Origin: an uncultured Pelagibacteraceae bacterium
GTDB lineage: Bacteria > Pseudomonadota > Alphaproteobacteria > Pelagibacterales > Pelagibacteraceae
Direction: 5' to 3'
Length of the DNA stretch: 64,000 bases
NCBI GenBank assembly: GCA_902601545.1
Contig: CACKNR010000004.1
Coordinates: forward strand, 552-64,551
Positions 1-64,000 of the stretch are shown here, one piece after another (positions within the stretch are counted from its first letter, which is position 1; each line of letters begins with the position of its first letter). The notes under the pieces were generated by a model that was not told the origin of the DNA, made no database searches, and saw only the letters and a program-made list of their open reading frames with translations. Made by a program: the position numbers and the translations under genes.

Positions 1-1520
1 AAGGAGTAAAACAATCTGGTGGAACACCTAGAGAATTTTGCACTATAACCGTAACAGATGGTATTGCCATGGGCCATGAGGGAATGAAATCATCTTTAAT
101 TTCAAGAGAAGTCATAGCTGACTCAGCTGAACTGACAGTTAGAGGACATTGTTATGATGCATTAGTTGGTATAGCTGGATGTGATAAATCCCTTCCAGGT
201 TTGATGATGTCTATGTTGAGATTGAATGTACCTAGTGTATTTATTTATGGTGGATCAATTTTGCCAGGAAAATTTAAAGGAAAAGATGTTACAGTTGTAG
301 ATGTATTTGAAGCAGTAGGCAAACATTCCTCAGGTAAAATGTCTTCTGAAGAATTAAGAGAATTAGAATTAGTAGCTTGTCCGAGTGCTGGTGCTTGTGG
401 AGGTCAATTTACAGCTAACACAATGGCGTGTGTATCGGAAGCGATAGGATTGGCTTTGCCTTATTCAGCTGGAACACCGGCCCCTTATGAGGAAAGAGAT
501 AAATATGCTTATGAAAGTGGTCAAGCGGTAATGAATTTATTAGAAAAAAAAATTAAACCAAGAGAAATAGTTACTAAAAAATCTCTAGAAAACGCAGCAA
601 CAATAGTGGCTGCAACTGGAGGCTCTACTAATGCAGCCCTTCATTTACCTGCACTAGCTAATGAGATCGGAGTAAAATTTGATTTAATGGACGTTGCAAA
701 AATATTTAAAAAAACTCCCTATCTTGCTGATTTAAAACCTGGAGGAAAATATGTAGCAAAAGATATGTGGGAAGCAGGTGGCGTTCCAATGCTTCTTAAG
801 ACCTTGTTTGATGGTGGATATATCCACGGGGATTGTCTAACTGTTACAGGCAAAACAATGAAAGAAAATTTAAAAGATATTAAATTTAACAAGAGTCAAA
901 AAGTTTTAAGAGAATATAACAAACCTTTATCACCAGATGGCGGAGTTGTTGGATTGAAAGGAAATTTGGCTCCCGAAGGCGCTATTGTAAAAATAGCAGG
1001 TTTAAAGAAATTACAATTTTCTGGGACAGCAAGATGTTTTGACAACGAAGAAGATGCAATGAAAGCTGTTCAAACAAAAAAGTATAAAGACGGTGATGTA
1101 ATTATAATAAGATACGAAGGACCCAGAGGTGGACCAGGCATGCGTGAAATGTTATCTACAACAGGTGCAATTTATGGTCAAGGGAAAGGAGAAAAAGTTG
1201 CTTTAATAACCGATGGAAGATTTTCAGGGGCAACTAGGGGGTTTTGTGTTGGTCATGTTGGACCAGAGGCTGCTTTAGGTGGACCTATAGCTTTACTTAA
1301 AAATGGAGACAAAATAGATATCGATGCAAAAAAAGGAACTATCAATGTTAGACTGACAAAAGCACAGATGACCGCTAGAAGAAAAAAATGGAAAGCAAAA
1401 AAATCTCAATTTGGTTCAGGAACTTTGTGGAAATATGCTCAAACTGTAGGACCAGCTTATTTAGGAGCACCAACACACCCTGGTAAGAAAAAAGAAGTAA
1501 AAGATTATTCCAAAATTTAA
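1..1520 (+). CDS. ilvD: Dihydroxy-acid dehydratase (5'-truncated by window edge)
   Basis: Frame open from position 3 ([27 protein letters not shown]); motifs [47 protein letters not shown]. Confidence 0.97.
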
Positions 1521-2722
1521 TGAAAATTAGACCAGTTATTTTGTGTGGTGGTGCTGGAACTAGACTTTGGTCTGACAGTAAAAACCACAAAGCTAAACAA
1601 TTTATAGATTTTGGCGGATGGACATTGTTCGGAAAAACACTTGAGCGGATTAAAAGTCCATTCTTTGATTATCCAATTATAAGCACTAACTTAAAATATT
1701 TAAAAGATATTAAAAAAAACTTAAAAAATAAAGGAATTACTAAATATAGGATAGTTCTTGAGCCAGCCAAGAAAAATACAGCACCTGCAATTTTAACATC
1801 TGCACTTATAAAAGAAATTCCAGATAAACAACCTGTAGTCTTTTTATCTTCAGATCATTTAATTGAAAAAAAAGCAAAATTTAATAACGAAATTAAGAAA
1901 CATAAAAAATTTCTTAATGATAAAAATATTTTCATTTTTGGTATTAAACCGAACTCTATTTCTGATCAATACGGTTATTTTATTACAAAAAAAATAAATA
2001 ACTTAAATCAAGTTTCAAGATTTATTGAAAAACCAAATTTATCTAAAGCTAAAACAATTATTAAAAAAGGTGGGTATTGGAACTCTGGTATGTTTTTTTT
2101 GAGAAAAGATTCATTAATTAACAATTTCATTAGATATCAAAAAAAAATTTATAAAAACTCTTTATTAGCGGTAAATAGAAGTAAAAGAAAAAATAGTATT
2201 TATTATCTTAACAAAAAAGCTTTTATTAAAAATCCTTCTAAATCTTTTGACTATGCAATTTTAGAAAAAACGAAAAAAATTAACGCTATAAAATTAAATA
2301 TTCAATGGTCAGACCTAGGAAGTTGGAAAGAAATTCTTTTAATGTTTAAAAAAAATAAAAGTAAGTACTTTAAGAAAAAAAATATTTTTAAAAGACCTTG
2401 GGGGAGTTATACGAATTTATATAATGGAAACAACTTCTTAATTAAAGAACTAAATGTTAAACCAAATGGTGTTTTAAGTTTACAGAAACACTTTCATAGA
2501 TCAGAACATTGGGTGGTGACGCAAGGTATTCCTAAAATTACTTTAAATAAAAGATCATTTTCGAAAAAGCCTTATGAAACTATTTTTATTCCTAAAGGTG
2601 CTATTCATAGAATTCAAAACCCAAATAAAAAAACAATAAAAATAATGGAAGCACAGCTCGGCTCAATTTTAAAAGAAACAGATATTGTAAGATATGAAGA
2701 TATATATGGAAGAATTAATTAA
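1520..2722 (+). CDS. manC: Mannose-1-phosphate guanylyltransferase / mannose-6-phosphate isomerase
   Basis: PVILCGGAGTRLW, FIEKP, WNSGMF, WSDLGSW, C-terminal cupin RPWG...SLQKHFHRSEHW. Confidence 0.9.
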   Translation: MKIRPVILCGGAGTRLWSDSKNHKAKQFIDFGGWTLFGKTLERIKSPFFDYPIISTNLKYLKDIKKNLKNKGITKYRIVLEPAKKNTAPAILTSALIKEIPDKQPVVFLSSDHLIEKKAKFNNEIKKHKKFLNDKNIFIFGIKPNSISDQYGYFITKKINNLNQVSRFIEKPNLSKAKTIIKKGGYWNSGMFFLRKDSLINNFIRYQKKIYKNSLLAVNRSKRKNSIYYLNKKAFIKNPSKSFDYAILEKTKKINAIKLNIQWSDLGSWKEILLMFKKNKSKYFKKKNIFKRPWGSYTNLYNGNNFLIKELNVKPNGVLSLQKHFHRSEHWVVTQGIPKITLNKRSFSKKPYETIFIPKGAIHRIQNPNKKTIKIMEAQLGSILKETDIVRYEDIYGRIN

Positions 2723-3491
2723 TTTTCAGTTCTATCGGTGTATGATCAGAAGGTTTTATTTTTGATCTGGGATCTTTATTAATATTAATTGAAATAATAT
2801 TGTCTAATAAATTATTTGACAATAAAAAGTGATCTATTCTCATCCCATAATTTTTTTGCCATGAACCAGCAAAATAATCCCAAAAAGTATATTCTTGTTT
2901 ATTTTTATTTTTAATTCGATACACATCTTTAAATCCTAAATTAAGTAACTCACGAAACTTTTTTCTTATTTCCAATTTTCCAAGTGCATCATTTTCATAT
3001 CTTTTGAAATCGTAGACGTCTATTTCTTCTGGGATTATATTGAAATCTCCAGCAATTAATACATTTGAATTTTTATGAAGCTCTTTTTTCATACACAATA
3101 TAAATTTATTTAGCCAATTTTTCTTGTAATCATATTTGTCTGTATCAATAGGATTTCCATTTGGCACATAAATATTAACTAAATAAATCCTCTTTTTTTT
3201 TAATAATATTTCACCCGAAATAATTCTTGATTGATTTAAATCATCTTTAATTAAATCCTTCTTAATATTTTTAATTTTAACTTTTGAGATAATTGCAACA
3301 CCATTATAACTTTTTTGACCGAAAACGTGAGACTCATATCCTATTTTTTTAAAATCTTCATACGGAAAATTTTTATCTTGTGTTTTAATTTCTTGAAGTA
3401 ATAAAATGTCTGGAGCCGATTTTTTTATATAATCTTGAATATTAGCAATTCTTGCTCTTACTGAATTAACGTTCCATGATATTATTTTCAT
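2715..3491 (-). CDS. xth: Exodeoxyribonuclease III
   Basis: MKIISWNVNS, LQEIK, YNGVAI, GDFN, RIDHFL, SDHTP; true start ATG at 3491 overlaps upstream TGA. Confidence 0.95.
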   Translation of the reverse strand: MKIISWNVNSVRARIANIQDYIKKSAPDILLLQEIKTQDKNFPYEDFKKIGYESHVFGQKSYNGVAIISKVKIKNIKKDLIKDDLNQSRIISGEILLKKKRIYLVNIYVPNGNPIDTDKYDYKKNWLNKFILCMKKELHKNSNVLIAGDFNIIPEEIDVYDFKRYENDALGKLEIRKKFRELLNLGFKDVYRIKNKNKQEYTFWDYFAGSWQKNYGMRIDHFLLSNNLLDNIISININKDPRSKIKPSDHTPIELKIN

Positions 3492-3805
3492 CAAACTGAA
3501 AAAGAGAGACCACAACCGCATGAAGCAGAAGCTTTAGGATTTTTTATTGAAAACGACTCTCCAATCATCTCTTTTTTAAAATCTACTATTGAACCAGCTA
3601 TTATATCAAGCGACTGTTTATCAATTACAGCTTTATTGAATAAAATATCATCTTTTTCGATTTTATTGTCAAAACTAAAATTATATTTGAATCCAGAACA
3701 CCCACCACCTTGAACAGCAATTCTAAAATATTTTTCGTTATCACTTCTAGTGATTTTCTCTATCTGGTTTATTGCACTTTCAGTAAATTCTAATTTTTTT
3801 TCCAT
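3491..3805 (-). CDS. erpA: A-type Fe-S carrier (HesB/IscA/ErpA family)
   Basis: GGGCSGFKY and C-terminal CGCGLSF. Confidence 0.88.
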   Translation of the reverse strand: MEKKLEFTESAINQIEKITRSDNEKYFRIAVQGGGCSGFKYNFSFDNKIEKDDILFNKAVIDKQSLDIIAGSIVDFKKEMIGESFSIKNPKASASCGCGLSFSV

Positions 3806-3836
3806 AATTATTTAGTATATAATCTATATAATTAGC

Positions 3837-4976
3837 ATGCAAAAAAATTCAATCCAATCATTATCTAAATTAGCAGTTCCACTGAAATCTAAAGGTAGGT
3901 TTTTTAGAGAAAATAAAACAAATTTAAGGACTGATTTTCAAAGAGACAGAGATAGAATAATTCATTCAACTGCTTTTAGAAGACTAAAACACAAGACCCA
4001 GGTTTTTGTAAATACATCAGGAGATCATTTTAGAACAAGAATTACTCACTCTTTAGAAGTTGCTCAAATATCTAGAACATTGTCTAAATTTTTTAATTTA
4101 AATGAAGACTTATGTGAAACAATAAGTTTAGCACATGATTTAGGCCACACACCTTTTGGACATGCTGGCGAAGAAGCTTTAAACAAATGTATGAAAAAAT
4201 TTGGAGGATTTGATCATAATATTCAAACAATTAGAACAATCTTATTTTTAGAAAATAGATATTACGATTTTAAAGGTTTAAATCTCACATTAGAAACGCT
4301 AGATGGCTTAATAAAGCATAATGGACCAATTAAACACTTAAAAAAGTTTAATAAAATCTTAGGAAAAAATTACTTTAGAAAAAAAATTAAATTTTCCCTT
4401 AGTCCATCTTTAGAGGCTCAGATTGCATCAATTTCTGATGATATTGCATACAACAGTCATGATCTAGAGGATGGTTTGAATTCAAATTTATTTAAACTTG
4501 AAGATCTTGAACAAGTTCCGGTTCTAAATACTATTGTTTTTAAACATAAAAAAAAACTTAAGATTTATTCTATTGATTTGATCATAAGACAAATTGTTAG
4601 AGAGATTATTAATGAAATGGTAAAAGATATAATTATTACAACCCAGAAAAATATTAAAAAGTATAAAATTAAAAATTTAGATAATGTTTATAATGCAAAA
4701 TTTCGAATTGTTTCATTTTCAAAAAAAATGAAAAATTTTGACAAAAAAATCAAAAAGTTTTTACGAAAAAAAATGTATTATCATAAAAATGTTCAGGCAA
4801 ACACTAACCTGGGGAAAAAAATTATTAATAAATTATTTTTCCTGATTTCGAAAAACCCTGAAAAATACATAAATGTTAGTAAGTACGATAAATCTAATAT
4901 TGCTAGATCTATTTGTGATTTTATTGCTGGTATGACTGATAGATATGCAATAAATCTGTATAACAAAATTAAATGA
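3837..4976 (+). CDS. dgt: dGTP triphosphohydrolase (HD domain)
   Basis: FQRDRDRIIHS, RTRITHSLEVAQ, AHDLGHTPFGHAGE, DFIAGMTD. Confidence 0.95.
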   Translation: MQKNSIQSLSKLAVPLKSKGRFFRENKTNLRTDFQRDRDRIIHSTAFRRLKHKTQVFVNTSGDHFRTRITHSLEVAQISRTLSKFFNLNEDLCETISLAHDLGHTPFGHAGEEALNKCMKKFGGFDHNIQTIRTILFLENRYYDFKGLNLTLETLDGLIKHNGPIKHLKKFNKILGKNYFRKKIKFSLSPSLEAQIASISDDIAYNSHDLEDGLNSNLFKLEDLEQVPVLNTIVFKHKKKLKIYSIDLIIRQIVREIINEMVKDIIITTQKNIKKYKIKNLDNVYNAKFRIVSFSKKMKNFDKKIKKFLRKKMYYHKNVQANTNLGKKIINKLFFLISKNPEKYINVSKYDKSNIARSICDFIAGMTDRYAINLYNKIK

Positions 4977-6697
4977 ATATTTTTGAAAATTATTTATTAG
5001 AAATAACCAAAATTATCAAAGATAATAAAGATCTTCTTAACTTAGAAAATTTAGATAACCTTAAAAATATAAATCTAGAGGTCCCACCTGATCGCTTTAA
5101 TTTTGATTTATCAACAAATGTTTCTTTAGTTTTATCAAAAACAAATAATATAAATCCAAATGATTTAGCAAATAATATTAAGAATTTGTTACTAAAAAAG
5201 ATAAATCATTTTGATAAAATTGAGTCTGCTGGGCCGGGTTTTTTAAACATAAAAATATCAAATGAAGGTTTGGCAAAAAATATTAATCACATACTAAAAG
5301 AGAAAGACACATATGGATCGAAAAAATCTAACAAAAATTATAATGTAGAATTCGTTTCTGCTAATCCTACTGGTCCAATGCATGTAGGTCATTGTAGGGG
5401 GGCAATATTTGGAGATGTATTGTCAAATTTACTTTTATTTAATGGAAACAAAGTTACTAAAGAGTATTATATAAACGATTATGGCAATCAAATTAAAAAT
5501 TTTGTTAAGTCAGTCTATCTAAGAATTAGAGAAATAAAATATAAAGAAAAATTTAAAATTCAAGAAAATTTATATCCAGGTAATTATATAAAAGAAATCG
5601 CTTCAAGCATTATTAAAAATAATCCTAATATAAAAGTAGAAAATTTCGACGATTGTTTTGATGATTTAAAGATCCTTTCTTTAGAAAAATCAATGAACTT
5701 AATTAAGAATGACTTAAAAAAATTAGGTATTAAACATGATAATTTTTTTTCAGAATCTGATTTAGTTAAAAAAGATTTAGTTAACAAAGCATTAAATCAA
5801 CTCAAAATAAACAATTACGTGGAGGAGGGTTTTCTTAGTCCACCAAAAGGTGAGTCTTCTAAAAGCTGGAAGCAGGTAAAGAGACTAATTTTTAAATCAA
5901 CTTTATTCGGTGATGATTCTGATAGATCTTTACAAAAAGACGACGGCACTTGGACATATTTCGCAAATGATGTTGCTTATCACTCTGATAAAATAAATAG
6001 AAAATTTGATATTTTGATAAATATACTTGGGGCCGATCACACAGGATATATTAAAAGAATTTGTTCTGCTGTTTCCGCATTATCAGAGAAAAAAGTAAAA
6101 CTTAATTGTAAAGTAACCCAATTAGTAAAGCTTTATAAAAATGGAAAACCTTTTAAGATGTCAAAAAGGGCAGGTGATTTTATTTCAGTTCAAGATTTAT
6201 TAGACGAAGTCAATAAAGACTCAATTAGATTTATGATGTTGAATAGAAGTAATGATGTAGAATTAGATTTTGATTTCGAAAAAATAAAAGAAAAAACAAA
6301 AGATAATCCTGTATATTACGTTCAATATGCATATGCTAGAATAAATTCAATAGTTAGAACATTAAAAAAAACTTTGAATGACAATATTTCGGTTACTCCG
6401 AACTCATTTTCTCCAAATCAGTACGAGGAAAAAATTATTAGAAAAATTTTTGAATGGCCAAAGATAATTGAGTCGGCTGCAACAAAACTTGAGCCCCATA
6501 AGATACCTTTTTATCTATATGAATTATCAACTCTATTCCACTCATATTGGAGTAAAGGAAATGAGGATAATAGGTTTAGATTTATCGAAAATGGAAAAGT
6601 AAAAAGAGAGGAATCTTTGATTTTTATATTTTTAATTGCCGTAGTAATAAAAAATGGGATGAATATACTTGGTGTTTCATTACCTGAAAAAATGTAA
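4973..6697 (+). CDS. argS: Arginine--tRNA ligase
   Basis: EFVSANPTGPMHVGH, GADH, KMSKRAG, YVQYAYAR. Confidence 0.98.
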   Translation: MNIFENYLLEITKIIKDNKDLLNLENLDNLKNINLEVPPDRFNFDLSTNVSLVLSKTNNINPNDLANNIKNLLLKKINHFDKIESAGPGFLNIKISNEGLAKNINHILKEKDTYGSKKSNKNYNVEFVSANPTGPMHVGHCRGAIFGDVLSNLLLFNGNKVTKEYYINDYGNQIKNFVKSVYLRIREIKYKEKFKIQENLYPGNYIKEIASSIIKNNPNIKVENFDDCFDDLKILSLEKSMNLIKNDLKKLGIKHDNFFSESDLVKKDLVNKALNQLKINNYVEEGFLSPPKGESSKSWKQVKRLIFKSTLFGDDSDRSLQKDDGTWTYFANDVAYHSDKINRKFDILINILGADHTGYIKRICSAVSALSEKKVKLNCKVTQLVKLYKNGKPFKMSKRAGDFISVQDLLDEVNKDSIRFMMLNRSNDVELDFDFEKIKEKTKDNPVYYVQYAYARINSIVRTLKKTLNDNISVTPNSFSPNQYEEKIIRKIFEWPKIIESAATKLEPHKIPFYLYELSTLFHSYWSKGNEDNRFRFIENGKVKREESLIFIFLIAVVIKNGMNILGVSLPEKM

Positions 6698-6963
6698 TGA
6701 GAATAATACTTAATATTTTAATGGTCTTAATAATTATCCTATTCATTTTTTTTACATATAAATATTATTCATCAAATAAAAATATAAATACAAAAGATTA
6801 TAACCGTTTAAATATTGATTTAATTTTAAAAGATAAAACTTCTGGTTTACCTATTTTGAAAAATAATACAAATAATATAATAGAATTTAATAATTCTTTA
6901 GAAAACGAAATTGATAAATATGAAAAAAAAAGAAAATTTTGGGATTTGTTAAAGAATAAATGA
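6697..6963 (+). CDS. Small bitopic membrane protein (88 aa) at the argS-nagZ position usually held by FtsN-like SPOR proteins
   Basis: N-terminal hydrophobic helix; start and stop overlap argS and nagZ. Confidence 0.7.
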   Translation: MRIILNILMVLIIILFIFFTYKYYSSNKNINTKDYNRLNIDLILKDKTSGLPILKNNTNNIIEFNNSLENEIDKYEKKRKFWDLLKNK

Positions 6964-7904
6964 AAAGAAAAGCACTAATAGTTAGTATTAAGGGTACTAG
7001 TCTTTCTCGAATGGAAAAAATTCTTTTATCAAAAGAAAAACCGTGGGGTATTATTTTATTTAAAAGAAATCTAAAATCTTATAATCAAATTAAAAAATTA
7101 ACTGCACACATTAGAAAATTGACAAAAAATAAACATTTCCCTGTTTTAATAGATGAGGAAGGTTCAAATGTGACAAGACTAAGTAAAATAATTAGCCATA
7201 ATATTTCAGCAAATTTCTTTGGAAATTTGTATGAGATTAATAAGATTTTTTGTTTTAAAATACTTAAACATTACATTTTTTCACTTAGTAAATTTTTAAC
7301 AGAACTTGGAATTAATATAAATACTATCCCAGTGCTTGATGTTTTAAGAAACCGCACAAGTAAAGTAATTGGAAATCGAAGTTTTTCTAAAAATAAAAAA
7401 ATTGTTAAAGATCTTGGAAATTTTACAATCAAAAATTTACATTTAAATAAAGTTGCTGCAGTGATCAAGCATATTCCAGGTCATGGGGCTGCAAAAACAG
7501 ATAGCCATATAAGTATGCCGAAAGTTTTATTACAGCCTAAAAAATTAGAACAAATAGATTTTTATCCATTTAAATTATCAAAAGCAAAACTTGCTATGAC
7601 CGCACATATTCTTTATACGAAAATTGATAAAAGTTCTGTAGCTACTCACTCTAATAAAATCATTAAAAATATAATTAGAAAAAAATTAAATTTTAAAGGT
7701 ATTTTAATTTCCGATGATATTTCTATGAAGGCTCTAAAGTACGATCTAGTAACTAATGCTAAAAAATCACTGGACGCTGGATGTAATTTAGTGCTTTATT
7801 GTGCCGGAAAAACCAATGACAACTTTAAATTGATTCAATCATTACCTTATATCGATAAATTCACATCAAAAAAAACTTCAGAATTTTTTAATTTTTTAAG
7901 GTAA
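6960..7904 (+). CDS. nagZ: Beta-N-acetylhexosaminidase (GH3)
   Basis: IDEEG, KHIPGHG, DSH, SDDISMKAL. Confidence 0.93.
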   Translation: MKRKALIVSIKGTSLSRMEKILLSKEKPWGIILFKRNLKSYNQIKKLTAHIRKLTKNKHFPVLIDEEGSNVTRLSKIISHNISANFFGNLYEINKIFCFKILKHYIFSLSKFLTELGININTIPVLDVLRNRTSKVIGNRSFSKNKKIVKDLGNFTIKNLHLNKVAAVIKHIPGHGAAKTDSHISMPKVLLQPKKLEQIDFYPFKLSKAKLAMTAHILYTKIDKSSVATHSNKIIKNIIRKKLNFKGILISDDISMKALKYDLVTNAKKSLDAGCNLVLYCAGKTNDNFKLIQSLPYIDKFTSKKTSEFFNFLR

Positions 7905-7912
7905 AATTAATT

Positions 7913-8647
7913 ATGGAATCAAAAAACGCTAATCAAATCTCAATTGATATACCTAACTATTCTGGACCATTAGAGCTTCTTCTTGACTTGGCAAAAACAC
8001 AAAAAGTAAATTTAGCAGAAATTTCTATCACACTTCTTGCAGATCAGTTTTTAAATTTTATAAAAAAACAAAAAGATTTAAATTTAGAATCAGCTTCTGA
8101 ATATTTACTAATGGCAACATGGTTGGCTTATCTGAAGTCAAAATTATTATTACCCGAAGATGATGAAGATGATTTTAAAGCTTCAGAAGCAGCAGAAAAA
8201 TTAAAGTTACAACTTAAAAAATTAGAACTTATCCGTATCTTATCTGATCAAATGTTAAAAAAAAAAAGATTGGGTATTGATATTTTTACTAGAGGCATGA
8301 AAGGAGGAATAAGATCAATAAACACTCCTGTTTATGATGTCTCTTTGTACGAACTTTTAAAAACATATTCAGTCATTCAAATGCAAAAAACTTTCACAAA
8401 CATTAATATTCCAAAATTACCAGTTTTTACAACTGAAGAGGGTATTAAACAAATCAAAAATAATTTAGATAAAATTGATAATTGGAAAAATTTGCTAGAT
8501 TTAATTCCAAAATTTTATTCAAAAAATAATATGAAAAGAACAGCTATCGCAGGAATATTTGCTGCTAGTCTTGAATTGACAAAGGAAGGTATTATTTCAG
8601 TTTCACAAAAAAAAATATTTGATAACTTGATGGTAAAAAAATCGTGA
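7913..8647 (+). CDS. scpA: Segregation/condensation protein A
   Basis: YSGPLELLLDL, EYLLMATWLAYLKSKLLLP, FAASLEL. Confidence 0.95.
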   Translation: MESKNANQISIDIPNYSGPLELLLDLAKTQKVNLAEISITLLADQFLNFIKKQKDLNLESASEYLLMATWLAYLKSKLLLPEDDEDDFKASEAAEKLKLQLKKLELIRILSDQMLKKKRLGIDIFTRGMKGGIRSINTPVYDVSLYELLKTYSVIQMQKTFTNINIPKLPVFTTEEGIKQIKNNLDKIDNWKNLLDLIPKFYSKNNMKRTAIAGIFAASLELTKEGIISVSQKKIFDNLMVKKS

Positions 8648-8648
8648 T

Positions 8649-9335
8649 ATGAAAAGTAAAAAAAAAAATAATATTGTAAATTTTCCCTCATCACCTTCAA
8701 AAATTGAAAGACAGGTAGAAGCAATACTTTTTGCTGCTTCAGAACCTTTAGATATTGAAACTATTGAAAAAAGAGTTCAAACTACGATAAATTTGAAAAA
8801 GATATTACTCAATCTTCAGGTCTTATATAAAAAAAGAGGAATAAATTTAATATGTATCAAAAATAAGTGGTCTTTCAGAACTGCAGATGATTTATCAAAA
8901 TTAATGGCTCTACAAAAATCTAGTCATAAAAAATTATCTAAAGCTACTATCGAGACTTTAGCTATAATAGTTTATCACCAACCGGTGACGAGAGCTGAAA
9001 TAGAAGAAATAAGAGGCGTATCATTTGCATCAAATACCTTAGATACTTTACTTGAACTTAACTGGGTTAGACCGGCCGGTCGTAAAGAGGTGCCTGGTAA
9101 ACCAATCCAGTATTCAACTACTGAAAATTTTTTAAATCATTTCAATATTCAAAAATTGTCAGATCTCCCCTCAATTGACGAGCTTGGCTCAGCTGGTCTT
9201 ATTGACACTTCAAGTATAGATAAATCAATATTTGGCACTGGCAAATTCTTTAAAGAACAGTCAATAACAGAAAAACAGAGCATCTATGAAGACATAGATG
9301 AAGCAATTAAAAAAGCTCCGGATGAGGATAAATAA
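8649..9335 (+). CDS. scpB: Segregation/condensation protein B
   Basis: VEAILFAA, ETLAIIVYHQPVTRAEIEEIRGV, GKPIQYSTT. Confidence 0.96.
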   Translation: MKSKKKNNIVNFPSSPSKIERQVEAILFAASEPLDIETIEKRVQTTINLKKILLNLQVLYKKRGINLICIKNKWSFRTADDLSKLMALQKSSHKKLSKATIETLAIIVYHQPVTRAEIEEIRGVSFASNTLDTLLELNWVRPAGRKEVPGKPIQYSTTENFLNHFNIQKLSDLPSIDELGSAGLIDTSSIDKSIFGTGKFFKEQSITEKQSIYEDIDEAIKKAPDEDK

Positions 9336-9378
9336 ATATATTTATTTAAGTCTAATTATTGTGTATATATTTTAGATT

Positions 9379-9576
9379 ATGGGAATTAGTTTCTGGCAAA
9401 TAGCAATAGTAGTTGTTCTTGTAGTTTTGCTTTTTGGAAGGGGAAAAATATCTAGTTTAATGGGTGATGTAGCTAAAGGTATTAAAAGCTTTAAAAAAGG
9501 TATGTCTGATGATACTTCTTCAAATACACAAGATAATGACTCTAAGTCAGACAACTCTGACACTGAAAATAAATAA
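9379..9576 (+). CDS. tatA: Twin-arginine translocase TatA
   Basis: TM + [25 protein letters not shown]. Confidence 0.96.
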
Positions 9577-9581
9577 TCGAA

Positions 9582-9818
9582 ATGCCTCAAATTGGATGGT
9601 TAGAGATTTTGTCAGTGGTAATTATTGCAATATTAGTCTTAGGTCCAAAAGAATTTCCTATAGCCTTAAAGAAAATTGGCTCATATATTGGAAAATTTAA
9701 AAATACACTAAGTAACTTTCAAAAAGAAGTTTCAGAAGTTACCAAAGATGTCAACTTAGAAGAAAAAATTTCACCTAAGAATAATAAAACTCAAAAAGAA
9801 ATCGATAAAAATGGCTGA
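9582..9818 (+). CDS. tatB: Twin-arginine translocase TatB (short)
   Basis: IGWLEIL...LVLGPKEFP; between tatA and tatC. Confidence 0.92.
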   Translation: MPQIGWLEILSVVIIAILVLGPKEFPIALKKIGSYIGKFKNTLSNFQKEVSEVTKDVNLEEKISPKNNKTQKEIDKNG

Positions 9819-10575
9819 GAATAATTCTTTCACAAGTCATTTCATTGAGTTACGTACAAGACTTTTGAATTCTTTAATATTCATTTTTTTAGCATTTATA
9901 ACTTCTTATATATTTGCTGAACAAATTTATAATTTCTTAGTAGAACCTTATGCAAATGCTGTAAAAGATGGAGAAATTTCTAGGCGTCTTATTTTCACAG
10001 CTCTTCATGAAACTTTTATAACTTACATTAAAGTTGCTTTTTTTTCCGCAATATTTTTAGGCAGCCCAGTGCTATTGATACAAATATATAAATTTATTGC
10101 ACCAGGGCTATATAAAAACGAGAAAAAAGCAATTCTTCCTTATTTGATTTTTACGCCTATTCTTTTTTTATTTGGTGGATTACTTGTCTATTATTTAGTG
10201 ATGCCATTAGCAATTAAATTTTTTTTATCATTTGAAACGATAGGTTCAAATTCTAGTTTACCAATACAACTTGAAGCAAAAGTAAACGAATATCTCTCAT
10301 TAATTATGAGATTAATATTTGCTTTTGGAATAAGCTTTCAATTACCAATTTTATTAAATTTATTAGCAAAAATTGGCATTGTTAATTCAAATTATTTAAG
10401 AACGAGAAGAAGATATGTAATTGTAATAATCTTTGCTTTAGCTGCAATTTTAACGCCTCCTGATCCTATCACTCAAGTTGGACTAGCAATACCTTTGTTA
10501 TTACTTTATGAATTATCTATATTTACAGTTAGATTCTCAGAAAAAAAAAAAGATAAAGAAATAGAAAATGCATAA
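9811..10575 (+). CDS. tatC: Twin-arginine translocase TatC
   Basis: HFIELRTRL, FIAPGLYKNE, FQLP, TPPDPITQ, LYELS. Confidence 0.97.
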   Translation: MAENNSFTSHFIELRTRLLNSLIFIFLAFITSYIFAEQIYNFLVEPYANAVKDGEISRRLIFTALHETFITYIKVAFFSAIFLGSPVLLIQIYKFIAPGLYKNEKKAILPYLIFTPILFLFGGLLVYYLVMPLAIKFFLSFETIGSNSSLPIQLEAKVNEYLSLIMRLIFAFGISFQLPILLNLLAKIGIVNSNYLRTRRRYVIVIIFALAAILTPPDPITQVGLAIPLLLLYELSIFTVRFSEKKKDKEIENA

Positions 10576-11815
10576 CATAAAAGACCTAAGAAAAAATCTA
10601 AGTGATTATAAAAAAAAACTTTCACACAGAAATTATGATTTTAAGATTGATGAGTTTGAATCTTTAGACAAAATCAATCGAATGTTAATAAGCGATAAAG
10701 AAAAACTTGAACAAGAAAAAAGAGTTTTATCAAAATCAAAAAATCAGTCAAATTTTGCAAAATCAAAAAAAATTTCAGAAGAAATTTCAAAAATAGCCAA
10801 AAAACAAATTATTGCGCAAAAAAAAATTAACGATTTGATTAACTTTTTACCTAATTTAGCTTTAGACGATGTACCAATTGGAAAAGATGAAAAATCAAAT
10901 AAAATTCTCGGTAAATTCGGAAATATAAGAAAATTTTCTTTTAAACCAAAATCACACGCTGAAATTGGTTTAAAGTATAACCAGATAGACTTTGATATGG
11001 CATCAAAATTATCTGGCGCAAGGTTCGTAATATTAAAAAATAAAATTGCATTATTGGAAAGAGCATTAATTAACTTTATGTTGGATATGCATACTGAAAA
11101 ATTTAAATATACAGAAATTTCTCCACCGTTAATTGTTAATGAGGATGTTATGTTTGGAACTGGACAGCTACCTAAATTCGAAGAAGATCAATTTGAAATA
11201 AAATTTGAAGGCTCTGACCAAAAAAAATTTTTAATTCCTACTGCTGAAGTTGTTTTAACAAACCTCTACAGAAAATCTATTATAAACAAAGATTTACTTC
11301 CATTAAGATTCGTTGCGGCAACTCCTTGTTTTAGAAAAGAGGCAGGTAGTTACGGAAAAGATACAAAGGGAATGATAAGACAACACCAATTTTATAAAGT
11401 TGAATTAGTAAGTATAGTTGAACTTGAAAATTGCAAATTTGAGCTTGATAGAATGTTAAATTGTGCAAAACAGATTTTAGACGAACTAGAAATCCCATAT
11501 CAAGTAGTTTTATTGTCATCAGGTGATATGGGATTTAGTGCTGAAAAAACTTTTGATATAGAGGTATGGATACCTTCTGAAAATAAATACCGAGAGATTT
11601 CTAGTTGTTCATCATGTGGATCTTTTCAAGCCAGAAGAATGGGAACTAAATACAAAACTCAATCTGGCAATGAATTTGCAGGTACACTTAACGGCTCAGG
11701 TTTAGCAGTAGGTAGACTGATAATTGCTTTATTAGAAAATAATCAAAATGAAGATGGCTCAATTTCAATACCAAGTGTGCTAAAAAAATATATGAATAAT
11801 CTTGATAAAATTTAA
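10568..11815 (+). CDS. serS: Serine--tRNA ligase
   Basis: GTGQLPKF, LIPTAEV, CFRKEAGSYG, REISSCS, TLNGSGLAVGR. Confidence 0.98.
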   Translation: MHNIKDLRKNLSDYKKKLSHRNYDFKIDEFESLDKINRMLISDKEKLEQEKRVLSKSKNQSNFAKSKKISEEISKIAKKQIIAQKKINDLINFLPNLALDDVPIGKDEKSNKILGKFGNIRKFSFKPKSHAEIGLKYNQIDFDMASKLSGARFVILKNKIALLERALINFMLDMHTEKFKYTEISPPLIVNEDVMFGTGQLPKFEEDQFEIKFEGSDQKKFLIPTAEVVLTNLYRKSIINKDLLPLRFVAATPCFRKEAGSYGKDTKGMIRQHQFYKVELVSIVELENCKFELDRMLNCAKQILDELEIPYQVVLLSSGDMGFSAEKTFDIEVWIPSENKYREISSCSSCGSFQARRMGTKYKTQSGNEFAGTLNGSGLAVGRLIIALLENNQNEDGSISIPSVLKKYMNNLDKI

Positions 11816-11862
11816 TGAAATTTAACTTGTTAATCTAATTCATTTACTATAATTGTCTTTTC

Positions 11863-12147
11863 ATGAGCGGACAAGGAATTGCACAATTTATACCACTAAT
11901 ATTAATATTTGTTATTTTTTACTTTTTTTTAATTCGACCACAACAAAAAAGAGTTAAAGATCACAAAGCTATGGTTGAGTCTCTTAAAAGAGGCGATGAA
12001 GTTATTACATCTGGTGGTATCATAGGTGTTGTCGATCGTGTTATGGAAGACGATAGAATTGAGGTTGTAATAGGAGAGAGTACTAAAGTTCAAATTATAA
12101 GATCTACAATAACAAGTTTGCTCAAAAAAGAAGAAGTAAAAAAATAA
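11863..12147 (+). CDS. yajC: Preprotein translocase YajC
   Basis: FYFFLIRPQQKR, LKRGDEVITSGGIIG. Confidence 0.96.
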   Translation: MSGQGIAQFIPLILIFVIFYFFLIRPQQKRVKDHKAMVESLKRGDEVITSGGIIGVVDRVMEDDRIEVVIGESTKVQIIRSTITSLLKKEEVKK

Positions 12148-12156
12148 CTCTTTTTT

Positions 12157-13701
12157 GTGTTAAATTTTTCTAAAATAAATATTCTTCTCATCTATTTAAT
12201 ATTTTTTTTTATTTCAATTTTTTCTCTCTTAAATTTTCAAAGTAAAGAAACTCCAATTTTGGAAAAAAAGGTAAATTTAGGTTTAGATCTACAAGGTGGA
12301 TCTTATCTTTTATTAGAGATAAATTCCGATTCATTAGTTAAGGAAAAAATACAATCTAAAGTAATACCAATTAAAAAATTATTAAATGAAAATAATTTAA
12401 AATACAAAGACTTTCAAATTGAGGAAAAAAAATTGATACTAAATGTTAGTGATTTAGAAAAATTCGAATTACTTTTTTTTTCTAAAAAAAATAACTTAGT
12501 AAATTCTTACATTGATATCTATAGAAATTTTGAATTGGATTATAACATACTTGATAAAAATAATATTGAGATTTTATTTTCTAAATACGGATTATTAAAC
12601 ATCAACAATGCGGCATTAAAACAATCTATCGAAATTGTTAGACGAAGAATAGATGATGTAGGTACAAAAGAACCTACAATTCTTCAAAGAGGTGAAAAAA
12701 GAATTTTAGTCGAGTTACCAGGTCTTAAGGATCCGGATAGAATAAAAACACTTCTAGGTAAAACTGCTCAATTGAATTTTAGATTAGTAAGTGAAAATTC
12801 TGAATTCGGAGTTGATGAATTAATTTCAGAAACAGGTGAAACCTTGAAAATAAGTAAACGTATAGTAATGAGTGGTGAAAATTTAGTTGACGCTCAACCA
12901 AGTATTCAAAATCAACAAAACGAACCAACTGTCTCATTTACTTTAGATAGACTTGGAGCTCAAAAATTCGGAAGAGCAACTACAGATAATGTGGGTAAAA
13001 GATTAGCAATTGTTCTTGACGGTAAAATAATTAGTGCACCAAATATAAATGAACCAATCACTTCAGGTAATGGAATGATTTCAGGCAATTTTACTTTTCA
13101 AGAGGCTACCGACCTTGCTTTGTTACTAAGATCAGGAGCTTTGCCAACACCTCTTAATGTTGTGGAAGAACGAACAGTTGGACCTGATTTAGGAGAAGAT
13201 TCTATTAAATCAGGAATTACATCATTAATTGTGGGATTCATTTTAGTAATCATTTTTATGTTTTATAAATATAGATTGTTTGGCTTGGTCGCCAATACTG
13301 CCTTAATTGCTAATTTACTAATGTTAATTGGTATTTTAACAATTTTGGAGGCAACATTAACATTGCCTGGAATAGCAGGAATTATATTAACTGTAGGAAT
13401 GGCAGTTGACGCTAATGTTCTTATATTTGAGAGAATAAGAGAAGAATTAAAATCCGAAAAATCAATAATTCATGCATTTGACTCAGGTTATTCTAAAGCA
13501 AAAATTACAGTTCTTGATGCTAATATAACTACTTTGATTGCTGCAATCATATTATTTGCTTTTGGATCTGGACCAGTGAAAGGGTTTGCTATTACTTTAG
13601 GAATTGGAATTATAACAACACTATTCACAGCTTATTTTTTGGCAAGACATTTAACATCTATTATAGTTTTAAAAAATAACGGTAAAAATATAAAAATTTA
13701 A
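12157..13701 (+). CDS. secD: Protein translocase SecD
   Basis: LGLDLQGG, LRSGALP, GMAVDANVLIFERIREE; GTG start. Confidence 0.97.
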   Translation: MLNFSKINILLIYLIFFFISIFSLLNFQSKETPILEKKVNLGLDLQGGSYLLLEINSDSLVKEKIQSKVIPIKKLLNENNLKYKDFQIEEKKLILNVSDLEKFELLFFSKKNNLVNSYIDIYRNFELDYNILDKNNIEILFSKYGLLNINNAALKQSIEIVRRRIDDVGTKEPTILQRGEKRILVELPGLKDPDRIKTLLGKTAQLNFRLVSENSEFGVDELISETGETLKISKRIVMSGENLVDAQPSIQNQQNEPTVSFTLDRLGAQKFGRATTDNVGKRLAIVLDGKIISAPNINEPITSGNGMISGNFTFQEATDLALLLRSGALPTPLNVVEERTVGPDLGEDSIKSGITSLIVGFILVIIFMFYKYRLFGLVANTALIANLLMLIGILTILEATLTLPGIAGIILTVGMAVDANVLIFERIREELKSEKSIIHAFDSGYSKAKITVLDANITTLIAAIILFAFGSGPVKGFAITLGIGIITTLFTAYFLARHLTSIIVLKNNGKNIKI

Positions 13702-14606
13702 TGATTTATAATATTAATTTTGTTTCAGCTTTCAAAAAGGCAAATATAATTTCAATTATAATATTTACACTGAGTGTATTTTTTGTTTTTTTTAAAGGTT
13801 TAAATTATGGAATAGATTTTAAAGGGGGGACGTTAATTGAATTAAGAACCGATACATCTGTACAAGTTTCATCAATAAGAGAGTCTTTAAAATCAATGAA
13901 CTTAGGCGATGTCAATGTTAAAAGATTTGGTAAGAAGGGCGATTATCTAATTAAAGTTGAGCAAAAAAATACGGATAATAGTAATATCATTCTTGAAATA
14001 AAAAAAACTTTAACAAATAGTTTAAATTCAGAATTAGATTTTAGAAGAGTAGAAAATGTTGGTCCTAAAGTAAGTTCTGAATTACTAGAGTCCTCAATAA
14101 TTGCAATTTCCCTGGCCTTGGCTGCAATGCTTTTCTATATTTGGGTACGTTTTGAATGGCAATTTAGCGTCGGTTCAATAATAGCATTGTTTCATGACGT
14201 TGTAATTACGCTTGGTATTTTTTCTTTTTTATCTTTAGAAATAAATTTATCTATTATAGCTGCTGTATTAACTATAGTTGGATATTCAATGAATGATACT
14301 GTGGTAATTTATGACAGAATAAGAGAAAATTTATTAAAATACAATAAAGTTGACATAAGTGATATTTCTAATCTTTCAATCAATGAGACACTTGCAAGAA
14401 CTATTATTACATCAGTTACTACGTTGTTAGCGTTGATTTCTATTTATATATTAGGCGGGGAAATCTTAAGAGGTTTTTCTTTTGCTATGATTTTGGGTGT
14501 TTTAATTGGAACTTATTCATCTATTTTTGTAGCTTCTCCAATATTAAAACTATTAAAAGTAAGTTATAAAACTTTAGAAAAAGAGGAAGAAAAAATTTTA
14601 CCTTAA
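13701..14606 (+). CDS. secF: Protein translocase SecF
   Basis: GIDFKGG, VGPKV, GYSMNDTVVIYDRIREN, GTYSSIF. Confidence 0.97.
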   Translation: MIYNINFVSAFKKANIISIIIFTLSVFFVFFKGLNYGIDFKGGTLIELRTDTSVQVSSIRESLKSMNLGDVNVKRFGKKGDYLIKVEQKNTDNSNIILEIKKTLTNSLNSELDFRRVENVGPKVSSELLESSIIAISLALAAMLFYIWVRFEWQFSVGSIIALFHDVVITLGIFSFLSLEINLSIIAAVLTIVGYSMNDTVVIYDRIRENLLKYNKVDISDISNLSINETLARTIITSVTTLLALISIYILGGEILRGFSFAMILGVLIGTYSSIFVASPILKLLKVSYKTLEKEEEKILP

Positions 14607-15209
14607 CTAATAGAGATTTTGAGCTGCAACCATTGAGAGTAGCATAGGAAATGATAATAAAGTATTTGCTCTTGAAAAGAGCATTGCTGTCTTTGCTGAC
14701 TTTGCCTTTTCCTCTGGAGTACTATCAATTATTCCTAAAGCTTTTTTTTGATTTGGCCAAATTACGAACCAAACATTATAAGCCATTATAATTCCAAGCC
14801 ACATACCTATCCCTATTGCTGTAGACTTAGGATCACCACTTCCAATACCTAATATCATCGCTTGATGCACATATCCTTGAAGGTATGAAACTATTAATCC
14901 TGAAATTATAGTACCGAGGGCGGCCCATCTAAACCAGAATAAAGCTTTTGGTGCTATAACTTTGCCTATAGCTGGTTTTTGTTCATCAGGAATGTTAGGC
15001 ATAGATGGTATTTGGACAAAATTAAAATACCATAACAAACCAATCCACATAATTCCGGTTAAAACATGAATATATCTGAATAACCAACTAAAGAAATATC
15101 TATCAAACGCAAACCCATCACCAAAAAAATGTAAACCAAGAAGTAATAGAACCGCTATACCCAGAGATAAATGGACTGTTTTTGATAGTGATTGAAGTAT
15201 TGTTGTCAT
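14607..15209 (-). CDS. Membrane protein resembling the PuuD urate-oxidase N-terminal domain
   Basis: RYIHVLTGIMWIGLLWYFNF, LFWFRW, MAYNVWFVIWPNQKK; no CxxCH. Confidence 0.7.
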   Translation of the reverse strand: MTTILQSLSKTVHLSLGIAVLLLLGLHFFGDGFAFDRYFFSWLFRYIHVLTGIMWIGLLWYFNFVQIPSMPNIPDEQKPAIGKVIAPKALFWFRWAALGTIISGLIVSYLQGYVHQAMILGIGSGDPKSTAIGIGMWLGIIMAYNVWFVIWPNQKKALGIIDSTPEEKAKSAKTAMLFSRANTLLSFPMLLSMVAAQNLY

Positions 15210-15236
15210 GATTCTTTTATATCATAAAATATGTTT

Positions 15237-18116
15237 TTAAGCAGTCTTTTTCATTGATTTGTTAGCGATTATTTCTCTTATGAAATTACCTGTATAGCTC
15301 TCTTTAATTAAAGAAACTTTTTCTGGTGTTCCTTCTGCAATTATTTTTCCACCATTAATGCCGCCTTCAGGACCCATATCTATTATATGATCTGCAGTTT
15401 TAATTACATCAAGGTTGTGCTCAATAACAACTACGGTATTTCCCGTGTTAGCGAAGGCCTGTAATATTTCTAACAACTTCTTGATATCATGAGAGTGTAA
15501 ACCAGTTGTTGGTTCATCTAATATATATAGAGTGCGACCTGTTGGTCTTTTTGACAATTCTTTTGCTAATTTAATTCTTTGAGCTTCCCCTCCAGACAAA
15601 GTCGTAGCTTGTTGACCAATTTTCATATACCCAAGACCAACATGTTTTAGAGTGATTAATTTTGATTTAATGCTCTGAATATTTTCAAAAAATTCACAAC
15701 CTTCATCAACTGTCATATCTAAAACATCAGCAATATTCTTATTTTTAAATCTTATTTCAAGTGTTTCTCGATTGTACCTTGCCCCTTTACAGGTATCACA
15801 CGGAATAAAGACATCAGGCAAAAAATGCATTTCGTAAGTTAAAACACCATCTCCTTCACAAGTTTCACATCTACCTCCTTTTACATTGAAAGAATATCTA
15901 CCAACTTTATAACCTCTTGCTTTTGACTCTGGTAATCCAGCAAACCACTCTCTAATTGGACCAAAAGCTCCAGTATAAGTAGCTGGATTAGATCTTGGAG
16001 TTCTTCCTATAGGTGACTGATCTATATCAATCACTTTATCTATTAATTCAGTGCCTTTGAAACCTGTAAAAGCTTTAGGTACTTTTCGACTTTTATTCTT
16101 ATTTAAAATTAAATTAAAAGCGTTATATAATGTTTGCAATATCAAAGTTGATTTTCCACTACCTGAAACACCTGTGACACAAGTAAAAGTTCCTACCGGT
16201 ATTTTTAGATTTACCTTTTTTAAATTATTACCACTCGCTCCGTTTATTTCAATGTGTCTCCCATTTTTTGCGGACCTTCTTTTTTTTGGTATAGGAATAT
16301 ATTTTTTTCCTGACAAATAATTACCAGTTATACTACTTTCATTTTGTATTATTTGTTTAACTTCTCCCTCTGCAACTATTTGACCACCTTTTAATCCAGC
16401 TTCAGGACCAATATCAATAATATGATCAGAGCTTTCCATTGTTTCAATGTCGTGCTCGACTACAATAACTGTATTACCTAAGTCTCTTAATCTTTTTAAT
16501 GCTGTTATTAATTTCTTATTATCTCTTTGATGTAATCCAATAGAAGGCTCATCTAACACGTAAAGAACCCCTGTAAGACCCGAGCCGATTTGTGATGCCA
16601 ATCGTATTCTTTGGGCTTCACCGCCTGAAAGAGTGCCGGACTCCCTTGATAAAGTAAGATAATTTAATCCAACGTTTAAAAGAAAATTTAATCTTTCATT
16701 AATTTCCTTTAGTATATGTTGAGATATTTTTTTTTCTTTTTCATTTAAAACCATTTCTAAATCTAAAAACCATTTTTGAGCAACATCGATAGATTTTTCT
16801 GTCACTTGGCTTATGTTCAGGTTATTTATCTTTACACATAGAGCTTCATCTTTTAATCTCATCCCATTACATTTTTCACAATCTGTTTCACTTTGATATT
16901 GGGATATCTCTTCTCTTTTCCATTCACTGTCAGTCTCTAAATATCGTCTTTCTAAATTATTAATAACACCTTCGAACGTTTTTTTTGTTGTATATGACTC
17001 ATATCCGTCATCATACGAAAATTTTATTTCCTCTTCGTCTGATCCGTATAAAAAGACATCTTGAACCTTTTTTGGAATTTTTTTCCAAGGATCTGATAAA
17101 GAGATTTTATAATGTTTTGCAATAGATGCTATTGTTTGAGCATAATATAAAGATGTAGATTTGGCCCAAGGTTCAATAACACCATCTTGGAGACTTTTTT
17201 TATGGTCAGAAACTACAAGATTAGGATCAACATTTAAATTGTGACCTATACCCTCACATTCCTCACAAGCACCATATGGTGAGTTAAAAGAAAACAATCT
17301 AGGCTCTATTTCCTCAATTGTAAATCCACTTTCTGGACATGAGAACTTTGATGAAAAAGTTATAACTTCTTTTTTCCTTAATTTTTTTGGCAATGTTTCA
17401 TTCTCATATTCCACTATTAACAAACCATCAGAAAGATTGACAGCGGTCTCAACACTATCTGCCAATCTGTTCCCCAGATTTGAATTTAAAATAATTCTAT
17501 CAACAATAATAGAAATATCATGCTTTACTTTTTTATTTAGATTTGGAAATTCATCTATATTTAAGTATTTTCCGTCAACTTTAATTTTTGAAAACCCTCT
17601 TTTTTTATAATTAAGTATTTCTTTTTTATATTCTCCTTTTCTTCCACGCACTACTGGAGCCAGTAAATAAATAGTATTATTCTTTGGAAGTTTTTTTATT
17701 TTATCAACCATTTCACTTATTGGCTGCGATTTAATGGGTTTTCCGGTAAAAGGTGAATAAGGAATTCCTATTCTTGCGAATAAAACTCTCATATAATCGT
17801 AAATCTCTGTTACTGTGGCAACAGTTGACCTTGGGTTTTTAGATGTATTTTTTTGTTCAATTGATATTGCAGGACTTAATCCCTCAATAAAATCTACATT
17901 TGGCTTTTTCATTTTATCTAGAAATTGTCTTGCATACGAAGATAAGCTTTCCACATATCTTCTTTGTCCTTCAGCATAAATGGTATCAAAGGCTAAAGAA
18001 GATTTCCCGGACCCAGATAGACCAGTTATAACAACTAATTTCTCTTTTGGAATTTCAAGAGAAACATTTTTCAAGTTGTGTTCTTTAGCGCCTTTTACAA
18101 CGATTTTTTTCAACAT
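15237..18116 (-). CDS. uvrA: Excinuclease ABC subunit A
   Basis: [14 protein letters not shown], two LSGGEAQRI signatures, GVSGSGKST. Confidence 0.98.
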
Positions 18117-18215
18117 TTCTTCCTTATAAAATAATAATCATCTTATATTTACTTTTCAAATATGATATAAATAAAGACTTAAAAAAATAATAAAATCAAT
18201 TTTATTCAAAATATT

Positions 18216-18674
18216 ATGGCTGGAAGTTTAAATAAAGTACAATTAATAGGTCGTTTAGGCGCAGACCCAGAAATTAAGCAAATGGTGAATGGTAAAAATG
18301 TTGCTAGATTAAGTATAGCCACAAGCCAATCTTGGAAAGACAAATCTAGTGGAGAGAGAAAAGAAAAAACCGAGTGGCATCGAGTTGTCATATTTAATGA
18401 GGGTCTAGTTAATGTTGTTCAACAATATGTTAAAAAGGGTGCGAATGTATATATTGAGGGACAATTGAGCACCAGAAAATGGAAAGATGAGGCTACCGGG
18501 CAAGATAAGTATTCAACAGAAATAGTTCTGCAAGGTTATAACTCTAGTTTGACAATGCTTGACAGCAGAAATAGTAATAATAGCTCAAATCTTGTATCTG
18601 ATAACAAAAGTTCATTACCCAATGAAAATTTAAATCAAGAAAATTCTGATTTAGATGATGAAATTCCTTTTTAA
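18216..18674 (+). CDS. ssb: Single-stranded DNA-binding protein
   Basis: LNKVQLIGRLGADPE, TEWHRVV, C-terminal DDEIPF. Confidence 0.98.
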   Translation: MAGSLNKVQLIGRLGADPEIKQMVNGKNVARLSIATSQSWKDKSSGERKEKTEWHRVVIFNEGLVNVVQQYVKKGANVYIEGQLSTRKWKDEATGQDKYSTEIVLQGYNSSLTMLDSRNSNNSSNLVSDNKSSLPNENLNQENSDLDDEIPF

Positions 18675-18680
18675 AATTTC

Positions 18681-21254
18681 ATGGAAAAAAATATTGTAGA
18701 AAAAAATAAATCTTTTAAACCAATATTTGTTCAAGATGAAATGAGCTCATCTTATCTTTCTTATGCGATGAGCGTCATTGTTAGTAGAGCTCTTCCCGAT
18801 GTAAGAGATGGATTAAAGCCTGTTCATAGAAGAATAATTTATGCGATGTATAAAGGCGGTTATGACTGGTCAAAACCTTTTAGAAAATCTGCAAGAATTG
18901 TTGGAGATGTAATTGGTAAATATCATCCTCATGGAGATCAATCTGTTTATGATGCTTTAGTAAGATTAGTACAAGATTTTTCTATGAGTGTTCCATTAAT
19001 CTCTGGGCAAGGAAATTTTGGATCAATAGATGGCGATCCACCTGCAGCAATGAGATATACTGAGACAAAATTAGGTAGAATTGCTCAATTTTTAACTGAG
19101 GACTTAGAAAAAAATACAGTTACTTTTAGAAGTAATTACGATGAAACAGAAAAAGAGCCAGAAGTTCTTCCCTCACAGTACCCTAATATTTTAGTAAATG
19201 GAGCTGGTGGTATTGCGGTGGGTATGGCAACAAGCATACCTCCACATAATTTAGGTGAAATAATCAATGCTACTATCGCTTTAATAAATAATAAAGAGAT
19301 TACAATTAGTCAGTTGATGAAACATGTTCCTGGACCAGATTTTCCTACCGGTGGAGTAATAATCGGTAAAGATATCATTAAGCAAGGTTATAATAAAGGT
19401 AGAGGTTCATTTAAAATAAGAGGTGAAATTGAATTTGAAGAAAAAAAAGGTGGAAGAGACATATTGGTAATAAAATCTATACCTTACCAAGTTAATAAAT
19501 CAATTTTGATTGAAAAAATAGCTCAGCTAGTAAGAGATAAAAAAATTGAAGGGATAAGAGATTTAAGGGATGAGTCCAATCGTGAAGGAATAAGAGTAGT
19601 AATAGAATTAAGAAAGGGCGTAGAACCAGAAACAATCAGAAGACAACTTTATAAATTAACAAATATAGAAAGTTCTTTTGGATTTAATACTTTGGCTATT
19701 GTAAATAATAAACCTAAAATTTTAAACTTAAAGGAATTTATTTCTGAGTTTTTAAAATTTAGAGAAACTACAGTTCTCAAAAGAGTAAAGTTTGATTTAC
19801 ATAAAGCAGAAGAAAAAGCTCATATTCTTATAGGTCTTGCTACTGCCGTAGAAAATATTGATGAAATTATTAAGATTATAAAAAATTCTAAAAATACTGA
19901 AAACGCTAAAAAAAATCTACTTTCAAAAAAATGGAAAGTTAAAAAGAGTTTGAAAATGATTAGTTTAATTGAAAAGAAAAAAACAGTTTCAAATTATCAA
20001 CTTTCAAATCTGCAAGTAGATGCAATTTTAGAATTAAGGCTACAAAAACTTACTGCCTTCGGAATAAGCGAAATAGAGACTGAGATTTCAAAACTTTCAA
20101 AATTGATAATTGATTATAATAAAATACTTAATTCAAAAAAAGCCCTTTATGGTTTGATTATAGATGAGCTTGAAAAGATAAAAGATAAATTTTCATCTCC
20201 AAGGAAAACAAAAATTATAGATGCAGTTTTAAATTATAATATTGAAGAAACAATTCAAAAAGAGTCAGTTGTAATAAATATTACAAATCAAGGTTACATT
20301 AAAAGAGGCCCTTTAAGTTCATTAAAAGCCCAAAAAAGGGGAGGGAAAGGTAGAACAGGTATTTCTACAAGAGAGGATGATTTCGTTGTTCAAATTTTTA
20401 CAGCTAACACTCATACACCTGTCTTATTTTTTTCAACACAGGGACTTGTTTATAAAATTAAAGCTCATAAAATTCCTGAAGGGACAACAGCTTCAAAAGG
20501 GAAATCAATATTTAATATTTTACCTTTAAAAAGCCATCACTCTATAAGCTCTATAATGCCTCTGCCGGAAGATGAAACTGAGTGGAAAAATCTTATGATT
20601 ATATTTGCTACTTCCAAAGGCAATGTTAGAAAAAACACTTTAGAAGACTTCGTTAATATAAATAACAGCGGAAAGATCGCAATGAAATTGGATCAAGATG
20701 ATAAGATAATTGGTGTTAAAATATGTAAAGATGATCAAGATATTTTATTGAGTACACAATTTGGTAAATGTATAAGATTTAAATCTAAAAAATTAAGATT
20801 ATTTAAAGGTAGATCATCTAAAGGAATAAAAGGAATTGAACTTAAAGAAAAAGACAAAGTAATTTCTTTATCAATAATAGATAATACTCAAATTGATACA
20901 AAAACTTTAAATAATGAAAAGAAAATTAAAGATGCTGTTGACAGATTTATATTATCTGTTTCAGAAAATGGCTACGGCAAAAGATCATCTTATAGAGATT
21001 ATAGGGTAACAAACCGAGGTGGAAAAGGAATTATAGGAATAATAAACTCACCAAGAAACGGAAATATCGCCTCTTCACTTATTGTGACCGAAGATGATGA
21101 GATACTATTATCAACTGACAAAGGCAGTATAATGAGATGCGCTGTTAAAGAAATAAGAATAGCTGGAAGAAATACTCAAGGTGTGAGAATAAAAAAATTA
21201 TCGGGATCAGAAAAAGTTGTTTCAGTAATTAAGATTGAGGATAACATAAATTAG
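18681..21254 (+). CDS. gyrA: DNA gyrase subunit A
   Basis: [22 protein letters not shown], GyrA box QKRGGKG. Confidence 0.98.
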
Positions 21255-21743
21255 ATGAAAACTGCTGTTTATCCAGGTACATTCGATCCAATTACTTATG
21301 GACATATTGACGTTATAAAAAAATCTTTAAAAATATTTGATAAAGTTGTTGTAGCAACGACTGATAATGGGGACAAAGATTATTTTTTTTCCATTGAAGA
21401 AAGATTAGATATTATCAATAATTCTTTATTTAAAGATTTAAGATTTAATAAAAAAAAAGTTAAAGTTATCTCATTTAGTAATTTAACAATAGATTTATGT
21501 AAAAAATATCAAGCTTCTTCCATAATCAGAGGATTGAGGGCAGTATCAGATTTTGAATATGAATTTCAATTGGCAGGAATGAATAAAAAATTAAATTCAA
21601 AAATTGAAACAATGTTTTTGATGTCAGATATAGAACACCAAATAATATCTTCAAAATTTGTTAAAGAAATTGCAAAATTAGATGGTAATATCGACAGATT
21701 CGTTACTAAATATACAGTTAAAATGTTGAAAAACAAATATTAA
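21255..21743 (+). CDS. coaD: Phosphopantetheine adenylyltransferase
   Basis: YPGTFDPITYGH, RGLRAVSDFEYE, ISSKFVKE. Confidence 0.97.
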   Translation: MKTAVYPGTFDPITYGHIDVIKKSLKIFDKVVVATTDNGDKDYFFSIEERLDIINNSLFKDLRFNKKKVKVISFSNLTIDLCKKYQASSIIRGLRAVSDFEYEFQLAGMNKKLNSKIETMFLMSDIEHQIISSKFVKEIAKLDGNIDRFVTKYTVKMLKNKY

Positions 21744-22297
21744 TGAAACGATTAATTTATTTATTTATTTTTTTTTTTATTTTAGTTAGTACTAAGGTTA
21801 TGGCAAATGAAATTATGATATTAAAATTAGAATATGGAAATGTAGAAATTGAGCTTTACCCTGACAAAGCTCCAAATCATGTAAAGAGATTTAAGGAACT
21901 TTCAAATAGCGGAAAATATGATGGAGTAGTGTTTCATAGGGTAATCGATGGCTTTATGGCTCAAACAGGAGATGTAAAATTTGGTAACTCTAATAATTCA
22001 GAATTTAATTTGTCATTAGCAGGTACTGGCGGATCTGATTTACCAAATTTAAAAGCTGAATTTACCGATATAGCACACACCAGAGGCATTCTTTCGGCAG
22101 CTAGATCTGCTGATCCAAATAGTGCAAATAGTCAATTTTTTATCTGTTTTGACTCAGCTCCACATTTAGACAGACAATATAGTGTGTTTGGAAAAGTTAT
22201 AAGTGGAATGGAGTTTGTTGATAAAATAAAAAAAGGTGATCCAAGATCTGGCGCTGTACCAAATCCAGATAAGATTCTTTCTTTAAGATCCAAATAA
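21743..22297 (+). CDS. Cyclophilin-type peptidyl-prolyl isomerase, exported
   Basis: Signal peptide; FHRVIDGFMAQTG, SANSQFFI, YSVFGKV. Confidence 0.93.
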   Translation: MKRLIYLFIFFFILVSTKVMANEIMILKLEYGNVEIELYPDKAPNHVKRFKELSNSGKYDGVVFHRVIDGFMAQTGDVKFGNSNNSEFNLSLAGTGGSDLPNLKAEFTDIAHTRGILSAARSADPNSANSQFFICFDSAPHLDRQYSVFGKVISGMEFVDKIKKGDPRSGAVPNPDKILSLRSK

Positions 22298-22301
22298 TTT
22301 A

Positions 22302-23417
22302 ATGTTAGATAAAAAATTTTCTTTTGAGTTAATCACTCAGGACGATAAAGCAAGACTTGGTAAAATAAAAACTTCTCGAGGTATAATCAATACGCCTGCC
22401 TTCATGCCTGTTGGAACCTTAGGAACAGTAAAAGGTTTATTTGTAGATGATATTCTAAAAACACAATCTGATATAATATTAGGAAATACTTATCATTTAT
22501 TATTACGGCCTGGAATTAATGTTTTAAAAAAATTTGGAGGCCTTCACAATTTTATGAATTGGCAAAAACCTATTTTGACGGACTCTGGCGGATATCAAAT
22601 AATGTCATTATCAAAATTGAACAAAATTGATATTAATATTGGGGCTATTTTTAGATCTCATATTGATGGTAAAAAAATAATTTTAAGTCCAGAAAAAAGT
22701 ATTCAAGTTCAGAAAGCAATAAACTCAGATATAATGATGGTTTTGGATGAATGTCCAAAATTAACAAAAGACAAAAAAATTTTATCTAGTTCAATTCAAG
22801 TTTCAACTGAATGGGCCAAAAGATGTAAAATTGAATTTGGCAATAATAAATCAAAAGGATTATTTGGTATTGTTCAAGGGGGATTATACAAAGATTTAAG
22901 AGTAGAGAGTATATCAAAATTAAAAGATATAAATTTTGATGGTTATGCTATGGGTGGTTTAGCAGTTGGAGAAACTCAATCTGATATGTTCAATATTTTA
23001 AACGAGACTACTAAATATTTACCTGAAACAAAACCTAGATATCTTATGGGGGTAGGCACCCCATCTGATATATTGGGAGCGGTAAAAGAGGGCATAGATA
23101 TGTTCGATTGCGTCTTACCGACTAGGTCAGGAAGAACTGGTCTAGCTTTCTGCTGGGAAGGAAAAATAAATTTAAAAAATTCAAAATTCCAAAATGATAA
23201 ATCTCCATTAGACTCAGCATGCGACATAAGAGAACTCAATAAATACTCAAAAAGCTATTTAAATCATCTAATAAAATCTAATGAAATGTTGGCATCAATG
23301 TTAATTTCTTTAAACAATATATATTTTTATCAACAATTTATGCGCGAAATAAGGACTAATATCAATAATGGTACATTTAAGAATTTTTATAATAAATATA
23401 TCAATTTTTTTAATTAA
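22302..23417 (+). CDS. tgt: tRNA-guanine transglycosylase
   Basis: TPAFMPVGT, NTYHL, TDSGGYQ, DEC, GGLAVGE, DMFDCVLPTR. Confidence 0.96.
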   Translation: MLDKKFSFELITQDDKARLGKIKTSRGIINTPAFMPVGTLGTVKGLFVDDILKTQSDIILGNTYHLLLRPGINVLKKFGGLHNFMNWQKPILTDSGGYQIMSLSKLNKIDINIGAIFRSHIDGKKIILSPEKSIQVQKAINSDIMMVLDECPKLTKDKKILSSSIQVSTEWAKRCKIEFGNNKSKGLFGIVQGGLYKDLRVESISKLKDINFDGYAMGGLAVGETQSDMFNILNETTKYLPETKPRYLMGVGTPSDILGAVKEGIDMFDCVLPTRSGRTGLAFCWEGKINLKNSKFQNDKSPLDSACDIRELNKYSKSYLNHLIKSNEMLASMLISLNNIYFYQQFMREIRTNINNGTFKNFYNKYINFFN

Positions 23418-23461
23418 GTATTTGAATTTTAATTAATTAATATATAAAAGGTCGTTCTTGA

Positions 23462-23537
23462 GGGCCCTTAGCTCAGTTGGTAGAGCACCTCCCTTTTAAG
23501 GAGGGTGTCGATGGTTCGAGTCCATCAGGGCTCACCA
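23462..23537 (+). tRNA. tRNA-Lys(UUU)
   Basis: 76-nt cloverleaf; anticodon arm CCTCC-CTTTTAA-GGAGG; GGTTCGAG T-loop; encoded CCA. Confidence 0.97.
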
Positions 23538-23540
23538 AAA

Positions 23541-24374
23541 CTAGATTTTAATTGGTGGGTATTTTTTTATAACTTCAAATATCCAATTATTCAAATTTTC
23601 TATTCGTTTAGAACTGCTTGGATGAGTGCTTAAAAAAACAGGAGGCTCTTTACCTTTATTTTTTTCTGCCATTCGTTGCCATAACTTAACAGATTCTCTT
23701 ATATCATACCCCGATAATGATGAAAAAATTAATCCTAAATAATCTGCTTCAGTTTCTTGTTTTCTTCCAAAAGGATTCATGATTCCTAATTGAAAAATGT
23801 CAAAACCAGTATTTCTTCCAACTGTGTTTCGTGTCCTGCTAATTGCTCCACCTAAAAAAATGTCCGCTACTGCCGTTCCTAGATTTAAAGTCATTGCTTG
23901 ACTAGCTCGCTCAACAGAATGTCTTGCCACTGCATGGGCGATTTCGTGACCCATTACTATAGACAATGCATCAATGTTTTTTGTCACTTTTAAAAGACCT
24001 GTATAAACAGCAATTTTTCCACCAGGCATACACCACGCATTAACAACTTTATCATTATCTACTAATACATAATCCCAATTAAAATTTTTTGTAGGATCCT
24101 CTTTACGCTCGCTTTCAAAGAATGCACTTACTGAAACTTCCATTTTTTTTCCAATATTTATAATTTGATCGAGTTGTTTTCCAGTTGTAATAAGCTTCGC
24201 TTTTTGTTTAAATTTTTCGTAGGCAGATGCAGCTTCAAGATTAATTTTTGCTTCAGGAATAATACTTAATTGCTTTCTTTCTGTAATTGGAACAGTAGCA
24301 CAAGAGGGTAGTATCAAAGAGCAACAACTACATCCAAATAAGCCAAGAAATTTTCTTCTGTTTATGCTATACAT
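23541..24374 (-). CDS. M48 family Zn metallopeptidase, probable Tat-exported lipoprotein
   Basis: NAWCMPGGK, HEIAH, ETEAD, STHP; N-terminal NRRKFLG and LPSC lipobox. Confidence 0.9.
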   Translation of the reverse strand: MYSINRRKFLGLFGCSCCSLILPSCATVPITERKQLSIIPEAKINLEAASAYEKFKQKAKLITTGKQLDQIINIGKKMEVSVSAFFESERKEDPTKNFNWDYVLVDNDKVVNAWCMPGGKIAVYTGLLKVTKNIDALSIVMGHEIAHAVARHSVERASQAMTLNLGTAVADIFLGGAISRTRNTVGRNTGFDIFQLGIMNPFGRKQETEADYLGLIFSSLSGYDIRESVKLWQRMAEKNKGKEPPVFLSTHPSSSKRIENLNNWIFEVIKKYPPIKI

Positions 24375-24464
24375 TTTAGACTCATGATTTTAAATAATAA
24401 ATTATTAATTGCAATTTTTATATTAATTATAATTTTTATAATTTATTCTAGCTATACATAAAAT

Positions 24465-25076
24465 ATGGAAAAAAACATAAAAAAATCAATTTTTTCAAAA
24501 ATTAGAAATAATTTTATAGCAGGTATTGTAGTATTAATACCTATTGGAATCACTCTTTATCTAACTCTTTTTTTTATAAGAATATCTGGAAACATAATTC
24601 CAAAAGAAATTAATCCAAATAACTATTTACCTTTTGATATTCCAGGTGTTGAAATTCTTGTCGCTTTGATTTTTATCACTTTAATAGGTTGGTTGTCACT
24701 TTCATTTTTAGGAAAAAAATTCTTTGAAATATTTAATAACATATTAAAAAAAATACCAATTTTAAGAACTATCTATTCTGCTATTGGTCAGATGACAGAA
24801 AGTTTCACGAAATCTGATAATAAACAAAAGAGCGTCGTTCTTCTTGAGTATCCAAGAAAAGGTATTTGGGCCGTTGGTTTTGCTACAAAAAAAAATGAAG
24901 GAATGATTGAAGATAATGTTAAAGAAAATTTAATAAATGTTTTTGTACCAACTACGCCAAACCCTACTAGTGGTTTTTTGTTAATGGTACCAAAAAAAGA
25001 TTTAATTTATCTTGACGTAACATTTGAACAAGCATCTAAATTTATTGTTTCTGCTGGTACAACTAATTTGAATTAA
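24465..25076 (+). CDS. DUF502 family membrane protein
   Basis: IPILRTIYS, EYPRKGIW, VFVPTTPNPTSGFL. Confidence 0.9.
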   Translation: MEKNIKKSIFSKIRNNFIAGIVVLIPIGITLYLTLFFIRISGNIIPKEINPNNYLPFDIPGVEILVALIFITLIGWLSLSFLGKKFFEIFNNILKKIPILRTIYSAIGQMTESFTKSDNKQKSVVLLEYPRKGIWAVGFATKKNEGMIEDNVKENLINVFVPTTPNPTSGFLLMVPKKDLIYLDVTFEQASKFIVSAGTTNLN

Positions 25077-27127
25077 ATTTTTTTAGTATTTATTATTCCT
25101 GCTTTATCGAATAATTTAAGAAGAAATTCGTATTTTTGTTGATTAATTTTTTCATTAATATCAAAAACGTATTTTTCAGCTAATTCGAATAAGTCTTCAT
25201 GAATGACAGGATCAGCAAACTTAAAACTTTTTAATCCGCTTTGCTGATAACCAACTAGATCTCCAAAACCTCTAAGCTTTAGATCTTCTTCTGCAATTAA
25301 AAAACCATCATCGGAACTTTTAAGTATCTTTATTCTCTTAACTGCATTTTTACTTAAGCTTTCCTTAAAAAGCAAAATACACGTTGCTTGCTTGTTACCT
25401 CTGCCTACTCTTCCTCTTAGTTGATGAAGCTGTGCCAAACCAAATTTATTTGAATTTTCAATTATTATTACATTTGCATTTGGAAAATCGATTCCAACTT
25501 CTATGACTGTAGTAGAAACTAAAATTGAAATCTTTTTATTTAAAAAGTCATTTAAAATCTTTTCTTTTTCTTTTTTTTCTAATGAGCCATGAATAAGACC
25601 AACCAAATTTGGGAATCTTTTATTTATTAATTCATATTTACTTTTAGCGGATGAGTAATCTAGAAATTTAGATTTGTCTATTAATGGGCAAACCCAAAAA
25701 ATTTGATTTTTTTTTTTTATCTCATTTTTTAAAAAATTCCAAATTTCATTTATTTTTTTTTCAGGCTTGCTTAAAGTTAAAACTTTTTTTCTAGATAGTG
25801 GTTTATCTTTAATCTTTGAGATATCCATATCACCATACATTGACATCATCATTGTTCTAGGAATAGGTGTTGCTGACATCAGTAAAACATCACAATTAGT
25901 TCCACCTTTTTCTGCTAGGTCAGCTCTTTGTTGTACACCAAACTTATGCTGTTCATCAATTACTACAAATCCTAAATTTTTAAAGTTTATTTTTTTTTGA
26001 AATAGAGAATGAGTTCCAATTATTAAATCAATATCCCCTTTAAGCAAATTTTTTAAAATTTCATTTTTCTTTTTCCGATCTGTTTTTCCAGTTAAAAATT
26101 CTATTTTAATATCTAATTTTTTAAAGATATTTTTAGCTAAATTATAATGTTGATAAGCTAAAATTTCTGTAGGTCCCATGAAAGCACATTGATAGCCACT
26201 TTCAATTACATTAGCTATCGCTAATAGTGATACAATTGTTTTTCCAGAACCTACGTCACCTTGCATAATTCTAAACATTCGGTTATTACTATTCAAATCT
26301 AAATTTATTTCTTCTAAGGTTCTTTGTTGTCCATCAGTAAGTTTAAAAGGTAAAATTTTTAGAATTTTATTAGAAATATTTTGATGAAATATTTTTACTT
26401 TTTTTCTTTTTTTTATTTTAATTCTTAATTCTGATAAGGTAATAAAATTTGCACAAATTTCATCAAAAGCTAGTCTTCTGAAACTTAAAGATGATTTATT
26501 TTTATATTCATCAGAGGTATGTAATTTGTATATTGCTTCATTCCAGTTTAATAATTTATTAGATTCAATAAAATTTTTATCTAACCAGTCATTAATTTGA
26601 GGCATATTTTTAATAACTTGCTCGCTAAATGATCTATATTTTTTCTCAGTGACACCCTTGGTCAGTTTATATTTAGGTATGTTTCTTATTACATAGTCTT
26701 GATTATCCAGGTTTGTTACATAATCAGGGTTAGTTATTTGATATTTATTCCTAAAAAAATTTATCTTACCACTTATTATTATCCAATTATTTAAAGGAAA
26801 AATTTTTCTCAAATAACCTTCACGGCTGTTAAAATATATTATTTCAATTTGTCCTGTCTCATCTTGACAAATTATCTTATTTGGCAAATTCCTAATTCGA
26901 GGAAAATTAAGTTTTTTAACTAATACTTTTATTGTATTTATTTTTCCAATTTCGAGCTCATTTAGTTTTGATATCTTCGACCTATCGGTTTCTGAATAAG
27001 GTAAATTTAGAACTATATCTTTAATTTTTTCAATTCTTTTACTTTTAAGATACTTTGAAAATTTATTACCAATACCATTTAATTTACCTATATCTTGAAA
27101 TATAAAATCTTTTTTAAATAAATCCAT
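25073..27127 (-). CDS. recG: ATP-dependent DNA helicase RecG
   Basis: QGDVGSGKT, DEQHKFGVQQR, SATPIPRT, QLRGRVGRG. Confidence 0.97.
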   Translation of the reverse strand: MDLFKKDFIFQDIGKLNGIGNKFSKYLKSKRIEKIKDIVLNLPYSETDRSKISKLNELEIGKINTIKVLVKKLNFPRIRNLPNKIICQDETGQIEIIYFNSREGYLRKIFPLNNWIIISGKINFFRNKYQITNPDYVTNLDNQDYVIRNIPKYKLTKGVTEKKYRSFSEQVIKNMPQINDWLDKNFIESNKLLNWNEAIYKLHTSDEYKNKSSLSFRRLAFDEICANFITLSELRIKIKKRKKVKIFHQNISNKILKILPFKLTDGQQRTLEEINLDLNSNNRMFRIMQGDVGSGKTIVSLLAIANVIESGYQCAFMGPTEILAYQHYNLAKNIFKKLDIKIEFLTGKTDRKKKNEILKNLLKGDIDLIIGTHSLFQKKINFKNLGFVVIDEQHKFGVQQRADLAEKGGTNCDVLLMSATPIPRTMMMSMYGDMDISKIKDKPLSRKKVLTLSKPEKKINEIWNFLKNEIKKKNQIFWVCPLIDKSKFLDYSSAKSKYELINKRFPNLVGLIHGSLEKKEKEKILNDFLNKKISILVSTTVIEVGIDFPNANVIIIENSNKFGLAQLHQLRGRVGRGNKQATCILLFKESLSKNAVKRIKILKSSDDGFLIAEEDLKLRGFGDLVGYQQSGLKSFKFADPVIHEDLFELAEKYVFDINEKINQQKYEFLLKLFDKAGIINTKKI

Positions 27128-27150
27128 AAAATGATATATATAATATTTTA

Positions 27151-27408
27151 ATGTCTGAAGAATTAGAAATATTTAAAAAAAAACTTTTATACAGAGCGTC
27201 TTATAGAGGTACTAAAGAGATGGATATTTTACTCAGCTCATTTGTTAAAAAATATATAAGTGACTTTAATCATTATGATTTAATTGAGCTTGAAAAATTT
27301 CTAAAATTTGAGGATGAAGTAATATTGAATTTCTATAATTTTGACAAAATAGATAAAGATATTGATAAAAACAGAATATCAAAAATTTTTAAAAAATATA
27401 AAATTTAA
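27151..27408 (+). CDS. sdhE: Succinate dehydrogenase flavinylation factor
   Basis: KKLLYRASYRGTKEMDILL (RGxxE motif). Confidence 0.9.
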   Translation: MSEELEIFKKKLLYRASYRGTKEMDILLSSFVKKYISDFNHYDLIELEKFLKFEDEVILNFYNFDKIDKDIDKNRISKIFKKYKI

Positions 27409-27411
27409 TAA

Positions 27412-27501
27412 TGGCGGAGAGGGTGGGATTCGAACCCACGAACGAGTTGCCCCGTTGCTGGTTTTCAAGACCAGTGCTTTCAACCGCTCAGCCACCTCTC
27501 C
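27412..27501 (-). tRNA. tRNA-Ser(UGA)
   Basis: 90 nt with long variable arm; anticodon arm CTGGT-CTTGAAA-ACCAG; encoded CCA. Confidence 0.97.
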
Positions 27502-27609
27502 TGGTGATTAAATTGCACCTTTTTTACTATCAAAGTAAACAAATAACAATAATTAATCTTTAAGATTTCTTATGCTAGTTAATAAATAATAAATGTGATA
27601 ATTAAAAAA

Positions 27610-28608
27610 ATGTCAAAAATAATTAAATTTCTTACAATATTTTATATTTCTTTTAATATCCAAACATGTTTATACGCTGAGACTTTTGATATTTGGCTTA
27701 AGAATTTTAAAATTAGTGCCATTGAATCAGGTATATCCAAAGATGTTGTAGAAGATGTAATGTCAGATGCAAAATTTTTGCCGAAAGTAATTGAGTATGA
27801 TCGTTTTCAACCAGAATTTTATGAAGATACTTTTACTTATGTAAGAAAGAGGACTTCTAGAAAAAAAATTACAGAAGGTGTACGATTATATAAAAAAGAA
27901 AAAAAAATTATTGATCAGGTAGAAAAAGAATTTCAGGTAGAAAAAGAATTACTTATAGCATTAATGGGTATAGAAACCAATTTTGGTAAATATTTAGGGA
28001 AAATGGATATAATCTCATCACTAGCAACTTTAAGTTTTGATAAAAGAAGAAGTGATTTTTTTACAAAAGAGTTATTGATTTTGCTTAATCTGGTAGATAG
28101 AAAAATAATTAATAAAGACATACTTTTTGGCTCTTGGGCTGGTGCATTTGGAAATTTCCAATTTATGCCTAGAACTATTCAAAATTACGCAATAGATTTT
28201 AATAATAATACGATCATTGAATTGAAGAACACTGAAGATTCATTTGCTTCAGCCGCAAATTATTTAAAAAAAATCGGTTGGGAAAAAAATGAGCCTTGTT
28301 TTGTTAAAATTCAACTAAAAAAAAATATTCCAAAAAAATATTTAAATTCATCGGCAAGAAATATCAAAAACAAAAAGAAACTAGTTTTTTTTAAAAAATA
28401 CATAAATAATACTGAAAACTTAGATTTAAATTACCAAAAAAATGCTGCAATAATTATACCCGATAAAGATATTATTCCTGGTTCAGAAAATCATTCACCA
28501 GCTTATATAATTTTCGAAAACTATGAAAAAATTTTGCAATGGAATAGGTCATTAAGATTTGCTCTTGCTGTATGCACATTAAAGGATAGTATTAAGAATG
28601 AAATATAA
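27610..28608 (+). CDS. mltB: Lytic murein transglycosylase (MltB-like)
   Basis: DRFQPE, GIETNFG, SLATL, GSWAGAFGNFQFMP; ATG 27610 preferred to GTG 27595. Confidence 0.88.
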   Translation: MSKIIKFLTIFYISFNIQTCLYAETFDIWLKNFKISAIESGISKDVVEDVMSDAKFLPKVIEYDRFQPEFYEDTFTYVRKRTSRKKITEGVRLYKKEKKIIDQVEKEFQVEKELLIALMGIETNFGKYLGKMDIISSLATLSFDKRRSDFFTKELLILLNLVDRKIINKDILFGSWAGAFGNFQFMPRTIQNYAIDFNNNTIIELKNTEDSFASAANYLKKIGWEKNEPCFVKIQLKKNIPKKYLNSSARNIKNKKKLVFFKKYINNTENLDLNYQKNAAIIIPDKDIIPGSENHSPAYIIFENYEKILQWNRSLRFALAVCTLKDSIKNEI

Positions 28609-29341
28609 AGCTATTTTTATTTCTATTTGTCTTGTATTAACCTCTTGTACATTAAACACTGTTTCTTCAAAAAAAACCATACCATACAGTTCAAAAGGAT
28701 TTGCCTATATATATCAGGAAAATGATTTTAAAAATAAGATACTTAAGATTAAACTTGACAATTCAAAATTACAAATTTCTCATAACAAACTAAGTTCAAA
28801 TGTAATGATGAAAATTATAAATCCTAAAACAAATGACTCTATATTGATTAAAAATTATAAAAAAACTGATTTTCCAGACTACTATAAAGTTCTAATAACA
28901 AAAAAAGTGGCTGAGAAATTAAAGATTGATCCCAAACTTCCATTAGTTGAGGTAATTGAAATAAAAAAAAATAAATCATTTGTTGCTAAAAAAGCAAAAA
29001 TTTATAATGAGGAAAAAAAAATCTCCTCAAATGCACCTGTAACCTCTGTCCAAATCTCTAATATTTCTAAAAATAACAATAATAAGAAAAAAATAAGTGA
29101 TGTTAGAATATATATCATGATTGGCACTTTCTATTCTGAGGAAACTGCTGTATTTTTAAGAAAAAGAATCATAAAACAAGTACCTAAGTATAATAATAAG
29201 AAATTGAAAATAATTAAAAAAAGTAATAAAAAAATAGATCTTATATCAGGTCCATATAGTTCTATAGATTTGATGAAAAATGATTACGCAAAATTAAAAA
29301 AATTTGGTTTTGAAGAATTGGATATTACAATAAATGAATAA
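28598..29341 (+). CDS. Divergent RlpA-like lipoprotein with C-terminal SPOR-like region
   Basis: LTSC lipobox; mltB-X-dacA synteny; remnant RlpA pattern; C-terminal IYIMIGTF...LISGPY. Confidence 0.65.
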   Translation: MKYKAIFISICLVLTSCTLNTVSSKKTIPYSSKGFAYIYQENDFKNKILKIKLDNSKLQISHNKLSSNVMMKIINPKTNDSILIKNYKKTDFPDYYKVLITKKVAEKLKIDPKLPLVEVIEIKKNKSFVAKKAKIYNEEKKISSNAPVTSVQISNISKNNNNKKKISDVRIYIMIGTFYSEETAVFLRKRIIKQVPKYNNKKLKIIKKSNKKIDLISGPYSSIDLMKNDYAKLKKFGFEELDITINE

Positions 29342-30482
29342 ATTTTTTATTACTATATTCTTATACTTGAACTTAATTGCTTTTGCTGTTGCTAACCCAA
29401 ATATTCAGGCAAGAACAGGTATATTAATGGATTATGACTCAGAAGAAATATTATTTGAACTTGATCCTGAGGCTAAAATTTATCCTGCATCAATGACAAA
29501 AATAATGACTTCAATTATTGCTTTCGATTTATTAAAGAAAAATAAATTATCTTTAGATGATTTATTTACAGTTTCTGAAAATGCTTGGCGTTTATCTCAA
29601 AGTGGTTACTCCTCAATGTTTATAATGATTAATGATCAAGTCTCAGTTGAAAATTTATTAAAAGGTATAATTATTGCCTCAGGAAATGATGCCTGTGTTG
29701 CGCTAGCTGAAGGTATTGCAGGTTCGGAGGAAAATTTTGCTGAAATGATGAATGAAAAAGCAATAGAAATAGGTATGACCTCTACAAACTTTACAAATTC
29801 ATCAGGCATAAACGACCCAGATAATATTTCTACCGTTAGGGATATAGCTATCATGTCAAAATACTTAATTAAAAATTACCCAAAATATTACGAACTTTTT
29901 AAAGAAAAAAACTTTACTTGGGATAGAACAGGAGGCGATCCAATTAAACAAGGAAATAGAAATCCTTTGTTGTATAAAAATGTTGGTGTTGATGGAGTTA
30001 AAACTGGTTATTTAGCAGTTGAAAAATACTCACTAGCAAGTTCAATGAAAAAAAAGGATAGGCGTCTAATTGCTGTTGTATCAGGTTTTGCTACAAAAAA
30101 TTTAAGAAGTTCTGAGTCCTTAAAGTTATTGAATTGGGGATATAGAAACACAAACACATTTGAAGTTTCTAAAAGCAACGAAACAATTTTTGAATTAGAA
30201 ACCTGGTTAGGTGATAGGGATAAGATTAAAGTAACTACTAATGAGGATTATTATATTACTATAAATAAAAAAAGTATCCGTAATCTTGAAGTTGTTTTAA
30301 AATATGATGGGCCTATAGTTGCACCGATACAAAAAGGAGAAGAAATAGCTAGTTTAATTGTTTCAAGTAAGGGCGAGATAATTAAAGAGCTGCCTCTTTA
30401 TTCTGCAGAAAATCTAAAGAAAGTTAATTTTTTTAAAAGTTTAGTTACTTCGATAAACTACTTAATTTGGGGTGATGTATAA
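29334..30482 (+). CDS. dacA: D-alanyl-D-alanine carboxypeptidase
   Basis: PASMTK (SxxK), SGN, KTG. Confidence 0.95.
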   Translation: MNKFFITIFLYLNLIAFAVANPNIQARTGILMDYDSEEILFELDPEAKIYPASMTKIMTSIIAFDLLKKNKLSLDDLFTVSENAWRLSQSGYSSMFIMINDQVSVENLLKGIIIASGNDACVALAEGIAGSEENFAEMMNEKAIEIGMTSTNFTNSSGINDPDNISTVRDIAIMSKYLIKNYPKYYELFKEKNFTWDRTGGDPIKQGNRNPLLYKNVGVDGVKTGYLAVEKYSLASSMKKKDRRLIAVVSGFATKNLRSSESLKLLNWGYRNTNTFEVSKSNETIFELETWLGDRDKIKVTTNEDYYITINKKSIRNLEVVLKYDGPIVAPIQKGEEIASLIVSSKGEIIKELPLYSAENLKKVNFFKSLVTSINYLIWGDV

Positions 30483-31122
30483 AAAAAAACCTTTTTTTAT
30501 TGTGTTTGAAGGAGTTGAAGGTTGTGGAAAATCTTATCAAAGTAAGAAATTATTACTAAATCTTAAAAAAAAAAAAATTGATGTCTTATTGACTCGTGAA
30601 CCAGGAGGGACAAAAACAGCCGAACTAATCAGGAATTTAATACTTAAAGACTATTTCAATACATCAAAAAAAGAAAAATTTGATAAATATACTGATACAT
30701 TACTCTATCTTGCTTCAAGAAATGAACACGTAAAAAGAAAAATCATTCCATCTCTTAAATTGAAAAAAGTTGTTATATGCGATAGATTTGTTGACTCAAC
30801 CTTAGCTTATCAGGTTTATGGAAAAGGAATTAAAAATAATCTTATCAAAATAATACACAAACATATACTGAACGGATTAAAACCAAATCTCACATTTGTC
30901 CTAAAAGTTTTACCAAGTTCGTCTAGAGAGAGGCTTTTGAAAAGAAAAACAAATAATAGATATGATAATTTTCCGAAATCTTTCTACATTCGAGCCCAAA
31001 AATCATTTTTGAAAATTGCAAAAAATAAAAAAAATTATTTTGTATTAAATTCATCTAAAAATGATAATTCATTAGAAAAAAAAATATTTCAAATTACATC
31101 TAAATATTTAAATTTAAAATGA
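30475..31122 (+). CDS. tmk: Thymidylate kinase
   Basis: FEGVEGCGKS, REPGG, CDRFVDSTLAYQ. Confidence 0.97.
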   Translation: MYKKKPFFIVFEGVEGCGKSYQSKKLLLNLKKKKIDVLLTREPGGTKTAELIRNLILKDYFNTSKKEKFDKYTDTLLYLASRNEHVKRKIIPSLKLKKVVICDRFVDSTLAYQVYGKGIKNNLIKIIHKHILNGLKPNLTFVLKVLPSSSRERLLKRKTNNRYDNFPKSFYIRAQKSFLKIAKNKKNYFVLNSSKNDNSLEKKIFQITSKYLNLK

Positions 31123-32036
31123 ACATAAATGAATTATTCAATCCACAAAATACCAATGAAATAATTGGACACGATGAGAAATTAATTTTTTTTAAAAAAT
31201 TAATCCTTAATAAAAATTTTCCTAAGGTTCTATTATTAAGTGGAGAGAAGGGGATAGGAAAGTTTACAATCATTAATCATTTAATGCATATTTATTTTGA
31301 TAAAGATAATTACGATGAAAAAAAAAATCTTATTGTTGGAAAAAGCCGATTTAATACAAATTTTCTTAATAACACTTTTTCAAATATTATTTACTTGAAA
31401 AAAAAATTTTTGCAAAATTTAAAAATAGATGATGTTCGACATCTAAAAAGTACTTTACAAAAAAAACCAATATTAGACGATAATAGATTTATTATTTTAG
31501 ACGATATTGAAGATTTTAATACAAATAGTTTAAATGCCTTATTAAAAATTATAGAAGAACCAGGAAATAATGATTATTTTATTATCATTCATGATAAATC
31601 AAAACCTATTTTGGAAACTATTAAATCAAGATGTTTAGATATAAAAATTGCGTTAAATGAGAGCACTAGGTTGAAAATTATTTCTTCCTTATTAAACAAA
31701 TATAGTATGGAGGAAATATTTAAGAAAGAATTTATTAAAGTTTCACCAGGTAATTATTTAAAATATAACTTCATTTTTACTGAAAAAAATATTTCGCTAG
31801 AGGATGGTTTTTTCGTTAATTTACAAAAAATTGTTAAAATATACAAAAAGGAAAAAAATACAATTTATAGAGATTTAATGATTTTTTACACTGATTACTT
31901 ATTAAAATTAAAAAATATCGACAACAAATTAATTAAAAATAGATCTTTCATAATAAAAAGTATCAACGAATTTTTCATTTATAATTTAAACCCCAATACT
32001 TTAATTAATTCATTAGAAGGTAAATTAAATGAGTAA
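31119..32036 (+). CDS. holB: DNA polymerase III delta' subunit
   Basis: GEKGIGK, NALLKIIEEP, TIKSRC; tmk-holB-metG-tatD synteny. Confidence 0.9.
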   Translation: MNINELFNPQNTNEIIGHDEKLIFFKKLILNKNFPKVLLLSGEKGIGKFTIINHLMHIYFDKDNYDEKKNLIVGKSRFNTNFLNNTFSNIIYLKKKFLQNLKIDDVRHLKSTLQKKPILDDNRFIILDDIEDFNTNSLNALLKIIEEPGNNDYFIIIHDKSKPILETIKSRCLDIKIALNESTRLKIISSLLNKYSMEEIFKKEFIKVSPGNYLKYNFIFTEKNISLEDGFFVNLQKIVKIYKKEKNTIYRDLMIFYTDYLLKLKNIDNKLIKNRSFIIKSINEFFIYNLNPNTLINSLEGKLNE

Positions 32037-33570
32037 AAATTTTTATATAACAACCCCAATATATTATCCTTCTGGAAAACCTCATATGGGACATGCTTAT
32101 TCAAGTATAATCGCAGATATATTTGCACGATTTAAAAGAATTGAAGGTTACAATGTTTTATTTTTAACTGGAACAGATGAACATGGTCAGAAAATCCAAA
32201 AAGAGGCTGAAAAAAATAAAAAAGATCCTCAAATTTTTTGTGATGAATTGTCGAGTACCTTTAAATCCTTAACAAAAACTCTCAATCTTTCAAATGATGA
32301 TTTTATTAGAACGACAGAGTCTAGACATTTTAAGTCAGTTAATGAAATTTGGAATAGACTAGTAAAATCGGGAGATATATATTTAGACAAGTATAGTGGA
32401 TGGTACTCTGTTTCTGATGAGGCTTTTTATGATGATGATGAAATTGAAGATAAAGATGGTAAAAAAATTTCAAGATTATCAGGATCCTCGGTAGAATGGG
32501 TTGAGGAAAATTCTTACTTCTTTAAACTTTCTGCTTGGCAAGATAAACTTTTAGAATACTATAAAAAAAATAAAGATTTTATTTTACCTTTATCAAGAAG
32601 AAATGAAGTTGTAAGTTTTGTAGAAAAAGGTCTTAAAGATTTGTCAATTAGCAGAACTTCCTTTTCCTGGGGAATTCCAGTACCTACTAATAACGATCAT
32701 GTAATTTATGTTTGGTTAGATGCATTAACTAATTACATAAGTGCATTAAATTTTCCAGACACTAATGATCGTAAGTTTAGAAATTTTTGGCCTGCCGATG
32801 TTCATATTATAGGAAAGGATATACTCAGATTCCATGCTATATATTGGCCGGCTTTTTTATTTGCTGCTGAGTTACCTTTGCCTAAACGAATTTTTGGACA
32901 TGGCTGGATTTTATCTGATGAAAAAAAAATGTCAAAATCGTTGGGAAATATTTTAGACCCTATTCAAATAATTACTAAGTATGGAGTAGATCAATTAAGA
33001 TATTATTTAGTAAAAGAAGTTTCTTTAGGAAATGATGGAAGTATATCTATGGAAAATCTTAAAAATTGTATCAATAATGATTTAGCAAATAATTATGGAA
33101 ATTTATGTCAAAGAGTTTTTTCTTTTGTAAAGAAAAATTGTAATAATAAAATACCTAAAGCTAATAATTTAAAAGAAGTTGATTTAAAATTAATTGGCAA
33201 CATTAAATCAAGTGTTCCAAGTTTAATTAATTTAATTAATAAACAAGATCTTAATAGCTATCTAAAAATGATAGTGAGTTTCTCTTTTGAAGCAAATAAA
33301 TACTTTAATGACTCAGAGCCATGGACTTACAAAATGAGAGACCCAGAAAGAATGAACACAATTCTATATACTATTATTGAGCAAATAAAAAATATTTCTA
33401 TACTTTTAAATCCAATAATACCCAATTCCACTCAAACAGTTTTAGAAACATTGAATATTTCTCAAGATAAGTTTTCTATTGAAAATGTATTAAAAGATAA
33501 TATTTTTAACCACAATCAAGAACTTAAAAATTTAGATATATTATTTAAAAAAATTGAAAATGATAATTGA
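32029..33570 (+). CDS. metG: Methionine--tRNA ligase
   Basis: PHMGHAY, GTDEHG, YVWLDAL, GKDILRFH, KMSKS. Confidence 0.98.
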   Translation: MSKNFYITTPIYYPSGKPHMGHAYSSIIADIFARFKRIEGYNVLFLTGTDEHGQKIQKEAEKNKKDPQIFCDELSSTFKSLTKTLNLSNDDFIRTTESRHFKSVNEIWNRLVKSGDIYLDKYSGWYSVSDEAFYDDDEIEDKDGKKISRLSGSSVEWVEENSYFFKLSAWQDKLLEYYKKNKDFILPLSRRNEVVSFVEKGLKDLSISRTSFSWGIPVPTNNDHVIYVWLDALTNYISALNFPDTNDRKFRNFWPADVHIIGKDILRFHAIYWPAFLFAAELPLPKRIFGHGWILSDEKKMSKSLGNILDPIQIITKYGVDQLRYYLVKEVSLGNDGSISMENLKNCINNDLANNYGNLCQRVFSFVKKNCNNKIPKANNLKEVDLKLIGNIKSSVPSLINLINKQDLNSYLKMIVSFSFEANKYFNDSEPWTYKMRDPERMNTILYTIIEQIKNISILLNPIIPNSTQTVLETLNISQDKFSIENVLKDNIFNHNQELKNLDILFKKIENDN

Positions 33571-34336
33571 TTCTCACTGTCACCTGACTTATGAACCTAT
33601 GTCTTCGTCTTTAGATGACACAGTCACTAGAGCTTTTAATGAGGGTGTGAAATACATGTTGACTATATCAACAGATGATAAGAATTTTCAGAATATATTA
33701 AAAATAATTTCTAACTATAAAAATATTTATGGCACTTATGGAATACATCCTCACGAAGCAAAATTTTATAAATCAATTGACTCTAAGCAAATTCAAGAAA
33801 AAATTAAATTAAACAAAAAAATAATTGGAATTGGTGAAAGTGGATTAGATTTTTTTTACAATCATTCAGATAAAAAAGATCAAATTAAATGTTTTGAACA
33901 ACATATTTTAGCCTCACTGGAGAGTAATTTACCAATAATTGTCCATACGAGAGCAGCTGAAAAAGAAACATTAGATATTTTAAGAAAATATAATAATATA
34001 AAAGATCTAAAAATATTAATTCATTGTTTTACTGGTTCAAAAGATTTTGCATTTAAATTATTAGATCTTAATGCCTATATCTCTGCGAGTGGTGTAGTTA
34101 CTTTTAAAAAGTCCCAAGAATTAGCCTCAACGTTTAAAGATATTCCTAATGATAAAATCTTGGTTGAGACTGACTCCCCATATTTAGCTCCAGTGCCTTT
34201 AAGGGGTAAATCAAATGAACCGAGCTATCTAGTTCATACTGTAAAATTTTTATCATCATTAAAAAATCTAACTTTTGATGAATTTTCGGATATAACGACA
34301 AAAAATTTTTTTAAACTTTTCGGCGAGCTAAATTGA
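33560..34336 (+). CDS. tatD: TatD family nuclease
   Basis: IDSHCHL, GIHPH, IGESGLD, HCF, ETDSPYL. Confidence 0.95.
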   Translation: MIIDSHCHLTYEPMSSSLDDTVTRAFNEGVKYMLTISTDDKNFQNILKIISNYKNIYGTYGIHPHEAKFYKSIDSKQIQEKIKLNKKIIGIGESGLDFFYNHSDKKDQIKCFEQHILASLESNLPIIVHTRAAEKETLDILRKYNNIKDLKILIHCFTGSKDFAFKLLDLNAYISASGVVTFKKSQELASTFKDIPNDKILVETDSPYLAPVPLRGKSNEPSYLVHTVKFLSSLKNLTFDEFSDITTKNFFKLFGELN

Positions 34337-35103
34337 CAAATAAGTTTACAATATTAGGTTGTGGTAGTTCCCTTGGCTCTCCATGGATTAATCAAAATTG
34401 GGGTAATTGTAATAAAAAAAATTTTAAAAATATAAGGACTAGGTGTTGTGCTCACGTTCAGTACAAATCTATATCAATATTAATTGATACTTCTCCAGAT
34501 ATAAGACAACAATTAATTAGCAATAATATAAAAGATATTGATGCAATAGTTTATACTCATGAACATGCCGATCAAACTGCTGGAATCTTTGAATTTAGAC
34601 CTTTTTATTTTGCTAAAAAAAAAAAAATACCAATTTATTGTAATTTAGAAACAAAAATAAGAATTACTAAATCCTACCCGTGGCTTTTTAAAAGCAGCAA
34701 GTTATATCCTCAAACTTTGCAAATAAAAAATTTATCAAATAATTTTTGGATTAAAAAAAAAAAATTTAAAATTCATTTTGAATCTATTTTAGTAAAGCAT
34801 GGACGATTTAAAACTAGAGGTTATTTTTTTAAAAATATTGCTTATATATCTGATTGTAACGAAATTCCTGAAAGTTCATTAAACAAATTAAAAAACTTAA
34901 ACTATTTGATAATTGATTGTTTTCGTTTTGACGCACATATAACTCATTTAAATTTAAGTAAAACTTTAAAATTAATTGAATTATTAAAACCAAAAAAAGC
35001 AATACTTACCAATATGCATATAGATTTAGATTACGAATATTTAAAAAAAAATTTACCAAAAAATGTATCTCCAGCATTTGATGGAATGAGTTTTAAGTTT
35101 TAA
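34333..35103 (+). CDS. MBL-fold metallo-hydrolase (PhnP-like)
   Basis: ILGCGSS, IDTSPD, THEHADQ, YISD; TTG start. Confidence 0.88.
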   Translation: MTNKFTILGCGSSLGSPWINQNWGNCNKKNFKNIRTRCCAHVQYKSISILIDTSPDIRQQLISNNIKDIDAIVYTHEHADQTAGIFEFRPFYFAKKKKIPIYCNLETKIRITKSYPWLFKSSKLYPQTLQIKNLSNNFWIKKKKFKIHFESILVKHGRFKTRGYFFKNIAYISDCNEIPESSLNKLKNLNYLIIDCFRFDAHITHLNLSKTLKLIELLKPKKAILTNMHIDLDYEYLKKNLPKNVSPAFDGMSFKF

Positions 35104-35636
35104 ATTAATTTATTTATAGCTTCTAAAAACTTTTTAGAAAGTGGTTTTGTTATAGAGGAAAATGTTTCTGCAACTTTTCCATCTCTACCAATTATTATTT
35201 TATGAAAATTCCACTTTGGTATTGCACCAATTCCATAATCTTTCCTTGCCCATTTGTAAAATGGATGTGAATTATTTCCTATTACACTAATCTTTTCTGT
35301 CATCGGAAATGTAATTCCAAAATTTGTTTCACAAAAGTTTTTTATTTCTTTATTGTTACCAGGTTCTTGTCTGAAGTTGTTAGTGGGGACTCCTAATACA
35401 ACTAAATTTTTACTTTCATATTCAGACCACAATGTTTGGAGATCTTCGTATTGAGGCGTGTAACCACATCTGCTCGCAACATTTACTACTACAATTACCT
35501 TTCCTTTGTACTGACTTAGTTTTATTAAGTCTCCATCTATACTATTAAATTCGTAATCATAAGCGGTACCATTATTCCCAGCTATAACTTTTGAAAAAAA
35601 ACTGAACATAAATAAAATAATGAATATTTTTTTCAT
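35100..35636 (-). CDS. Cys-type glutathione peroxidase with signal peptide
   Basis: NVASRCGYT, QEPG, KWNFHK. Confidence 0.93.
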   Translation of the reverse strand: MKKIFIILFMFSFFSKVIAGNNGTAYDYEFNSIDGDLIKLSQYKGKVIVVVNVASRCGYTPQYEDLQTLWSEYESKNLVVLGVPTNNFRQEPGNNKEIKNFCETNFGITFPMTEKISVIGNNSHPFYKWARKDYGIGAIPKWNFHKIIIGRDGKVAETFSSITKPLSKKFLEAINKLI

Positions 35637-36034
35637 AATTTTAATACTTTTAATACTGCATCAATTGGTAAAAATATACATTTAAATCTATTAAAATTGT
35701 CGCTGTTTAGCAACTTTTCAAAATCAGATAACCTCTTAGGAATTTTTACATTTTTTTTTAATGATATTTTTTTTAAAGTTATTAAATCATTTTTAATATC
35801 TTTTAATTTAGCGTTTTTTATTTTTCTCGATAGGAGACTTGCTGAGGCCTCACAATACACACAGGATATAGTCTCGTATTTCATTGAACTTATCTTTTTT
35901 TTATTTGCTATTAGCTCTAAAGTAATTTTGTCTCCACATGTTGAGTTTTTTAAAGATATCTTGTGTGAGTATTTTTTTTTAAGACCTACATTTGAAGTAT
36001 TAGAAGCTAATCTAATGATATCTTTGTTGATCAT
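35633..36034 (-). CDS. IscU/NifU-N-like Fe-S scaffold protein
   Basis: NSTCGD, CVYCEASAS, RFKC. Confidence 0.85.
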   Translation of the reverse strand: MINKDIIRLASNTSNVGLKKKYSHKISLKNSTCGDKITLELIANKKKISSMKYETISCVYCEASASLLSRKIKNAKLKDIKNDLITLKKISLKKNVKIPKRLSDFEKLLNSDNFNRFKCIFLPIDAVLKVLKL

Positions 36035-37203
36035 TTCTTTGAAGAAAATAAAAGTAAGAAATATCCAAAGAGTGTAGAAAGAAGCGAGCCAGTTAACACT
36101 CCAATTTTAACTCCATCCATATATTCTAAATTATTTACAAAAGCCAAATTTCCAACAAATAAACTCATTGTAAATCCAATACCTGTTAATATTGATACTC
36201 CATATAGTGATAACCAAGTGGAACCGGATGGTTTATCGGCAAACTTAAGTTTAACAGATATATAAGAGAGGGCAAAAACACCAATTTGTTTTCCAAAAAA
36301 TAGACCCAAAACAATTCCAAGAGGTACAGGATTTAACAAAGTAGCAAAAGTAAGTCCTTCAAGTGAAACTCCTGCATTAGCAAAAGCAAAAAGCGGCATT
36401 ATTCCAAAAGCTACATAAGGCGACAATCCATGTTCTAATTTAAGTAACATTGACTCTTTACTCTTATTTTTGTTATGTGGAATTGTTAGGGCTAATAGAA
36501 CACCTGCAATTGTAGCATGTATTCCTGATTGATGAGTAAAATCCCAAAGAAAAATTCCTACAATAAAAAAAGGTATAAAACTTTTTATTTTATATTTATT
36601 AAGAGCTATTAAAACAATCAAAGATAATAACATCAGAAGTAAATATTTTGCTTCAATATTTCCAGAATAAAAAAAGGCAATAATAACAATTGCCCCTAAA
36701 TCATCGATAATTGCTAGAGCAGTCAAAAAAACTTTAAGCGATATCGGAACCCTTTTGCCTAATAATGATAAAACTCCTAAAGAAAAAGCAATATCTGTAG
36801 CCGAAGGTATAGCCCAACCATTTAATGTTGTGCTGTCAGAATAATTTACAACGATATAGAATAATGCCGGTACCGCCATCCCCCCAACTGCACCAATGAT
36901 AGGTAGCATAGCTTGTTTTGGATTAGATAATTCTCCCTGAATAAATTCTCTTTTTATCTCTAATGAAACGAAAAAGAAAAATATAGCCATCAGAACATCA
37001 TTTATCCAATGAAGCACACTTAGTTTTAAACCAAACTCTTTAGTACCAAGTGTTATATATTTTTCTAAGGTAGAAAAATAAATTTCACTTAAGCTACCAT
37101 TGCTAATTATAAGCGCTAGTATTGCAGCAAATAACAAAACTAACCCAGAAGCAGCCTCAAGTTTAAAAAAATATTTAAATGGTTTTGTAATATGCTGTAT
37201 CAT
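36031..37203 (-). CDS. nhaA: Na+/H+ antiporter NhaA
   Basis: HWINDVLMAIFF, ATDIAF, LAIIDDLG, GIGFTMSLF. Confidence 0.97.
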   Translation of the reverse strand: MIQHITKPFKYFFKLEAASGLVLLFAAILALIISNGSLSEIYFSTLEKYITLGTKEFGLKLSVLHWINDVLMAIFFFFVSLEIKREFIQGELSNPKQAMLPIIGAVGGMAVPALFYIVVNYSDSTTLNGWAIPSATDIAFSLGVLSLLGKRVPISLKVFLTALAIIDDLGAIVIIAFFYSGNIEAKYLLLMLLSLIVLIALNKYKIKSFIPFFIVGIFLWDFTHQSGIHATIAGVLLALTIPHNKNKSKESMLLKLEHGLSPYVAFGIMPLFAFANAGVSLEGLTFATLLNPVPLGIVLGLFFGKQIGVFALSYISVKLKFADKPSGSTWLSLYGVSILTGIGFTMSLFVGNLAFVNNLEYMDGVKIGVLTGSLLSTLFGYFLLLFSSKK

Positions 37204-37276
37204 TGGTATTATTTACTTCTATAGAGACCATCTTTCAATTGCCAAAATCACTTAATTAACCTATAAAACAGACATT

Positions 37277-37353
<77 letters not shown>

Positions 37354-37361
37354 TTATAAAC

Positions 37362-37646
37362 ATGAAAAAAGCTAAAATTTATATTCCTGCTAAAACTGCG
37401 ATGCAATCGGGCAGGGGTAAACTTAAAAATTGGGTATTAGAATTTATAACTAAAGATCCCTCAATAAATCCTTTAATGGGGTGGGAAACATCGACGGATA
37501 CCCTTGAAGAAGTTGTTCTAAAGTTTCCATCAAAAGAAAAAGCTATAGAATATGCTGAAAAAAATAATATATCTTATAATGTTATTGAACCTAACAAGAA
37601 AGAATTTGTTATAAAATCATACGCAGATAATTTTCTTAAGGATTAA
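37362..37646 (+). CDS. Complex I accessory subunit (NDUFS4-like)
   Basis: KIYIPAKTAMQSG, PLMGW, SYADNF. Confidence 0.93.
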   Translation: MKKAKIYIPAKTAMQSGRGKLKNWVLEFITKDPSINPLMGWETSTDTLEEVVLKFPSKEKAIEYAEKNNISYNVIEPNKKEFVIKSYADNFLKD

Positions 37647-37648
37647 AT

Positions 37649-38656
37649 ATGTGGAGAAGTTTTTTTAGAGATAAAAAATGGTTTTATTGGTCCTACGGAG
37701 GAGGTTTTTTTATTATTTCTTTGCTAGTGATGCAAACCTATTTAGATGTTCTATTTAATAGTTGGTACAAGGATTTTTATGATATTCTCCAAACAGCCGA
37801 GAAACGTGAGATATCAGAGTTTTGGGATTCAATAAAAAGGTTTTTATATATAGCATTGCCATACGTCACACTTTTTGCCTTCACTAATTGGTTCACAAGG
37901 TTATGGGCATTTAGATGGAGAGAGGCAATGACGTTTTCCTATATGCCATATTGGAGAGCTACTGAAGCAAAAGTAGAGGGTTCATCTCAAAGAATTCAAG
38001 AAGACTGTATGAATTTTGCAAAAATTGTTGAATCAATTGGATTGCAGGTTGTTAAGGCTATTATGACATTAATAGCGTTTATTCCTATTTTATGGGTTCT
38101 TTCTTCAAATGTTAATGTTCCTTTTTTAAACAATATATCTGGATCTCTAGTGTGGGTAGCACTTACACTCAGTTTAGGTGGGATACTTATTAGTTGGTTG
38201 GTTGGAATAAAATTACCTGGTCTTGAATATAACAATCAGAAAGTTGAAGCAGCATTTAGGAAAGAATTAGTCTACGGAGAAGATGATAGAAAAAATTACG
38301 TTCAAGCTCCTACAATTTTACAATTGTTCACTGGTATAAGATTCAATTATCATAAACTATTTTTACATTACGGATATTTTGATTTATGGGCCATATGGTA
38401 CAGACAATTATTTGTTATTGTTCCATTTCTTATAATGGCACCAGGTTTGTTTACTGCAGCGTTCACTTTGGGTGTAATGATGCAAGTTGTAAATGCATTT
38501 GGTGAAGTTAAAGACGCTTTTTCTGTATTTTTGTATAATTGGACAAGAATTACAGAACTAAGATCAATACATAAGCGATTAATGGAGTTCGAAACAGCAA
38601 TTAATTATGACACTAATAAGTTGAGAAAGCCTCGAAAATCTGATGTAAGAGTTTAA
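37649..38656 (+). CDS. SbmA/BacA-family transporter
   Basis: FRWREAM, EGSSQRIQED, LPGLEYNNQKVEAAFRKELV. Confidence 0.9.
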   Translation: MWRSFFRDKKWFYWSYGGGFFIISLLVMQTYLDVLFNSWYKDFYDILQTAEKREISEFWDSIKRFLYIALPYVTLFAFTNWFTRLWAFRWREAMTFSYMPYWRATEAKVEGSSQRIQEDCMNFAKIVESIGLQVVKAIMTLIAFIPILWVLSSNVNVPFLNNISGSLVWVALTLSLGGILISWLVGIKLPGLEYNNQKVEAAFRKELVYGEDDRKNYVQAPTILQLFTGIRFNYHKLFLHYGYFDLWAIWYRQLFVIVPFLIMAPGLFTAAFTLGVMMQVVNAFGEVKDAFSVFLYNWTRITELRSIHKRLMEFETAINYDTNKLRKPRKSDVRV

Positions 38657-39553
38657 TGGAACTCTATATCAAACTGATAGACGTCATACTTCCAGTATTT
38701 TTTGTAATTGGTATAGGCTATTACCTTGGAAAAAAAGATCCAAATTTTAACACCGATTTTATAACCACCTTGGCTGGCAATGTGGGTACACCTGCAATGA
38801 TTTTTTACACTATTACTTCTACAGGTGTAACTTTAGAAACATTTATAGAATATTTTACATATGCTTTAATAATAATAGGCGGGTTTGCTGTAGTAGGATT
38901 GATTGTTCTTGCTTTAATGAAAAAAGACTTTGTAAGCGAACTTCCTCCATTAATTTTACCAAATACTGGTAATATGGGTATACCTATTTGTTTATTTGCC
39001 TATGGTACAGAGGGTTTAGGTGTAGCCTCAGCTATAGCATCAGTAATTATCTTGCTTCACTTCACATTAGGAGTACTTTTAGCAAAAAAAAAGTTTTTCA
39101 CTGAAAATATTAATTACTAATATGCCTATTTACGGGATAATAACAGCTGTGATTGTTTTATATTATGATTGGGAGGTCCCTGGTTTTGTAGTTAATACCA
39201 CGTTTTTATTAACCTACGCTACAATATTTCTGGTTCTTATGTCCTTAGGAATCGCATTAACAAAATTAAAAGTAGTATCATGGTTGAATGCATCCATTTT
39301 AAGCGGCGTAAGAATTATAATTGGTCCCTTGATTGGATTTGGTTTAATTAAATATTTAAACCTTACTGGATTAGCTGCTGGAGTGCTTTTAATTCAGTCT
39401 GCTATGCCAAGTGCTATATTAACTTATTTAGTGGGCTCTATGTATTCAGAGAAAAGGGTAGTCGATAGTATTGCCAGCGTTATAGTTACTTCCACACTAA
39501 TGTCATTTATCACTATCCCAATTGTTGTCTATTTAAGTCTTAAATATTTCTAA
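38656..39553 (+). pseudogene. AEC (auxin efflux carrier) family transporter split by a one-base frameshift in an A9 run
   Basis: ORFs 38656-39120 and 39122-39553 join (..LAKKSFSLKILITNMPIYG..) if one A of 39084-39092 is removed; PNTGNMGIP and QSAMPSA motifs. Confidence 0.8.
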
Positions 39554-39599
39554 TAAATACAGTAACTTAAGTTAAATAATTAAAGTAATATATCAAGTA

Positions 39600-39622
39600 A
39601 TATGTAAGCACTATTTACATAT
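39600..39622. repeat. Inverted repeat ATATGTAA-N7-TTACATAT
   Basis: Perfect 8-bp arms, spacer GCACTAT, in non-coding region. Confidence 0.6.
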
Positions 39623-39631
39623 AAAGCGGCA

Positions 39632-39647
39632 AATGTATATATACATT
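39632..39647. repeat. Perfect 16-bp palindrome AATGTATATATACATT
   Basis: Read directly from sequence. Confidence 0.7.
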
Positions 39648-39905
39648 GAAAAATTACACTTTAGTGAAATAGAAATATTAGAGATTAATATAAAAATGAA
39701 TTTAAAATAAGTGTATTAATCAGAAAAACGACAAAATTTAAATAATGATAAGTCAAAAACATTTAAAATTGCCGGCAATAGAGCATTTTAAAAGCATTAG
39801 TAATCAACAATTCTATAAGCTTTGCGTTTATTGAATATGCCATTTAAACGGCCATAGAGGGTGTTTTTTTTGTGATCATTGGTTTTTGAGTACAACTCAC
39901 TGGTG

Positions 39906-39914
39906 TGTGGATAA
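39906..39914 (-). promoter_or_regulatory. Consensus DnaA box (TTATCCACA on minus strand)
   Basis: TGTGGATAA, 9/9 match; single copy, function unproven. Confidence 0.4.
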
Positions 39915-39967
39915 AAAAAACAGTGAAATAGGGGCCAATAGACCCGATCGCCCGTCAAATAACAATT

Positions 39968-40243
39968 CTAGAGCTTTATGCCCTCTTTTTTTAGCAGAAA
40001 TCTCTTAGTTTTTATACCTCCTCTGCCTGAATAGCCGCCGAGCGATCCGTCAGATCTTATTACTCTATGACAAGGTATTTTGGGCGCATGGGGGTTTTTT
40101 CCTATAGCATTAGCTACAGCACGTGCAGCAAACGGTTTTCCTATTGCTTTTGCTACTTGAGAGTAGGTTTTAACTCTTCCACGGGGTATTTTCCTTAAAT
40201 AAGCCCATACTTTAAGCTGAAATTTAGTACCTGTTAGCCTCAT
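39968..40243 (-). CDS. ogt: Minimal O6-methylguanine-DNA methyltransferase (C-terminal domain only)
   Basis: FQLKVW, IPRGRVKTY, ARAVANA, active-site PCHRV, GGYSG. Confidence 0.9.
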   Translation of the reverse strand: MRLTGTKFQLKVWAYLRKIPRGRVKTYSQVAKAIGKPFAARAVANAIGKNPHAPKIPCHRVIRSDGSLGGYSGRGGIKTKRFLLKKEGIKL

Positions 40244-40407
40244 TAGTCAAATATTAGGTAAATTGTTAAAGATATTCCTATTAATAGGCCAATTATTAAG
40301 TTTATAGCTATCATTTTTTTGCCCTTTGAACTCGAGTTGGTCCAGAAGTAAGAGATTCCGTAAACCGCAGCTATAAATACTACTATAGGAAGAATAAATT
40401 TAATCAT
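40243..40407 (-). CDS. Small two-helix membrane protein (54 aa), not in the ORF track
   Basis: MIKFILPIVVFIAAVYGISYFWTNSSSKGKKMIAINLIIGLLIGISLTIYLIFD*; TAATG overlap with ogt start. Confidence 0.75.
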   Translation of the reverse strand: MIKFILPIVVFIAAVYGISYFWTNSSSKGKKMIAINLIIGLLIGISLTIYLIFD

Positions 40408-40426
40408 TACTTAGAAATTATATCTA

Positions 40427-40455
40427 TTGACATCTAAAATCACTTAATATATTAC
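40427..40455 (+). promoter_or_regulatory. Probable sigma70 promoter of the recombinase
   Basis: Perfect TTGACA at 40427-40432; TATATT/TATTAC -10 candidates at 40448-40455. Confidence 0.5.
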
Positions 40456-40487
40456 TAATGATAATTAATTGTTATCAATAGTAATAT
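40449..40487. repeat. lox-like inverted repeat, putative recombinase target: ATATTACTAATGATAA-TTAATTG-TTATCAATAGTAATAT
   Basis: 15/16 arm positions complementary, 7-bp asymmetric spacer; overlaps recombinase ATG. Confidence 0.75.
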
Positions 40488-41439
40488 GAATGAATTAGTT
40501 ACAGACTTAAAAAAGCTTCATGAAGATACTTTAAACAACCTAAAGTCATCTAAAGCTGATAACACTCTAAGAGCATATAAATCTGACTTTAAAGATTTTG
40601 AAGCATTCTGTGCAAAACATGGATTTAATTCTATTCCCTCAGAACCTAAGGTTGTATCATTATATCTTACACACCTTTCAGGAAACTCAAAATTAAGCAC
40701 TTTAAGACGTAGATTGGTGTCTATTGGAGTAGTTCATAAACTAAAGGGTCATTATTTAGATACAAAGCATCCAGTTATTATTGAAAATTTAATGGGTATA
40801 AAAAGAAAAAAAGGAAGCATGCAAATAGGCAAAAAACCTATATTAATCAATCACTTAAAACAAATAATTAATGTTATTGATGAAGAAAAAATAGAAAAAA
40901 TTAAAAAATTAAGAAATAGAACTTTAGTACTAATTGGATTTGGTGGAGGTTTTAGACGAACAGAGTTGATTTCTATTGATTGCGAAGACCTAGATTTTGT
41001 TGAGGAAGGTGTAAAAATTACTCTAAGAAGGTCCAAGACAGATCCATTTGGAGAAGGATTGGTAAAAGGAATACCCTACTTCGCTAATGAAAAATATTGT
41101 CCAGTTACAAGTTTAAAGAATTGGCTTAATTTATCTAAAATAAAAACTGGCCCGATATTTAGAAGATTTTCTAAAGGATCTATTCTTACTAATCATAGGT
41201 TAACAGATCAATCGGTAGTATTAATAATTAAAAATTCTTTAAAATTAGGCGGTGTAGAAAGTGAAAATTTTGCAGGTCATAGTTTGAGATCAGGTTTTGC
41301 TACGGTTGCAGCAGAGTCAGGCGCTGATGAGAGAAGCATTATGGCAATGACTGGCCACAAAACAACTCAAATGGTAAGACGATACATTAAGGAGGCAAAT
41401 ATATTTAAAAACAATGCTTTAAGTAAAATTAAACTTTAA
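40486..41439 (+). CDS. Cre-like tyrosine site-specific recombinase
   Basis: N-terminal SAM-like domain (ADNTLRAYKSD, STLRRRLVSI); catalytic R (FRRTEL), K (RSKTD), HSLR, TGH, Y (VRRY) all intact. Confidence 0.92.
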   Translation: MNELVTDLKKLHEDTLNNLKSSKADNTLRAYKSDFKDFEAFCAKHGFNSIPSEPKVVSLYLTHLSGNSKLSTLRRRLVSIGVVHKLKGHYLDTKHPVIIENLMGIKRKKGSMQIGKKPILINHLKQIINVIDEEKIEKIKKLRNRTLVLIGFGGGFRRTELISIDCEDLDFVEEGVKITLRRSKTDPFGEGLVKGIPYFANEKYCPVTSLKNWLNLSKIKTGPIFRRFSKGSILTNHRLTDQSVVLIIKNSLKLGGVESENFAGHSLRSGFATVAAESGADERSIMAMTGHKTTQMVRRYIKEANIFKNNALSKIKL

Positions 41440-42181
41440 ACTTTTTACTTACAAATACAAGATCACCATTTACCCAATTTACAAACTTATAATTCTTAGA
41501 AATAATAAAATTATAAATTTCAGATTTCATGATATTTTCAATATTATTATAAGGTATTTCCCACTTTTGAGAATTTATATCTAAGTATTCGACTATAATA
41601 AGATTAGGTAAAAACTTGTCAAAATTTAAGCCTTTAAGCACTTTTAATTCATTGCCTTCAACATCAATTGTAAGTAAATCAATTCGATTAATACTTATTT
41701 TTTCTAAAATATTATTAAGTGTAGTAGTTTTAACTTTTTTAATTTCATTTAATTTAGAATTTTGCTTATCACTTATTTCCTTTACTAGAGTATTTATAGG
41801 AGACTTATGATGATAGAAAAATAAGTCTACTTCTTCAACACAATCGGATACAGCTTCACATACATTAAAATCATTAGGTCGATTATATTTGAAAAGTTCG
41901 ATATTCATATTATCTAGATCAATATTTATTCCTCTCCATCCTTTCTTGTATAATTGATAAGTATTATTATTTTTAATTGGGTGTTGTGCTCCTACATCAA
42001 CATAAATCCCATCAATTTTGTTCTTAAAAATATCTTTTAAAATTAAATCCATAGGTCCTTGTGAATATGATTTTCTATATTTATTTTTTGATATGATTTT
42101 ATTAATAAAAAGATAAATGTATTTAAATGGACTATTATTTACAAAAAAAAGTCTTTCCTTAATTTTTTTTAGAAATGACAT
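41429..42181 (-). CDS. FkbM family methyltransferase
   Basis: SYSQ, YVDVGA, GWRGINID, IDVEGNELKVL. Confidence 0.9.
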   Translation of the reverse strand: MSFLKKIKERLFFVNNSPFKYIYLFINKIISKNKYRKSYSQGPMDLILKDIFKNKIDGIYVDVGAQHPIKNNNTYQLYKKGWRGINIDLDNMNIELFKYNRPNDFNVCEAVSDCVEEVDLFFYHHKSPINTLVKEISDKQNSKLNEIKKVKTTTLNNILEKISINRIDLLTIDVEGNELKVLKGLNFDKFLPNLIIVEYLDINSQKWEIPYNNIENIMKSEIYNFIISKNYKFVNWVNGDLVFVSKKFKV

Positions 42182-43062
42182 TAATTTAAAGATTTATAAT
42201 ATAAAAAAATGATTTTATTTAAAACTAAATTAAAAAAATAAGAAAAATTCTTTATTGGTTCTTTAAGAGGACCATCGTACCGATTACAATATATTCTACC
42301 ATTTTTAGAAATACAGCCTCTTAAATAGAATTTATTAAAGAATTTTATCTTAAAACCCCATTTTTTTAAAAAAATTTTATCACCTTTGCTTCCTGACTCA
42401 GTTTTAACTTCTTTATTTTTAAATTTTCGAGTTACTATTGAACCAAAATGATAAACTTTACAATCTTGCAAACCTTTAAAAATTCTCACTCCTATATTCC
42501 ATAATTTCATATTCAAATCAGGGTCAGACCCAGTGCCTGGAAAATATTCTTCACTGAAACCACCTACTTTATTCCAGGTATCCTTATGAATTATATGCGG
42601 TGCCCAAGTTGAACCTTGAAAATCATAATAATCAATATTTTTATATTCTGTTAAAGCTTTTTGCTCATCAAAAGTCTCAATACTACTACCGCAATTAAGA
42701 TTTACTTGTCCATTTTGAACCATTGTTCCTGAAAAATAATATAAATTATTTGTCATCTTGTTTATCTCTTTAAAAAAAGCAGTGTCCCAACCTGGAAAAA
42801 AATAGAAATCGTCATGAGCATATACGATATAATTTTTGGATGCTTTTTTTGCTGCAATATTTACTCCTTCAGGAATTCCGCTATTTTTCTTTGTATGAGT
42901 AAATTTTATATTATTCTTTTTAAGATAATCTATTGTACCATCACTTCCTATATTTGAGTGAACTATAATTTCATGGTCATACTTTGAATTTTTTCTTATA
43001 CTTTCAATACATAGCTTTAAATATTTTAGATTATTTAATGAAGGTATGATAACAGAGAACAT
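42181..43062 (-). CDS. GT2 family glycosyltransferase
   Basis: FSVIIPSLN, SDGT, HDD, VGGFSE, YHFGS. Confidence 0.9.
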   Translation of the reverse strand: MFSVIIPSLNNLKYLKLCIESIRKNSKYDHEIIVHSNIGSDGTIDYLKKNNIKFTHTKKNSGIPEGVNIAAKKASKNYIVYAHDDFYFFPGWDTAFFKEINKMTNNLYYFSGTMVQNGQVNLNCGSSIETFDEQKALTEYKNIDYYDFQGSTWAPHIIHKDTWNKVGGFSEEYFPGTGSDPDLNMKLWNIGVRIFKGLQDCKVYHFGSIVTRKFKNKEVKTESGSKGDKIFLKKWGFKIKFFNKFYLRGCISKNGRIYCNRYDGPLKEPIKNFSYFFNLVLNKIIFLYYKSLN

Positions 43063-43065
43063 TAA

Positions 43066-45195
43066 TTAATTTTCCCAAAGATATTTTTTTCTATTTGATA
43101 TATCTAGCGTCTTATTAATAATATACTCAGCAACAAGATTTGAATTAAAAAATTTCATATATTTTTCTTTTCCTTGTTTTGCAATTTTTTTTCTAAGTTT
43201 GTCATCTTTTGAAATTTTTTGAATTTTTTCAGATAGATCATTTACATTTTTGTAAAAAATCATCTCTTTATCTGTAAAAAAATTTCTATATTGAGTTTGT
43301 TCATCAATTAAACAAGCCAAGCCATTGCCCACAATTTGAGTAATTCTGTCACTACTATAATATTTAATTGCTTTACCTCTGCTTAAATTTAAGCCCATTT
43401 TAGCATTAGCAATTGTCTTAAAATAATGATCTGCCCATATTGGTTGAACTTTATCTATACCGTAAAGATCAAATTTTACATCTTGAGTTTTTTGAACTAG
43501 TTCTCTCAAAAATAAAACCCTGTCATCAGTTTTACCAGATTTTAATACACCCCTATGCACGCCGTGACTAAGAGCAAAGAATACATCAACATTGCAGGAT
43601 TTATTAAAATTATTTAAAATTTCAAAAGACTTATCGCTAGGATTTGGAATATAAAAATTTCTATCTCCTTTTAAGAAACTTAAAACATCAGGACTTGTGG
43701 TTAAAAACGTTGCGTCTAGAACTTTTATTTTATCTAAAATTCTTTCTTTGTTTCTTTGATAATCTGGTCCCCTTTTATTCAATGGATCTAAAAACCATTG
43801 TCCAAATCTCGCATTTGGGTAATCGTTCTTTAATTCCGCTATTTGTTCCGAAGAAATTAAATCTGCATGTCCAAGAATAACAATGTCAGGCTTATAATTA
43901 TAACAAGTTTTTTTTAACTTATCATTTAAAGTTTTTGCTCCTTTTAGATCTTTATAAGATCTATAATATTTTTGTATATCTCTATCACTAAAACCAAGGA
44001 CACTGTGACCTAATCTAATGAATCCATTATTAATTCTTCTTCCAGTATTAAAAAAAAGTCTACCATCCAACCTTTCATTAAAGTTCGTAATATGCAAGAT
44101 TCTTAGATTGTCTAAATTTTTCTTGATATTGTATCTATTAATAGTCTGTAACTTTTCAGACCGATAGTCATCCATTTTCTTAGTAACAAATTGATGAGTT
44201 AAATAAAAATTTTTTAAAGATAATTTTTGTAATTCATGCCTAGAATTTTTATTTTCAATTAAGTTTTTTATAGTTTTTGTTAGATTTTTAGAGCTTAATC
44301 TATGCAGAATTTTGGCATTAGTTACTGTTTCGGGTAAACCTCCTTTATTAGTTATTATTACTGCACATCCATTAGCTGAGGCTTCAAGACTAGTTCTACC
44401 AAAAGGCTCCTCCCATCTAGAACACGCTACAGCTATACTAGTTTGTTTAAATATGCTTAAAACCTTTTCATGGCTTAAAAAACCTAAAATATCAGCATTT
44501 TTGTGTTTGAGTAAAATTTTTTCTCTTTTTTCATCGCCTATAATTTTAGCTTTCCAATCTGGATATTTATTTAAAATTTTAGTTATCGAAGATACAAATA
44601 CATCATATCCTTTAGCTCTATTTAGTTTACCAACAAAAGTAATCCATTTTTTCTTTTTTTTAAGAATAGTTGACTTATTTTTACTAGCTGATTGAAAAAA
44701 AACAATTAATTTATTACTATTAACAAATTTATTTTCTAACCCTTCTAAGAATCTTTTTTTAGACCAATTGCTATTAAAAATAATTTTATAGCAACTCTTA
44801 AGTAAATTTTTTCTATCAGCAATAGTTTTTGAGCCGTCCATTGATAAAGGGTCGTTGTGAAAATATAAAGACAACACAATATCTTTTATTTTATCTTTTA
44901 AAAAAGGTATATAAGATGGTCGATTATGAACTTCAATAATCGATAAATTAAATTTTTTTTGCTGTTGTATGAATTTATTCACATACAATTTAGTTTGGCT
45001 TCGAAGTGGGTTTTTAAATAAATCTATATTACAATATTTAATATTAAATTTTCTTTTGTAGTTAGTGTTTCCGAAAACTATTATATTTTTTTTATATTTA
45101 CTTGTTTTACTTGTCTCGTGGACAAATAAAGAAACTGCGCCAGGATACTCAGGTGAAAAATTTTCTTTATACGGTAAAAGTATTCCTATTTTCAT
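43066..45195 (-). CDS. Two-domain glycosyltransferase (GT4 + CgeB-like)
   Basis: FVGKLNRAKG, WEEPFGRTSLEA in N-half; WFLDP and YSSDRI in C-half. Confidence 0.85.
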   Translation of the reverse strand: MKIGILLPYKENFSPEYPGAVSLFVHETSKTSKYKKNIIVFGNTNYKRKFNIKYCNIDLFKNPLRSQTKLYVNKFIQQQKKFNLSIIEVHNRPSYIPFLKDKIKDIVLSLYFHNDPLSMDGSKTIADRKNLLKSCYKIIFNSNWSKKRFLEGLENKFVNSNKLIVFFQSASKNKSTILKKKKKWITFVGKLNRAKGYDVFVSSITKILNKYPDWKAKIIGDEKREKILLKHKNADILGFLSHEKVLSIFKQTSIAVACSRWEEPFGRTSLEASANGCAVIITNKGGLPETVTNAKILHRLSSKNLTKTIKNLIENKNSRHELQKLSLKNFYLTHQFVTKKMDDYRSEKLQTINRYNIKKNLDNLRILHITNFNERLDGRLFFNTGRRINNGFIRLGHSVLGFSDRDIQKYYRSYKDLKGAKTLNDKLKKTCYNYKPDIVILGHADLISSEQIAELKNDYPNARFGQWFLDPLNKRGPDYQRNKERILDKIKVLDATFLTTSPDVLSFLKGDRNFYIPNPSDKSFEILNNFNKSCNVDVFFALSHGVHRGVLKSGKTDDRVLFLRELVQKTQDVKFDLYGIDKVQPIWADHYFKTIANAKMGLNLSRGKAIKYYSSDRITQIVGNGLACLIDEQTQYRNFFTDKEMIFYKNVNDLSEKIQKISKDDKLRKKIAKQGKEKYMKFFNSNLVAEYIINKTLDISNRKKYLWEN

Positions 45196-45437
45196 TTTTT
45201 ATTTTTTATTTTATTTCTTAATGTTCTATTATTCTTTATATAATATTCTCTGGAAATTGCCTCACCTTTAGTTTTATAAATTTCTTTATAAATTAACTTC
45301 CATTTTCTGCCTCTCGTAAATTTCGCTCCTTTATTTGAATTATGATCCTTCATACGTTTATTAATATTCTTAGTATACCCAACATAAGTAACAGAATTTT
45401 TGCCCCTACTTCTGAGCATATAAACACAATAATTCAC
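45192..45437 (-). CDS. GIY-YIG nuclease (YhbQ/UPF0213-like)
   Basis: VYML, TYVGYT, HNSNKGAKFTRGR, EAISREY. Confidence 0.9.
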   Translation of the reverse strand: MNYCVYMLRSRGKNSVTYVGYTKNINKRMKDHNSNKGAKFTRGRKWKLIYKEIYKTKGEAISREYYIKNNRTLRNKIKNKK

Positions 45438-45443
45438 TTATTA

Positions 45444-46235
45444 TTAGTATCCCTTTGAAACAGGTCCTTTTTTTGTCCCTTTTATTTTTTCTATTGCAGC
45501 TTTCGCTCCAGCACTCATAAACCTTTGATCAGAGCCAACAGTTACTAAATTAAAGCCTTTATTGATCATCTTTTGAGCATATTCTGCTGTACCGTTGTGG
45601 ATCCCTGTGAATAGGTTTCTTTTTTTTGCAGACTCTAAAATTTTTGAAATTGCTTTATAAACCTTTGTATTCTCAGGTTTATCAAAACCAGGCTCTTCAC
45701 CTACAGCTAAACTTAAATCAGCTGGCCCAATGTATATTCCGTCAAGATTGGGAGTTCCTAAAATTTCATCCAATTTATCTAAAGCCTCTTTAGTTTCAAT
45801 CATAGCTAGTTTTAAAATCTCAGTATCTGAATATTTAGCATAGTCACTACCACCATATAGCAGCCCTCTAATAGGACCAAAACTCCTATAACCTTTAGGT
45901 GGATAAGTACAGGCTTGGACAAAATTTTCAGCTTCCTTTTTATTACTTACCATCGGGCAAATTACACCATAACAGCCGGCGTCTAAAATTTTCATAATCT
46001 GGCCAGGTTCATTCCAATTTACTCTTGCTAATGGAGTAACACTTGTTGTGGATATAGCTTGGAGCATATTTAGTGCATTCACGTAATCAACAACACCGTG
46101 CTGCATATCAATGGTGCAAGAGTCCCAGCCTTGGTGGGCCATAACTTCAGCAGAAAAACCACTTGGAATTTGTAACCAGCCATTTACGATTGGCTTTCCT
46201 TCTTTGAACATTTGTTTAAGTTTGTTTTTTCTCAT
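45444..46235 (-). CDS. HpcH/HpaI family class II aldolase
   Basis: IDMQHG, LDAG, PMV, YPPKGYRSFG, MIET, IGPADL. Confidence 0.92.
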   Translation of the reverse strand: MRKNKLKQMFKEGKPIVNGWLQIPSGFSAEVMAHQGWDSCTIDMQHGVVDYVNALNMLQAISTTSVTPLARVNWNEPGQIMKILDAGCYGVICPMVSNKKEAENFVQACTYPPKGYRSFGPIRGLLYGGSDYAKYSDTEILKLAMIETKEALDKLDEILGTPNLDGIYIGPADLSLAVGEEPGFDKPENTKVYKAISKILESAKKRNLFTGIHNGTAEYAQKMINKGFNLVTVGSDQRFMSAGAKAAIEKIKGTKKGPVSKGY

Positions 46236-47677
46236 TCGTAAGAAATACCAAAGTGAGTATATTTAATATTTAAGTAATCTTTAATTGCCATAGATCCGCC
46301 TTCTCTTCCATATCCAGTTTGTTTAATTCCTCCAAATGGAGCTTCTGCAACAGCAACTACTGGTGTATTAACTGCTACACAACCAGTTTCTAATCTTTCA
46401 GATGCTTGATTTGCCTTTTTCAAATCAGTTGTATATACGTAACTTGCTAAACCCAAATCATTATCGTTAGCTCTAGTCATTACTTCATCAAAATCTTTAA
46501 AACTAAGAATTGGAACTATAGGTCCAAATGGTTCTTCTTTCATAACTGTAAAATTATCTTTGATATTATCAAAAATAGTTGGTTCATAATAATAGCCTTT
46601 GTTAAAGTTTGCGGCTCTTTTACCACCCAAGAGAACTTTTCCACCTTCATTTTTGGTTGTTTCAACCAACCTTTCAACACCTTCTAATCTTTCTTTTGTA
46701 CATAAAGGTCCGAGCAAAGTGTCTTTGTCCATACCATTACCCATTTTTAGTTTCTTAGTTTTTTTAACCATAAGATCAGCAAATTCATCTTTCTTTTTTT
46801 CATGAATATAAAATCTGTTAGGAGAGATACAAACTTGACCATTATTTCTAAATTTTGCTGTTATAGCCATATCTGTTACTTTGTTTAAATCAACATCATC
46901 AAAAACGATAAATGGGGAATGCCCACTTAATTCCATCGTTACTCTCTGCACTTTATCAGCAGCTTGTTTTAAAATTAATTTACCTACCCTAGTTGATCCA
47001 GTTATAGAAATTTTTTTAATGATATCAGATTGAATTAATTCAGAAGAAATAGCTGCTGGATCACCAGATAATAAGTTGACTACACCTGGAGGAACACCAG
47101 CTTCTTTACATATATCGATGATTTCCATAACGCTACCTGGAGTTATTACATCAGGTTTAACTATAACTGAACATCCAGCAGCTAAAGCAGTTGAAATCTT
47201 TCTTGATGCTAAAATAACTGGAAAATTCCAAGGAACTAATGCAGCTACTACGCCAACAGGCTGGTAGATCACATGGATTTTTGTATTAGGAAAACGACTT
47301 TGGTTTATTTCACCGAAAATTCTTTTTGTTTCTTCAGAATTCCATTCAAATATATCAGCTGCGCCCCCTACTTCGCCCGCGCCTTCAGATAAAGGCTTGC
47401 CAACTTCTAGAGTAAGCCACTTTGATAACGTATCAACTTTTTTTCTCATCAGATCAGAAATTTTTCTAATTACTTTTGATCTTTCCCATGGTGATGTATT
47501 TTTCCAAATTTCTAAACCTTTTTCTGCTGATTTAAGAGCTCTTTGAATATCTTTACTATTTGCCTTTGATGCTTTGCCGATAATCTCTTCAGTAGCCGGG
47601 TTGATCACATCATAAGTTTCACCACTAGATGATTGTTGCCATTTACCATCGATAAACTGACCAAATTTTTCGTACAT
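46232..47677 (-). CDS. NAD(P)-dependent aldehyde dehydrogenase, GabD/SSADH-like
   Basis: PWNFP, ITGSTRVG, MELSG, NNGQVCIS, EEPFGP, GREGG. Confidence 0.9.
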   Translation of the reverse strand: MYEKFGQFIDGKWQQSSSGETYDVINPATEEIIGKASKANSKDIQRALKSAEKGLEIWKNTSPWERSKVIRKISDLMRKKVDTLSKWLTLEVGKPLSEGAGEVGGAADIFEWNSEETKRIFGEINQSRFPNTKIHVIYQPVGVVAALVPWNFPVILASRKISTALAAGCSVIVKPDVITPGSVMEIIDICKEAGVPPGVVNLLSGDPAAISSELIQSDIIKKISITGSTRVGKLILKQAADKVQRVTMELSGHSPFIVFDDVDLNKVTDMAITAKFRNNGQVCISPNRFYIHEKKKDEFADLMVKKTKKLKMGNGMDKDTLLGPLCTKERLEGVERLVETTKNEGGKVLLGGKRAANFNKGYYYEPTIFDNIKDNFTVMKEEPFGPIVPILSFKDFDEVMTRANDNDLGLASYVYTTDLKKANQASERLETGCVAVNTPVVAVAEAPFGGIKQTGYGREGGSMAIKDYLNIKYTHFGISYE

Positions 47678-47733
47678 ATGTTATATATAATTATTGAATA
47701 TATTAAGTTAATTATCTATCTTATAAAGAATTT

Positions 47734-49578
47734 ATGAAAAACATTCAACTTACTTGTGCTCACGCGCTTGTTAAATTCCTTACAAAACAAAAAATTTTAA
47801 TTGATGGAAAGAAAGAACCATTATTTCCAGGTGCATTTGGAATTTTTGGACATGGTAACGTAGCGTGCCTAGGGCAAGCGCTTCAAGAAAATCAAAAAGA
47901 ACTTCCCACATGGAGAGGTCATCATGAGCAAAATATGGCTCTTACTGGAATAGCCTACTCACGAGCAAAAAGAAGAAAACAAATATTCATTGCAACTAGT
48001 TCAGTTGGACCAGGTTCTACAAATATGATTACAGCTGCAGCTGTTGCTATGAGTAATAGACTTCCAATATTATTTTTACCTGGTGACACATTTGCAAATA
48101 GAATGCCAGATCCAGTACTTCAACAGGTAGAACATTTCAACAATCCCGGAATTACACAAAATGATGGATTTAAACCTGTTGTAAGATATTTTGATAGAAT
48201 TACACGCCCCGAACAAATTATTTCTACTTTGCCACAAGCTATTGAAGTTATGCTTGATCCTGCTGATTGTGGTCCCGCTTGTATTTCTTTAAGCCAAGAT
48301 GTTCAAGGTGAAGTATTTGATTATCCTGAGGATTTTTTTAAGGAAAGAGTACATTCAATTAGACGACCAAGACCAGATGATTATCAAATAAAAAAAGCAG
48401 TTGAAGTTATCAAATCTTCTAAAAATCCAATAATTATTTCTGGAGGTGGTGTTTTTTATTCTGATGCTATGGAAGAATTATCTGATTTTGCAAAAAAACA
48501 TAATATACCAGTAACACAAACTGTTATGGGTTACTCTACTATGAAAAGGGATCATTCTCATTTTTTAGGTCCAATCGGTGGTCTTGGTGGAAAAGCAGCA
48601 AATAATATGGCAAAACAAACAGATTTAGCAATAGCTATCGGAACAAAACTAGCAGATTTTACAACAGGATCCTGGGCAAATTTTGAAAACCCAAATTTTA
48701 AACTTGTATCCATAAACGCAGCAAGATTTGATGCAAACAAACATATGGCGCAGGCGGTAGTTGGTGACGCAAAAGTCTCATTATCAGAATTATCTCAAGC
48801 TCTTGGAAGTTGGAAAGCAGAGGATAGCTGGAATAAAAAAGCACAAATGGAATTAAAAAGTTGGAATGAATATGTTGATAAAGAGAGTGGCCCAACAAAT
48901 CAGAAATTACCTAGTTATGCTCACGCTGTTGGGGCAATTTATAGAAATTCTCATCCATCAGACATAGCAGTAACTGCTGCTGGTGGTTTGGTAGGTGAAG
49001 TTGTTCAAGTCTGGAGGCCTAGAGAACTAAATACTCATGAAACTGAATGGGGTTTTAGTTGTATGAGTTACGAAATTTCAGGTGCATTAGGGATAAAAAT
49101 GGCAAATCCAAATAAAGAAGTTATAGCTTTTGTAGGTGATGGATCTTACCTCCTATATAACTCAGATATATATAGTTCAGTAATAACTGATAATAAATTG
49201 ATTATTATAGTTTGCGATAACGGAGGTCATGCAGTTATTAACCGACTTCAGTTATATAAAGGTGGTAAAGAATTTAATTGTTTATTAAAGAGTTCAAAAA
49301 CCCCAAATCTTGTCCCGGTTGATTTTGCCTCACATGCAAAAAGTATGGGAGCAGATGGTGAACAAGTTAATTCGATATCTGAACTGGAGGAAGCTTTTAA
49401 AAGAGCAAAAAAATCAAAGAAAACATATGTTATAAGCATTCAAACAGACGGTTATCAATGGTTAGAAGGTTCTGCGTACTGGGAAAGTCCCACTCTTTCA
49501 CTACCTACAACTGAGGAAAATAAAAGAGCCCTAAAAGAACACCTAGACGGGAAGAAAAAACAGAGAAAAGGTGTATAA
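47734..49578 (+). CDS. iolD: 3D-(3,5/4)-trihydroxycyclohexane-1,2-dione hydrolase
   Basis: IFGHGNV, PDPVLQQVE, FDRITRPEQ, EWGFSCMSYEI, GDGSY. Confidence 0.95.
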   Translation: MKNIQLTCAHALVKFLTKQKILIDGKKEPLFPGAFGIFGHGNVACLGQALQENQKELPTWRGHHEQNMALTGIAYSRAKRRKQIFIATSSVGPGSTNMITAAAVAMSNRLPILFLPGDTFANRMPDPVLQQVEHFNNPGITQNDGFKPVVRYFDRITRPEQIISTLPQAIEVMLDPADCGPACISLSQDVQGEVFDYPEDFFKERVHSIRRPRPDDYQIKKAVEVIKSSKNPIIISGGGVFYSDAMEELSDFAKKHNIPVTQTVMGYSTMKRDHSHFLGPIGGLGGKAANNMAKQTDLAIAIGTKLADFTTGSWANFENPNFKLVSINAARFDANKHMAQAVVGDAKVSLSELSQALGSWKAEDSWNKKAQMELKSWNEYVDKESGPTNQKLPSYAHAVGAIYRNSHPSDIAVTAAGGLVGEVVQVWRPRELNTHETEWGFSCMSYEISGALGIKMANPNKEVIAFVGDGSYLLYNSDIYSSVITDNKLIIIVCDNGGHAVINRLQLYKGGKEFNCLLKSSKTPNLVPVDFASHAKSMGADGEQVNSISELEEAFKRAKKSKKTYVISIQTDGYQWLEGSAYWESPTLSLPTTEENKRALKEHLDGKKKQRKGV

Positions 49579-49586
49579 GCTTTTTA

Positions 49587-50744
49587 ATGGATAGAATTTT
49601 TAATGTCGGCTTAGTCGGCTGCGGTCATATAGCTGAGACTTATTTTAGAGCACAAAAATATTTCAATAATTTTAAAATAATTAAATGTGCTGATATAAAT
49701 AAATTTGCAGCTCAAAGTTGTGCAAAAACTTATAAGATAAAGTCAGCTTCAGTAAATGAATTGCTTAAAGATAAAGAAATTCAAGTAGTTCTAAATTTAA
49801 CAATACCTAATGCACATTATTTAATAGCAAAAAAATCATTACTTAATGGTAAACATGTTTATTCCGAGAAACCTTTGGCAGTATCATTCAAAGATGGGAA
49901 AGAACTTATAAAAATTGCAAAAAGAAAAAAACTTTATATAGGAAATGCCCCAGATACCTTTTTAGGTGGAGGAAATCAAAAATCAAGAGAGCTTTTAGAC
50001 AAAAAAGTAATAGGTAAAGTGAAATTTGGAACAGGAATATTTGCCTATCCAGGAATACAATCCTACCATCCTAATCCAGAACCTTGGTTTGCTAAAAAAG
50101 GAGGTGGGCCTGTTATAGATATGGGTCCGTATTATTTAACTGCCTTAGTAAATTTATTAGGTCCAGCTAAAGAAGTAACAAGTATAAGCTCAAAAGGAGT
50201 TAATAAGCGTACTATTGGTATAGGTCCAAAAAAAGGTAAAAGATTTAAAGTAGAGTGTCCAACAACCTACTTCTCTACTTTAAAATTTCATAATGGCACA
50301 ATAATTAGATTAACTTTATCTTTTGATGTTATTTCTCATCTAAGAAACCATATAGAACTTTATGGAGAAAAAGGTTCTATGATAGTTCCAGATCCAAATA
50401 TGTTTGGTGGATCAGTTTTAATTAGTAAAAAATTAGGCAGTAAATGGAAAGATCATCAAACAAATAAAATGACCCTTGGAAAAATAAATATTAGAACCCA
50501 AAGCTCTAGAGCAAATGAGTCTCCTACTAACGCAAATTATAGAGGCGTAGGATTATCAGAAATGATAAACTCTATTCAAAATAAGAGAAAACATAGGTGT
50601 GATGGAGTTTTATCTCTTCACGTTTTAAACATAATAGAGGCAATTCATTTATCTGCAAAAAATAATAAGAAACAAAGAATTTCTATTAAATGTGAAAAAC
50701 CAAAGCCGTTTTTAAACAAAGAAATTAGATCAATAATTAAATAG
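49587..50744 (+). CDS. Gfo/Idh/MocA family oxidoreductase
   Basis: GLVGCGHIA, HVYSEKP, APDTFLG, DMGPYY. Confidence 0.9.
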   Translation: MDRIFNVGLVGCGHIAETYFRAQKYFNNFKIIKCADINKFAAQSCAKTYKIKSASVNELLKDKEIQVVLNLTIPNAHYLIAKKSLLNGKHVYSEKPLAVSFKDGKELIKIAKRKKLYIGNAPDTFLGGGNQKSRELLDKKVIGKVKFGTGIFAYPGIQSYHPNPEPWFAKKGGGPVIDMGPYYLTALVNLLGPAKEVTSISSKGVNKRTIGIGPKKGKRFKVECPTTYFSTLKFHNGTIIRLTLSFDVISHLRNHIELYGEKGSMIVPDPNMFGGSVLISKKLGSKWKDHQTNKMTLGKINIRTQSSRANESPTNANYRGVGLSEMINSIQNKRKHRCDGVLSLHVLNIIEAIHLSAKNNKKQRISIKCEKPKPFLNKEIRSIIK

Positions 50745-51624
50745 CATTTTGCTTGCTCAATATTGCAGCTCCTCGAACACCGCTGGCATCACCAAATTTC
50801 GGTTTCAAAAAAATCGTTTTTAGATTCACATTTTTAATATTATTAAAATTTGATAAATATTTCTCAGTAATTTTTTTAATTTCATCCAAAGACTCAATTT
50901 CATTTGATACTCCACCGCCAAAAACAATTGCATCTGGATCAATTACATTAATAATTAAGGATAAACTTCTTGCTAGTTTTTTTTTAAACTCATCAATTAT
51001 TTCCATTTCATCTTGACTACTATATTTTGCATTTTTAAAAATTTCTTGTGCAGAAAGATTTTTATTAAATTTTGCTGTAAATTTTCTTTCTAAACCTTTG
51101 CCCGAAATATATTCTTCGATGTTAGTTTCACTATCAGGTTTTCCTATGGGTATATGACCCCATTCACCTGTAAATGAATTTGGCCCAACAATTATTTTTT
51201 TATTAATTACTAATCCCCCACCACATCCTGATCCTAAAATTATTCCAAAAACTGTTTTAAAATTTTTTGCAGATCCATCAAAAGCCTCTGATAAAGCAAA
51301 ACAATTTGCATCGTTTTCACAATAGACATTTCTATTTAAACTTTTAGATATATCTTTTGAAAATGTTTGATTATTCAACCATGGAGAGTTAAAAGCATTT
51401 TGAATAAATCCTGTTTCTAAATTTGTTGATCCAGGATGACATATTCCAACATTTAAATTTTTTTTAAATTTCTTTTCAATATTGTTTACTATATTTGTGA
51501 TGTCACTAATTGTTTTCTGATAATTTTTTGGGGACTGTATTCTATCTCTATGTAATTCAAGACCATTTTCTTTAAGAAGTACTGACTCAATTTTAGTTGC
51601 CCCTAAATCAATACCGATTTGCAT
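50737..51624 (-). CDS. ROK family sugar kinase (Mak/fructokinase-like)
   Basis: IDLGATKIE, NDANCFALSE, ILGSGCGGG, GEWGH, SGVRGAA. Confidence 0.9.
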   Translation of the reverse strand: MQIGIDLGATKIESVLLKENGLELHRDRIQSPKNYQKTISDITNIVNNIEKKFKKNLNVGICHPGSTNLETGFIQNAFNSPWLNNQTFSKDISKSLNRNVYCENDANCFALSEAFDGSAKNFKTVFGIILGSGCGGGLVINKKIIVGPNSFTGEWGHIPIGKPDSETNIEEYISGKGLERKFTAKFNKNLSAQEIFKNAKYSSQDEMEIIDEFKKKLARSLSLIINVIDPDAIVFGGGVSNEIESLDEIKKITEKYLSNFNNIKNVNLKTIFLKPKFGDASGVRGAAILSKQNAI

Positions 51625-51625
51625 T

Positions 51626-52414
51626 TTAATTTTTTCTGTTCATCTCTTGAAGTTCAACTTCTAATTTGTTTAATTCCTCACCACCTGCCATCATGCTTAA
51701 TAATTTTTCTCTAGATATATTCTTTTTCTCATAAGTGCCCAAACTTTTGCCTCTATTTAGCACGGTAAAACTATTACCTACTGGATATGCATGATGAACG
51801 TTATGTGTTATTAAAATTACAGCCAACCCTTGAGAAGCAGCTTTGACTATATACTTTAAAACAACTGAAGCTTGATGAACTCCTAAAGCAGAAGTAGGTT
51901 CATCTAAAACAAGAACTTTTGCTCCAAAATATATAGCCCTGCTAATTGCTAAACATTGTCTCTCTCCGCCTGACATTGTACCAACTGCTTGAGATGGATC
52001 CCTAACATCAATACCTATTTGCCCCATTCTCTCAGCAGCTATCTTATTTGCTTTTTCTATATCAAACGTTTTGAAAAATGGTGGGCCTTTCATGGGTTCT
52101 CTGCCCATAAAAAAGTTTCTTGTTACACTCATTAAAGATACTAAGGCTAAATCTTGATATACAGTTGCTATTCCCATATCCAATGCATCTTTGGGACTAT
52201 CAAATATAGTTTTTTTTCCCTCAACAATAATTTCACCTTCATCAGGTCTGTGGACTCCAGCTAATGTTTTAATTAAGGTTGATTTTCCTGCACCATTGTC
52301 ACCAAGTAGGCACATGATTTCACCTTTTTTAAGTTTCATAGTTACATCTTTCAAGGCTATAACTTTTCCAAAAAATTTACTTATATTATTAAATTGAACT
52401 AAATAGTTAGGCAT
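51626..52414 (-). CDS. Sugar/inositol ABC transporter ATP-binding protein
   Basis: [21 protein letters not shown]. Confidence 0.93.
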
Positions 52415-53541
52415 TATTTGCTCTCTGTTACCTTTCTTCTTATATAATTATTAAAGATCACCGCAATCAACATCATTGCTCCTAAAAAAACTTTAAACCA
52501 ATCTGTATCCACATCGGTATAAAATATCCCCATTGACACTGTCCCAAAAATCAAAGCTCCAAATGCTGCACCTATTGCTGAACCATAACCGCCAGTTAAT
52601 AAACAGCCTCCAACAACTGCGGCTGCAATAGCTTCTAATTCCTTTAAGGTTCCACGCATTGTATCAGCTGAACCAGCGTCTAAAACTTGAATTGTAGCAA
52701 AAATAGTTGCTGCTACTGCAGTACCTATAAATAAGCTTATTTTTACTCTACCAACTGGCACTCCAACATTGTTAGCACCATTTTTATCTCCTCCAGATGC
52801 AAATATCCAATTTCCGTATCTTGTTTTCATTAATATCCATGTTGTAATGATTGCTAAAGCTATGAACCATATTACAGATGGCGGTATTCCTGTTGCGAGT
52901 GGAGTTCCATCAGTTCTTAATGCAATTAGATTCATCGAACCTAACCAAGTAAAAACCCATTTAAAGGTATCAGTTGCAAATATCCATGCTAATGGATCAT
53001 CCTCAATTAAAACTCTTAAACCTGGAACTTGAGTTCGACCAGTAATCAATCTTGTTAATGCTAAGGTTGCTCCTCTTAAGATAAAAAGCATTGCAAGAGT
53101 AACTATGAATGATGGTAAACCCGTTCTAACTACTAGAATTCCATTGAAATAACCAACAAGCACAGCCATTGAAAATGCAAAGATTATGCTCATCCATAAA
53201 GGCCACCCCCAATAAATCGCAGGTATTGCAATACAAATACCAGCAAATCCTATCATTGACCCTATTGATAAATCAAACTCTCCACCTATCATCAACATTG
53301 CTGCAGCAATTGCTATAATCCCTAAATTCGCAGAAACATCTAAGAAATTTAAAACTCCATAAGCGCTAAACATTCCTGTGTCGCCGGCTACTATACCAAA
53401 AAATATAAATACTAGTATTGCTCCTCCTAAAGCACCAAGTTCAGGTCTATTTAATAAAATTCTTAATTTAGAAACTTTTTTGAGTCTTTCATCCTGATTG
53501 AAATCAGTTTTTGTTTCAATACTTTTAGATTTTGTAGACAT
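52414..53541 (-). CDS. Sugar/inositol ABC transporter permease
   Basis: [30 protein letters not shown]. Confidence 0.93.
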
Positions 53542-53553
53542 ATAAAAAAACTT

Positions 53554-53591
53554 AAAAAAAAAGGCCTAGTGATAATTCACTAGGCCTTTTT
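53554..53591 (-). terminator. Intrinsic terminator / stabilising hairpin after the binding-protein gene
   Basis: Stem GGCCTAGTGA-TAAT-TCACTAGGCC followed by T9 on the minus strand. Confidence 0.85.
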
Positions 53592-53601
53592 AATATTTTT
53601 C

Positions 53602-54525
53602 TTATCTATAACCTTGAGCTGCCCATTTAATTACGTCCTTAGCATTGTTAGGAGTAACGAAACCAGGTCCAGTCATAACAACACCAGCTGGCATTGTTCC
53701 ATATCTCATATATTGAGAAAAGATAGCTATAGGTAAATAACCTTGTAAATACTGTTGTTGATCAATTAAGAACTCAACTTTTCCAGCAGCAGCAGCTTTT
53801 AGCATACCTGGCGACATATCGAATGTACCAAGTTTTACGCTTCCAACTTTACCAGCAGATTCTAATGCTTTTAAAGCAGCTTCTCCCGCAAGACCAGCTC
53901 CTAAAGTAAGAATAGTGTCATATCCACCACCTAATTTAGCAGCTACAGCTTTTTGAATTTCAGTCGGATCATTTGATGTACCTAATATATCTACAGATCC
54001 ACCAAAGCCTTTTTTGAAACCAGCACATCTTCTATCTAAAGCAACGTTACCTACTTCGTGGTTAACACATAGTGCTTTTTTACCACCTGCAGCTTTCATT
54101 TTTTGTCCACCGCCTACACCAGCTTCAAACTCTGTTTGACCTACGTGGGCACTAATGCCTAGTTTCATGTAGTCGTCTGAACCTGAATTCATAGAGATTA
54201 CTGGGATACCTGCAGATATTGCAGCTTTAACAGATTTACCTAAAGCGGCAGCATCTGGAAGAGTTATTACAATACCTTTTGGTTTTTGAGAAACAGCATT
54301 GTCAATTAGTTTTGCCATTTCGACCATGTCGAATGTTGCTGGGGCTGTGTATTTGCAAGATACTTTCATATCCTTACAAGCTTTATCAACTCCATTTTTT
54401 GCAACAGACCAGAAAGGGTCATTTGCTTGTCCGTGAGATACAACAATAATATCAACTGCTAAAGCAGCTACTGACATCATTACCCAGCTCATCAGAGCAG
54501 CAATTGTTAAGTATATTTTTTTCAT
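53602..54525 (-). CDS. Sugar/inositol ABC transporter substrate-binding protein
   Basis: Signal peptide MKKIYL..; SHGQANDPFWSV, DQQQYLQGYL; GAGGGA RBS before ATG 54525. Confidence 0.92.
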   Translation of the reverse strand: MKKIYLTIAALMSWVMMSVAALAVDIIVVSHGQANDPFWSVAKNGVDKACKDMKVSCKYTAPATFDMVEMAKLIDNAVSQKPKGIVITLPDAAALGKSVKAAISAGIPVISMNSGSDDYMKLGISAHVGQTEFEAGVGGGQKMKAAGGKKALCVNHEVGNVALDRRCAGFKKGFGGSVDILGTSNDPTEIQKAVAAKLGGGYDTILTLGAGLAGEAALKALESAGKVGSVKLGTFDMSPGMLKAAAAGKVEFLIDQQQYLQGYLPIAIFSQYMRYGTMPAGVVMTGPGFVTPNNAKDVIKWAAQGYR

Positions 54526-54626
54526 GATTATTTCCCTCATTTGTTTGTTAAAACTGCGCAATTAAAACAAAAAATTTATTAAAATTCAAAAGGAAAAAAA
54601 ATACATACAACTGGAGGTAGTTATAA

Positions 54627-55622
54627 TTACTTTAATTTTACTACCTTTTTTTGCTTTAGAGATTGATATGCAGCATTAGCAATTTTTAAAGCTAAATAAC
54701 CATCTTTAAAAGTTGATCTAGGTTTAATTCTATTTTTATGAAGAGAAATCAATTCATTCAATTGTAAATTATAAGCTTCTTTGTATCGTTCAATAAAAAA
54801 ATTTAATAGGGGCTTTTGTGAATGGGAGTGATTTGAATTAAATATCTCTGTGGCCGCACTCTTTTGATTGCCCGATAAAAGCATTCCTTTTTTACCGAAT
54901 AATTCAACCCTTTGATCGTATCCAAAAGAGCAATGTCTAGAATTTGTGATAACACATATAACACCTTTTTTTGATTTCATGGTTACCGTGGCTAATTCAT
55001 GATCTTTAATCTTTTTATAAAAATTCTCAAATGAACTTACAGATGAACTTATTTCAGAAATTTCATCTTTATTCAAATAATACCTACATAAATCAAAATC
55101 ATGAATCATCATGTCCCTGAAAATACCCCCAGAAGATTTAAGATAAGTCTTTGAAGGTGGTTCTGGATCTCTACTTGTGATTATTATTTTTTCCAATCTT
55201 CCTATTTTACCTTTATCTAAATCTTTTTTGATTGAGTGATGACCAGGATCAAATCTACGATTAAATCCCATCTGTATTTTCGAATTATTTTTTTTAACCT
55301 TTTTAAAAGTTTTAACAATTTTATTTATATTTAAGTCTAAAGGCTTTTCACAAAAAATAGTTTTATCGTATTTGATACCTTCTTCGATAAATTTAATATG
55401 AGTGTTTGTAGGGCTAGAAATAAAAATAATATCTACTCTTTTATCTGAAAAAATTTTTTTATAATTTTTTTCAATTTTACAATTATAAAGGTTTTTAGCT
55501 TTTTTTCTTAATTTATCAATCTTTTCATATACATACAGCAGATTAAGCGTTTTATTTAGATATATATTTTGAGCATGCATCTGTCCAATTCTACCAAAAC
55601 CCAAAAGAGCTACATTGATCAT
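54627..55622 (-). CDS. iolG: Inositol 2-dehydrogenase
   Basis: GFGRIGQMH, CEKP, GFNRRFDP, ITSRDP, DMMIHDFD, GYDQRVE. Confidence 0.92.
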   Translation of the reverse strand: MINVALLGFGRIGQMHAQNIYLNKTLNLLYVYEKIDKLRKKAKNLYNCKIEKNYKKIFSDKRVDIIFISSPTNTHIKFIEEGIKYDKTIFCEKPLDLNINKIVKTFKKVKKNNSKIQMGFNRRFDPGHHSIKKDLDKGKIGRLEKIIITSRDPEPPSKTYLKSSGGIFRDMMIHDFDLCRYYLNKDEISEISSSVSSFENFYKKIKDHELATVTMKSKKGVICVITNSRHCSFGYDQRVELFGKKGMLLSGNQKSAATEIFNSNHSHSQKPLLNFFIERYKEAYNLQLNELISLHKNRIKPRSTFKDGYLALKIANAAYQSLKQKKVVKLK

Positions 55623-55679
55623 AAATTCTTTTGTAACTTAATTATTTATAATATAAAATGATATTATTTTCTTAAAACT

Positions 55680-56579
55680 ATGTCGATAAGGTTAGGAATA
55701 GCACCCATTGCATGGAGTAACGATGATATGCCTGAATTAGGTGGCAAAACTCCATTGGAACAATGTTTAAAAGAAGCAAGTATGGCAGGTTTTACAGGAA
55801 TTGAGTCTGGTGGAAAATTTCCAATGAATTCGGAAGAACTTATTCCAAAACTTAAAAAGGAGAACCTTAAATTATGTTCAGGTTGGTATGGTGCTCAATT
55901 ATTGAAAAGGTCACCTAAAGAAGAATTTAAACTTATGCAGAAACAACTTAAATTATTCAAAGATTGTGAGGCTCCTTGCATGGTTTTTGCTGAGGTAACT
56001 GACTCTGTCCAAGGAGATCCTATAACACCATTATCAAAAAGGCCTAAATTAAATAAAGATGATTGGAATAAATTTATTAATTCAATAAATGAAATTAGTA
56101 AAATGATGATAGATGAAAATATGCCTTTAGCATATCATCATCACATGGGAACTATAATAGAAACCGAGGAAGATACTTCTAGACTTATAGAAAATACAAA
56201 AGATACTGTTAAATTATTAGTAGATACCGGTCATATGTTGTTTGCGCAAGGCGACTCTATTAAATTAGTAGAAAATTTTTACGAACGTATAATACATGTA
56301 CATTGTAAAGATATTAGAAAAGATATTTTAGAAAAATCACTAAGAAATGATGCAACATTTAGACAAGCATTTTTAGATGGAGCATTTACTGTGCCAGGGG
56401 ATGGATGCATTGACTATGTTCCTTTCTTAAATGCTTTAAAGAAAAAAAATTATTCAGGATGGCTTGTGGTAGAAGCCGAGCAAGATCCAGCTAAGGCAAA
56501 TCCGTTTGAATATGCAAAAATTGGTTTCAATTATTTAAGCAAAACTGCAAAACAATGTGGATTTGAAATTATTAACTAA
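55680..56579 (+). CDS. iolE: Myo-inosose-2 dehydratase
   Basis: GIAPIAWSNDDMPELGG, YHHHMGT, DTGH, VVEAEQDP. Confidence 0.95.
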   Translation: MSIRLGIAPIAWSNDDMPELGGKTPLEQCLKEASMAGFTGIESGGKFPMNSEELIPKLKKENLKLCSGWYGAQLLKRSPKEEFKLMQKQLKLFKDCEAPCMVFAEVTDSVQGDPITPLSKRPKLNKDDWNKFINSINEISKMMIDENMPLAYHHHMGTIIETEEDTSRLIENTKDTVKLLVDTGHMLFAQGDSIKLVENFYERIIHVHCKDIRKDILEKSLRNDATFRQAFLDGAFTVPGDGCIDYVPFLNALKKKNYSGWLVVEAEQDPAKANPFEYAKIGFNYLSKTAKQCGFEIIN

Positions 56580-57085
56580 CGGTAAACAGAAACTAATTCA
56601 TTATTACCAGCAGCTACACAAGGTGACTTCACGCAAGTACCAACAACCCATTCAGAGCCAGCCTCTGACTCGAAATTATTTGAAGAAACAAAAATTATAC
56701 CTTTGTCTGTAGATTGACCTGCTTTACCTTCAGCTTGAATTCTAGGGTCTTGAGAAGTTTGTATTAAAGGCTTATTTATTGAATACGGGTTTTTTAGATC
56801 AATATTAGATAACACATAACTTACAATTTTTTCTGAAGTCCAAACAGAATTACATTTCTCACCCCACGATGTTAAACTTTCTTCATTTGAGCTACAGCTA
56901 TTTACTTCATCATTAAGAAAATCGACGACTAATTTATGATTGGATTTTATATCATTTGCTTTTTGTAAAACTTCTGATCTAGTTGAGACTGTCCATAATA
57001 ACATTGCAACCACATATGTAATAGAACTTAACACTAAAAATTCTAATGGACCAAAATTTTTTAATTTCCTCTTTATATCTATCAT
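56576..57085 (-). CDS. Hypothetical membrane-anchored protein, divergent pilin-like
   Basis: KLKN-FGPLEFLVL hydrophobic N-terminus; four Cys; KSNH..VV and NPY patterns. Confidence 0.55.
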   Translation of the reverse strand: MIDIKRKLKNFGPLEFLVLSSITYVVAMLLWTVSTRSEVLQKANDIKSNHKLVVDFLNDEVNSCSSNEESLTSWGEKCNSVWTSEKIVSYVLSNIDLKNPYSINKPLIQTSQDPRIQAEGKAGQSTDKGIIFVSSNNFESEAGSEWVVGTCVKSPCVAAGNNELVSVYR

Positions 57086-58038
57086 AATTTTACAATCATA
57101 GATTTATCAATTTTATTTTCAAAAAAATCAATAATGTTTTTAGTTGTCTCTATAGCCATCCTTGATGTGCATTCATCAGTAAATGTTGCTGAATGTGGAC
57201 TTAATAAAACTTTGTTATTTTTTAATAAGGGATTATCTAAATTGATAGGCTCGTTTATAAACACATCTAATGCAGCACCCAAAATTAGATTTTCATTTAA
57301 TGCTTTATCTAGATCAATTTCATTAATAATACCTCCCCTTGCAGTATTTACTATAAAAGCATTTTTTTTCATTTCTTTTAAAATTGAATAATTTATTAAA
57401 TCTTTTGTTTCATTTGTTAATGGCATATGTAAAGACACAAAATCTGCAATCTTTAAGCCCTCGCTTATTGACTTTACTTTTATACCTCCAAAATCTTTTA
57501 TAATTTTATCTTCAACGTATGGATCATATACATAAACTTTAGTATCAAAAGCTAAACATCTTGTGATCAATTTTTTTCCGATTCTTCCAAAGCCTGCTAT
57601 TAGAATGTTTTTGTTAAAGAGTTCTAAAGTTTTTATTTTATTTGCATTTTTCTTAAAATCACCATTACGTACCTCTTTATCATAAGTTGATACAGATTTA
57701 GACAAAGATAAAAACATTGCGATAACATGTTCAGCAACTGCTACTGCGTTAGCTGTAGCCGTTACTAATAAGGAAATTTTTTTTTCTTTTAAAAACTTTA
57801 TATCAACATTATCATATCCAACACCATGCCTTGATATAGCCTTTAGTTTCTTACAATGTTTCAAAATCTTCTCATCTAATTTTGATACTCTCAATGTACA
57901 AGCATCAAATTTTGGTAGTTTTTCTAATAAGTTTTTTTCTGAAACATCTTCAATTAATTCATACTCAAAACTAGGATGATTTTTTAATAGATCGATACCA
58001 TCTTTATGAATATTTTCTATGATAGCAATTTTATACAT
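57082..58038 (-). CDS. D-isomer 2-hydroxyacid dehydrogenase (SerA-like, no ACT domain)
   Basis: RHGVGYDN, GFGRIG, NTARG, ALDVF, SPHSA; true start ATG 58038. Confidence 0.9.
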   Translation of the reverse strand: MYKIAIIENIHKDGIDLLKNHPSFEYELIEDVSEKNLLEKLPKFDACTLRVSKLDEKILKHCKKLKAISRHGVGYDNVDIKFLKEKKISLLVTATANAVAVAEHVIAMFLSLSKSVSTYDKEVRNGDFKKNANKIKTLELFNKNILIAGFGRIGKKLITRCLAFDTKVYVYDPYVEDKIIKDFGGIKVKSISEGLKIADFVSLHMPLTNETKDLINYSILKEMKKNAFIVNTARGGIINEIDLDKALNENLILGAALDVFINEPINLDNPLLKNNKVLLSPHSATFTDECTSRMAIETTKNIIDFFENKIDKSMIVKL

Positions 58039-58044
58039 AAAATT

Positions 58045-58119
58045 TGGCGGTCCCAAGGGGAATCGAACCCCTCTTTGTTGGATGAAAACCAACTGTCCTA
58101 ACCGATAGACGATGGGACC
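58045..58119 (-). tRNA. tRNA-Glu(UUC)
   Basis: 75 nt; anticodon arm GTTGG-TTTTCAT-CCAAC; GGTTCGAT T-loop; encoded CCA. Confidence 0.96.
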
Positions 58120-59885
58120 GTTTTTTTGATTGTCTTATTAACAGAAATATCGTCGATAATAAACTCCACATTTGATTGCCCTTGCCACTCATTTAAGGAT
58201 AATTTACCAGCAATATTAAATAATTTTTTATCTTTTTTAAGCAAATAAGCTCCAATTTCATTTTCGACGCAGTTAAATGCTATAGATTTGATACTAGATC
58301 CATCCAATCCAACTAAAACTGATTTTATGTGTTTATCCTTTATAATCTTATAATTTATAGATTTCATATTTTCTAAAACAAACTTTGGCTCTGGGTTTCC
58401 TGAACCGAAAGGAGCAAGTGAATTAACCTTATTATAAAATTGAAGATTCAATGCAGTCGGGGCTATTATACTATCTAAATATAAAGTTTTTATATTCATT
58501 TTGCTATTACTTAATCTCTCAAATTTTTTTAAGATAAATTTTTTAAATTTTTCAACATTTTCATTTTTTATTGTAAACCCTCCAGCCATTTTATGTCCCC
58601 CACCTTTAATTAAGATTTTTTCTTGAACAGCGGCAATAATTACTGATCCAATATCAAAACCTACAATAGATCTAGCTGATGCTTTTCCTATACCATTATT
58701 GTCTATAGATATAATTATTACCGGTTTATTAAATTTATCTTTAATTCTAGATGCAACTATTCCAATCACACCCTCATGCCAATTTTTTCCAAAAATAACC
58801 ATTACTGATTCATGTGTTTTATCTTCTAAATTCTTTAAAATTTTGTCCATTAGGTCTTTTTCTAAAATTTGCCTCTCTTTATTAAAATGATCTAATTCGG
58901 TTGCAATTTTGAATACATCTTTAGGATTATTACTAATTAATAAATTTGCTCCATGAGAAGACTTTCCTACTCTACCTCCAGCATTAATTCTTGGACCTAG
59001 TTGATACCCAATATGATAAACATTTGGTTTAGTTTGGATATCACAAATATCAAATAATGTTTTAATTCCAAGATTTTTTTTTGATTTTAAAATTTTTAAT
59101 CCTTGTGAGACAATTGCTCTATTTAGACCAACTAAAGGAACAACGTCACAAACTGTTCCTAGAGCTACTAAATCTAAGTATTCAAGCAAATTCGGCTCTG
59201 AAATTTTTGATTTGATAAACCAATCATTTGATCTAAGTTTTTTATTTAAGGAAATTAAAAACATAAATGTAACTCCAGCAGCGCATAAGTATTTTAAATC
59301 AGATTTATCATCTAGCCTATTTGGATTTACTATAGAGTGAGCTTTAGGCAAATTTATTTCTGATTGATGGTGATCAAGAACAATTACGTCAATGTCATTA
59401 TTAGATGCGTAATCTATTGCATCGAATGATAGTGTCCCACAATCAACAGTGAAAATCAATTTAGTACCGTTATCTATTAATTTTTTAAAAGACTCAGCAG
59501 AAGGTCCGTAGCCTTCTTTTTTTCTATCTGGTATATAAATTTCGTAAGGTACATTTATTGAGTTAAAAAAATTTGCAAGTAATGCTGTTGCTGAAGCTCC
59601 ATCAACATCATAATCACCAAAAATGCCAATTTTATGTTTTTGAGAAATTGCTTGTATTGTTCTTTTTGCTGATTTTTGCATATCCTTTAAAATCTCAGGA
59701 TTGGGCAAGAAGTTCTTTATAGACGGATTTAAAAAAGTTTGAACGTCTTCTTTTTTTATGTTTCTGATTGATAAAAGTTTTGATGTTAGTTCATCTAATG
59801 AATAATTTTCTTTGTAAAATATAACATCTTGTTCATTGTATTTCTTAAAAATCCAGTTTTTGTTACTTACTGAATTTGAAATCAT
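58098..59885 (-). CDS. recJ: ssDNA exonuclease RecJ
   Basis: GDYDVDG, EGYG, TVDCG, DHH, PRINAGGR, GGGHKMAGG. Confidence 0.97.
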   Translation of the reverse strand: MISNSVSNKNWIFKKYNEQDVIFYKENYSLDELTSKLLSIRNIKKEDVQTFLNPSIKNFLPNPEILKDMQKSAKRTIQAISQKHKIGIFGDYDVDGASATALLANFFNSINVPYEIYIPDRKKEGYGPSAESFKKLIDNGTKLIFTVDCGTLSFDAIDYASNNDIDVIVLDHHQSEINLPKAHSIVNPNRLDDKSDLKYLCAAGVTFMFLISLNKKLRSNDWFIKSKISEPNLLEYLDLVALGTVCDVVPLVGLNRAIVSQGLKILKSKKNLGIKTLFDICDIQTKPNVYHIGYQLGPRINAGGRVGKSSHGANLLISNNPKDVFKIATELDHFNKERQILEKDLMDKILKNLEDKTHESVMVIFGKNWHEGVIGIVASRIKDKFNKPVIIISIDNNGIGKASARSIVGFDIGSVIIAAVQEKILIKGGGHKMAGGFTIKNENVEKFKKFILKKFERLSNSKMNIKTLYLDSIIAPTALNLQFYNKVNSLAPFGSGNPEPKFVLENMKSINYKIIKDKHIKSVLVGLDGSSIKSIAFNCVENEIGAYLLKKDKKLFNIAGKLSLNEWQGQSNVEFIIDDISVNKTIKKTVPSSIG

Positions 59886-60823
59886 TTATTGTATATATTT
59901 CTAATTATTTTGTTAATCTTTTTACTTTTATGCAATGCAAAAGTTGTAACCTCAAATTCATTTCCGAGGTCCTTTACTCCCTTAGTTAAATCTCCATCTG
60001 TTACACCAGTAGCACAAAATATAACATCTCCTTTTACCATATCTTCGATATTATATTTCTTTTTAAAATCAGATATCCCAAGTTTTTTTGCCCTAATCTT
60101 TTCTTCTTCATTTAAAACTAAACGACCTTGGATTTGACCTCCAAAGCAAGATAGCGCTGATGCTGCTAAAACTCCTTCTGGGCCTCCACCTGTGCTGTAG
60201 TAAATATCATTTTTAGGTTTGTCTCCTATTACACTCAAAACACCAGCTATATCACCATCTGTTATAAAATTTATAGTTACCCCTAGCTTGTTCATTACAT
60301 CAACGATTTCATCATGTCTTGGTCTTTTCATTACACATGCATTTATTTCTGTTACCTTTTTCTTTTTTGCTTCAGCTAGTATTTGAATATTTTTTTCTAC
60401 TCCATTATCAATATCTATTAAATTTTTAGGTAAATTTGATCCTATTGCTATTTTTTCCATGTAAGTGTCAGGAGCTGATAATAAATCACCTTTTTTTGCA
60501 ACTGCTATAACAGAGAAAGCGTTAGGTTGATTGTTAGCTGTGAATTTTGTTCCCTCCAATGGATCCACTGCTATGTCAAATTTAGGTCCATTTAACGTTC
60601 CTAATCTTTCGCCAATGTACAACATGGGAGCCTCATCCATTTCCCCTTCCCCGATAACTATTGTTCCTTCCATATTAATTTTGTTTAACTCTCTTCTCAT
60701 TGGATCAACAGCACCTTTATCAGCAGCAATTTTATCATTTTTACCTATAAACCTTGAGGCTCCAATTGCTGCCTTTTCGGTGGCTTTAATGAATAGATTT
60801 AAAAATTTTTGATCTATTGACAT
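59882..60823 (-). CDS. glpX: Class II fructose-1,6-bisphosphatase
   Basis: IGEGEMDEAPML, DIAVDPLEGT, GGGPEGVL, ATGVTDG. Confidence 0.96.
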   Translation of the reverse strand: MSIDQKFLNLFIKATEKAAIGASRFIGKNDKIAADKGAVDPMRRELNKINMEGTIVIGEGEMDEAPMLYIGERLGTLNGPKFDIAVDPLEGTKFTANNQPNAFSVIAVAKKGDLLSAPDTYMEKIAIGSNLPKNLIDIDNGVEKNIQILAEAKKKKVTEINACVMKRPRHDEIVDVMNKLGVTINFITDGDIAGVLSVIGDKPKNDIYYSTGGGPEGVLAASALSCFGGQIQGRLVLNEEEKIRAKKLGISDFKKKYNIEDMVKGDVIFCATGVTDGDLTKGVKDLGNEFEVTTFALHKSKKINKIIRNIYNK

Positions 60824-62110
60824 TTATTCTTCATCTATTCTTATCAATTTAGATCTTTTTTTTACATAAGATCTTTTATTAATAGTCTGAATAATTTTAT
60901 TAAGTGATTTGTCTTTTGAGGGATGAGTTATGATTATAATTGATGATGAACCCTTATTTTTATTTGGGTCTTGAACTAATCTTTTTATAGAAACTTTATT
61001 TCTTGAAAAAATTTGAGTGATATTTGACAAAACACCAGGTTTATCCGTTACATTAAATCTAAAGTAAGCGGAAAAAAAACGTTCTGATATATCTTTAAAA
61101 TTTAAGTTTTTTCTTTCTTTGTTTGATATTGAAAAAGGAAATTTAATGTTTCCTCTTAAAATAGATGAGATATCAGAAATTAATGCAGATGTTGTTGCGG
61201 CAGGACCTGCTCCTTCACCTTGTATTATACTTTGACCAACCGGATTTCCATCTATGATAACAGCATTTAAAACGCCGTCGATGCTTCCTACATAAGAACT
61301 GTTTCTTATTAATGTAGGATGAACTCTTTGAAAGATATTTTTTCCTATAAGTTCAGCATAGCCTAGCAATTTAATTTTATAACCAAGTCTCTTAGCGTAA
61401 TTTATATCATCCTTGTCTATATCTTTAATTCCTTCGACATGGATATTCTTGTTCAAAAATGAATTAAAACATAGAGATGACAAAATTTTTAATTTTGCTG
61501 CTACATCGTCTCCATTCAAATCAGCTGTAGGATTTGACTCTGCATATCCCAATTTTTGCGCGTTTTGCAAAACTTCTTTTAAGGATTTATTTTCTTTATC
61601 CATCGATGAAAGTATATAATTTGATGTACCATTAAATATTCCAAAAACTTTATTGATTTTGTTAGCAATCAATCCTTCTTTTAAAGACCTTATAATTGGC
61701 ACCCCACCACAAACTGACGCTTCAAATTCTAAATTGACTTTATTTTTTTCAGCTATTCTTGATAATTGATCACCATATTTAGCAATTAAAGCCTTATTTG
61801 CTGTTACTACGTTTTTTTTATTTTTAAGTGCTTCAAAAACCAATTTTTTTGCTGGGCCTTCGGCGCCACCAATAAGTTCGACTATCAAGTCAACATTTTT
61901 ATTTTTTGTTGAATCTAAGTAATTGTTCAGCCAGATTTTTTTGTTTATCTTAAAACTTCTTTTACGATTTTTATTTTTTGCGGAGATATAAATAACATTA
62001 GGTATACAATTATTTTTTTTTGAAAGTATATTTTTATTTTTATTCAAGTATTTGTATAGATAGCTCCCAATATTTCCTAAACCAATAATTGCAATATTCA
62101 ATTTTTTCAT
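60824..62110 (-). CDS. hom: Homoserine dehydrogenase
   Basis: GLGNIG, VTANKA, NGTSNYIL, GYAESNP, GEGAG; C-terminal ACT. Confidence 0.96.
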   Translation of the reverse strand: MKKLNIAIIGLGNIGSYLYKYLNKNKNILSKKNNCIPNVIYISAKNKNRKRSFKINKKIWLNNYLDSTKNKNVDLIVELIGGAEGPAKKLVFEALKNKKNVVTANKALIAKYGDQLSRIAEKNKVNLEFEASVCGGVPIIRSLKEGLIANKINKVFGIFNGTSNYILSSMDKENKSLKEVLQNAQKLGYAESNPTADLNGDDVAAKLKILSSLCFNSFLNKNIHVEGIKDIDKDDINYAKRLGYKIKLLGYAELIGKNIFQRVHPTLIRNSSYVGSIDGVLNAVIIDGNPVGQSIIQGEGAGPAATTSALISDISSILRGNIKFPFSISNKERKNLNFKDISERFFSAYFRFNVTDKPGVLSNITQIFSRNKVSIKRLVQDPNKNKGSSSIIIITHPSKDKSLNKIIQTINKRSYVKKRSKLIRIDEE

Positions 62111-62115
62111 AAGTG

Positions 62116-62640
62116 TTATTGTCTTATCGTTAGATCTGGAAATTTCTTATTTTTTCCTTGTTTGATCAAATATTTAGATATCTCATCAATACTACATTTA
62201 TCCAGTAATGTGCAAATATCAGTTGAAATATTATCTATATTTATAATTTTTTTAGTTTTTTTTAAACTATCTTTATTTTCAACTTTTTTCGAGATTTTTT
62301 TTAAACCTTCTTTTTGTTTTTTTACTTTTTGATTCACCCTTTTTTTTATAGCTTTTACCTCCTTTGGAGATAAAACTTTTATGACTTCGTTAGTTTCTGT
62401 TTTTTTTGTAATATTAATTTTTTCTTTTTCAGAGTCTTTTTGTAGATTTAACTCAACTAGGTTCACGATTTTTTTCTCTTTCCCGCCAACTATTTTCATT
62501 TCAAGAGACAGATTTTCTTTGAAATATTGATTTGCCTCTTTTTTATTAACGCACACATGATCACCACATATTAGAACAGCTTTTGGTTTTGAGCAATTGG
62601 CAAATAAAATTAAAAGCAGAAGTAAAAAAAATTTATTCAT
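62116..62640 (-). CDS. Hypothetical lipoprotein
   Basis: LFANC lipobox; CGDHVC and CTLLDKC pairs; Lys-rich. Confidence 0.7.
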   Translation of the reverse strand: MNKFFLLLLLILFANCSKPKAVLICGDHVCVNKKEANQYFKENLSLEMKIVGGKEKKIVNLVELNLQKDSEKEKINITKKTETNEVIKVLSPKEVKAIKKRVNQKVKKQKEGLKKISKKVENKDSLKKTKKIINIDNISTDICTLLDKCSIDEISKYLIKQGKNKKFPDLTIRQ

Positions 62641-63673
62641 TTAAACCCATTTTTTCAGAAAAGCTGTATAAAAGATTCATATTTTGAACTGCTTGTCCAG
62701 ATGCTCCTTTTACAAGATTGTCTATAGCCGAAAAAATAACTATTTTATTTTTCAATCTTGTTTTACAAACTGAGATTTCACAATTATTTGTATTTAAAAC
62801 ATTGCCAGATCCTAATTGGCTATTCAATTTTAATATTTTAATAAATTTACATTTTTTGTAAAAATTTATAATTTCATTTCTAATTTTATTTAAAGATACT
62901 TTAGGTTTAAGTTTAACATAGATACTTGTTAATATTCCTCTATACGTAGGTAATAAGTATGGATTAAAAGAATAAGATATTTTTCTTTTGGTTAGTTTAA
63001 ATATTTCTTGATCTATTTCACAAATATGTCTGTGATTTTTTACTCCATAAGCAAAAGTCGATGAATAAAGATTTTTATGCTTAAATTTTTTTTCAAGTTT
63101 TTTACCTGCACCAGAAAATCCTGACTTTGAGTCAATCGTTATATCTCTTAAATTAATTAATCTTTTTTTAACTAAGGGTATTATTGGGATTTGAATTGAT
63201 GTAGGATAGCATCCTGGGTTAGCTATTATCCTATAATTCTTTATTTTTTTTTTATTGAATTCACTAATTGAATAAAGTGATTTACTAATTAGATTTTTTG
63301 CTTTATGTTTTAATTTATAATTCTCATGATATTTTTTTGGATCTGTAATTCTAAAATCAGCAGATAAATCAATATATTTTAAATGCTCATATTTATAGAA
63401 GGTTTTTTTAATAATTTTTTGCGCTTCTCCGTTTGGTAGCGATAGGAAAACTAAATCAATTTCATTCCAATTTATCGTTTTTAAAGCAGAAATTTTCGGT
63501 AGTTTTTTCGTCAATCTTTTATCGAATTGAGATATATTTTTTCCTAAGTTTTTAGTAGCACATAACTTGATAATTTTAACTTTTGGATGTTTTGATAAAT
63601 AATATATCAAGTCCAAACCGGTAAAACCAGTAGCTCCTATAACTGCAATTCTTTTTTTCTTAATCATCGACAT
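62633..63673 (-). CDS. argC: N-acetyl-gamma-glutamyl-phosphate reductase
   Basis: GATGFTG, DLSADFR, ANPGCYPT, DNLVKGASGQAVQNMN. Confidence 0.97.
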   Translation of the reverse strand: MSMIKKKRIAVIGATGFTGLDLIYYLSKHPKVKIIKLCATKNLGKNISQFDKRLTKKLPKISALKTINWNEIDLVFLSLPNGEAQKIIKKTFYKYEHLKYIDLSADFRITDPKKYHENYKLKHKAKNLISKSLYSISEFNKKKIKNYRIIANPGCYPTSIQIPIIPLVKKRLINLRDITIDSKSGFSGAGKKLEKKFKHKNLYSSTFAYGVKNHRHICEIDQEIFKLTKRKISYSFNPYLLPTYRGILTSIYVKLKPKVSLNKIRNEIINFYKKCKFIKILKLNSQLGSGNVLNTNNCEISVCKTRLKNKIVIFSAIDNLVKGASGQAVQNMNLLYSFSEKMGLNE

Positions 63674-63715
63674 AATGATTTATATCACTCTCCAAGTAGA
63701 ATTAAAATTAAATGA

Positions 63716-64000
63716 TTATCGTTTTGAAAACTGGAAGCTTCTTCTAGCTTTTCTATGACCGTATTTTTTCCTCTCAACAACTCTTGAGTCTCTTGTAGTG
63801 AGTTTATCTTTTTTTAAGTTTTTCTTTAAATTTTCATCGTGAGAAATCAACGCCTTTGATATCCCAAGAATTATAGCTCCTGCTTGCCCAGATAGTCCAC
63901 CACCTTTTACAGAACATTTGACATCATAATTTGAAGCAACCTGAGATATTTCTAATGGTCTTGTTACAATTATTTGATGAACTGGTCTTTTAAAATATTC
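63716..64000 (-). CDS. rpsI: 30S ribosomal protein S9 (5'-truncated by window edge; not in ORF track)
   Basis: VKGGGLSGQAGAI...TRDSRVVERKKYGHRKARRSFQFSKR*. Confidence 0.97.
   Translation of the reverse strand, partial: EYFKRPVHQIIVTRPLEISQVASNYDVKCSVKGGGLSGQAGAIILGISKALISHDENLKKNLKKDKLTTRDSRVVERKKYGHRKARRSFQFSKR

Follow-up and report, generated by a model that had tools for sequence, protein, structure and literature searches.

A Cre-like recombinase and its adjoining palindrome as a candidate substitute for XerCD/dif in SAR11 bacteria

XerS/difSL of streptococci and lactococci and XerH/difH of Campylobacter and Helicobacter each consist of one recombinase encoded beside its own site at the terminus, where the pair replaces XerCD/dif (PMC5357621). 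An equivalent replacement has been engineered in E. coli, in which loxP and Cre take the place of dif and XerCD and need KOPS-guided FtsK to do so (PMC2680272). How SAR11 bacteria handle chromosome dimers was asked by Carnoy and Roten, who listed P. ubique without dif or Xer, entered "absence of dif-related sequence" for HTCC1062 in their supplement and noted in the article that evidence for loxP/Cre-like substitutes in nature was lacking (PMC2731167). The literature that we searched, which covered few subscription papers, held no report of a Cre-like module in SAR11.

We analyzed a 64,000-nucleotide stretch of DNA (the window) from an uncultured member of the Pelagibacteraceae (G000; contig C4), in which a tyrosine recombinase gene is preceded by a lox/dif-like palindrome. 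A preliminary description of this DNA had proposed that such a pair replaces XerCD/dif. Comparative genomics supports that reading, and we put at roughly 80% the probability that recombinase and palindrome resolve SAR11 chromosome dimers in place of XerCD/dif.

The recombinase, its palindrome, and a putative promoter

The gene (40486..41439, + strand) encodes a 317-residue tyrosine recombinase of the Cre/TnpS-related plasmid-resolvase family, with the full R-K-H-R-H/W-Y catalytic set and an RSKTD motif (residues 182–186; 41029..41043, + strand) that contains the catalytic K184. In an alignment of 104 sequences, R157, K184, H265, R268, and Y300 are invariant and H291 is nearly so. Domain search, predicted model, and structure comparison all found no arm-binding domain. 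The preliminary description had spoken of an intact Cre-type enzyme with RSKTD and lacking that domain, and open reading frame, alignment, and model agree with it. The gene is under purifying selection, with dN/dS values of 0.06–0.13 in eight of ten pairwise comparisons, the remaining two having been dropped because they were out of register.

The enzyme is related to Cre and TnpS, is a strict member of neither group, and lies outside the Xer families. Its NCBIfam scores for XerD, XerC, and XerS are 67, 62, and 31 bits, with cut-offs of 330, 335, and 267, respectively, and a profile of 104 relatives gives Cre 130 bits, XerD 81, XerA 74, and XerH 32. The predicted model has a pLDDT of 96, and the closest solved structure is that of Cre (TM ~0.80, vs. 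0.62 for XerH); a single-sequence fold with a pLDDT of 35 was set aside. By sequence, the pWW0 resolvase is closer than Cre, with 28–29% vs. 20.5% identity and 214 vs. 130 bits in the profile comparison. The label Cre-like, as first applied, therefore holds for structure, where Cre is the best solved match, but in sequence the nearest characterized relative is the TnpS-type resolvase of pWW0. Relatives are found on 852 plasmid records, being 34–44% identical among the 30 matches listed, and on one phage record, while the best 80 related loci all come from Pelagibacteraceae, Pelagibacterales, or Pelagibacter. Quick tree searches were run without bootstrap, and Cre and the pWW0 protein drew long-branch warnings; all 12 SAR11 proteins formed a single clade (99) that grouped with the plasmid relatives and apart from XerD. 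A 2026 preprint states, from automatic annotation, that both XerC and XerD are present in 15 Arctic Pelagibacterales genomes (10.64898/2026.10.07.757358), which counts against a replacement of XerCD, but annotators also call the SAR11 recombinase XerD.

Just ahead of the gene, the palindrome (40449..40487, + strand) reads ATATTACTAATGATAA-TTAATTG-TTATCAATAGTAATAT, with arms symmetric at 15 of 16 positions. In a search allowing a spacer of 4–10 bp and at most one mismatch, it was the joint-longest inverted repeat of the 844-kb assembly, and an arm of 16 bp was reached by 1 of 2,000 shuffles of the intergenic region. The preliminary description saw one copy of the site, and the site is single-copy in its source genome, where four exact GATAA-N7-TTATC cores occur and full arms accompany one of them. 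The runner-up arm pair in this genome, near position 33485 of contig C6, scores 22.5 vs. 31.4 and has an unrelated centre; it apparently lies within coding sequence and is probably due to chance.

Comparison with other genomes upheld the palindrome and trimmed it, since the conserved arms span about 13 bp and the outer 3 bp, which overlap the promoter and the start codon, vary. The conserved part (40452-40484) therefore has a 13-7-13 layout. The left arm TTACTAATGATAA (40452..40464) and the right arm TTATCAATAGTAA (40472..40484) are predicted half-sites for one monomer each, and the asymmetric 7-bp centre TTAATTG (40465..40471) is the predicted crossover region, all on the + strand. Given the positions at which loxP is cleaved, this centre corresponds to the loxP crossover region when the two sites are aligned in register with the half-site of the P1 record, and a 7-bp overlap is therefore predicted.

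A palindrome lies upstream of the recombinase gene in 152 of 153 loci, as 61 distinct 39-mers, the family core being GATAA-TTAATKG-TTATC. Conservation reaches 100% in the inner arms, 97% in the centre, and 90–93% in the outer arms, and is 46% far upstream; the fixity of GATAA/TTATC comes partly from the search pattern, in which one mismatch was allowed and the centre and outer arms were left free. Among the 61 distinct sites, the centre is TTAATTG in 40, TTAATGG in 17, TTTATTG in 3, and TTAAAAG in 1. Arm positions ±11 covary in these sites (A:T in 53, T:A in 8), and TTCC/GGAA is swapped into both arms in divergent genera. The exact core was present in 43 of 45 single-contig genomes, once in 42 of them. 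A second core in G085 has no arms and was dismissed as a chance match, and the two site copies of G041 were traced to a duplicated contig with a 5.3-kb stretch that is 99% identical (L565/L566). The remaining two of the 45 genomes have full arms around the centres TTAAAGA (G065, L567:2874) and TTAATGA (G151, L568:2684). These two centres are also found in phage sites, and they may go back to an exchange with phage DNA or to drift alone. A search for a 17-nt core with two mismatches lacked specificity in AT-rich genomes, matching 200 of 201 (a tally that took in the unpublished G033 and G087) and controls as well, and was replaced by the exact degenerate core. Four sequencing runs at the locus, available as contigs only, yielded no convincing joint at the site.

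We also looked upstream of more distant relatives of the gene. A GATAA-N6..8-TTATC core precedes the genes of three of four plasmid relatives and four of six other alphaproteobacterial relatives, with 6, 7, or 8 bp between GATAA and TTATC. Because plasmid and alphaproteobacterial relatives have the same core upstream, the site belongs to the enzyme.

The site also overlaps a putative promoter. The hexamer TTGACA (40427..40432, + strand) can be read as the −35 element of the recombinase gene and TATTAC (40450..40455, + strand), 17 nt past it and overlapping the outer left arm, as its −10 element. The distance from TTGAC to the core downstream is 33 nt in 145 of the 152 loci and 32–34 nt in every one, and the putative −10 therefore falls inside the left arm. 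The TTGACA/TATTAC pair was not called as a promoter by a sigma-70 consensus scanner, because TATTAC is missing the final T of the consensus. On the other side, the right arm shares its final 2 bp with the recombinase ATG. Since site and putative promoter overlap, conservation of the site could be operator-driven, a point to which we return below.

Distribution and position of the module

The recombinase gene was detected in 213 of 230 Pelagibacteraceae genomes (the tally took in the unpublished G087), and the 17 genomes without it are all fragmented, at about 20 contigs or more each. All 45 single-contig genomes, a set of published genomes only, have the gene, which is frameshifted in two (G078, L570; G103, L569). 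A frameshifted copy is also seen in G041, and these frameshifts may be true loss or assembly/long-read error. No XerC/D-grade gene was found in any of the 45 single-contig genomes, in which the best match to the XerD model is the Cre-like gene, at no more than 82 bits. In the 71.6%-complete G000 assembly, the recombinase is the sole PF00589 match. Likewise, no canonical dif with fewer than three mismatches turned up in 18 SAR11 terminus windows, and the searches for xerC, xerD, and dif thus came out as the preliminary description had anticipated. All 45 single-contig genomes have FtsK-gamma, and G000 has one copy.

In the sister family f2, XerD-like genes scoring 308–326 bits, just below the cut-off, are present in 20 of 20 genomes, 18 of which have a second full Xer paralogue. 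The canonical dif pattern found a dif-like site in four of five f2 genomes. Neither the Cre-like gene nor the site core was found in any of the 20, and f2 is thus the mirror image of SAR11.

The module lies at the apparent replication terminus, as judged from skew, strand bias, and KOPS as proxies. The raw cumulative GC-skew maximum is at most 4.1 kb from the site in 18 of 18 genomes (windows of 100 kb centred on the site, and of 66 kb for G000), and 2.4 kb from it in a 400-kb window of G020. As a control, the same method landed 0.4–0.5 kb from canonical dif in two of two f2 genomes. Coding-strand bias drops from 0.75 to 0.20 across the site in G000, which is the flip in gene polarity noticed at the outset, and flips in all 18 genomes. 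Skew at fourfold-degenerate sites has no flip at the site, so raw skew mostly reflects gene orientation. With the gene in 213/230 genomes, the palindrome at 152/153 loci, and the skew maximum beside it in 18/18, the expected conservation of both at the apparent terminus is borne out.

Nearby KOPS, 27 in the 18 genomes, are all oriented toward the site. Within the window, KOPS-type octamers face it from the left at 20338..20345 (+ strand; C4 20889) and, nearest on that side, at 37409..37416 (+ strand; C4 37960), and from the right at 60644..60651 (− strand; C4 61195). Of the 27, 23 are on the sense strand of genes, and control motifs are 60–82% oriented; three antisense and one intergenic KOPS likewise point at the site. 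Genome-wide, 122 of 146 KOPS in ten complete genomes point toward the site, as do 13 of 13 within 25 kb, where their density is about twice the expectation (13 vs. 5.7). The site is the best possible KOPS split in seven of these ten genomes, and another split is better in three. Flanking genes change or invert between genera while the module stays put, those of G000 being inverted relative to most.

The immediate neighbors of the recombinase are housekeeping genes. Divergent from it is a 91-aa ORF (39968-40243, − strand) that matches only PF01035 (O6-methylguanine methyltransferase DNA-binding domain), an adjacency that varies between genera. An AEC-type transport gene is split into ORFs of 154 aa (38656-39120) and 143 aa (39122-39553), both on the + strand, the second of which matches PF03547 positions 205-341 of 343; the split is likely a frameshift or an assembly error. 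Directly downstream of the recombinase gene or close to its 3′ end, G047, G054, G070, G082, and G091 have clusters of genome-specific ORFs, which suggests variability at this spot of the terminus, with no second site present.

Related modules in a second family and sites in pelagiphages

We wondered whether related genes occur elsewhere. Among 297 other alphaproteobacteria sampled, six have a relative that is 36–39% identical, and four of the five relative-bearing genomes checked also have Xer-grade genes, the exception being G414. In the family of G414 (f145, streamlined, 0.9–1.6 Mb), a relative of 317–352 aa is present in 36 of 46 genomes, and an XerD-grade match in none of the 46. A GATAA-N6/7-TTATC site precedes the gene in 27 of 30 f145 loci, with a 6-bp centre in 26. 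On the contig of the gene, 26 of 27 KOPS point at it (six genomes, with both sides represented in only two); the skew of G414 is weak, with a maximum 8.9 kb off and near the contig end. Family f145 thus repeats the SAR11 pattern, i.e., a Cre-like gene and site with no XerD-grade gene. The trees point to no particular donor, and they favour neither one shared origin of the SAR11 and f145 genes nor two separate ones.

A scan of viral sequences for the host arms around any 7-bp centre returned 26 contigs, 23 of which have terL in the locus and none of which has a recombinase gene there. In two sets of terL-selected loci, an arm pair lies no more than 700 bp upstream in 30 of 62 and 38 of 65, fractions that are biased upward because loci were dropped as too short or duplicate (18 and 15, respectively) and both queries came from site-bearing phages. 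Arm pairs number 80 in 88.9 kb upstream of terL vs. 7 in 849 kb elsewhere. Their centres are 7, 8, or 6 bp long in 53, 16, and 11 pairs and mostly differ from the host centre, although TTAATTG itself is found in a few phages, and at least two sites are present in 12 phage loci. The phage palindromes are found 330–670 bp upstream of terL (HTVC010P- and HTVC106P-type), sometimes in tandem about 30 bp apart. In 12 cultured HTVC010P-/HTVC106P-type records, a pair scoring at least 15 lies upstream of terL in nine, and HTVC010P and HTVC034P have a strong half-site. The sole integrase-bearing phage of these 12 records, HTVC028P, has no site. HTVC023P, HTVC027P, and two relatives have none either; uncultured phages with an HTVC023P-like terL (e.g., L353 and L378) do carry it. 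Two non-SAR11 control phages have no site upstream of terL. Small viral contigs considered as integrase-free plasmids or satellites turned out, from their terS, terL, and portal genes, to be pieces of tailed phages.

HTVC106P-like phages have the site between terS and a small ORF, with terL next; in the P1 record, pac lies in pacA and is followed by pacB and then by lox, about 4 kb from pac. Subgroup I is described as integrase-free and strictly lytic by Du et al., in whose text the word dif is absent (PMC8477408). We infer that these phages may have the host enzyme act at two copies of the phage site, so as to circularize or resolve their genomes; the alternative is that the phage site is an operator. 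A broader proposal can be offered only tentatively, and taken as a whole we find it somewhat doubtful: that two streamlined marine alphaproteobacterial families naturally made the swap engineered in E. coli, with a plasmid-derived Cre/TnpS-family enzyme and a lox-like site, and, in addition, that the most abundant pelagiphages, which are described as integrase-free, borrow the host enzyme via a site of their own beside the packaging genes, for circularization or resolution as in P1/loxP but with no recombinase gene of their own.

Alternative explanations and comparison with known systems

For the SAR11 chromosome, we infer the following scheme. Each 13-bp arm would be occupied by a single recombinase monomer. 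At the septum, FtsK guided by KOPS would pair the two sister sites that a dimer carries, and a homotetramer would exchange strands across the asymmetric 7-bp centre, whereby chromosome monomers would be released. The enzyme would act as its own repressor as well, given that the putative −10 and the transcription start lie within the site. As for origin, a plasmid or transposon resolvase is the likely source of the module, and xerC, xerD, and dif would have been lost.

The palindrome could instead be an operator only, used in autorepression of the recombinase or bound by a regulator such as Fur, in which case the enzyme would have its targets elsewhere or in incoming DNA and its place at the terminus would be a matter of history. 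The way in which the site covers the putative −10 and the gene start, at a fixed distance from TTGACA, fits this explanation, as do the resolvases that repress their own genes via res sites (PMC7157771) and the phage copies in promoter-like intergenic regions, whose centres are free. Yet the spacer of an operator needs no conserved asymmetric centre, and that of the SAR11 site is 97% conserved. There is also no regulon, since one of the four exact cores in G000 is fully armed and background arm pairs amount to two in 1.77 Mb, which rules out a Fur box or a global regulator. Moreover, the module has kept its place at the point of convergence despite rearrangements, and in two families it occurs to the exclusion of XerCD; we consider an operator-only role unlikely.

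It is quite unlikely, too, that the pair is primarily an integration platform for mobile DNA or phages at the terminus, with dimer resolution secondary or absent. That the closest relatives are plasmid-borne, on 852 plasmid records, that phages carry the arms and a few of them the host centre TTAATTG, that genome-specific ORFs often lie downstream of the gene, and that two hosts have phage-like centres would all be compatible with integration. However, no element was found between two sites, the exact core is single in 42 of 45 genomes, most phage centres are unlike that of the host, and the loss of XerCD would be left unexplained. The least probable possibility, in our view a very unlikely one, is that the locus is not the terminus at all, strand convergence and KOPS polarity having other causes and the gene being a plasmid resolvase that was kept for an unrelated housekeeping function. 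Although the fourfold-degenerate skew does not flip and coding-strand bias partly explains KOPS polarity, the same measures locate canonical dif in f2, the antisense and intergenic KOPS also face the site, and KOPS density near it is above expectation (13 vs. 5.7 within 25 kb). Resolution of chromosome dimers by the recombinase at its palindrome is thus the reading that we prefer.

If true, dimer resolution by a single enzyme would have arisen independently once more, here from a lineage of plasmid/transposon resolvases, and this would concern the ocean's most abundant bacteria plus a second family. With a named enzyme and a 33-bp site, the dimer question becomes directly testable in E. coli, and the phage copies suggest that viruses abundant worldwide interact with their hosts in a way so far unrecognized. 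Candidate tools can also be drawn from the enzyme family. The mining of Cre-type enzymes by Jelicic et al., in which 8 of 17 predicted pairs were active, applied an 8-bp-spacer filter (PMC10250229), and centres of 6–8 bp fall partly outside it. No Pelagibacter row is present in the text and one supplement of that study or in the supplements of Kono et al. that we searched (PMC3025954), and Cre is left out of the classification set out in 10.1101/542381.

When set beside the systems described so far, the SAR11 module resembles XerS/difSL and XerH/difH in that a lone recombinase adjoins its own site and XerCD is absent. The enzyme is of an unrelated lineage (31 bits for XerS, with a cut-off of 267, and 32 bits for XerH) and has 317 aa rather than ~356, and the site differs as well. 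With Cre/loxP it shares 13-bp arms, an asymmetric centre, and a site just upstream of the gene. Its arm equals the loxP half-site at 8 of 13 positions, compared by eye, and that of a Skermanella plasmid relative does so at 11 of 13. In contrast to Cre, to which the enzyme is 20.5% identical, the SAR11 module is natural, chromosomal, core, and single-copy, and its site is 13-7-13 and not 13-8-13 as in loxP; in loxP register it becomes 12-9-12, with a centre one base longer.

The pWW0 (Tn4651) resolvase has an upstream repeat with an ATAA-N7-TTAT core, like the SAR11 site. Its record names a "site-specific integrase," which we take to be TnpS, divergent from a gene for a 332-aa DNA-binding protein. 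The published TnpS/TnpT/rst layout fits this record (PMC7157771). No homologue of the divergent 332-aa (TnpT-type) helper was found in the 71.6%-complete G000 or among the ORFs of 18 terminus windows. TnpS/TnpT/rst is part of a Tn3-family transposon and patchy, whereas the SAR11 gene is a core single-copy gene among housekeeping neighbors. Finally, terminus position and KOPS convergence, as judged by proxy measures in SAR11, and the presence of FtsK-gamma are shared with XerC/XerD/dif. Unlike that system, SAR11 has one gene and symmetric arms in place of two paralogues and a 28-bp 11-6-11 site with distinct XerC and XerD arms.
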